This document shows, one piece after another, positions 1 through 64,000 of a stretch of DNA of 64,000 nt. How positions within the stretch are numbered: the stretch's first letter is position 1; every line of letters begins with the position of its first letter. The position numbers were made by a program, and so were the translations under genes. The DNA is from Reclinomonas americana ATCC 50394 (taxonomy: Eukaryota): assembly GCA_048213135.1 (NCBI GenBank), contig PS015014.1, positions 219,787 to 283,786 on the forward strand, given 5' to 3'. The notes under the pieces are model-generated. The model ran no database searches. It was given only the letters and a program-made list of their open reading frames with translations, and had not been told where the DNA came from.

Positions 1-291
1 GCAGAAGCCGACGCTCGGTTGCAGATGGCCCGAGAGTTGGTCAGGAGGACGGTCGATCGCATTCTGGAGTTTGTGTGCGCCAACAAGAACCACCTACCAC
101 AACTAAAGGAGGACAAGGCGTGCTTCCCGTTCGAGGTCAGTGGTCGTGGGGCTGTTCGTGTCACTTGAATGTCGCAGAGTTCTCACTGCGGAGAGGGGAT
201 GCTGTTCCGCGTTTAGATTCGCGTGGGTGACCAGAGGGAAGGCCTGCTGCCGCGCGTCTTTGACATGTTTTTGCGACGCAATCCCGTCTAG
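1..291 (+). CDS. ATG101: 3' end of a probable autophagy protein ATG101 (HORMA domain); 5'-partial
   Basis: Frame 1 reads ...RILEFVCANKNHLPQLKEDKACFPFE, then a GT-AG intron (136-216), then IRVGDQREGLLPRVFDMFLRRNPV-TAG(291). This resembles the plant/protist ATG101 C-terminus (IIKFVNEKKDHIP...FPYEI...FxMF) as I recall it. Confidence 0.6.
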
Positions 292-300
292 CGACCGTGA

Positions 301-546
301 CCGAAACTTGTCTGTACAGTACAATTCTGTGTATGCATGAAATAGATCTACAGGTATTGCATGGTGGCAAGTCACAGCTTGGCGGCGGCGGCTGCAGTCT
401 CCCCAGTGTCCCCTGCGCCGTCGCGATCGAGATCCAAACTTGACTGTACAGTACATTGCGCGTTAGGTACACACGCGTAGATCTCTAGCACGGTGGCAAG
501 TCACAGCTTGGCGGCTGCTGCGGTCTCCTCAGTGTCGCCTGCGCCG
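301..546. repeat. Diverged tandem duplication (~120-130 bp) of the FSH1 gene's last codons, stop and 3' UTR
   Basis: 301-420 and ~434-546 share AAACTTG.CTGTACAGTACA, TAGATCT and GGTGGCAAGTCACAGCTTGGCGGC...CAGTGTC.CCTGCGCCG. Confidence 0.85.
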
Positions 547-999
547 CTGCCACTCGCGGCATCTTCTCGTATCAGCAGTTGATCCTCCGGTGGTACGAAC
601 TGAGCAACGCGAGTGAGAGGGTGTGAGATAGGGTGTGCACGACGACGACGACTCACTTGGTTGAGGAAGCGAACGAAATGCTTGACATCTTCACGGCCGG
701 AGGGGATGTAGTGACCGCCTTGATGTCTGAACAGCTGAGCTCCGACAAACGAGGCTGTGTGGTGATTGACATGCACGAGAGGTGAGTGCCTTTGCCGACA
801 TGAATACGCTCGCCGCGCACTTGCCTGCCAGCAGAGCGGAGCGCTCGGGTGAAATCGTCGTGTCGGTCTCGCCAGTGACATGCAACGACGGAATGTCGAT
901 GGGAGCCACTGGTGGATCGTCTCCGTCAGGCACAGAGGCTGCGACGGGATGTACAGAGGCATGTGAGCCGCAGCATGCATGCAGAGCGAGGCAGGACTT

Positions 1000-1045
<46 letters not shown>

Positions 1046-1727
1046 GATCAAACAAGTGTTTCAAGTCGTCGGCGCGTGGCGTAAACGCCGATGCAATAAT
1101 GGCAAAACGCAGACGTGTCAGCGGGCTGTCGATGCCACGACGCATGCGACGCACGCGGAATGCACACAGAAGTGCCGTCAGTGCAGCGCCCTGCGAGAAG
1201 CCGAGAATGCCATCGAACGGTCCCTGCATGCCAACAGAATGAGTTGTCTGCTGCTTTGCGATACAAAATGCAGAAAGCGCCGGCGACGCACATGATCGCG
1301 CATGTAATCCTCGACATGTGTCACTGTGCTCTCGATGGACTCGTACACGCGCCCCTCCGAGTGCACAATGAACCAGGTGCGCCGATCGCTCAGCACCTGC
1401 GTGGAACCATCTTCTCGTGCCACTTCGAACGGATCGAGAGCGTATGTTCCATCCAGGAATTCTGTGTGGGTGCGTGTGTGAGTGCCAGGGTCCAGTGCGT
1501 GTGTGTGTGTGTGTGTGTGCGACTATATAGCGTACGTACCGAGCTCGGCGAGCTTGCGGAGTGCCTCGCGGAGAGCTCCGGTGCGCGCACGAAAGGAGGC
1601 CGCATTCTGTCGGAAGCCTGTGTGTGCACGAGGGGAGATGCAGCGCGTGAGCATCAAAGAGGGCCAGTAGTACGGAAGGAGTAGTGTGGAGCGTACCATG
1701 CAGACAGAGGATTCGCAGAGGCGGCAT
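501..1727 (-). CDS. FSH1/OVCA2-family serine hydrolase with C-terminal PTS1-like AKL; multi-exon
   Basis: Spliced motifs: MPPLRILCLHG|FRQNAASF, GPFDGILGFSQGAAL (nucleophile GxSxG), IPSLHVTGETD, HQGGHYIP; ends AAAAKL-TGA. Confidence 0.92.
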
Positions 1728-1910
1728 GATGAGATCAAGAAGCTCTCCTGTCTGCTCTATCTGAAGTCCGCTCGCCGATATCAACTCCGTCCAAACAAGA
1801 CAAGCAAAGGTATTCATTGAGATAGTAAACAACGGCATTGTGGTATAAGACTCGTGGCTTCTCCTTCCTACACCTTCGGCACCGAGGCACCTGCACTGCA
1901 AGTGTGAGCA

Positions 1911-3543
1911 TCACACTTCCCGATCGGTACCGCGCCAGCACTGCCTCTCACCAAATGCCGGGTACGCCGAAGGAGCCATCACTGGGGCCGACGGAAGCGG
2001 TGCGTAGCCGGCTGGAAGGGGCATGCCATTTGGCGCCGTGGCATGCGCACGCGCGGGCACGACTCCCGAGGCGCCGTACGGAGGCGGCGGGGCGTACAGG
2101 GGCACTTGGTGCGCGTGATGATGCGGCTCGTGCTGTGGCACCATGGCCATCTGGCCCGCTTCCGGGAAACCGTACATGTATCCCACCGGCTGCCGCACGG
2201 CAATGTTTAGAAGTAGCAGCGGCAGGCGACAACACGAAACACACGCAAGGGGAGATGAGCAATAACCTGCTGGACCTGTGGAGAGGGGGAAAAGTGAGCA
2301 TGGAAATCCCAGCAAAGGCCTTGGTACGGAAACACAAACCACAATGAGCGTCGGCTGAGCATCACGTGCGGCGACGAGCTCGCGCACACGCTTTTTCTGT
2401 GAGTGACAGCGACGACAACATGAGCGACAAGGTACTCAAGTACATGATTCACCAGACACTACCCACCTTGATCTCGCGGGCCAGCTACTCCACCGAGTGA
2501 ACATACGAGTGAGATGGCCACAGTGCCTGAAGCTAGAAAAGGAGCAACGATCCTCTGACGCACCTGGCATGTGCTGCACGGCTGCCGCGCGAGAAGGAGG
2601 TCAGCACACAGACATGCCTCAACAGTATAAAAGAAGGTGCTGCACTCACCCAGCACCAACAAGCAATGCAGCAGTCGCCTGCCACAACGACAGTCAGCCA
2701 CACGCCAAAAAAACAACACAAAGAAAGAGCACGGAGAACATCGTCACACCAACAGAATCCTCTTGATCTGCGTGGAACAAGGACGGTGAGGGAATCAAGC
2801 AGACTGCGTGTGACGTGCAACAGCAGCTCAATTGACGCAACAGTTCAGCACACGGCGCAGCTTCTGCCGGTTCACATAATCGAAGAACGTGTGTGCAATG
2901 CCACCGACCTTTTAACAACAAAATAGTCAGTTGCACTCGGGCCAACTGAACGCTGCCACGTGGCTAGGCGACGCAACGAGGTACGGGGCGATGCACACCA
3001 AGCTGGTGCGTAGCAAAAGAAGTCAGCACAGTGGAAGCAGCAAAGCACAGAGGCGACTCAACATGTCCATGTCCTCCTGGAAGATGATGATATTGTGAGT
3101 GAGAGAGAGAGAGAGAGATAGAATACAAACGCGCGCGCACACACACCTTGCCAGCAAGCCAACCCGTGTTCTGTGCCTGTGTAGGAGAGCGACATACCAT
3201 CAAGTGAGAGACACGCCACACACAAAGAAAGAAAGTGCGTCGTTTCGTGCCTGCTGGATGCCGGGGCACCAAAAGGTCATGCAGCACGACTGCGTGCGTG
3301 CGTGTGCAAGTCAGTACCACACACGTACACAGCGCGCCGTAACAGCCAACGCAACAGGCATGTCGTCGAAGCAGCCAAACAAGCCTGCGTCGCAAGTGAG
3401 TTAGTCGCAGTGTGCGCTTCAACGGAGACACGCACGCACAGCGTACCTTCTTCAATGGTGCCTGTCGGCGGTCCACGAGGCTGCTGCTGCACTATCATGG
3501 GCATGGTGCCCATCTGGACGGCTTGTGCGTACGCGCCGGCCAT
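1911..3543 (-). CDS. PLAC8/cornifelin-family Cys-rich protein with a Pro-rich tail; many tiny exons
   Basis: Spliced: GLFGCFDDMP|SCCMTFWCPGIQQ|AQNTGWLAGK|EDMDI|LVCIAPYL|...NRQKLRRVLNY|QEDSVG|DCCIACWCW|PCSTCQ|LAREIK, matching both halves of the PLAC8 motif. Confidence 0.85.
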
Positions 3544-3865
3544 CCCAAACGATGAAGGAAGGACGGGATGATGAAGGACACAGGAAGCGACGTCGATGAG
3601 CTTCGCTCTGCCTCGTCTTCCTCCTCGGTTTCATGCCGAGGGTCCAAGTGGAAGGGCAGATGGCGCAGTGCCCACAAAGTTGTCGCTCGGGGGTGCGATA
3701 CGGCGCACGAGGCTCCTCCTTTTGTGGTTTTGACCGACGTAGACGGTTTAGAGAGCCCATGGGGTTGCTGCTCGGGTATGATACCAAGGCGTGTCGATGA
3801 TCTGCCCCTTCTTCGGCCCCTCTCTCCCTCCCCACGAAGTAGAACAGTAGTTATTCATTAACATA

Positions 3866-6800
3866 TTACAATTGACTGGCATTGCTGCGAGCGGCTGGAC
3901 CCGTCAGGAGTCTCATGGCATACGCGTCGGGCTGTGCACGAAGAGTCACTACCGCGCCCCTCGAAGAAGTCGTGCATTCAAAAACACGAAAGAGACTTAC
4001 CGAGGAGGCATCGCTGCTCCTCTGCTGTTGTCGACTTTGTGACTGAGAGCTGGAGCTCGACACGGCAGAGCCCTTTAACTTCCACAGTCGGTACAGGCGT
4101 ATGGCTCGTTGTCCGAGGCGCACACAGAGAGGAACCACCACACTCGCAAACCCGATGCTAAACACCACGATACCTGCGTCACACCATAAATCAGTCGGCA
4201 GGCTCGCGAACAGCAGTGATGAAGAGAGAGGAAAAAAAGACGCAACGGGAAATGGAAAAGCCCGAGTCGGTGGTCAGCGACGTCGACGGTCCAACAAGCA
4301 GCGACAGCAGCACCAGGAACAAGAGGGAGATGCCCTCTAGCACATTGTCGATGTACCGACGGTAGGGCAGGAATACGAGGTGCACGACGAGGAATCCCAG
4401 CTGCCCGCATGCAGTACCGTCAGCAACCCGCAACAAGTACACACTGAGTGCCGCAGTCCGCAACAGTTGTCAACCACAGCGCAAAGTGCAGGTTATCGAG
4501 GTTGGATTGTCGAGCCAAGACGAAGAATACAAGGGCCAGCACGACACGCTGCACAAGCACCACGTGAGCCAGTCGCTCCCATGTGACACGCGCGTGATTA
4601 CAAACCCGACTAAGTGCAACGGCTTCCCAGAAGTATAGATGCCGCTTGTAGATGGCCACCAGTCCTCCGTATCGTTTCCACAGACCGCGGTATTTTCTGG
4701 CGCTCTGCAAACACAAAACACACATGAGTAAAGCTGCGCCAGTTTTGTTCGCGCACACACGGCGTCACCGTGCGCACCGACTCGTCGCCCTTTCTGCCTC
4801 GCCGTGCATCACAACATGAGTGCATCATTCACACCGCCACGCACTCGCACACACACACACGAGAGACACGTACCGATCGCCAGTGGATGTTCCCTCGTCT
4901 GGGTGCAACCCAAGTGGTGCAATGACGGAGAGCAGTCCTTGCCGTCGCTGCCACCAGAGCAGGAAAGCAACTCCGATGGGGCACGCAAACAGGAGTGCCG
5001 CCATGATGACTGCAACCGCGAGTGAGCGAAAACTATCTTACTGAGCGAGATACGCTGCGGTCACCAAACTGAAAAAGGGCTCCCACTCGTCGTAAACGTT
5101 GCAAGTGCCGACAGAGTCTACGCATGCCCGACAGTTGAGTGCTGTTGTGTGTGGCCATGAGGGGGGGAAGCATGCATGCGAATCACTCACCACTTGGGCA
5201 TCCGCTGCACTGCAGCGACGGCACCAACACATTGAAGGTGCCGAGATCGCCAACCGAGATGCAGTTGAAGTACGAAGTAAACGAGTACACCAGCGACCAG
5301 TAGATGCCGATAAAAATCAGCGTCGATGATCGCAAGTAGAATTTGACAGTGGCCCACTGAGCAAAGGCCAGGAATGCACGCGATGTCGAGTGCTGCATGA
5401 TCCACAGACGTCAGCAAACTGCCACGCCTCTCTCTCTCACACACACACTCTCTTTCTCACCTTCTTCCAGCAACATGCAATCAGGAGAACCGAGAGTCGA
5501 TGAAGGCCGTAGATTATCCACAGCGAGATCATGTACAACAGCGGCTTGAGTGCCTGAGTCATGACTTCGCCGAAGCCGCCGGCGTCGAAGGGACACACGC
5601 TGGAGACGGTGAGCCAGCGGAAATTGAAGACATCAGTAAGCTGACTGATGCTGGTCGACGGGTAGAACACCAGTCCCGCCGTCTGCACGTAGAACAGCAT
5701 GATGCGGACCTCTGCATTGACCGAGCCCTGCGGTTCATGAAAATAGTGATGAGAGACATTATGAGAAGAAGAGAGTGTGGCTCCGGTACTCACTTGCGAC
5801 AGAACGTGCAGCACAAAGGTGGCGATAAAGATCTCGGCCAACAGCTGCACAATGACACCACCATTCACCGAACCCGCCTCACATGCGAGACACTGGTGCA
5901 ACGACAAGCACATGAGGCGCACATCGTAGAGACAAACACACACGGCACGTGATGTACACACCTCGTGATTCCACTCAGCATATCCGGCAACGCACTGGCC
6001 ACACAGCACCGAACTGCCGTCTCGATTCAGACCGGGCTGGCACAGACCAGAGCCAGTCGGGATATACGATGGTGGAGTTGCGGGCGACGGAGGGACTGAT
6101 CGCGTGGTCATGCCCCCGCCAGACGCAGTTGCAGGAGAGGACGAAGTCGTGACGGAAAACGGGCGGAAAGCACCGCCACCAGCGGGAGAGGCGCAAAAGT
6201 TGAACGGGCAAAGCGCCGGAGTAATCATGCCGTTCGAAGTTACCGCTGTGTGAGCGTTGCGTAAGAAGGATGGCAACCGCGCAAAAGGCTGATGTGTGCA
6301 ACTTTGACTCACTTCTCTGTCTCACTCTCTCCTCTCGCTCTTACTCTCTCGCTCTCCCCCTTCTCTTTCCCTTCTCGCTCTCTTCCCTTTCCCCGTCTCC
6401 CTCCTCTCGCATTACCTGGCCAAAAATTGCTGAGAATCTCCACACTGTCGCCGCCGTTGCACTCAAGGAAGGAGCTGCATGTCAGACACCCGTTGAGTGC
6501 GGTGACGACGCTGTATGTTTGCACCGAGCATCCTATGCAGACGCCGTTGACTGGATCGAAGCCGAAACCGGCAGCGCACGCCATCACCGACACGGGGAGG
6601 ACGAGAGGATCGTTGCCGAGGTTGGGCGAGCTTTTTTTTTTTTTGGTTCGCGATAACAAGGTAGTGAGGCAGATGAACAACATAGGCGGTGCACAAACAC
6701 GCACACAACGCGGAGAAAAGTGATCACCTGAACTGCAAGGTGGTGTTGCCCATCGTGCCGTAGATGCGAGTGCTCACGGACGTGGTGCCGCTGGTGGTCG

Positions 6801-9800
6801 CCAACAGAAGGCCGTCATCGGTACAATTGGCGCACGTCAGCTCCACTGGAAACTCCCACAGGGTCTGCATGAGGCTGTCCTTGACGTCGTACACCCCGAT
6901 CGTCAAGTTGGCGATATGTTCACCCAACATGGTCGCTGCGAGGGGTGAAGGTCAGACAGCAACCAACAGGGGCAACGACACGAGCGCACGGCGCAACTGA
7001 TGTTCGTCTGCGACGCGCGCAGGCGATACGGTGCACTGGCCATGTGAGCACCAAACATGGCCTGGTCGTCGGCAAAAGTCACTTGGCACGGTGATGTAAT
7101 CGTCGAGCCACAGTCGTATATCAGCGTGTCGTCGCCCACTGCAATGAGCGCAGAGTGAACAAACACATCCCGAAGCTCATGGCCACGGAATGCAATAGCA
7201 CAAACGAACCTGAGTCGTGCATCGGCTCGTCAAACACCAGCGAGCAGCTGCGGTGCAGGGAGACCAGCTGATAAAACGGTGCATCCCAGTACATGCCTCC
7301 ACCGGCTCCGTATGACAGCGGATCACCCTCAGCAGTGGCGATATTATCGGAAAATGTGCTCTGCGGTGCACAACAACAACAACAACAACAAAATTCAGTG
7401 ACTTTCGCTTGTGCGTGGGGAGTGAGTGAGCGACGTCGCAGCGCAACAGTTCCCTCAAACAACACGCCACAGTCAACAAACAGCATGTTCTCATCTTCCG
7501 GCGGTGTGACATACACGGCGCCGCCGAGCAATGCTGTGTTGTTGCTGAAGACGACAGACTGGAGCAGCGGCGATGTGACACCTTGCGGAGCGAGCTGAAC
7601 ACTCATGGCTCCGCCGTTGCCCTCAGCCGAGTTGTTCTCCAGCACCGAGTTGGACATCACAACGGTGGCACCGGACGTGACCCACATTCCGCCGCCATTC
7701 TCGTACGCTAAATTGTTGCCGATATATGTCGACACAATCGTAGTGACCGAGTTGTCGTCACACATGACGCCGGCGCCGCGCGACGCAGAGCCACCTTGCA
7801 GAAAGAAAGCGTTAACAACTTCGTCTACTGTGGAGAGAGGTGCGTGCCATCACGATGCAGAACTCACCTACAATCCGGCACTGATACAAGGAACTCACTG
7901 CCGAGTCGTCCAGATGGACATGACCGCCGGCGCCGACGTCCGACAGGATGCCGGCATTGGCAGTCGGCGATCGATAAACGAGGTTATTCTCAAAATTGGT
8001 CGATTGTACGTTCAAGGTGGCATTGATGTCGGCGTACAGGCAGCCGCCCTTGTAGGCTCGATTGACTCGCCCCTCTCCATTCACCAGGCTCACTTGAGCG
8101 AGATCTCGCGCACTCACAGCTGTACGCACGCACGCACCGCATGAGTAACACGAGAACAGAATCCGAAGTGCAAACACCTCGTCACGTACCACCGCCACTG
8201 AACGCCGTGTTGTTGACAAACGAAAAGTTGTTGGCACTGAAACTGGCTTTCTGAGTCAGAGAAACAGCACCGCCTGCCACCGCAGCTTGGTTGTGCTGCA
8301 TGATAATGTTGGTGCCGACGAACGATGCGCCGTCCTCGAGGTAAATGGCGCCACCACCGCAAGCAAACGCGTTATTGTACAGAAAGTGGACGGTGTTGGC
8401 CGAGATCGTTGGTGTCAGCGAGCCCGACAGACCAGCACCGAACGAGGCCGAACCTCGCAGAAAGTCCACCGACGACAGCACCAGGTGAGTACCGACGAAT
8501 GCCACACCGCCACCCGACACAGCAGACACGTTGCTGTCGAATACCGACTGCGTCACCGACGCAGCACTGCCACTAATTGACTGAGCACACACAATCACAC
8601 AATCACACATGAGAGGTAATTACAACAATCCACAAAGGAATCGCAAGAAATCTCACCACTGCTCCTCCGGCGACCTGTGCCGCATTATTGACAAACACAG
8701 ACTGTGTAACAGAGATGGACGGACTTTGCGTGTCCACGTGGACACAACCGCCATTCAGCGTCGCCACGTTCCCGGTGCACAACATACCGAGAACGGTGAC
8801 GAGGCTGGAGAGTCACACAAGCGAACAAAAGTTAGTAAGCAGGAGACACACACTGATCGCTGGCCACAACATCTCACCCAGCGCCATACAAGCCACCTCC
8901 GTTTCCGGCCGAGTTGAGGCCAAACGTTGTGTTGGAGACGGTGAGCTGCGTCAGCACATCCGAGTACATGGCACCGCCGTTGTCCGCCAGATTGGACGTG
9001 AACGTGCAGTTGGCGACATTGGTCACTTGCGCGGTGACGTCCACAGCGCCGCCGGTACCTGTTGTACCGGAATGGTGTGAGCTCCTGCTGCGGATCACAC
9101 AAAACACCACGCGCACGCATGGGGACTCACTGCTCTCCGCCTCGGTGCTCTGGTATTGATTGTACTCAAAGAAGCTGCTCGTCAGCGTCAGCGCCGTGGT
9201 ACCAAACAGCGCAAATGATGATGACGACTATGTGCGAAAAAATGCGATGAGCACGCAAGAGTGGAGTGTCTGTTCACCGCTGCAAGCTGATCACGCAACT
9301 GAAAGGACAAGCATGGCACCGCCGCCGAGTACAAATGACGAGTCGACAGGAGGATCTTTCACGGAGAATGATGCAGAGTTGTAAAGCATGCTTGTCCGTG
9401 TGACAGTCACGTTGAGCTGAGGCACACAATGAGAGGACAAACGACAGTGGCCACAGCTTCCTGTCGACGAGCAGCACGTACCGTAGGTGTATCCGACGTG
9501 GGACTGACTACACACATGGCACCGCCTCCGACCTGCGACACGTGTACGATGCAGTGAGGAGCCATGATATCAACAGCCGACAAGACAAAATCAGACTGTC
9601 GCCGTGCACCGTAAACGATCCGGCAGCTCGATCAGGCACAAAGTACGAGATGCGATTGTTCACGAACGACGAGTCCGTCGAGCTGACCACCAGTGTGGAA
9701 AGCGCAGGCGACGCCACCGAAGCTGTCACATGTACACGCACGTGTGAGTTTTTTTGCGACTCAACCACATCAAAAGCAGCACGACTCGCACCGTACAGAG

Positions 9801-12800
9801 CACCGCCACCCACGACGACACGAGGCGAGTTGGCAATCAACTGGGCCCCCTTGGTGTCACCCGACTGGTTGCTGGCAAATGTGCTGTTGCTTACGTTGAC
9901 GTTGAGTGTGGCCAGTCCGAATCCGTGCGTGGCCAGCATGTATGTCGCACCGCCGCCGAGGAACACATTGGCGCCACTGCTGAAGCCTCTCAAGACGTTG
10001 CCAGTGAAGCGCGACGACGAAATCGTCTGTGTGCGACAGGAGTCAGAAGGCCACCAAAACACAGTGCATGCACTGGGGTGAGACACGTACGATTGCCGCG
10101 GCCGCAGGCGGGTAGACAGCGGCGTCCGAGGTGAACGAAGAAGGAAGCGGCGCAGAGCTTGTGACGAGAAACAGGACGCCGCCACCGCCGCCATAGCTGG
10201 TGATGCCGGTGGACGAGCCGCCACCCACCGACGCCAGATTGTCGTCCACAGTACAGTTCTGCATACGTCCATTGAGAGTGGACTGACCGTAATCGCTTCC
10301 TCTACGCACGACGAAAAAAAGTAAGCGCGAGCTGGCGACAATGACTCAAACGGATGCTGAGTTTCGCAACGAATTGACAAACGCCATGCCGCCGCCATTG
10401 ACGTTACTGCCAGAGGGTGGAAATGAGCAGCGAAAAAAACATACACAGTCCTCTGCTGCGTGACAACGAACCTGCCCGCAGCCAAGTTGTCCTGCACATT
10501 TGCCGTGTTGTTGTGCCCGCGCACACTGTACATGCCCATTTCAAGACTGGCGCTTGCGGGGCTCTGCGATGGCACACAGTGGGCAACTCTTGAAGGCACA
10601 GCACGTCATCACTGAGACACAGAGAGGATAAACCTTGCAGTTGACATAGAGTCCACCACCTGCACAACACGTCAACAATGGGGTCGTGAAAAATAGTGAC
10701 AAGCACAGCAGTGCGCCAATCGCAAAACCCACCACCGAGCTCGTTGGCACCCACTGAATTATCGTTGTCGCTGCTGTTGCCCACAATTGCAGCGTTGTAT
10801 GACGACCGCACGACATTGTTCTCAAAGCTCGATCGATAGAGGTTAATGACGAGGAACGAGGCCAGCGTTGACGTGGCTTGGACAGATGGTCCACGAGCAA
10901 AGGCATAGATCTGCAAAGCGGTAGTGAGCTCATACTCAACGACAGGTTGCAGTGCTAACAGCACTGATCACAGAAGGAAGGAACGAAACTGCACCACCGC
11001 CATTTTGATTGATGCCGCCAAGTGTGTTAGCCAGATTGTAGTTGGTGTTCAGCAGATTGTCCATAAAGTACGAGTCGCTGACCGACAGAGTCACATTCGT
11101 CCGCGTTGATGAGCTGGTGCAGAGCACATACAGCGCAGCACCTGCACCACAACAACAAGGGTGTTCAGTGAGAAACACTTCTGGTGGCAAATAACGGCGC
11201 ACACGAGACCGCGATTGCGCGCATCGTACAGACCGCCATTGGCGTTGGCGCTCGGACTGCCAGTGGCAGTGTTATTGTTGGCAATCACACTGTTGCCGGT
11301 GAAAGTAGAGTTGCGAATGTCGCACGAGGCCACCGAGTCGACAAGCGCCGTCGGAGATGCAGAAGGCATTGAGAATGTGTTGATGTACACCGCGCCGCCG
11401 CCGTTTGTGTTTCCATTTGACTGCGATAGAGTGGCGTCGAGCTTGTTGTTGGCAAAGGTGCTGTTCGACAGAGTGGTATTGGTGGTGCCCATGGCACCGC
11501 CTCCCAGAATGTACAGTGCTCCACCTACGGTGCTCGACGTGTGAGAGCCAGGAGATCACTGAGCGCCCCAAAGCATGACACACACACACACACACACACC
11601 ATTCAGGTTGCCCAATGGAGCAATATTGCTCGAGGCAGTCACGACGTTATCTGTGAACTGCGAATTGGTCACTCTCGTTAGCACGGCGATGTTTCCGCCA
11701 GCACCGAGCGCCAACACCGCCGATCCTGCACACAGACGCGCAAAGACATTTTAAAAAAGAGCCCGCTGTTGAAGGGTGCACCGCACACTATGCCCATCAC
11801 ATACCACCTGTGCGAAGTCACGAAAAACAACGCGTGAACAATGTGGAGAGAAGAATGGGCACGAAAATGCTACCTGACTCACCGTTTTGATTGAATGACG
11901 CAGACGAACAATTGTCGACGGCGGCACGGTTGCCTACGAATTGCGTACTATCTATGTTCACACTCAACACCGTGGTGCCGCCGGCCACGGACAGAAAGCC
12001 GACAGCCACGATATTCATGGCACCACCTGCGTGGGCGACAGAGACAACGATCCATGAGCATCGTACTGTCTATCCTGTTAGTAACTAGCAAGGAAGCGTT
12101 GTCACCACACCTCCCGAGTTATTGCCGTCCAGAATCGACGAGCTGGGAGTGATGGCTCCCTTCGACGTCATCGTATTCCACGCAAACACGCAGTCACGAA
12201 CATCAATTGTAATATATGCATTGGGCAGCGCATTGGAAGAGGCCGTCGGCGGTAGCGACGCGTACAGAAAGAGACCACCGCCTGTCAACCACCGCACGTG
12301 AGCGACAGTAAGCAACAAGCCTGGAAAAGCTGTCTTGGCAACACAAACCTCCGTTTGAGTTTCCCAATGCCGCATAGGAGTTGTCCGCAGCCGCAGTGCA
12401 ATTGGCCACCATCGACGACAGCGCAGTGAAAGTGACCGTGGCATTAGTGAGGCCAAGCACAGTGAGCGACATGGCGCCGCCACCTGTGCAGATACAATCA
12501 GCACCATGCAACTGAATCAGCAGGCAAATGAGGACGAGGCACCGTTAAAGTTGGACGAGCTCGGGCCGATGGCACTGTTGTTGTAGGCGTAGAATTGTCC
12601 ACCGATGATGGTGACATTGTTGAATATTGTCGTGCATGTCGATGTGCCAGTACCGTATACCAACATAAACATCGATCCACCTACAGACAACCACACGTCA
12701 TGCGGACACGCAAACAATAATATCATCCAACATAACGCGGAGTTACCATTCGCGTTGCCGACTGCTGGATTCAGCGTAATCACCACATTCTCTTGTGCCG

Positions 12801-13996
12801 TGACCTGCCACGCCAGTCAGTCCACCGGGGCTCTCAATTTTTCTCTCTCACACACACGCACCAAGGACTGCAGGAGTTGGGTACCGCTCAGCCTTGTGTG
12901 TGTGATGGCCGGGGCAACAAGCGCCTGCGATGCCTCGATATCCAGGGACGAGAGAATGTAGATGTGAGCGCCACCTGCGTGCACGTTGTCAGCGTTAGCG
13001 GGCAAGCGATCCCCGAGCATGAGGCACACATACCATTGAAATTTGCAGTGGTGGCAGCACAGTAGTCGGAGTGCACGACACTGTTGTTGAAGAGTGCGCC
13101 TGACATGTCGAGGGACACCGACGAGCCACCGAAACCCTGGCTGAACAAGAACAGCGCACCTGCGAAACACGAACCACATTAGCAAACAAGGAACAAATTT
13201 CTCCTTTGCCACAAAAATACAAAAAAACCAATACTCACCGCCTGTGCAGCCAATGAGACGCAGCGCGGAGGCGAGTGTGAGCATGAAGAGTGAGCGTGAT
13301 GATGCATGACAAAGGGGAGAGGGGGGACAACTGCCGCACCGTTGGCATTGACTGCAAGCGAGGCTCCAGTGACATCGGTGGTGTGCGACTGCACGGTGAT
13401 GTTGTTGGACTGCATGCTAATGGTCGAGTTGTTGGTCGACAGCGATACAATGTAGATGGCAGAGCCTGCACAATATCCACCCAACGCAGTGAGCACCCTT
13501 TTTTCGGCGATACCCGCGGTAAAAGGCGACAGACCTCCATTGGCTGCCAGCTGCGTTGCATTATAGTTGTGCGCTCGCAGACCATTGTTGACGAATGCGC
13601 AATTGTCAACAGTTGCCGTCATTTGCGACTGTGGGCTCTCGCCGTACACCAGGACCGCACCTCCTCCAGCCAGAATGTTCGCCGAGCTCCCGTCAAACTG
13701 GCTGTAATTGTTCTCGAACGTTGAAGACGTAACATTGAGAAACATGGATTGCGAGATGGGCGAGTTGCACTTGGAGAAGATGCCAGCGCCGCCGCTCTGC
13801 AGACGCTCTCCAGGGTCAGAAACACGTGCACCGTACGCGACGGTGGACGAATGAGTGACGCACCACGACAGCGTGGACACTCTGACCGCCGGGCGCATAC
13901 ATGATGTTCTGATTAAAGATAGAATTGGCCACGGTGGTGCGCACCTCGGCTGCCGCAGATGCCTGTAGATTACATGTCCATGAGTGAGAAAGAAAG

Positions 13997-14036
<40 letters not shown>

Positions 14037-17000
14037 TGAATCACTAGCAAGTTGCGCACCGTGACAGTGGAGGCCAGCGCAAAAAATGAACCTCCACAGT
14101 TGACCACACGCGCCGCTTGCGTATTGACGGCGTGGAAACTGCACATCGTATCGCGTTGCAGTTTGGATGAGCGGGCGGCCCGTTGCACGTACAACACCAA
14201 ACGCAACCCTCCTCACAAACCTGTTGCCGCTAAAAGTCGACTGCAGTGCCGTGGCTGAGGTGAGAGCCATGCCGGTGCCGCTACCGAGTGACACCAGCGC
14301 AGCTGTGCCACCAACGAGGACGTCGTTGGCCACCGCCACGTTGCCGGTGCCTTGAGTGAGTGTGTTGTCGGCGATGATACTGTTGTTGACAAACTGACTC
14401 GACTGAATCGTGGTCGACAGCTGTGACGTACGCGCGGTAAGATCCCTCCCAGTGCGCGTGTCCACATCATGCATGCACCGGCGGCGTACAACTCACCGTC
14501 GCAGAGCCACGAAGCGACACAGCAGCGCCAAACACTGCACTGCCGAGCTCAAAATTCAAGTACACGCCAGTTGTGTTGGATGCCAGCAGTTGCGCGCCAA
14601 CAAAGTGTGAGTTGGTCACCGTGACGGTCACATTCGATGTGGTCGCGTTGAACGATCCCTGGCTGTTGTCGGCCGTGTTGGCCACGGACAGGAACCCTCC
14701 ACTGCGCACCAAACAAATGAGACGGATTGTGGCGCAACCGCATTGCGCCCCACGCTCTATGCACGCAACCCGGCAATCAGCAGGAACGAGTTTGAGCCGC
14801 TGAGATTGATGGCAGCGTCCTCGAACACCGAGTCCGACACGCGGTACTGCATCGTGCCAGAGGGCTGGATGTTGGAGCCGAAACTGAACGTCAGGAAGCT
14901 CACGACACCTGCGCGTGCAGTGCGTTGATCTTGAGCATGCGAGCCAAACAATGCACTGCACCGACATCGTGCGCGCACCTCCAGCAGTCATATACGCGCT
15001 CTGCACATTTTGCGCCGACATGGAGGTATTTGTAAACGTGCAGCCTTCAATTAGGCCCCCCAGGTTTGAGGCCGTGGCAACCGTGTAGCTACCAGCAAAT
15101 AGCGCGCCACCTGTCGAGGCAAAAAGATTGAGCGTGTATAACGCATGTGACAGTTGGAGTCAACGCAACCTCCCAGGGCCGAGGCGAAGATCGTCGAAGC
15201 ACCATCCATGACAGCCGACGAGTTAGTGAATGTACTGTTTGCAAACGCGTGCAGGAGAGTCACTGGAGAGGCCGTACTCGACACCATGCCCATGTAAATG
15301 TCACCACCGCCTACGAGCAGAATACTGGGGAACGACGATGTGGGTGGAGCCGAGGCGCTGTGGAGGGGGTCGAGTAAGGGAAAGTCCACCAAAAGGTGGT
15401 CGGCGAACGAGAGTGACGAGCGCACCTCGGATTCACTGACGTGAGACTGCAGAGGAGGCAATTTACGTCGCTTAAGCAAAACGATGGTTGCGCAGTGCAG
15501 CACACAGCCAGCTGGCGACGCAACGAGTTGCCGACAAATGTGCACTGGCTGGCCGTCAGCGTCGACGCGAGGCCCAACGTTCCGGCGTACACAGCGCCTC
15601 CACCCGTGAGCAACTGCGAGTTTCAATGTCAACGAAATGTGAGAGGCCACAAGCAAGTCGCTTCTGTGCCGCACCAGATACTGCGCCACGGCGTTTGATG
15701 TCTGTGCACTATTGTGGGAAAAAGTAGAGGACTGCAGCTGGACGGTGAGGGCAATTGACGAGAGTGATGAGGCCGAGACACTCGGCAGCGCGAGCGCGGC
15801 AAATTGCGCAGCAGCGCCCCCTGCACGTAATAATGTCAACACACACACACGCACACACAAGGCGAAGGCGAGGAAAGGAAAAGGCAGGAAGGTGTCATGT
15901 ACACACCGGCGTACATGAACTGATTCGAGTTGACACCGGTGGCAGTCAGGGAGTTGCCGGTAAACGTGCAGTTGTTCATCGTGACCTTCATCGCAGACGC
16001 CGGGTCGGCGGCGAACGAGATCACGATACCCAACAGCGCGCCACCTGCAGCGGTGTCAGATGTCCGCCGAGAGTAGATGAACATACACACGCACACACTC
16101 ACCAATCACGTGCCCGACTTGCGCGTTGCCATTGTTGTAAACCACGGTGTCGCTGGTGAATGTGGAGTTTGTGGCGTCCATGGTGAGGCCGACCAGTTGC
16201 GGAAGTTGAAAAGTCTGTGCATATGCGCAGACAGAAGCTACCATCACCCAAACGCGCGCGCACACACACACAATGTGGTGAGGAGGGCCTTTGCGGTAGT
16301 GAACATAAACACAGACACAGAGGCACACGAACCACCGCCGACAATGCCGACGACGGCCGACACTGGCGACGTGACTTGGATCGAGTTGATGGAGAACTGG
16401 CTCCGAAACACAGACACAAACGAGCGCATTGCGTGCGGCTCAGCCGCCGTCCACAGATACATGGCGCCGCCCACCGAGAACGCTTGCTGGGCCGACTGGA
16501 GACGAAGAGCAGTCACCACCTGTGTGTTATTTGAGACTCGGCAGTCGTTGATGGCCAAGAAGGCAATCTGCGGGCCGTTGACACCAAACGATCCTGCGGT
16601 CAATTTCATATCCCCCCCAGTTTGAGCAGACGAACCAGGCTCACAGAGGATGAAGACATTGGTGGGATCGAACGCACCCGCAGTCTTGGCCAGCACGCCG
16701 GCTCCACCAATCACGAATTCCTGTACAGTGGTAGACTGCATCGCGGTGTGGTTTCGCAGCAGCAAGGAGTTGGACTGGAAGACGACATTGTCGAGTTCCA
16801 CGGCGGCAAACTCTGCATTCCCCCCAATCAAGCTGGCAAACAGGCCGGCACCACCAAAGACTTGCCAGGGAGCCACGACACTGATGGCCGACAAGAGATT
16901 GTTGACGAACGAGCCTCGCACCATTGTCACAAAGGTGGCGTTGACCACTCGCAGTGCACCACCTCCCACCTCCGCAGAGGCCGACAGTGAGCCGGCAGCC

Positions 17001-17907
17001 GGCGGAACAATGAGCGCATTGTTGGTGAAATCACAGTCGGTGATCTCCAGCGCCGTGACGGCAACTGACGCGGCCGCGCCGCCAAGAGCCGTGGGCCGCA
17101 CCGCAGTGGCCAGTGTCAGCGAGTTGCTGTTGAACGTGGTGAGGTTGAAGGCGACAATGCCCGGCGGCCACACAATGTCGAGAGCGCCTGTGCATGGTGG
17201 CGCAGGTCAACCAGTCATCGTCACCAACAGAAAACAACAGCAAATAGAGTCACGAACCTGCCGCATTCCCACTAAAAGTACACAGCTCCACGAGGACAGA
17301 CGACGCATTGGTGGCCGCCGACGAAGCCGACACAACCAGGCCCGCCTGCAGCGACTGGAACGCGAGACCACGCAGCACCACACTCGAGTCGGCCACAATC
17401 GTCGGCGCCACTCCCGTAACCACTGGTCTCTGCATGGGATCCACGGAGGGCGACGCGCTCACCAACGTCACATTCTGCGCCTGCAGCGTCACCGCCGTCG
17501 TCAGCGCATACGTCCCGGCGGCCGTCGTAAACGTAATCTGCACGCCCCATCATCAGCCAATCAATCAATGCGTTGCATTCACACACTTGCACAAGCATGC
17601 ACACCTCAATGACGCTCGGCGACCCCTGCGAACACGCCTGCAGCGCGCTGATGGCCTCTGCGGAGTTGCTCACAGACTGAATGCAAGGCGGACCCGTCAT
17701 TGCGGTCGTCCGAAACCCGTGCAACTCTCGCCGCGCTGCGGAGAGCGATAGTGGTGGTGGTGGTCGCGGAGGTGGTGGAGAAGATGCAGAGGGTGACAGC
17801 AAAGACGAGGAGGTGGCCGCAGCTGCGGAGCATATCGATGCAGTCGCCACCATCATCATCATCATCATCGCCATCATTGTCGCCAGAAGCAGCCATGATA
17901 GCGGCAT
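3866..17907 (-). CDS. Giant surface protein: signal peptide, many GGA(I/L/V)/FxxN beta-helix (Pmp/pectin-lyase-like) repeats, Cys-rich stalk, multi-pass (about 7 TM) C-terminal domain; dozens of introns
   Basis: N-terminus MPLSWLLLATMMAMMMMMMVATAS. Recurrent FxxN...GGAxY motifs from ~17100 to 7300. Cys-rich segments (CAAGFGFD..C..C, CPFNFC, SVLCGQCVAGY) at 6000-6600. Hydrophobic helices and LYFWEAV/LPYRRYIDNVLE motifs at 4100-5850. Stop TAA at 3866. Confidence 0.8.
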
Positions 17908-18087
17908 GTGTCTGACTACCATCTGTGCACTGCCGCACACACACTGTCTGCCGCTCTTCTCCGAATGTGTTGTTCTCGCGCGTGATGAGTCATGTGTCAT
18001 TATGGTCCATCGATCATCGTTCTGCGTTTCGTGTGTCTGTGTGTGGCCTCTGTGAGTCTGTGTGCGTGTGTGTCTGTCTGTCTCGTC

Positions 18088-19491
18088 ATGGAGACACTGT
18101 CAGGCTTGGCGTCGTCCTCGTCCAAGCTCATGACGCTGAAGGTTCGCCCGCGAAGAAGTGTCTGAAAACCGACGCGCGTTGTGTCGGTTGTGAACACACT
18201 CTCGCACACTCGCGCGCGCGCTCTCTCTCTCTCTCGCAACACGCACTCTCTATCACTTCCCCTCTCTTACTCATGTGAGCGCGCCTCACGTTTTCCAATC
18301 TCACGCTGATGGTTTGTCCGATCTCATTGCCCCCACACAGAGTGATGAGCTGGATCGCCTGCAACGAGAGAACGCCGAACTGCGACAGCAGCTGAGCTTC
18401 AAAGAGCGCAGTGTGACCGCCATTCGCACAAGTCTCTTGCAGGAAGTGGTGCGTATAGCGCACTCACTCACTCACTTTGATGGTAGATCACTCATTCTCT
18501 CCGCTGCAGGTGCAGCTGCGTGAGCACATCCGCAAGCTGAGTGCGGCCGCTGCGTCGGCGGCGACCATGGGAGGCAGTCGCGGAGGAGCTCGTGCCAGCA
18601 CACCGCCTCTTCCGTCGAGCATGTCATCGCCACCGCCATCAGCGGTCGACAGTGAAGTGCACAGTGTATTTGACTGGCTAGGTGCGCGCTGCTGCTGTGC
18701 GTGCGAGAGTGCGTGTCTGTGATGGTTGAAGCGTGCGGCGTGTGCGCAGCGTTTGCGGAAGAGGCCGCACGGCGATCGTTTGAGGCCGGTCTTGGTGTGG
18801 CGGTAGATGCGGCCGACATGGTGGACGAGTCGCATGCGGCTGCGCTGGCGGCACTGGTGGGCGATGTGGAGCCGGTGGCGGTGCTGGAGGGCACGGAGAT
18901 TGCGGATGTGTCGATGCTGGAGCGCATTCGGCGGTCGCCGCTGCGTGAGCCGGCGGTGTTGCGGGCGCGCTACGAGCAACTGTTGCAGCTGAAGCACGCC
19001 GAGGTGGAGGCGCTGCAGGCGTCGCTCACGGTGGCACTGGATGCCGCCGATCGCCTGCGCGCGGGGGACAAGCGCTCCTTTGCGCACGATGAGGGTGGGT
19101 CTTGTGTACGCACAGTTGTCACTCGGCTTTCTCAACTGACGTGATGGGCGATCAGAGACGACGCAGGCGATGCGAGCGCGCAGTGCACTGCTCGGCGACG
19201 AGACTGACAAGACTCCGTTCGCCAGCCGACAGGAGCGCGATGTTCTGCGCCTCCTTCACCGTGCGGAGCACATGATGTCGGCGTTGACAGACGCGGCGCA
19301 GGGTGAGCTGGCAAGTATCGAGGCCGAGGAGATGCTCGCGTCGCAGGCGCGTGAACGCGAAATCGGTCGTGTGCGTGTGCTACAAGAGGAGAACACTCGT
19401 CTGAAGGAGCGAGTGCGCGCCCTGGAAACGGTATGGTGGTAATCATCTGTCCTGCCTGCCTGCCTGTCATTTCTTTCGTGTGTGTCTGCAC
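18088..19491 (+). CDS. Coiled-coil protein, N-terminal part (runs into gap); start codon uncertain
   Basis: Exons ELDRLQRENAELRQQL..., LRARYEQLLQLKHAEVEALQ, VRVLQEENTRLKERVRALET, followed by donor GTATGG before the gap. Confidence 0.6.
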
Positions 19492-20173
19492 NNNNNNNNN
19501 NNNNNNNNNNNNNNNNNNNNNNNNNNNNNNNNNNNNNNNNNNNNNNNNNNNNNNNNNNNNNNNNNNNNNNNNNNNNNNNNNNNNNNNNNNNNNNNNNNNN
19601 NNNNNNNNNNNNNNNNNNNNNNNNNNNNNNNNNNNNNNNNNNNNNNNNNNNNNNNNNNNNNNNNNNNNNNNNNNNNNNNNNNNNNNNNNNNNNNNNNNNN
19701 NNNNNNNNNNNNNNNNNNNNNNNNNNNNNNNNNNNNNNNNNNNNNNNNNNNNNNNNNNNNNNNNNNNNNNNNNNNNNNNNNNNNNNNNNNNNNNNNNNNN
19801 NNNNNNNNNNNNNNNNNNNNNNNNNNNNNNNNNNNNNNNNNNNNNNNNNNNNNNNNNNNNNNNNNNNNNNNNNNNNNNNNNNNNNNNNNNNNNNNNNNNN
19901 NNNNNNNNNNNNNNNNNNNNNNNNNNNNNNNNNNNNNNNNNNNNNNNNNNNNNNNNNNNNNNNNNNNNNNNNNNNNNNNNNNNNNNNNNNNNNNNNNNNN
20001 NNNNNNNNNNNNNNNNNNNNNNNNNNNNNNNNNNNNNNNNNNNNNNNNNNNNNNNNNNNNNNNNNNNNNNNNNNNNNNNNNNNNNNNNNNNNNNNNNNNN
20101 NNNNNNNNNNNNNNNNNNNNNNNNNNNNNNNNNNNNNNNNNNNNNNNNNNNNNNNNNNNNNNNNNNNNNNNNN

Positions 20174-21606
20174 TTCCTCCGCCCCGACTTCACCGTCACT
20201 TGCCTCGCCACCGTCACTATCTTCATCCGCGTCGCCGTCTGGCTCGTCCACATCCGATACAATGGACATGACCACGGCGTGAGTGCGCTGCACATCACAA
20301 GAGTGTGAAAGAGAGAACGACACTCGAGCCGGCACGGAGCACACTGACCACACGCGATGGAGACGAAATCTCACTCCACGGAATGGGAGCGGCGGGTGGA
20401 TCCGCAGGCGGCGAGGCCTCCTCCTGAGCAGCAACAACAGTCAGAGACGTTTTGCAACAGATTTCCCTCCCCCACATGTGTTGCCGCACCGGTGGTGTCT
20501 CTGCTACTGGCGGAACCTACACGCGAATTCCACAGTCAGAGTGAGCCAGAGCTGCAATTCAGGTCCTCTTCAAAAACACGCACGATTTGCGGCGCCTCCT
20601 TCTGGCGCGGCTGGCGTTCCGGCGACGCCGATGCATCCGTCTTGCTCGGCTTGTCGTCAGCCACCGTGACACTGCGACGTTGCTGATGTCGGGTGGCGGC
20701 TTCAGCGGCCGCAGTCGCTGCAGCCGCCGCAGCAACAGCCTCCGCCTGTCGCTGCTCGAGGTCAGCGAGCTGTTGTTGGAGTGTGCGAATCTGTAGGTCC
20801 TGTCGCTTCAGCTTCTCCTTCAGAACCCGCGTCCAGCGCCGCTGTTGTGCCGCACGCGGATCTTCGTTGTCCCTGGCCACCATGCTACCCAGTACTCCTG
20901 CCTCAACTGCTCGCAAAATGTCCTCGAGATCCATCGACGCCATGCTGCTGCCGCTCCGCGCACTCAACGGGAACTCGTCGAGTGCGCGGGCAGTCACTCC
21001 TCGCTCAGTGGCCGGGGCGCTGCCGGCTGGGGCGATCTTGGTGGTCGGCAGCGTGACGATGGTGGGCGGAGTGTACGGCGCACTCGGGCCACCAGCACTG
21101 TTCGATCTTGCAGTCGAATGCGGACGCGGCCGAGGCGGAAGGGCCTCGGTCATTGCGTCCCTTTCAGCGGCGGCAGCAGCGGCAGCAGCAGCAGCAGTTG
21201 CGGCCGCCGTCTCTGCGGCAGCGATTGCTTCAGCTGCTGCGGTTGCGGCAGTGGTGGCGGCGTCCTCTGCCACTGCCAGCTGCTCACGGAGTGCCCGCTG
21301 TTCCCGATATGCCTCCGCAGTCACGTCGGCCAGCTTCTCCTCCAGTGTGCGACACGTGACCGCGCTGTCGTCGGCGAGGCGACGAGCTTCGTCGAGTTGT
21401 CCCTTGTACTCCGCCTCCAGCTGCTGCACCGCTCGCTTCCGGTCGGCCTCGTTGGCACGAATGGCGTCGGCTAGCTTTTGCTCGGCGGCCAACAGCGCTG
21501 CTGAGTGTCTCGACTCGTCCGCCAACACACGCTGCATGGGGGCGATTGGTGCCGTGTAACAGGCGCAATACAGGCAGAGGGTGCGTGGTGTGACAATGAA
21601 GAGGCA
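20174..21606 (-). CDS. Coiled-coil/low-complexity exons on a gap-bounded contig; probably the mis-oriented middle of the flanking + strand gene
   Basis: Acceptor ...CCCCCATGCAG|RVLADESRHSAALLAAEQKL...; no clear start codon or terminal exon within the contig. Confidence 0.55.
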
Positions 21607-21626
21607 NNNNNNNNNNNNNNNNNNNN

Positions 21627-22751
21627 CCACCACCACCTGTGCGTCACGCGGTCTCGCCCAGTACGAACTCTATTCTCGAACCGTGGCGAGCCGAGACACC
21701 AACTGCTGCAGAACCGGCTGTCACATCGCCACCAGCACCATTACCGCCTCGCAACTTGTTGATGAATGCAGTGGTGCGTGAGCAGGAGCCGCAGAGCCAG
21801 CAGCGCCGACGGCACTTGCACATGAGCGAGTACTCGAAGCAGCGATCGCCCGAGGCGGCGTATCAGGGCCCACTTCGGCCAAACCTGCGCTGGGTTCCAC
21901 CGCACGATCGCCATCGCGATGTGCTCGGGGAGTCACTGGATCTCTTGCATGTGTCCGCGGCGCTGACGACTGCGGCAGTCGCCGCCAGCGAGTTGGCCTC
22001 CTCACCATTGTCGTCGTCGCCAGAGGCGCTTCGTGGCTCACTTGTCCGCCGGCGCGGATCGCTGAACGAGGTGTGTGTGTATGTCTGTGTGGCTGCTATG
22101 AAAACATAGGTGGCTGATATCGCACAGGGCCGGCTGCCCGAGAGCCCACCCAATCTTGTATCGCCGAGCAGCCTGAATGACTTGCAAGTTCCTGCCAATG
22201 TGCGCAGCATGTCGTGGCGCAAGACGCCGCCGCCGAATCGCGCAGGCACGGCCGGTCGATCTGGCACGGCGGCGGCCTTGGAGAGCACAGCACGTGCCAG
22301 TCCGCAACCCAAGTCGCGCCCTTCGCCGTTGCGATCGGCTGACTTTTCACCGGTCACTGGCCTTCCGACGAGTCCGTTTGCCGACACGGAAGAGAGGCAT
22401 CTCATTCCGTTAGCACTCAGTCGCGATCCCAGTCCACCGCGCACTGCCGCCCCTGCCGGGGCGACAGCGGATGCCGCGCCGCCAGTCAATGCTGCACTGG
22501 TAGCTGCGGCGGCCGAGGACATGTTGGCATCATCGAGAAGCACATTGTGTGGCTTTGGTGGTGGTCCAGTGTCGCAGCAGGCAGTGGACTCACCAACGGC
22601 CGCAGCCGAGGTTGCTGGTGTTCCAGTTGCGTACTCGTGCACCTTCTTCCCCACTCGCGCGTGTGTGTTAATTTGCGTGTTGCAGAGCCCTGCGTATTCC
22701 CGCCCTCCCAGCACTCCTTCGCGACATGCCGTGCAGTTGCCTCCAATATGA
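21627..22751 (+). CDS. Ser/Pro-rich C-terminal part of a protein, likely the same coiled-coil gene
   Basis: Open from the gap (PPPPVRHAVSPS...), two GT-AG introns, ends HAVQLPPI-TGA. Confidence 0.55.
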
Positions 22752-22871
22752 GGCGCGCATCACACATGCAGCACTGAGTCAGTCATCAAATGTAGTTTTG
22801 CACAGTAGTGAAATGGTTCTTCAGTTTGTTCATTCTCTCTTTTCAATGTTTTCAATGTTTGTCGTCGTATC

Positions 22872-25425
22872 TCACGTGGAGCGCGACGGCATGGGCGTGG
22901 GCGGCATCGTCATCGGTCGCGCGGCGGCGTTGGACGGTGACGTGACAGCGGCCTTCTTAGTCGCCTTGCCTCGACGGCGTGGCGAGCGGGTGCCGGAGCG
23001 CGGTGACTGCGGTGGCGACGCGTAAGCACCCTCGTGATCAGCCAGGTTCGGGCACGTCAGCGGAGCTGCGCCGTGATCGGCATACTCGGCCGCCGAAGCC
23101 ACCTCGGGAGCAGCAGCAGCAGCTGTGGGCGACAACGGCTGCTTCCGGCGGCGAGTGATCTTGCGCACGAGTCGCGTCTGCACCGGTTGCTGGGTCGACG
23201 CTCCACTACCACCAAAGTCGGTGGTGCTCACAGCACGCGGGGCAGTCTCCATCTGGTCCGCCGGCGCAGACCGGAAGTGGTTCATCGGCAGCGTCATGGC
23301 TGCACCGCCGACAGAAAAGGCATCGGCCATCGACGAATACTGGTCGCTCAAAGACGACACATCAATCAAGGCGTCGTCCTCCTCCTGCGGCGAATGCGGA
23401 TACAACATCGAGGCCGCGGGCTGCTCAGCTCCAGCCAATGCGGCGAGTGCCGGCAGCTCCTCGGTAGATTTGGCGATCGTCGGTGGCGGCGGAAGCAAGT
23501 CGGCCGCCGACGACAACGTGGTCTCAAAGTGACGCGGACGAAGCGGAACAACTCCGAGACCGTACGGCGTTGGCATCGTCAACGGCGCAGCAGTCATCGG
23601 CACAGGGCGTCCTCTGACAGGCGGCATGGTGGCCGGTCGCGTTTCCAGCTCGCGCACGCGTCCTTGCAGCTCCGTGAGCGATGCAGTGACGGTCTCGGTC
23701 ATTGACCGATCGGCCGCTGCCGCCTGAAGAGCAAGCACCAAGGCGCGACGTGCTTCCTCCAGCTCAGCTCGCAGACGAATCGATTCGTCCGACTGCTGCT
23801 CCATTTGGAATCTGCGATGGTTGACGCTGTTGCGTGAGCGGCGAGAAACGCAGCACGCTAATTTTCTAAACACTCCCGTACCGTTGAGAGGGCGACGGTG
23901 GCAACTCTGAGGCCGCCTCCGCAGCTTCGTCTGTCTCCAACGGCGGCGGAAGCGGCGACGTCGACGACGAATGCATGACTGCTGCGTTAACAGTCGGCAT
24001 AATGGTCATCAGTGGCGAGAGCGCGGCATCGCGGCTGGTGGCGGCAGGTGCGCTGTTTGTGGCAATACGTCAGCATGCGAAATCAAGGACTAGAAGCTAC
24101 GCATTGCAAGCAAGTACCTCAGCATGGCCTCGTCGTCGAACCTGACCGGCGACGAACCGGCTTCACAACGCATGGTTGGTGGAGCAGAGAGCCGTGCGCT
24201 CAGCGAGCCCGCCGACGACGAGCGTGCCACCGGAGCAAACGACGACATGGACGCCGGAGCACTCTCGGCCACAATGGCGCGCGGTGTCACGGGGCTGACG
24301 CTGACCGACACCTCAGTGTGCGCCGTCGACGACGACGCCACAGGCGCGAAGTGTTCTGCGGCCACCGGGGGAGAGACGGCGACAGGCAGCGGACTGGCAG
24401 TGCCATCATCCGCCTGCATTGCTGGAGACGGTGCAAAGGAGGCAAACGAGACAGTGCTCTCGCAGCCCAGACGCTGACTGCCACGAGCCGCCTCCATCAG
24501 CGACGCTGCATTCATCAACAACAGCTGCGCCTGCGCTTCCAGCTGAAGAGCACGTTCGCTCAGCTGACGAGCCTGTGGAGTATTGTCACGTGAGCATGCA
24601 TCACAGAATCACGGGGCGACAAGAGGGGCGGGAACAAACCAGTGAAGCAGAGACCTGTTGCGTCGGAGGCGCGTCATACTCGGCTGTCGCCGAGCGCATG
24701 GACTGCGACGGTGACGCGGCGGAGGGCGAGCGCATCGACTCGGGTGCCGGGGCGTACTGCAGCGCAGAAGGAGCAGGTGACGGTGCCACCATGGAGCGCA
24801 TCGACTGCGGAGCCGGTGACTGCGACATGGAATGCGACGGCGACGCGGCGGANNNNNNNNNNNNNNNNNNNNNNNNNNNNNNNNNNNNNNNNNNNNNNNN
24901 NNNNNNNNNNNNNNNNNNNNNNNNNNNNNNNNNNNNNNNNNNNNNNNNNNNNNNNNNNNNNNNNNNNNNNNNNNNNNNNNNNNNNNNNNNNNNNNNNNNN
25001 NNNNNNNNNNNNNNNNNNNNNNNNNNNNNNNNNNNNNNNNNNNNNNNNNNNNNNNNNNNNNNNNNNNNNNNNNNNNNNNNNNNNNNNNNNNNNNNNNNNN
25101 NNNNNNNNNNNNNNNNNNNNNNNNNNNNNNNNNNNNNNNNNNNNNNNNNNNNNNNNNNNNNNNNNNNNNNNNNNNNNNNNNNNNNNNNNNNNNNNNNNNN
25201 NNNNNNNNNNNNNNNNNNNNNNNNNNNNNNNNNNNNNNNNNNNNNNNNNNNNNNNNNNNNNNNNNNNNNNNNNNNNNNNNNNNNNNNNNNNNNNNNNNNN
25301 NNNNNNNNNNNNNNNNNNNNNNNNNNNNNNNNNNNNNNNNNNNNNNNNNNNNNNNNNNNNNNNNNNNNNNNNNNNNNNNNNNNNNNNNNNNNNNNNNNNN
25401 NNNNNNNNNNNNNNNNNNNNNNNNN

Positions 25426-25456
<31 letters not shown>

Positions 25457-36755: not shown

Positions 36756-38077
36756 GCACTCGATGCCGGCCTTTTCGCCTCCGGAGAAGTTTGGTGGTGG
36801 TCCGCCGAGCCCGTACACACCTCCGGCCAGCATCATGGGCACTCCAGCGGAGCCGCCGGGTGCGCCGATCAAGGACAAGTCCAACCCGTCCACGGTCGGC
36901 AACCCGATGCCGCTGGTGATGCAGCCGTCCAAGTCGACTGGCACTCGCGCAGAGCCAGCCGCACCAGGCCACACATCACCGAGACGCCGCACCATTCTGA
37001 ACGGCTCCGAGCTGCCGCCAGCGGCCAGCGTGGTTGCAGACTCGGAACGGCCGTCGCCGAGCCCCGGTCGCACGGCGATGAGTCCGTTTGGAGTTCGCTC
37101 GGCATCGCCACGCGCACCGCCAGCATCGCCCGCCGCCGCATTTGGAAGCACTCCGCTGCCAGCGCCACCCACTGGTGGGCCGCGCACTGTCAGCGATTTG
37201 GTCGGCGGCAGGAAAACAAACGCCAGGTTTGTCGCAACTGAGCAGCTGCTGCTCTTGATCTTGCCTTTTCGTGTTGCTAACTTCTCCCTCTCCCACACAA
37301 CACAGCCCACGAGCGTCGCCCCGCGAGTTCCTGGCCTCCCTCAATCAGCAACCAGCGTCGCCAATGGCGGTACTGCCGGCGCCGCTCATGCGCGCCCAGT
37401 CGACGCCGATGGTGGCTCCGTCGTCGCCATCACCTGCGCCCTCGATGAGCAGCGGTGCGGCCGATGACTTGGCCGTGACGAAGAAGGCCACTGGAGGCAA
37501 GAAGAAGCTGCTGAAGAAGAAGTCTGCTTCGTCGGTGACCTCGAAGAAGTCGGCGGCTTCATCGGCAGCGGCGGCGGCGAGCCCTCCCGAGGCGGGCGAC
37601 GCTGCCATTGTGGCCGACAGCAAGGATGACGACCACGATGGTGCGGAGGACGAGAAGAGCACTGCGACGACGACACCGCGTGCCGGTGGCAAGCGAGTGG
37701 TCAAGAAGAAGATCATTAAGAAGAAGGCCGTCAAGACGCCGCGCGGAGTCGCTCCAGCGAGCGACGACCAGCCGCCGGCTGTGGCGGATTCGGCTTCAGC
37801 CGACAATGATCCGGCGGCGGAGGAGGAGGCCGGGGCTATGCTATCGCCCACGGCCACCGACGCCGTACCGCTGTCGGCGCGCAGTCGCAAGGTGGTGAAG
37901 AAGAAGCTGATTCGCAAGGTGTCCAGCTCGACGGTGCAGAAGACGATGTCGTCGTCGTCGTCGTCGACTGTGCAGGAGGGTGGTAGCATGATGATCAACA
38001 CCTCCATGTCCAGTGTGGCTGTCACACAAAAAACGACAGCACGCATCCCCACTACGCCACCAGCGCGCAGGCTATAG
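36756..38077 (+). CDS. Pro/Ser/Lys-rich C-terminal tail lacking a clear start; probably the tail of the PH protein
   Basis: Open from the gap, with KKKLLKKK and KRVVKKKIIKKK motifs; ends PTTPPARRL-TAG. Confidence 0.55.
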
Positions 38078-38263
38078 GGAGGGGGAAGGTGCTGGCGACG
38101 GGGGGGGAAAGGAACCCACTAGTAACATAGTTTTTGACTTTCTTGAAGTGTTTTATAGTGAAACTGAGAATTAATTTTTGACCACTGAACATCACCACCA
38201 CCACTGTCAGTCACATGCACACTTAACTGGTCGCGCTCCTCCTCCCCCACCACACACACGGAC

Positions 38264-40057
38264 CTACTCGCGAGCGCGCGCATGCAACTGCGCACGCAAC
38301 CGGGCCTCCCGCTCCTCAGTCGATCCTTGTCTATGCTCCGCCCATCGTGAGATGCAAAGAAAAAAGTGACGTGCGGCACGAGATGATGACATGACGCACG
38401 TTGGTGACACGGCCTCCTCAGCTGCACCACCGCTGCCGCGTGCCATGGCTGCGTTGTCCATTTCCAGCACCGGAGACAACCGTCGTCGTCTTCGCTCCGG
38501 CGAGGCCGACGGTCCACGGCGCGGTGGCGGCGGGGACCGTGAGCGCGAGAGCGACGGTGAGCGTTCACGCGATCGTTTGCGATCCCGACGACGGTCACCG
38601 GTTTCGCGCTGCTTGTGTCGTCGAGCACGGCGTTCCTCTCGGGAGATTCGTTCCCGCGACCTGCGGGCATGCGTGAGACAACAACAACAACAACAACAAC
38701 AAAAAGGCACACATGCTTTCTGTGACGCACCCGCTGCGCGAACGCGATCGGCGGCGTGGTGGCGGTGGCGAGCGAGAGCGTGATCTCGGCGACCGGGATC
38801 GGCGAGCAGGTGGTGAACGAGAACGACGACGGCGGCGGGGTGGCGATGGCGAACGACGGCGCTTCGGGCGATCACTGTCGCTACTCGGTGATCGCTCACG
38901 ACGGCGACGATCACGCACATCGTCATCCGGAGCGCCACCAGCCGCATTGGCATCATCGCCGACACGCGCTGAGAAGCCCGTACGCCGTCCCGACGGCAGC
39001 ACACGTGTGATGGTGGGTGCCACGCCCTGTGAGACGCGAAAAGCATAGTGTGAGACACACACGAATGACGAGCGGGGAAAGTCTGCGGAGCGAAACTGGC
39101 AACAGCGGTGCTTGTTGCTGCGCGCGACAATTATGGTGAGGAACTCAAAAAAAGAGCGAGAGTGACAGTGAGCAGAGGCAGACGTAACTGGGAGATCGCC
39201 AAAACGACTGTTGACTACGGGCACCGCATTCGATGAGCTGCCCATCGGCACATCTGCGCATACTCGATTGAGTCTCCTTGCCAGCGCTCTCCGCGCCCTC
39301 TCTCTGCACACCGAGAAAACGAACCGGCAGCAGAGAGTTTCGGAATGGGGCGTCGCGCCTCCTCCCCGTGACCACCGCCACCGCCACCGCCACCGCCACC
39401 ACCCGAGCGAGAACCAACGGCATTGGAGGCGTCCAGCTGGGCACGATGAATCGCCTGCGAGACGGCCGCCTCACGACGCGCCTGCTCCGTCAGAATGTCA
39501 CGCTTGCGTTCCAGGAACTCGCGCGGCACACCGCCCACGGTTTGCTGTGCAGAGAGCAGAAGCTTCCACAGCTCGTCCATGAATTGATACGCATGCTGCT
39601 GCAGGAAACCCGTCAACTGAATCTGCCACTCACGTGGATCCGCAATCTGCAACCCCGCTCACACGTGAGCACACACACACGAACGCAAGAGGCAGACTAA
39701 GCGAGCGAGCGAGCGAGAGAGAGAGGCACACCTCCGTCTCGAGCATCTCCACCGCATAGTTGACGACCACGTCGTCTTCCAAGCCCAGCAGCTCGGTGAT
39801 GCGATTGGTCATCCACCACTTGATCACGCTCTTCTCCACCTTGGCAAAGTCGACCTTGTTGGCAAAGACCTTCGGGAACTTCATGTTCTTCTTGAACTTC
39901 TTCATCTTGTCGAGGAAGCGCGGATCTTGGTCCGCTCCCGTGCCTGCATTTTCTCAACACAATCAGAAATGCATGCATGCATGACGGAGACAGAGAGTGA
40001 GTGAGAGTGTGGGAGAGTGAGTGACGCACCTTTGAACGCAATACTCGCATCGCCCAT
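38264..40057 (-). CDS. SRRM1: SRm160/SRRM1-like PWI-domain RS splicing coactivator
   Basis: FK|GTGADQDPRF, MKFP..KVDFAKV..VIKWWMTNRITELLGLEDDVV, DPREWQIQLTGFL...FMDELWKLLLSAQ, followed by RS/SP repeats. Confidence 0.92.
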
Positions 40058-40415
40058 GATGTCTCTGTGTGTGCGTGGCATAATGCAATGAGCGCATGAG
40101 AGTGAGCAGTGGCCACTCGAACTTGGCCCCACATTCAACACGCACGCACATGCACACTCTCTCTCACACACACAAGTGCAGATGCACAGCGAGAAGGACA
40201 CACAAAGAGAGGAGAGACACCAACGCAGCACAGCACGGTGCGTGCGTGTGTGTATAATGAGGCACGAGTGCGGCATGTCACAAACGCACACACACGCACA
40301 CACTCTTGCACAGGAGACAGCGTGCACACACTCACCGTTTGGTTAGCACAATACACACACTGAAGAGAGATAGAGAGTGAGAGTGGAATCGCGATCAACC
40401 AAGCTTTGTTTTGCA

Positions 40416-43400
40416 ATGTGGGTCGCGCGCGATTGCCGCGTTTCCTTTGTCATCCACGCGACTGCGGCAAGTGAGCAGCAGGCAACACTGTGCGTCTCGT
40501 TCTCACAGGGCCAGAATGCGCGTCAGGTGAGACCGCATGCCGGTGACATTGGAGTTTTCTTGTGCTCACTCACTGCGCGCAGGTGCTGGAGAGTGTCATT
40601 CGACAGGAGGGACTGCCACTGCCGCTGCTCGACTCGCTAATGGAGCAGTACAGTGTGGCCACGCAGCGTGCGATTCACGACGATGCGCTGCGTCACATTC
40701 AAGGTGATCAAAGTGCTCTCATCGCACTTGTCTCTCTCTCTGTCGCTCGCTGACACGCACCGTGCGCTAGCCATGGCATCGATGACAGTGCCGGTGCCGT
40801 CGGCGCAGTCGCCTTCACCCGGTGCACCGTACGCGATGCCGAGTGCGGTTCCGTCGCCACCTGTTCCGTCGTCCAGCTCGGCCATGGCGACTGCTGCGGC
40901 GGCGGCCTTGGCGGCGGCCGGCTCCAACGAGCAGCTGCTTGGCCAGCTGCGGCTGCTGTTCTTGTACTCGCGCGATGTGCAAAAGGCGCTGATTGAGTCG
41001 TTCCGGCATGCGGCGGTCGAGTACGCGCAGGTGTTGCGCACATTCTCGACTGTGCTCGGCGACTTGCGCGATCGGTGAGTGAGTGTTCGTCGTCGCCACG
41101 CCCTCGGCGATTGGTGACACGTGCGCGGCACAGACACGTGCGAGCGGTGGCGAGTGTGGCGAGCAGTGACGATGGTGCGGCGATGCAGGCGCTGGTGGAG
41201 CGACACATTGTGGAGATTGGCGAGGTGGAGGAGCGGCAGAAGCGCCAACTGCAGCACCTGGCCGAATCGCAGGCGCACAGTCTGTGGTGTAGTGTGCGTT
41301 CGCTGTACGACGGCGAGGTGCGCAGTCGGGTGCACAATGGTGGACCTGTGCCGCTCTCGCCGGCCGCCAGTGGCGCTGTGAACGAGTCGCCGGCATTTCG
41401 GCCTCCCATCAAGCGACTACCTCTGCAACCGTCGCCACCAAAGGGCAGCGGCTCGTCGCCACTGACCACTGCGTCAGGGAGTGGCACCACGAGTGCCACC
41501 ACCCCGTCGTCGGCGCGCTCCAGTTCGGGTGGTGGCTTTTTCAGTCGTCTCAATCCGTTTGGTGGTGGTGGTGGTGCTGCTGCTGCTGTGGCCGACGATG
41601 TCAGTCTGGCACTGGCACCGTCTGCGTCCTCGTTCGAGCTGCTGGTGGAGGAGCACTGGCCGTACTCGGAGTTGGTGGTCTCCGGTGACGTCTCCAACAG
41701 TGTCAGTCACGTATTGCGACTGGAAGTGTGTTCGTTGTCGGCGTCATTGTGCGAAGTCGCCGATCGCTTCCGCCCCGTGCAAGAGGTGATGTGGCCGTAC
41801 CGAGATGTGGCATTCATGCAGCAGAGCTTTTTGGACTCGCCACTGCATTCGTGTGCGCCGCATCAGGACTTGAGTGACTTGCTACCGGAGACGCTCACCG
41901 AGACAACGACTCTGGAGCGCAGCTCTCGCATGTGGTGCGAAAGCTTTGCTCTTTCACAGCTGCGCGCACTGCTGGTGGGCGTCAGCGAACCAACGTTGGC
42001 GCACCCGGAGGTGGAGCGTTTGGTGACGGCCAGTAGCGAACTCGTGTACCGAGATTACTCGCGACAATTGGCCGACATTCGTCGTGCACATCCGCGCATG
42101 CAAGTCGGCGACGTGTACATTACGCGGCACTCCAACCTGCGCGATTTCCACGTGGTCATTCACATTTATCATCCGAGACGCCGAGATGGTTGCGTTCACT
42201 GTTTCCACCATGTGTGTTTTGAGTGAGTGTGTTGTTGATCGATGTGGTCCAACAGCGGAGCCGGACGAGTGGCGGTGGACGTGCTTTGAACGTGGCCTAC
42301 ATCACGTCTTCGACTTGTGCCTGCTGCTCTCCATTCATCACCTCTCCGTGGCTTTACCGCTGTTCCCAGTGGGCGGTGCGAGTGCGTCGGCACTGGTGAG
42401 CAAGTGACAGAACATTCTCCCTGACTGCTCAAGTGTCGCTCACACACTTTCCGGCGCACAGACGGTGGGCTACAAGGAGCAGGCACTGGCGACGTTGCAT
42501 GCGTGGAAAAACGTGTACAGGCGGCACCTCGACGCCACACTGGTGCGCACCATGCCACCACCGTCATCGTTGCCCCTCTCGCCCACGGACAGTCGACACG
42601 GATCAGCAGCAGCAGCACCGGATGCGGTGTCTGGTGCTGTGGCCGGGGTTGCTGACGATGGTATTCTGTCGCCGTCGGCCTCGGGCGATGACTTGTTTTC
42701 TGCAGACGACGACGGCGATGCGATGCTCGTTGCTGCTGCTGCTGCTGCTGCGGCAGTGGCGGCGGTGTCGTCGTCAGGCGAAAAGTTGCGCATGCAGTGC
42801 GCGCTTTTGCTCCTGCGTCTCTCGCTCACCACGCAGTCGTGCAGAAACAAGTCGCCGCATCTCGTCCTCGACGGGCCGTCAACCTATCACGCACCGCTTC
42901 ACTCGCGGGCGAAGGTCGTACCTGGCGGCGCACGACCGGTCATTGTTCACGACGATGATCACGACAGCATGGCGAATCAGCGATTGCACAGCGAGGCACA
43001 GAGCATGAGCATTCTGTGGGAGGGCAGCTCCAATGTGCATCCGCACTCGCGATGGTCGCGTTACTGTGGTCGAACACAACTGCTGCACCGCTATCCGCAA
43101 GATTCTGCCAGCGGCAGTGGCGACTCGGTGTCGTCATCGGTGGCGGCATCGTGGACCGCGCCGCAGCCACCGACCTCGCCGCCGCTGGTGGCCTTGATCG
43201 CCGACGCAGGTGTGTGGTGACGCTCACGAGTGTGACACGTTGTTCTGTGCATTGAAGCAATCTCCCTTGCCAGGTGAGCTGCCACCCAAGTTCCTGCCGG
43301 TGCCGGACTTGAGTGCAGTCGGCGTCAACGCATGTGGTCACGATGTGTTGACCTCGCACAATCCACCCCTGTTGCGCGATCTACGCTTGCTCTTTCCGTG

Positions 43401-43473
43401 GTCGAGCAAGACAAGCTCCGCCACACATCACGCCTTTGTGGATCTGCTGACGGGTAGAGCGCATTCGTTGTGA
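40416..43473 (+). CDS. C12orf4/FERRY3-like protein with a C-terminal extension
   Basis: GDVYITRHSNLRDFHVVIH matches the C12orf4 signature as I recall it (GDFYITRHSNL..HV.FHL); also LVERHIVE...QKRQ. Confidence 0.7.
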
Positions 43474-43529
43474 TAGTGATAATGTAGGTGGCCTAATGAT
43501 TGTTTGTTGGTGTACACTAAGTAAGCGCG

Positions 43530-46500
43530 ACTTGCTACTGACCGGAACTGGTTGGTCGTGTGCCTCTTGCGCTGAGCACATGTGAGCTCTGTGGAGAGGC
43601 AGTGAGCGAGTGCTACTCGTGTACGTCACAGATGAACAGCGGCGGGAGACGCAACAAAGTGAATGCGTGCCCACGTCGGCAGCGGCAAGTCAGGTCGCAA
43701 GTAGACGGCAGGGAGTGAGGTCTTGATTTCGGGAATGTACAGCGCCATGTCTTCATCATCCTCGACTGCGCATACACGCACACATGCACATGCGTGAGCC
43801 ACAGTTCGCAACTCAGAGATCGGGATTCACCACACACCTGGATTGTAGTGGGCACCTTCCGTGTCGGCGCTGCCCAGGTCGTACTTGGAGCTGCACAGGT
43901 TCAGGCGGAATCCAGGGAAGAACATCGCCATGACCACGACTGCCGAAATGATCAGGTTGATAAAGCTGATCAGCACATAGCGGCTGGAGAACTGCACGAC
44001 CATTGCATGTCAGTACACACAATGTGATACACACACAAGGACTCGTGCACTTACCGGCAGCTGCGAGTAGAGGTATCCGTTGAACAACGCAAAGAGATGG
44101 TGCGCCACCAAGCCGAATGACATGGATGTGGTGACGGCCTTGGCCAGATCGTCGTCGTACTTGGGAGGCTGGCGGTACGTGCGCAACACTACACAAACAC
44201 ACACACTGAATCAGCACTGTGCGGTCACCAGGAACCCCTCGCACAAAGGTGCTGAGTGAGTGCGGTACGCAACAATTGAACTTGTCAACCAGCGAAGACA
44301 CAAGCAGCACCAGGCCAGTCGGGATCCAAATGGCTGCGCGCGCACGCACACATACAGATGTGAGATATGCGGTTCTTCCACGCCAACATATCTCTCTCGT
44401 CTCCTCTCCAACACTCACCAGGGAATGCCGATGAGAACCACATGGTGACGAAAATGGTCTTGAGGAGCCACGCATTGCGGGCGGTGAGGTTGAATTCGGG
44501 TCCAATGTACGCATTCAGCAGCTCCTGCTGCAGTCGCACAAAGCACGACACCTTGATCCAGCGTGACAAACGCCAGATGGGATACTCGAGAATCTGGAGG
44601 GCGAGCGCAATGCCGAGACCGGTGAAGACAATCGAGTAGATGGAGCCGGCGTTGAAGACGTAAAAATCCTCGGTGCTGCTGGTGCGGCGTACCCACTCCG
44701 ACACCAGCAAGATAATGACGGCCGAGTTGATAAACTGCGCCCACGCCAGCTTCAAGCATGTGGCACGGCACGTGTCGGTGTGCGTGTAGTGGCGCTCCAG
44801 CACGCCAAACACAAACATCACACGCTGGAGCACAAAGTTGATCAAGGCAATGACAATGGCGATGATGAAAGCCAGCACGCTGCCGCCGACGTTCTTGTCG
44901 CTCTTGGCGCGATTGTTCTTCTCCGTGTCCAGCACGTAGATAATGTAGGCCGACAGTCCGATAAGGCATACGGCGAGCGAGTTGAAAATAAGGAAGCGAA
45001 TGAAGCGGTTGAATGTGCCGAATCGCAAGTGGCTCCAGTACACGTCACTGGGCTCCGGAGCGGCGTTCACAGACGGCTTGCTCGGGAAATGCCTGTCGAC
45101 AACAAACGAGTGGGTGGTGGTGTGAGTCACCACACTTGTGCGACGAGGGTGAAAAAGTAAACTCAACTGTCTCCACGAGTCCTTCAGCGTGGCGACTTCG
45201 TTGTTCGCGAAATCATTACGGAACACAGGCTGCTTGAGCACATGCAGCATCTTGTTCGCCGACTCCTCCAAGTCGAACACCACAAGCGCGAGGCCCGTCG
45301 ACGGGTATGCCTTGCCGGCGAGCTGCACGAGCGAGAGGTGCAGACAAACACGGTAAGAGTCACACGCCGCAGTGAACGTAGACACACACACAAAGCGCGG
45401 TCGGCAAACCTCGCGCAGACGCTTGCGTGTCTCCTCAAATTCGATCTTGTAGTACTCGGAGGTGCGACCGAATCCCAACTTCATGCCAAACGTGAGCCGT
45501 GTGATGGGCGGCGGCTGGATGCCTTTCAGGATCTCGAGACCGCGCGTCTTCTTGTACTTTTGGTGCAGTTGCACGAGCTTGACAATCGTGTTCTCCAGCT
45601 CCGGGCAGTTGTAGACCACGACGACCTGGTCGACGAGGCCGAACTGCTCGCAAAACTCCTTCACCTGCTCTGGATTCGTCAGAGACTTGGGCAGGCCGTA
45701 GAGTACGACCGAGAAGTCACTGTGTAGGCGTGTGTGAGTGGAGGAGGATGGGGTGAGGGAGGGGGAAGGGAGAAAGGCCAAGGCACACCATGTCGTGGTG
45801 GTCTCCATGTCGATTGTCGTGGCATCCTTTTGCTGTCGCGTCTTGACAAAGATAAAGAAGAGCACAGAGAGCACCGTGACGAACGACTGCAGCACCGAGA
45901 CCCACACCGGCGGCTCAGCTGTGCAGTCCGACGGTGCACCCGAGAGGGAGCACCAGAACGTGCCTGCTCATTTGCGTCAGTGAATTGAGAAGGGGGAGAG
46001 CGAGAGGGAGAAGGGAAGGATAAGGGAGAGAAAGACAAGGCGAGAGGGGGAGAGCGAGATCGAGGAGAAACAAGGGTGAGCGACAGGGAGAAGAGAGCAA
46101 GAAGGAAGAGTAAAGGAGAGCAGCGAGTCTAGAATCACTCCACTATGCTTTGCATGTGAGGGAAACAGACGCAACGACCAAAGGCGCCGTACGAGGTGCG
46201 ATACCAGAATGTCACCGGTCGTGCCACACCATCGGCCAATGCACCAGTCGGAGGAGTGCTTCCCGACAGGAGAACAAAGTAGATTACACACGCCGCAGTC
46301 TATCACACGCACGTGTAAGAAGCCACGCTAATGATATACAGAGCAGCGAAGGAGCTCACCAGCAGGCCGAGCGCCAAGAAAAAGAGAGCGACCAATATCT
46401 GGAAGCGCAGATACAGAAGCACGCCAATGCCCAGCTCGCGCAGCTTATCCAGTGGTGTGAAGAACGAGTACGGCGAGTAATTCAGCTGCTCCTCCTGATT

Positions 46501-47002
46501 GAAGGCGCGCTGCATGCGATACACCTCCGCCGCATCGTAATCCAAGTCACCGTACTCTTCCGTCACTTGCGCATCTGTCAACCACACACGCAGATAAGCA
46601 AGAAGTGAGAGTGTCTCTCTGTCTATTATGGAGTCGCTCACCAGTGGGCAGTGACATCTCCATGACTTGTGTGGACGGCGTGACAGTATTCGACGCCTCC
46701 GCATCGGTCAAGCCATGAAAGCGCTTCTTCTTCAGCTTGAGCTTATCGCCGCCCGGTCGCATCCGGTTCATCAGATTCGCCATGCCTCCTGTGCTCGTGG
46801 GCGCACCACCATCCGCAGCAAAGAGCGGACCCACTTTTATGATGTGGAAGAGAGAGAGAGAGTGAGAGTGAGTGAGAAGTGGCGGCTCACATCATTTTTC
46901 CTTCTTTTTTGCAAGAGTGTGTGTAGAAAGAGAAGAGAGAAGAGGGAGAGAGTGCTCACCGGCGTTACTAACGCCACCCGCGGTCTCCTCGTCGCCTTGC
47001 AT
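43530..47002 (-). CDS. OSCA/TMEM63 (CSC1-like) multi-pass ion channel; ends approximate
   Basis: LGIGVLLYLRFQ; SDFSVVLYGLP; TGLALVVF; AAPEPSDVYWSHL; LERHYTHT; YIGPEFNLTAR; LRTYRQPPKYD. Confidence 0.8.
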
Positions 47003-47327
47003 GTTGCAATAACGTCTTTCGTTGTCCCGTTTCTCTGAGTCATCACACAAACTGTCCACTTTGATCGAACACAAAGACGGCAGCGCATGTCAGCTTGTTC
47101 TTCGCATGACATGCATGTGTGTGCATGCATCTCCACTTTGTTGCTTGCGTTGCGCGCCACACTGTTGAATTCTCATTGGCGTCCGGTTTGTCGGAGTGAG
47201 TCATGCTCTTCCCGCCACGACAACTGTCCCCCTTTGCTTCAAGTGAGAAGTGAGCGACAATGGGTGAGTGGCAAGTATCACTCTCTCTCTCCTCGCTGTT
47301 GCTCACCTCCGCTCTGTGGCAGACGCG

Positions 47328-49031
47328 ATGCGATTGTTGGACCTGCTGATGCGGGGTCGCGCAATGCCCGACGCAGAAGAAGGAGAGGATGACGAGGATG
47401 AGGAAGAGGAGGAAGAGGAGGAGGAAGACCCGTACAGCTGCAGTGCAGCAGACGTCATTCACATTCGTTTCAGTTTCGAGCGCGCGTGCCTCTCTCTCTC
47501 TGTGTGTGTGTGTGTGAGAGTGACAAACTCAATGTGTGATTAGTCCGCAGCGCTGCGGATCTGGACGATGAGTGCGAGGACGAAGGCGTGTTCCATCCCG
47601 AGTTCACGCACCAGGTGTTTGGCGAGTCGGAGCGCATTGTGGGATACCAGGGCTTGCGCGTCAATCTGTACTACTTGTCGCACACGTTGCTGGCGTACGT
47701 GAATGTGCAGTACGAGTCGAAGCGCGAGGGTGGCGAGAGCAGCACCAATGATGTCATTGCCACGTTGACAGAGGTACAGTGTGAGCGCGTCGTGCTTTGT
47801 CGTTGTTGTCATGTGTGTGACACTCTGTCGTGGTCTAGCGACCGATTGGATTCACGGTCGGCCGCGATGAGGCGCCGATCTTCACGCCGTTCACGTTGAG
47901 TCGTGATGAGCTGGCGGCACACGTGGAGGATGCGTTCACTCCGCCGGGGGAGAAGGTGGCGGAGTGGCGCGATCGCGAGGATCGGACGCTGGAGATGTGG
48001 GTGGCGCACGGCACCGATCAGAGAATGCGCTCGTACACGGATGCGCTGCAGACGTTTGGCTTGTGGTTCATCGATGGCGCCTCGTTCATCGACACTGAGG
48101 ATCCGAGCTGGATGGCCTTTTATGCGTTGCGTGCGCCAGTGAGTGTGAGAGGGAGAGTGGAGGAGAGAGCAATTGGCTCACCGACTCGGCGGCGCACAGG
48201 TTTGAGCGAGAATCACGAGGCGATGAGCAGCGGTACCACATCGTCGGCTACGCGACGGTGTACAAGTTCTACGGATATCCCGACAAACGGCGGTATCGCA
48301 TCTCTCAGTTCCTCGTGTTTCCGCCGTACCAGCGACGTGGTTATGGAGGTGTGATGCGCCTGCTGCTGGACCAGTGCGCGAACGTGGACACTGACATTGT
48401 GTGTGTGGCCTCAGAGCGACTGCTGCGAGAGATCTACGCTGCCGCCCGTGCCGACACCGACTGCATCGATGTCAGTGTGGAGGACCCGGGTGTTGACTTT
48501 GAGCACATGCGCACCGTCACCGAGCTGCGCATGTGTGTCGAGGAGGACATTTTCGCCAGTTGCGTCTTGACGCAATTTTCGAAGGGAGAGAGGTCACTCA
48601 CTTCGTGGTGCACACAGAGGCGGTCGGCGCACTGGGCATTCCGGCAAGTCACGGCTCTGTGCCCTTCCCGCCCTACTCCAAGGCTCTCGGCGAGTACCTC
48701 ACACAACAACTCAAACTCAACAAACGACACGGCCGCATCTGCCACGAAGTGCTAGCACTGCGCAGCATCAACCAAGACGACCCCGAGCAGGTGAGACGCA
48801 CAGAAGATATGCATGTGCGCGCGAGCGTGCGTTGCCAACCCTCCCTTTCTGTGTGCGCAGCTCGCCACCTACAGACTAGACATCAAGCGCCGCCTGTACT
48901 CACAGTTCCGCACGAAGCCCGACGAGAACGGAGAGATGATCCGCACACCCGCCGACGAGTGCAAGGCCGAACTCGACAAAGCCTTCAAGTACATTCACGA
49001 GGAGTACCAGCAGTACGTCAGCAAGCTGTGA
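47328..49031 (+). CDS. HAT1: Histone acetyltransferase type B catalytic subunit
   Basis: FHPEFTHQVFGESERIVGYQGL; LWFIDGASFID; VGYATVY; RYRISQFLVFPPYQRRGYG; DVSVEDP; ends VSKL-TGA. Alternative start at 47364. Confidence 0.93.
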
Positions 49032-49068
49032 CGGCAAGCAAACACAGAAAACAACCGCCAGTAAACAG

Positions 49069-49932
49069 TTACTCGTCGCTGTACCGCGCCGTCAACACCA
49101 GCGGCTTCTCCAGCATCTTCATGCCACCGTTGCTGCGAGTCGGCAACTCGGAGATCTTGTCGGCCACCTCCAGTCCGTCAATCACCTCGCCCCACACTGT
49201 GAGAGCACGCAGCGTGAGGAGAGAGGGGGAAGAAGAAGGAGGAGGGGGAGATGGAGGAGGAGGAGAAGAACATGAAGGAGAAGAAGGAGGAGAATATGGA
49301 GGAGGAGGAGAAGAAGAACAAGAACAGGAACAAGAATGAGAAGAAACATAGAAGAGGCCGAACCGGTGAATCCCAGCGCCCAGCCGCTGTCGCCATACCG
49401 GTCCAGATTGGTGTTATCGCCAAGGTTGACAAAGAACTCGGAACTTTGCACAAGAGTGAGCATTGATGCATGTTGCGCGAGACAGACAACTCTTGACATA
49501 AAATTTGAAGAAAGACGCACGTGGCGGAATTCGGATCGTCCCAGCGCGCCATGGTCACCGTCCCGCGACGATTCGGCAACGAGTACTCCAGCGGCAGCTT
49601 TCCACATGGCGACTCTATGCGTGTGTGCATAAGACAGCGTCTTGAGAGACAGTGTGACACACACACACATTGTGCGCACCTCGCGTCTCTCCGGAAGCCG
49701 TGCGCAGGCCGCCTTGAATGACAAAGCCCGGCTCTGCACGGTAGATGCAGCACCCGTCGTAGAGGCCTGAGCGCGCATGTGAGAGACACACACAGAGAGA
49801 CAACTTTCTCTCTCTGTTTCTCTCACCTGCGCTTGCAATCTGCTTGACGGCCTCACAGTGTCGCGGCGCCACATCCGTGCGCATGCGAATGGTGATGACA
49901 CCAGCGTCGCCACAGGTGAGCTTCAGAGTCAT
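49069..49932 (-). CDS. Cyclophilin-type peptidyl-prolyl isomerase, PpiA/PpiB-like
   Basis: APRHC; GLYDGCCIYRAEPGFVIQGG; NRRGTVTMARWDDPNSAT|SEFFVNLGDN; FT|VWGEVIDGLEVADKI; four introns. Confidence 0.88.
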
Positions 49933-49987
49933 GAGCGCAATTGAAGCCGCTGCAATGGATGCGCAGTGAACGAATTGTGCGACGAAA

Positions 49988-50395
49988 ATGGAAGGCGAGG
50001 GAGCAAGCGTTGTCTCTGGCTCCTCCTCTTCCTCCTCAGCAGAGGCCGCTGTGCGTGTGTTTGTGCGACTGAGGCCGTTCACCACAGAAGAACGAGTTGC
50101 GCGTTCTCTGTTCTCTTATCATCAAAGTGCCTCACTCTCACACTTTGGTCACATGCGCAGACACATCGTGATCCGAGTGAGTACTCATGGGAGGCCATGG
50201 AGAGTCGCCACGTGGTGCCCTCGCGATATGCGCGGGAGCATGTCAAGTGCCCAGCGTTCTCCTTTGGTCAGTCAAACGCACACAGACACACATTGAAGTG
50301 ATGCATGCACGTTGTTATACACGCACACACGCACACACACATACACTGACACCCTTTCCCTCTCTTACGCTTTCTCTCTCTCTCACACAACTCAT

Positions 50396-50427
<32 letters not shown>

Positions 50428-53400
50428 AATCTCAATCTCCACTCAGACTGCGTGTTTCCGCCCTCGGCCACCAACTGGGATGTGTATGAGGCGTGTGGGC
50501 GATCCATTGTCAAGTCGGCAGTCGAGGGCATCAATGGTGTGCAGAGAATGCGCGAGTGTGTGATGCATTCAACGTCTCTCTCGCTCACAGAGACGCCTCT
50601 TTCTCTTTGCAGGGACCATCTTTGCGTATGGGCAAACAGCTGCGGGCAAGACGCACACGATGATGGGTCTGGAGAGCGACTTGGGAGTGATTCCGGTGGC
50701 CATTAATGATGTGTTTCGCCTGGCGGAAGAGGTGCTTACTCCGACGCTGTCGACTGCGTGTGCGTGTGTGGTGTGTGCTCACTGGCGTCTACAGTGTCAC
50801 GATCGCGAGTTCCTCATCCGCTGTGGCTACTTGGAGATCTACAACGAGACGGTGATTGACCTGCTCAATCCCGACGCCACTGTCAACATTCTCGACGGGC
50901 GTGAGAAAGTTACGCGTCGATCCCCTCTTCCCCCCCACAATCCGTTTTCCTCATGGTGTGGGCGTGCAGGGGTCGGTGATTGTGCAGGGTATGACGGAGG
51001 TGCCGGTGTCGTGCACCAACGATGTTCTCCGCGTGTTGAAAAAGGGCTCCGGTTCGTCGTGTGCATGCTGACAAGCTCGCCTTCTTTGCTTATGTCTCCG
51101 CTGCTGCTGCTGTAGATCGACGACACGTGTCGACAACGTTGATGAATGAGCACAGCAGTCGTTCGCATGCCATCTTTCGCATCATCATTGAGAGTCGGGA
51201 GCTGCCGCGTGCCAGCGAGCCGTCGGCGCAGTCGGGAAAACGAGTTCTTCCCAAGCCATCCAGCGGTACTTTTTTCTGATTTTCTGCATGTCGTCGTTCC
51301 CGCCAACGGACACTGACCGCACTCGCGTGCAGCCTTTTATGCGGGTCAGGCCGTGCGTGTGTCGCAACTGGTGAGTTTCATGTTCCGGGAATCTTCTTTT
51401 TTTGGCGCCAGCTGAGTGTGCGCACACCAACAGTATCTGGTCGACTTGGCCGGCAGCGAGCGCACCGGCCAAGTGGCCGAGGAGCAAATGGTGCGGTACG
51501 AGGGAACCAACATCAACAAGAGTCTCCTCACCCTCGGCCGTGTCATCAAACAAGTCGCCAAGAAGACAACGTTGCGAATGCGCGCTCGTTTGAGCACACG
51601 AGCAAGGCACTGACCCGCGTGCGCAGTGCCAGGGGCGGCTCTCATGTACCATACCGAGAAAGCAAGTTGACGCGACTGATGCAACCGGCACTCGGAGGCA
51701 ATTCACGATTATCGATTGTGTGCTGCTTGCATCCGCTAGTGGAGCACGCGGAGAACTCGATCAGGTAGGAGAGTGGAGTGTTGTTGTCGACGGGAAATTC
51801 CGCGCCCAGCTGGCTCACTGGTGTCTCGCGCAGCACCCTTCGCTTTGCCAACAACGCCAAGAATCTCCAAAACAGCGTCCGGGTCAACGAAGTGATGGAT
51901 GACACGGCACTGCTGCGCAAGTACAAGCGCGAGATTGAGGATTTGCGTCGCAAGCTCGGTGCGATTATGGACGGGCAGTCGGCAGCGGTGTGCACAATCT
52001 CTCTCTTGTTCCACATTGGCCGTTATCTCACCATGTGCATTCACAGGATCCTGGGGCAATGGTGGAGCACTCGCAGTCGCTGCCGGCGTTGGATGAATTC
52101 GAACGCGAACGCAAAGTACGTGTGTGTTGACCAGTGTCGGCCCCAACGTGCTTGTCTCATTTGTCGATTCCATGCAGCACGAGGAAGATCGGCAGGCCAT
52201 GCAAGAAAAGCTGGCACTTGAAGCCGGTCGACGAGAACAACTTGAGAAGAAACTGGTGCGCGCGCACGTGTGTTTTTTTGTGTGTGCTCCAAATCTCACT
52301 CTTCGCTTCCCCGGCGCAGGAACGCTTGACACGCCTCTTCCTCAACTCGGCCGTACAAGAGTCCGAGGATACCACCTCGACACTACCACGTCACATATCG
52401 GCGTCGGTGCTTCTGGCCTCCGACGGTCCTCTCTCTGTGCATCACTTGCGACGAGCCAACGGTGGCGGCTCACCTCTGCATCGGCGGCGATCGACCACTG
52501 TCGGCGATGTGAGTGCCGTGCCGGTCACCGTGCGTTATATTGTGGTGGGACGACTCACGTGCTCGTCGTGTCACGCCACGCAGACATCGATGATGGATCA
52601 CTTTTTGCGGCTGGATCCGGGCTCTGGCAGCGACTCGTCGGGCGACGAGTCGAATTCGGGCGAGCCAACCGACTCGTCGCGTGCCTCCGGCAGCCCAGCA
52701 CAGTGGCTCGACCACATGGCCGAGTTGCGCAGTGGTGTGTCGGCGTCGTCGTCGCACTCACAACGGCGCGGCAGTCGGCGCGACTCCAAACGCGTCGATC
52801 ACCTCCTGCAGCACATTCAGTTGCTGAAGCTGCGCGTGGCTGATCTGGAGAACGAAAACGAGAGTCTGGCCATGCGACTCGCCGACCGCGAGCGCACCTC
52901 GTCTCTCATCTCGCTCCACTTGCCGGTGGTGGTGGCCGGTGCGGGCGAGCGCACCGAGCCGTACGTGACGGTGCCGACCAAGGAGGCCGTGTCGCCACAA
53001 AAGCAGGCGCGGCGAGTGACGTTTGAGGATGCCGCCGCTTCGGCTACCGCCGGAGGTACGACGAACTACAACAACAGCAGTCGTGATTGACGTGCGCTGT
53101 CCATGTGCTGAATTAGGTGTGATCGTGCAGGGCGTTTGGTGGGCACCGAGGCCGAGGTCGAGCAACTGGCGCGCGCCCTCTCCGAGCTGCAGGCGAGCCT
53201 GGAGGAGACCACAATCAAGTCGCTCAACACGGCCTCCACTGCCACTAGCGACATTTTCGATTTGATCATTCAGAGCAACGAGCGCATCGACGCCTGCGCG
53301 GAGCGCGTCGAGGAACTCATGCAAGAATACGGGCACCTGCACATTGGCGCCGTCGCGCTGCGCATCATGCGCGAACAGTGCAATTTGCGCTACATCAACA

Positions 53401-53489
53401 ACGAGTGCGCCGTCGCCATCATCCACCCAGTACTGGAGAAGCTGCAAGCCGAGTTGGCGCAAGGTGGCGGAGGTGGGGGAAAAGTGTAG
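49988..53489 (+). CDS. Kinesin-7 (CENP-E-like) motor with a short tail
   Basis: [82 protein letters not shown]; neck [25 protein letters not shown]. Confidence 0.9.
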
Positions 53490-53557
53490 CGGCGACGTTG
53501 CTGTCCTGTGCGCGTGTCCCGGCCGTTAACGCACAGTGATTGAGAGAGAGCGAGAAG

Positions 53558-54746
53558 ATGGCGACAGGCGTACCTCAAAAGGCGGCGAGTGGATCAAAGC
53601 GCGCAGAAGTCAATGTCGTGCAAGACCAGATCTTCCGCGACAGTGTGAAGAAGGAGGTACAGGAAACTGCTGACGAAAGTATCTCACACTCACTCTCACT
53701 CACTCTCTCACTCACTCACACACAGTTGGCCTCCACCAAAGCATGGGAGAGCGACTGGGGATTCCTGCGCAAGGGCGACAAGGTGGAAGTCACACTGGAG
53801 TTCTCGCAGAACCCAAGTACACAGGCACGTGCAGTCATTCTTCCGCACGCAACGTGCGTGAGTGTGAGTGTGAGTGTGTGCTCACTTTCTCCCTCTCTGC
53901 ACTGCAGCAGTCCGTGTACTCAGAGACAGAGAAACGCGGAGTCCGTGTGCTCAAGAAGCTGCAAGACATTGCGGAACCTCCACAACGAGTCGGACAGGTC
54001 GGTTGAGTTCTTCCTCTCTCTCTCCTCTCTCTCTCCTTCCTCTCTCTCTCCTCTCTCTCTCTCTCTCCCATCTCTCTCCCTCCATCATCTCTCTCCCTCT
54101 CTGAGAGCTCACCTTCCCGCATTCTCGCGTGCAGGAGCGATTCGGGTTCTCACAGACAAGCGAGGAAGCACGGAGCAATATGGCGCACAAGTCGAAGCTG
54201 CACCGTGAACCACAACCAGTGCCACACTTGGTCAGTCTGTGTCCCCTTTTCCCCTTGCTGCGCTTGGTCAGTCTCACTCATGCACATGCACATGCACGCA
54301 TGACAGAACCCGAGCCGCAACTACCGCCAAGTCGATTTCTTGGAGACACAACTAGCGGCCACACGAGGGCCGGAGGGTACCGATACCATGCGCACGACGG
54401 TGCAAGTCAAATCACGAGCACTTGGTGTGTGTCTTCGTGCTCTTTCCCCGCGCTTCATCGTGGCGCGGCCCTCGCTCATTTCTTGCAGACGAGGTACCGA
54501 CACCTTCCGAGGTCATGGACGCGTTTGCATTCTCCCGCAAGACGCCAGTGGAAAAGTACTCGGCACCACTCACGTCGTTGCGTAGCGCCACCGGTGACAG
54601 TGTGGAATGGTCGTGTCGCTCACGATTGCCGCAGATCGCAAGAGGTTGGATTCCGCACGGCGCAGACCAAGACGCTCGAGTCGTTTGGTGTGGCCAAGTA
54701 CGGACGAAAGAGTTTTGCAGAGCTCAAGTACGGTGGCGCCAAGTAA
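53558..54746 (+). CDS. Ciliary microtubule-inner-protein-like (FAM183/CFAP144 or C2orf50-type motifs)
   Basis: VVQDQIFRDSVKKE|L...WESDWGFL and TPVEKYSAPLTS|SQEVGF. Confidence 0.55.
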
Positions 54747-54843
54747 GCGTGGCCAGGATCCACGCGCGCGCGCAGCAATGCTCATGTGTATAGGAGGGGA
54801 ATGCAAGATCAAATTCAACTGAAACACACACACTCCCTCTCTT

Positions 54844-56282
54844 CTATTCACTGCCTGTTCTCAGCAGCAAGTCATTGACAGCCGCCACGTACTTGTCACT
54901 GTGCTCCCGCAGCAGGTGGTACCGTAGACAGTCGTCAAAGGAGACGCACTCGACCTTGTTGCCATTCTGTTCGCACCACTCGGGAAGGAGCTGCTTCTCC
55001 ACGTACGCAGATGACATGATTGGATCCTTGGTGGAGTGGAGCAGGAGAAGCGGGAATGGTTTCTGCAGAGTGCGGAAACGTACACATGACTCTTGGTTCA
55101 GCAACAGGCTGCAGAAGCGCCAGTAGGGAGTGTATGATAACACACCTTTGCCATGAGCGCCTTGGCCAGCTCGACACCCGGATTCTGTGCAAACAGACGG
55201 AAGGCCAGCTTGGCAGCCGGTCGAGCCCACAAGAACGTCCTACGATGATGCGGGGTGAGCACCGGAGGCACACGTGCAACGACACAAGTTCAGTTGCAGC
55301 TCACCAGAACCAGTGAAAGTATCGCTCACGACCTGTGCGATGAGCATCAGCCATGCTGTGAGAGACCCACCACGTACACGCCGTGCGTACCGAGAAACTG
55401 CGACAGCATGGAGCGCTCGAGATTCTCCACAGACAACTCGGACGGTCCACTGTCAAACACCGCCCCACGAATCATCAGCATTCCATCGTCGCCGTACGCT
55501 CCCTGCACGCGCGCTCCACTGCTCAGGCCTCAACACAGCGCGGCAATCATCACCGCACTCACGCACACCTTTTCGGATTCCAACAGGCGGAGCACGGCCG
55601 AGGCCAACGCTGCGCCGTTCTCACCAAAAGCATGAATCGCACCACACGCCTGTCGCGTGGGAATGTGCTGCGTTTCCCCTCCAGCGAATGAGAAGCCAGC
55701 CATTCCTTCTTCTCATGGGAGCTAGACACTCACCAGCGCCTCTGATCGCGCATCAGCATAGGCCAAAAGCAACGAGGCCAACGCAATGGCGTGATACTTG
55801 AGCATGTGCTCATCCAACCAGTTCGGAACGCACACAGCGCACTCGCGTCCTCGCGATGTGTGCAGCTCCACCACCGACTGCAGCTGTTGCAGTGTGGCTC
55901 CCTGCCAGCCCATCACCAGCACCAGGAACTTTTCACGCACTGTGCCACAACAGTGAGCGAAAGAGAGAGAGAGAGAGAGAGTGATTGCTGCACGTTGACA
56001 CACACCAACATCAGTGTGCGATGTGACGCTGCTGCGAACGAGCCACACTCCATGCGCAGCCTCTTGTGTCTCTGTGAATGATGGCATGCACGATTCAGCT
56101 CCCTCTCACATGCACATTCCTTGCTCGTTTTGCGCATGCACACCTGCTCCGAGGGCTTGCCTTGCATCGGAGAGCATCACTGCTGACGCCAGCGATGCAC
56201 GGGACCGGAAGCGGAAGGCCACATACACCAAAAGTCCAAAGTAAAGCACACCTAGTGCCAGACTCCACACGAGCAGCACCAT
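54844..56282 (-). CDS. TMEM53/DUF829-like alpha/beta-hydrolase-fold protein with N-terminal TM segment
   Basis: FLVLVMGWQGA; HAFGENG; IFDSGP; PLLLLHSTKDPIM; HLLREHSDKY. Confidence 0.7.
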
Positions 56283-56341
56283 CCAACCAATCTGCTGGGA
56301 CAACTCTCAGCTTCGTTCTATGTTCTTCACTTGTCTTTCAT

Positions 56342-59300
56342 TCACCGCTTGGCTGGTCGCTTACGGGCTGTTGCTGGTGCAGGCGCGCTCGAACTACTTC
56401 CACCGCCACTGCTGCTTCCACTGACGCCAACGTCGATCGACAGCAGCGATGGCGGTGCGTCGGCGGCCAGAACTGGCACTCCGTAGCACACGGCTGCCGC
56501 TCCGTTCAGCATACGCAGTCGGCAGGCTTTGCGTGAGAGAGCCACGGCTTCGGCCAGCGTCACCGACGACAACGTCTCGTCGCAGTCGGGGGCGCTGGGC
56601 GCAAGCCAAGTCTGCAGCAAGCGCATGCTGAGGGCGTCAATGTCGCGGTCGGTCACGTCCCACAGGTTGCCGACTGCGGCAGCCGCGCCGCCCAGCAGAT
56701 ACGACAGTGCGGCCCCGGTTGGTTCCACGTCGCCCTTGGTCGGCTGCCGAGAGAAAAAATAAAGAGAGAGAGAGAGACAGCAGGTGAGAGATGCGTGGTC
56801 GGCAGCAGCAAGTCATGGTCACTCCAGCAACCACACCTTCAAGCGTCCACTGGAGCATCCGATCAGCAACGCTGTAGGAGCGCACTGCCATTCGCTCTCA
56901 GGCGCAGCGGAGCCACTACCTTGCTGCTTGCCTTGTTTCCCACGGCTTGCCTTCTTCTTGGTGGTGGACTTGGCGGCGGCACCGAGATCACTGTCGACTG
57001 CACGCGGACGCAGCATTCGTGCCACGCGATCACGCGGCAGGTACCGTTCGCCGGCTCCGTGCCCAAAGTACACCAACAGATCGCGGCCCGGCAGCTGGGT
57101 TTCCACCGTGCTGTCCACCGGTGGTGAACCCGCCACGCCTTGCCACTCCACCGCCCTGCCAAGAAAAAATAAGTGAGGCTGGTTTCGCGAATATGCCAGG
57201 AAACGACGACGACACACACACACACACACGCACCCCTCAAACAACTCGCGGAACTGCTCCTCGGTTGATTCCAGATCGCCGTGCGGATTGAGAATGTAGA
57301 ACGCCTTGCGGGCATCCACCGTGACACACCCATGTTTTCCCAGTGCACCACAGCGCGGCTGTCGCCACCGCAGGAACCACGACGCGTACATCAGTGACGG
57401 AATGCGCGTGACAGGGCATGCGTCCAGAAACGGCATTGATTCTAGCGGAAGTGGCTGCAGTCGACGATCGACCACAATCATCATGTCGTGCCTGTGCGCG
57501 CACGTGTGTTGGTGATGATATTTGTTGAGCTGTGTGTGACAAGTACACGGCCCTCACCTTCGCTGCCTCCTGAGGCATTCCATGGCGGCTTCGTACGACA
57601 ACTGGTGCTTGCACACAGCCGCTGCCATGCCACACACGGCCTCCGCAATTGCTGATTGCAACTGGTCGAGCATTGCATCGTCGTTGGCGGCGGTCGGGAC
57701 GCAGTCGACGAGGAATTGTCGTTGCTCCGTGTCCGAGAGTCGAGGAACAGCGTGGAAAAACAGACGCCAGAGGCCACGCTCTGCACCTCCACTTCTCGAC
57801 TGCGCAGTGTCGTACAACCGACTGGCAGCCGCATCGGCCGCCGATGACAAGCGCGGATCCATCCACGAACCGAGGAGGAACATCTGCGTCGTGACTGCGT
57901 CAGTGACACTGCGTGGTAAGCAGCTGGCTCTCGCGACTCGAAATCCTCACCTTTCGCCAGCCAAACAACTCATCTTGCAGACGAACCAGTAGGCGATCCA
58001 TGCGCTGATCGAGCACTTCACGAGCACTCCACCACGCCTTCTTCTGCATGCTGGTGGTGTCGAGTAGCAGCCGCCGACTCTCACCGACGATGCATTCATG
58101 CTCGGCAAATGCCTCGGCTGTCAGTTCCCGCACGCCGCTCACTCGCTGCACCAGCGGTACTGTTGCTGCCGCGGCGGTGTGGGCCAGCAGCAGAGAGTTT
58201 CGACCTGCATCACACAAAAGAGAACGCTCATGATTGAACACGATCATGAGGGGAAACGCTCAATCAAGACAGCAGTCGCGTACCAGCCGAGAAGGCGAGT
58301 GTGCACACCGACCACGAAGCCGGCATGGCGGCAGTGAATTTACTCAACCACCGCCCGCCCTGTTCCACACCAGCGTGCGGGGACGGTGCAAATTCCAAGT
58401 TTGCGCAACTGTCGTCGCCCGACTCACGGAGCAGGCGAGCAAGATGAACGGCAAAGCCAGCGCCGTAGGACGTGTGGATAAAGTACGCCGCAAGTGGTGA
58501 CTCGTTGCGTCCAGTGAGAAGCGCGCGCTGCAGTTGTAGACGCTGCAGTAACCTCGGCGGCAGTGGCGCCACGTGCTCCAGACATCGCATTGCCATGTCA
58601 ATATGTTGCCGTGCCGTCACCGCCGCCGCACCGACTGACGGAGCTGATGACTGCACGCGACGCGAGCGACCGGCACTCACCACTGGTGTCTTGTCGACGC
58701 TGCCAGTGGATGCTGACCACAGCGCTTCGATTGCCTTTTGCACGTCACTGTCACACATGAGGGACGATGCCAGTTCGCCATGGCACAGTGCTCGTTCCAG
58801 GGGCGGCAGCAGTAGCGAGTCTCCTTGCAGCAAAGCGTAGAGTCGACTCCGTGCCTCCTCATGATCTCCATTGCGACGGAGCAAACGGCACTGGCGCACC
58901 ACTACTTGCGCTCGCAGTGCCGCCACTGACGTTGTCCGCGGCTGTTCTCCTTGCGCCAGTGCAGCACATGGCTCCCCTACTGCAGCATCCACCAGTGACG
59001 CCGACTCCTCCGCAAGTAGATTGCGGCAGGTGGCACGCAGCTTGCCTTGAGAGTTGACGGCTGGACTGCAGAACCAGCTGTGGAGTGTCGACGAAGAGGA
59101 CAAGTGAGTGACGCTGTCAGCAGTTTTGGTTGAGAGGATAGACGTACCCCAGCTGGATTTCTTCGACACTGTCGTCACCACCACGAGCACCGCCTCCAAT
59201 ATGCAAAGAGGCGAGGAGTTGCAGGGCCTCTTCGTAGTGTGTCATGCAGTCGACTCGCTGTTTGTACTTGACGTCGCCGAGTCGCACCTGCATTGCCGAC

Positions 59301-62300
59301 GACACGCAGTGAGGTTCACCTTGCGGCGTAGCTGCAGCGGCAGCGCCACACGTGTCTCTCTCACCTCAAGCAGTGCCTTTTCCAAGACCAGTGCACCTGG
59401 TGGCGTGTGCTGGTCGACGCCTGCGACCATCTGTGTCTCCCAGCAGTCGCGCAGCGTCAAGCAGACTTGGATGCACGTCTCGGCCTCGGTCCACTCGCGA
59501 CGACGCGCTGCATCCTCGGCGAGTGCCAGTGCAAACAGCAGCGAGAACGACAACGACTCGAGGCGTGAAGCGAGATCCAGACCCCGCTTGTAGAACAGTC
59601 GCGGTTCCGTCACGTAGGCTGCGAAGATGATGCTCTTAGTGGAGGGGGATTGTGCACGCCAGTTTTGCGAGTCGACGAACCACACAGCTCATGAAGACAG
59701 CCACACTCGTACAGTGCAGCCAGCACATTGTGCGAAGCTACAAGGTCGACTGAGTGAGAAACAACAAATAATGCCGACAAACGAGAGTGAAGTTGTGTGG
59801 AACACACCCCCTGTCTGCTGACTGGCATGCATGAATCGCAAGGCAGAGAGCGCATGCTGCGTCGCTTCCGCAAAGCGGCCGAGGCAGCGCAGTGCTCGCG
59901 CAGCAGTCAGGTGTGCGGCACCAAGCGTTCCGCTGTCGGAGAAAGAGAGAGTGAGAGAGTGCGAACGTCAGCAAAATAGTACACACGGGGCCATTGAAAC
60001 ACATCACGCACACACCTTGACGCGATGCGGAGCTCGGTGGCACGAGACAGTGAACTGAAGCCGAGTTCCAGATGCTCCTCTGCCGCCTCCCGGTTGCCCA
60101 ACTCCACGGATACTCCAGCGCTGGCCAGTGATGCCACCATCTGATGGTACCCGCAAAGATAAGCGACCGCGATCATGTCTTCAAAGAATCCTTCACGTAC
60201 CTGAGCGAGCAGCGCTGCATGAACGGTTTTTGTGGCACTTGATCGAGCATTCGCATTGAGCTGGCGGGCAATGCTGCGTGTCTTGGCTGCACTTTGTTCT
60301 GCCACTGTCAAATCGCCAACTGCGCACATGGCTGCGTCAGAGAAGAAGCACCACGCGCGCGGGGAGAGCAAGCATATCGCAACTAGAGACGGCGACAGCG
60401 CACATGCGGGCAAGATCGGCGCACTCCTCCAGCTGCTGACTTACTGACGTGGACCGTGCCGCTCTGGCAAGGCGGCGATGCGACACCACAAGACGCAGTG
60501 TTGCCAACTCGGCGGTGAGATCGCCATGCAGCGCAAAGAGGTCGGCGGCAGATTGCAGCACACGTCCACTCCGCTGCACATCAATGGTGCACAAGGCCAG
60601 CGACACGCTGTCGTGTTCACGACGCGCTGGTGAAAGCAACTGGGTTAGCAGTGGGTGCAGCGTGCATTTGTGTCGCACATTAGCGCACCTGCAACATGTC
60701 CCAGCATGCATGTCCAGATCTCCACGGCCTTCTGCAGACACTGCACTGCCGTGCGGCGCGTGTGCTTGTCAGCAGGAGAAGTTGGTACGATCCACCATCG
60801 GCTCGAGCCGCCAGGGGTCCGGCTTGCGGCAGTCCGTCGCGCGCCCTTCTTGCCACTCGTGCTCTTGCCACCGCGACCTCGTGTCACCTCTACAGCGGCA
60901 GCCGCTGTCGCCATCAAACCAGATGCGGCACCTGTGGACTGCTGCTGCTGCTGACCGACTTCTTCACCACCGAGCGAAAGTGCCGCGAAATCTGGGATCA
61001 GGCTGCGACCGAGAAGTGCAAAGTCACTGCAAACACATTACAAGTGAGTGACAATGCAGTGACACGCACTCTCCTTCATGATCCACGCACCTCTCATCGT
61101 CATCATCATCGCGACCAGTGGCATCGACCGTGAGCTCGTCACTCGGTTGTCGGTGACTCATCGTTTGCAGGGCACTCGTCATGCCGCACACGAGCTTGTC
61201 GTGCCCCAACAATTCGTTCCCGAGCATGACGTACGCCGTTGCCAGTTGGTCGAGCAGCTGCGGCAAGGTGGTAAGCTGGAGGGGTCAACCAAGAAGAAGC
61301 GATTGGTGACAGAGTCGCAACTCTGTACAGTCGGCACACATCGTCGGTGAACTCGACATCAGCCAACCCGGCACTCGGTGCAGTTGTGTCGCACAACTCG
61401 TCCGGGCACACGACTGCCAGGCTTTCCGCTGCTGTTTGCGCCACTGTAATGGCCTGTCGTACAACACTGCAGCGGTCTTCGCTGCCGTCGTCCATCAGCA
61501 GCGCTTGCGTCAACTGTGTGTGCACAAACAATGAGAGTGCTGCGCCGTCCAAGCCAATGTCCATACGACGAACCATGAACACCACATGCTCGGTGGGATA
61601 CTCGACACCGTCGCCAAACACCGGAACACTGCTGAGGAAGGCCATCGTCCGATTGCAGTCGTCACGCAGGGTGTCTCGCGTCGCCGGAGCTGACTCCATA
61701 ACATTGAAGTAGGCCAGCACTTCTCGGAGACAGGCGAGACCACCTCCACGCGACACGTCCACATCGTCTATGCTCTCCGCCAGTCGCAGAATCTCAAAGA
61801 GACAGCCCGGATTGCTGTCCTCTGAATCCATTTCGTCGTCTTCCTCCTCCTCCTCCACATCTTCGTCCTCAAGCGGCTGAGCGACGCCCAGGCTCTTGAC
61901 TTTGAGCGAGACGAATGCCTCGACAGATGAACTGGAAATCTCGCCCGTGGTGTGCACGGCCTGCTGCATGGCGGCACAGAGGCACTCCAGTCCGCTCTGC
62001 GAATCGTTGGCCAGCTCAAAACACCGAGCGATGAGCTGCTGGCACTTTTGCGTTCGCGCCGCATTCTCTGTCTCGTCGCCGTACAGTTCGCCAGCTCTGA
62101 GCAACGACGTGAGAAGACCATGAGATAAACTGCAGAAAGAAAGCTCAACTCAACTGCTTGAGAAACTCAATGGCCTCCGCCACCAGTCCATCGTTGAACA
62201 GACATGCTCCAAAGTTGTAAAAATGAATTCCGAGCATGGTGCGGCACGACTGCTGCTCCAGTAACCGGTGCAAGTGCTCGTCGTTGATGACACACCACAG

Positions 62301-64000
62301 CCACGCACGCACTTGGTCGACGTGATTCCTGTTCGTGGTTCATAAAATGGTGAGTGATTTCCCCACAAGGAATGCTGGCAGTCATCGACACGCACTTGAG
62401 GCGCTGCTGACCGGCAGCCGCCGCATCAGTGTCCACAGGCGCTGGACTGTCCTCTCCAGAGTGCTGCCCAGAGTCATCATCGTCGTCGTCGTCAAACATC
62501 TCTGTGTCCTCTTGCGATGCCAGCGCATAATTCAGCGCTCCTTCCCCTCCGCCACTCTGACTGCCAGCGTCCTCTCCGGCACTCCCCTCTGCACACGTCA
62601 CATCCACCAGAGCTCCAACGGCATCGAACAAAAATGCCGAAAGCTGCTCGAGCTGTTTTTGCCAGCATGTTAGCTTGTGCATGACTCCGAGACGACTACG
62701 AGGTCACTGAACCTGCTCACGCATTGCCTTGTCGGCGGTGGCTGAGGAGGCCAATGCCGCACGATAGGCCTGAACGGCACATTCCAACAGCATGCTTAAC
62801 CGGCGGCGATGTGTGGCCGATTGCATGCGGATGCACTGCTGGGTGGCCTTTCGTACCGAGCCGCCCATGTAACGCACGACACCGCGGAAAACCTTGCACA
62901 GCAACTGCGGAACCTCATCCCGACTTGCACCGCTGTCGATTTCGCTGCACAGCTCACTGAAGGCGGTGATCAGCGGTTCGAGACGCTCAACTGCACACGC
63001 CATGGATGAGTGGAAATGAGAAGAAAGTTGTGACCAGCAAAGCAGCGGGTGACAAGATTTTGCGCACTTGTGGCCTCACACTCATCCACGCTGTCGTCCA
63101 ACGATGACCCGGTCAGCTCCTCCAACGTGACCGCCAGTGACCATATCAGTACGCGCGACTACACATCACACACATGTAAGCAAAACATGTCGTTGCTCCA
63201 GTGTTGCTCCCGCCTGCACCACGCAACATCAGTGCCGAGCCCCTCCACCCAATTCTGCCAATGGGAACTGCTCGAGGCGCTTCTCCACACGGTACTGGCG
63301 TGCTCGAGGCAGCGAAGCATGGGCATGACAGTGGTGGGAACCGCAGACAACAGCGGCTGACCGAGTTTGAAAAGCTGATCGTAAAACGCAGCACACACGC
63401 TCCACACTGCGCATTGGATCTGGTCAGTCACACGAAACGAATCATAATGAGACACACCCAGACACGCACCGGCGGATGTGGCCGGCGCCTTTTGTGTCAG
63501 AAAGAGGGCGTACTTGAGACCCTGTTCGAAGAACACAGGGTCGGTGCCCTCTGAGTTGCCCGCCAGCACATGGTCGACGTGAAACTGCAAGCCGAGCAAG
63601 CGAAGGCGAGCGGGTAAAGGGAGCACTGGAACTGCGTCGCCTTTCCGCCGCTTTCCACCGCCGCTCTTGCTACTGCTTGCAGTCGACGACGCGGGTATGG
63701 CAGGAAGATCTGCACACGCGTCGGAGGCTGAGGCACACTTGAAAGCAATCCTAAACATGGCGTCCAACTCGCGCATGCTGTCGGGAGAGCCGGCGGTTCT
63801 TGAACGCAGTTGCAGCCATTCGGCGGCCTGCATGAGAGCAGTCTCTGCAGCCGTAAGGTCGTCAGGAGTTGCTGCACCGGCTGCGGCCTTGGCCCACTGC
63901 AGAAGTGCAGTCACGACCAGAGCGCTGTACGAGTTGGTGTCCGTGACCGCTGCGTCGTCATCGAAAGAGAGTGAGTGAAGCAGACTCTCTCTTCCCTTTC
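56342..64000 (-). CDS. ESP1: Separase (peptidase C50); 5' part continues beyond the window
   Basis: WWSAREVLD; LQPLPLESMP; FYILNPHGDL; YFGHGAGERYL (catalytic His); LLIGCSSGRL (catalytic Cys); VGNLWDVTDRDID; GAAAVCYGVP; long helical N-terminal exons upstream. Confidence 0.93.

Follow-up and report, generated by a model that had tools for sequence, protein, structure and literature searches.

Animal 3-nt micro-exons lie between long introns, are often tissue regulated and depend on exon-definition helpers. Documented cases are those of mouse Ncam and of Drosophila TnT (troponin T) (PMC8042270), and further animal examples, as the sources report them, are the Drosophila homothorax micro-Ex8 and an exon of human MAP4K5 (PMC7392893; PMC8632122). 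Even smaller exons, of 1 nt, have been described in plants, where a stepwise removal of the flanking introns was proposed; for the plant micro-exons of APC11 and VPS55, the argument given is that the spliceosome cannot occupy both flanking introns together, so that the two must be removed sequentially (PMC8831610). Here we describe two candidate coding exons of 3 nt, GCG and GTG, found within one gene of the window (the whole 64,000-nt stretch of DNA that was analyzed). Since exons of three bases have been found in animals, and still smaller ones in plants, the candidates would join an established class.

As in the animal exons described in these reports, each candidate is a single codon between canonical introns, and its inclusion or skipping leaves the frame intact, with a difference of one residue (PMC8042270; PMC7392893; PMC8632122). 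They also resemble the plant micro-exons, described as very small constitutive coding exons that have strong, conserved GTRAGT donors and are missed by annotation pipelines and aligners (PMC8831610). Unlike the animal cases, the candidates are flanked by introns of 75–98 nt in a short-intron, protist-like genome, and both sit at an equivalent place of the motif, in two repeats of a single gene. Support for the plant exons comes from RNA-seq, RT-PCR and their conservation throughout land plants (PMC8831610); the exons described here are predicted from DNA.

Two other systems are comparable in layout. At the ratchet points described for Drosophila Ubx and others, and for long human introns, an acceptor likewise adjoins a donor and the intron is removed stepwise (10.1101/006163; PMC8605326), but zero nt are left behind, whereas 3 nt would remain at the candidate sites. 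Fungal stwintrons, as reported, share with our sites the consecutive removal of two spliceosomal introns from one intervening sequence in genomes with short introns (PMC6616335; PMC9024468). Unlike the introns of nested stwintrons, the candidate introns lie side by side, and each is complete.

Layout of the two candidate exons

Both sites lie in a gene encoding a putative right-handed beta-helix protein built of PMP repeats (Table 1), whose C-terminal part is, according to the gene model, Cys-rich and multi-pass membrane. This model is our own, and its ends and C-terminal third are uncertain. When the rungs of the predicted protein are listed, they appear as GG-x...F-x-x-N units, and the two candidate exons fall at the start of such a unit.

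At each site, the triplet is bounded by a canonical acceptor and a canonical donor. Read on the minus strand, with slashes outside brackets marking splice boundaries, the sequences are CAG/GCG/GTGAGT at site 1 and CAG/GTG/GTATGT at site 2, and the pattern shared by both is CAG/GNG/GT(G/A)(A/T)GT. The 180-nt intervening sequence of site 1 is divided by GCG into 98 and 79 nt, and the 157-nt intervening sequence of site 2 is divided by GTG into 75 and 79 nt. The exon that precedes site 1 has a stop-free translation over 13341–13796 (minus strand). Inclusion of the triplets is in frame and gives N-G-G-A-L-F at site 1 and N-G-G-S-A-V at site 2. Skipping is also in frame, with one Gly fewer, and gives N-G-A-L-F and N-G-S-A-V, respectively. 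A preliminary description had located both sites and stated that skipping would cost a single Gly without a change of frame; all of its coordinates and sequence strings were reproduced, and the sequence bears out what it said of skipping.

Three other readings of site 1 were tried and rejected. If intron 1a is read through as coding sequence, 35 open codons are obtained, but the next exon is then out of the repeat frame and a stop is reached two exons on. Retention of all 180 nt runs into a TAA. Finally, moving the donor or the acceptor by 3 nt to recover the Gly requires splice sites that are not GT/AG.

Table 1. Coordinates of the host gene and of the features at both candidate sites
Feature	Position	Strand	Length	Description
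Host gene	3868..17896	-	~14 kb	~60 short introns, ~3300-3400 aa; from dynamic-programming gene models
Exon 5' of site 1	13340..13796	-		Ends ...A-V-N-A-N plus first base of Gly codon (AAC G at 13340)
Intron 1a	13242..13339	-	98 nt	Phase 1, gtgcgg...cacag
Candidate micro-exon 1, GCG	13239..13241	-		Would finish Gly codon 1 (G/GC) and open Gly codon 2 (G/GT)
Intron 1b	13160..13238	-	79 nt	Phase 1, gtgagt...tcgcag
Exon 3' of site 1	13034..13159	-		Starts GT GCG CTG TTC = (G)-A-L-F
Exon 5' of site 2	11883..12026	-		Ends ...S-F-N-Q-N plus first base of Gly codon (AAC G at 11883)
Intron 2a	11808..11882	-	75 nt	Phase 1, gtgagt...cacag
Candidate micro-exon 2, GTG	11805..11807	-		Would finish Gly codon 1 (G/GT) and open Gly codon 2 (G/GA)
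Intron 2b	11726..11804	-	79 nt	Phase 1, gtatgt...tgcag
Exon 3' of site 2	11600..11725	-		Starts GA TCG GCG = (G)-S-A-V

Splice signals, intron lengths and chance

Splice-site strength was scored with matrices trained on 43 other introns of the host gene, the candidates being left out. The gene model contains 67 introns, and training excluded 24 of them, namely the 4 candidate sub-introns, 13 stop-free ones that keep the frame (and are possibly not introns), and 7 with implausible neighbors. Both the matrices and the curated introns derive from our own model of the same host gene. On this scale, the donor and acceptor of intron 1a score 6.6 bits (49th percentile of the 43) and 8.3 bits (53rd), and those of intron 1b 8.6 bits (72nd) and 8.5 bits (63rd). 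At site 2, the corresponding values are 8.1 bits (60th) and 11.6 bits (98th) for intron 2a, and 8.6 bits (72nd) and 6.0 bits (26th) for intron 2b. The internal acceptors and donors of both sites are, in every case, at or above the median of the training introns. Because the internal acceptor of site 2 is so much stronger than the distal one, its skipping would be odd.

Branch-like YTNAY motifs are present in three of the four sub-introns, namely CTCAT in 1a, CTAAT in 1b and TTCAC in 2a, located 12, 19, and 27 nt from the acceptor, respectively. No YTNAY motif was found in intron 2b, a condition shared by 5 of the 43 training introns; the other 38 carry one 8–50 nt from the acceptor.

The AG-NNN-GT arrangement occurs 528 times in the window when both strands are considered (128 kb of scanned strand). 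Only two of these occurrences, the two candidate sites, reach an acceptor of at least 6.5 bits together with a donor of at least 8.5 bits. The closest look-alike, at 16519 (6.7 and 8.1 bits), falls within an open coding exon; matches to AG-NNN-GT near the threshold can therefore be spurious. In dinucleotide shuffles of the two intervening sequences, evaluated with matrices built from introns only, both scores were matched in 2 of 20000 shuffles for site 1 and in 0 of 20000 for site 2. The pattern found at both sites is far beyond chance. When the four sub-introns were compared with the window by blastn-short, only self matches were returned, and this search, limited to the window, gave no sign of introner-like copies or of a duplication relating 1a to 1b or 2a to 2b.

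The sub-introns, of 98, 79, 75, and 79 nt, compare with a range of 49–97 nt in the 43 curated introns. This length comparison covers the host gene only, as a two-state gene finder run over the window merged genes and over-called antisense strands. In a model without a length term, the 42 other introns of the beta-helix part measure 42–97 nt, and the length-free gene model prefers the two-intron parse at both sites. The claim that the undivided introns would be oversized thus holds for the beta-helix part. Further downstream, the gene has a third long intron, of 170 nt (6246–6415), so single introns of such length are not foreign to it; the sequence of this intron is rich in GA, without any strong internal site. 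Our first gene model, untrained and with a fixed cost of -6 per intron, chose the single 180- and 157-nt introns, so the parse depends on how introns are priced.

Sister repeats and competing readings

The sister repeats of the same protein have a single intron, positioned either in the Gly directly after the Asn or one Gly later. Among the sister phase-1 introns that interrupt Gly codons, 12 of 13 give a run of at least two Gly, and in 10 of the 13 cases the downstream exon opens with the remainder of one Gly codon followed by a complete second Gly codon. Both candidate downstream exons are without this second Gly codon, and the triplet provides exactly that codon. With GTG included, the Gly-Gly-Ser codons of site 2 are identical to those of the sister repeat at 12746. 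Likewise, with GCG included, both Gly codons of site 1 are identical to those of the repeat at 11233, the sole intron of which lies at the same codon position as intron 1b. The restoration of a GG motif, put forward in the preliminary description, is therefore confirmed in the sense that inclusion yields Gly-Gly, as in 12 of the 13 sister repeats. Single-Gly rung starts also occur: A-A-G-A-L (17257) results from one of the 13 sister introns, and a few other cases with a single G exist.

The reading we prefer, to which we assign a probability of roughly two in three, is that GCG and GTG are true coding micro-exons of the main mRNA, each placed between two ordinary short spliceosomal introns. 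This had already been suggested for the two triplets, and the strength of the splice sites, the length of the sub-introns, the branch-like motifs in three of the four, the uniqueness within the window and the codons of the sister repeats all speak for it at the level of the DNA sequence. The flanking splice sites are canonical, the flanking introns are complete (2b having no YTNAY motif), and inclusion keeps the frame and gives a sensible protein.

If the triplets are exons, both introns of each site would be phase 1, and they would interrupt successive Gly codons, the first and the second, of the N-G-G-(A/S) motif that begins a rung. In a genome with short introns such as this one, the pairing of splice sites probably takes place across introns (intron definition). 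Having its own donor and acceptor, a near-typical length and, in three of four cases, a branch-like motif, each sub-intron may thus be recognizable as a whole. With just 3 nt between them, the 3' and the 5' splice site are not occupiable together, so we propose that the two introns would be removed successively, in either order, with the triplet kept.

An alternative, which we regard as unlikely, is that both sites contain single long introns of 180 and 157 nt whose triplet is skipped in all or nearly all cases, with the acceptor–donor pair inside them as an unused relic or the product of chance. This is the parse picked by the crude gene model, and both a single 170-nt intron elsewhere in the gene and rung starts with one Gly, such as A-A-G-A-L at 17257, are compatible with it. 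Chance, however, is excluded as the origin by the shuffles and by the uniqueness of the sites (2/528). A relic could have arisen if a repeat exon between neighboring introns had collapsed to its first two bases and its last one (GN+G); no selection for use would then be needed to account for the GNG remnant and for the completeness of both introns. A relic nevertheless needs the distal acceptor to be favored over a proximal one that stands at a typical intron distance and is equal to it at site 1 (8.3 bits proximal vs. 8.5) or far better at site 2 (11.6 vs. 6.0 bits). Collapse also leaves unexplained why the second Gly codon, present in 10 of the 13 sister exons, is missing from precisely the two exons downstream of the candidates. 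Furthermore, the sub-introns are similar neither to each other nor to the rest of the window, and the repeats are diverged, so the arrangement does not look clearly recent, although its four internal signals have all stayed intact.

Production of both forms in substantial amounts, which would make each triplet an alternative cassette exon that alters the number of Gly at the rung start, seems to us quite improbable. Skipping is in frame, the proximal and distal acceptors of site 1 are about equal (8.3 vs. 8.5 bits), and alternatively spliced 3-nt exons are reported in animals, specifically in Drosophila TnT (PMC8042270) and Drosophila hth (PMC7392893). On the other hand, the analysis identified no regulatory element, and a role of the Gly count in "tuning" the repeat is pure conjecture.

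The preliminary description had also considered recursive splice points, at which the regeneration of a 5' splice site would let a long intron be excised in two steps, with nothing left in the mRNA. At site 2 (cacag/GTGGTA), a GT follows the acceptor and a zero-nt ratchet is formally possible, but the regenerated donor would score 1.0 bit (7th percentile) compared with 8.6 bits for the donor 3 nt downstream. Site 1 is AG/GC, from which no donor can be regenerated. The recursive sites reported for Drosophila and humans are, moreover, in large or long introns (10.1101/006163; PMC8605326), and the intervening sequences here have 157–180 nt. We accordingly abandon this idea as highly improbable. 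Nested introns of the "stwintron" type, where the donor, branch site or acceptor of an external intron is split by an internal one, have precedents in fungal complex intervening sequences with consecutive splicing (PMC6616335; PMC9024468) but next to no chance of applying here, as none of the four splice sites is interrupted and the introns lie next to each other, on either side of a 3-nt exon, without splitting any signal.

Possible origin, significance and protein family

For the micro-exon reading, an origin can be suggested in which an intron already present was joined by a new one at a distance of one codon, within GGN-GGN, a sequence that would offer G/GT proto-splice sites in every repeat. 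A much broader scenario, which we consider speculative and doubtful, would have introns gained repeatedly at G/GT sites one codon apart, with the two-intron repeat as the surviving intermediate of what looks like an "intron slide" by one codon, through gain beside the old intron and subsequent loss of the latter. In the same scenario, the intron-definition spliceosome of the host would deal with 3-nt exons as a matter of routine, taking out their flanking introns in two ordered steps, and such exons would be systematically missing from the gene predictions of its lineage.

If real, the two candidates would rank with the smallest coding exons on record outside animals and plants, and they would offer a clean natural test of an intron-definition spliceosome confronted with 3' and 5' splice sites 3 nt apart. 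Gene finders and RNA-seq aligners would call introns of 157–180 nt instead, thereby losing one Gly of a conserved motif. At site 2, since GTG is also the first three bases of intron 2a, aligners will tend to report a non-canonical donor shifted by 3 nt. The adjacent intron positions may, in addition, inform on intron gain beside existing introns in repeat genes. Should the triplets be unused, the sites would merely be two long introns with unusually good internal signals.

Regarding the protein, the exon at 7448–7816 matches the Pfam family Chlam_PMP (PF02415) with 26.3 bits, over a cut-off of 20.6. A second exon reaches 17.8 bits, under the same cut-off, and five other exons of the host gene that were tested gave no Chlam_PMP match. 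The Pfam family Beta_helix was matched with 20.3 and 19.4 bits, under its cut-off of 25.9. The divergence of the host repeats is too great for Tandem Repeats Finder. For the exon at 8191–8580, single-sequence AlphaFold2 gave a model of unusable quality, with only four strands and a mean pLDDT of 45.8.

A search with an anoctamin-like ORF led no further than Eukaryota, its matches being spread over several protist phyla. With the 152-aa exon upstream of site 1, no homologues at E≤0.001 were found among proteins of 267–2000 aa, the full host protein having >3000 aa. A search of protein representatives returned two weak matches (E values of 2.3e-05 and 4.5e-04), one of them a He_PIG/Ig-repeat protein, neither of which is informative on the junctions. 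Likewise, for related loci in metagenome contigs, 111 pattern matches were obtained and 0 were confirmed.

Host gene and its surroundings

The window is eukaryotic, with a GC content of about 0.55–0.60 and many short GT...AG introns. We modeled the host gene of the two candidate micro-exons ourselves, using dynamic programming that combined codon-usage scores with splice-site scores. In this model, whose true start and C-terminal third are uncertain, it spans approximately 17896–3868 on the minus strand, contains around 60 introns and encodes some 3300–3400 residues. The first 2600 or so residues of the predicted protein are rungs starting with G-G-(A/G/S) and bearing an F-x-x-N-like motif; beyond these rungs lie a Cys-rich region and then a multi-pass, hydrophobic part. 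The Pfam family Chlam_PMP scored 26.3 bits on one exon, above its gathering score of 20.6, and 17.8 bits on a second, under that cut-off; Beta_helix reached 19–20 bits, under its cut-off of 25.9, and five other exons had no Pfam match. Because the single-sequence fold of one exon (pLDDT 45.8) was too poor for use, it is only by sequence family that the product is supported as a PMP-repeat beta-helix protein.

For the 152-aa exon adjoining site 1 (13341–13796, minus strand), no homologue was detected among proteins of 267–2000 aa; 1.84 billion representative proteins gave only two weak matches, none better than E 2e-05, and no related locus was found in metagenome contigs. The host gene, or the whole proteome of the organism, seems to be missing from the public protein libraries searched. 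Two host-gene introns carry simple repeats: an (AC)18.5 microsatellite at 13998–14034, and a (GT)n run forming the 5' part of the intron 11599–11525. The window also contains pieces of other genes (see table) and 1758 N, which are assembly gaps outside the host gene, probably near 19.1–20.4 kb and 24.3–26.4 kb, since ORFs are open there in all frames.

Features of the two sites and neighboring genes (window coordinates)
Feature	Position	Sequence	Strand	Basis
Site 1 upstream exon	ends at 13340	ends AAC G	-	sequence read
Intron 1a (98 nt)	13339-13242	gtgcgg...cacag	-	sequence read
Candidate micro-exon 1	13241-13239	GCG	-	sequence read
Intron 1b (79 nt)	13238-13160	gtgagt...tcgcag	-	sequence read
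Exon after site 1		begins GT GCG CTG TTC	-	sequence read
Site 2 upstream exon	ends at 11883	ends AAC G	-	sequence read
Intron 2a (75 nt)	11882-11808	gtgagt...cacag	-	sequence read
Candidate micro-exon 2	11807-11805	GTG	-	sequence read
Intron 2b (79 nt)	11804-11726	gtatgt...tgcag	-	sequence read
Exon after site 2		begins GA TCG GCG	-	sequence read
FSH1 serine hydrolase (45.1 bits)	1047-1223		-	exon/ORF piece
PHM7_cyt/Anoctamin-like channel	44285-45967		-	exon/ORF piece
Asparagine-synthase domain	32557-34053		-	exon/ORF piece
Fy-3 (FERRY complex subunit 3) fragment	40997-42226		+	exon/ORF piece

Coding fit of the candidate triplets

Re-reading the minus strand reproduced exactly the coordinates and strings of both sites in the preliminary description. 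With the triplets, the predicted protein reads N-G-G-A-L-F (site 1) and N-G-G-S-A-V (site 2); without them, N-G-A-L-F and N-G-S-A-V, the frame being kept either way, as had been stated for skipping. Thirteen sister introns (repeats across 17257–10660, minus strand) likewise split the rung-start Gly codon in phase 1. Their spliced product has at least two Gly in 12 cases, the exception reading A-A-G-A-L, and 10 of the 13 downstream exons open with the remaining two bases of the interrupted codon and continue with another complete Gly codon. The exons after the candidates pass straight to Ala (site 1) or Ser (site 2), and the triplet would supply exactly the absent Gly codon, in line with the proposal that it restores the GG motif of the sister repeats. 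With GTG, the Gly-Gly-Ser codons of site 2 are identical to those of the repeat at 12746; with GCG, both Gly codons of site 1 match the repeat at 11233, whose sole intron is at the position corresponding to intron 1b. Sister introns lie in the Gly directly after Asn or one Gly later, a placement that points to either inheritance through repeat duplication or repeated gain at G|GT.

Splice signals, intron lengths and alternative readings

Scoring matrices (donor -3 to +8, acceptor -20 to +2) were trained on 43 host-gene introns, left from the 67 in the model after removing the four candidate sub-introns, seven with implausible neighbors, and 13 that, being in frame and stop-free, are possibly not introns. 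The internal acceptors scored 8.3 bits at site 1 and 11.6 bits at site 2 (53rd and 98th percentiles of the training set) and both internal donors lay at the 72nd percentile with 8.6 bits. For the outer sites the values were ordinary, with 6.6 and 8.1 bits for the donors and 8.5 and 6.0 bits for the acceptors. Among the curated donors, +5 G is on the whole kept and +3/+4 vary (GTGAGT, GTGTGT, GTACGT, GTTCGT), the commonest single hexamer being GTTGCG (6/43; e.g. 15169, 14769, 10370, 6997, 4464 and 4246, minus strand). Of the 43 training introns, 38 have a YTNAY branch-like motif at 8–50 nt from the acceptor; introns 1a, 1b and 2a have it at 12, 19 and 27 nt, and none was found in 2b.

The main alternative, that each site holds a single long intron with unused internal splice sites, is unlikely. 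It was the choice of our first, untrained model with a fixed per-intron cost, and a 170-nt intron downstream of the helix part (6246–6415, minus strand) indicates that the gene does contain long single introns; a matrix scan of that intron found no strong internal acceptor-donor pair. Its coding strand is purine-rich and GA-rich, with a simple repeat of 19-nt period at 6320–6382. However, training introns span 49–97 nt, and the remaining 42 introns in the helix part (17257–6631) span 42–97 nt in a model without a length term, so single introns of 180 (site 1) or 157 nt (site 2) would be outliers, oversized as originally described; even that model preferred two introns at both sites. The internal signals also exceed chance. 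Of 528 AG-NNN-GT sites in the window (both strands), 22 have acceptor and donor of at least 4 bits, and only the two candidates reach at least 6.5 and 8.5 bits, respectively. In 20000 dinucleotide-preserving shuffles per intervening sequence, scored with intron-only matrices, an AG-NNN-GT leaving halves of at least 45 nt arose in 3159 (site 1) and 3533 (site 2); both observed scores were equalled in 2 and 0 shuffles, and never with a GNG triplet. The next-best look-alike (16517–16519, minus strand; CAG|GTG|GTGACT, 6.7/8.1 bits) is evidently spurious, lying in an open coding exon (R-V-S-N-N-T-Q-V-V-T), and therefore matrix scores alone have limits.

That included and skipped forms both occur in substantial amounts is less probable still, and the suggested regulatory role through alternative splicing is unsupported. 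Recursive splicing or nested introns deserve very little credence: a zero-nt site requires AG|GT, whereas site 1 has AG|GC, and the donor regenerated at site 2 has a score of 1.0 bit (7th percentile), compared with 8.6 bits for the one 3 nt downstream; the recursive sites described for Drosophila and humans are in large or long introns (10.1101/006163, PMC8605326). Stwintrons, in which one intron interrupts a splice signal of another (PMC6616335, PMC9024468), do not match this arrangement, as introns 1a/1b and 2a/2b are adjacent and each complete.

Proposed splicing, origin and known micro-exons

Predominant inclusion of both triplets in the mRNA is the best-supported but unproven reading, with a probability of about 0.68. 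Four complete, good splice sites, sub-introns of near-typical length and the coding fit favor the predicted exons of the preliminary description; their presence in the mRNA we infer. In a short-intron genome, splice sites would be paired across introns, so that donor a would be matched with the nearest good acceptor lying at a usual intron distance, a choice favored at site 2 by a proximal acceptor far better than the distal one; donor b would then excise the second intron. Removal would be stepwise, because 3' and 5' splice sites 3 nt apart cannot both be occupied, as argued likewise for plant micro-exons (PMC8831610).

As to origin, the sequence fits a coding triplet that became isolated when another intron was gained one codon away from the original one. 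Collapse of a whole repeat exon to GN+G fits less well, because it leaves the absent Gly codon of the downstream exons unexplained. The four sub-introns resemble neither one another nor any other part of the window, and the repeats of the host gene were too diverged for Tandem Repeats Finder.

Knowledge of 3-nt exons goes back to the late 1980s, with mouse Ncam and later Drosophila TnT (PMC8042270); they also occur in Drosophila hth (PMC7392893) and human MAP4K5 (PMC8632122); plants have verified 1-nt exons overlooked by annotations (PMC8831610). Our literature searches, aimed at other questions, found no paper on 3-nt exons in protists, and we claim no absence. If real, both triplets would join this known class of exons of 3 nt or fewer. 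Less usual are the short-intron setting, the placement of both candidates at the same motif position within a single repeat gene, and the hint that an intron was gained one codon away from one already there.
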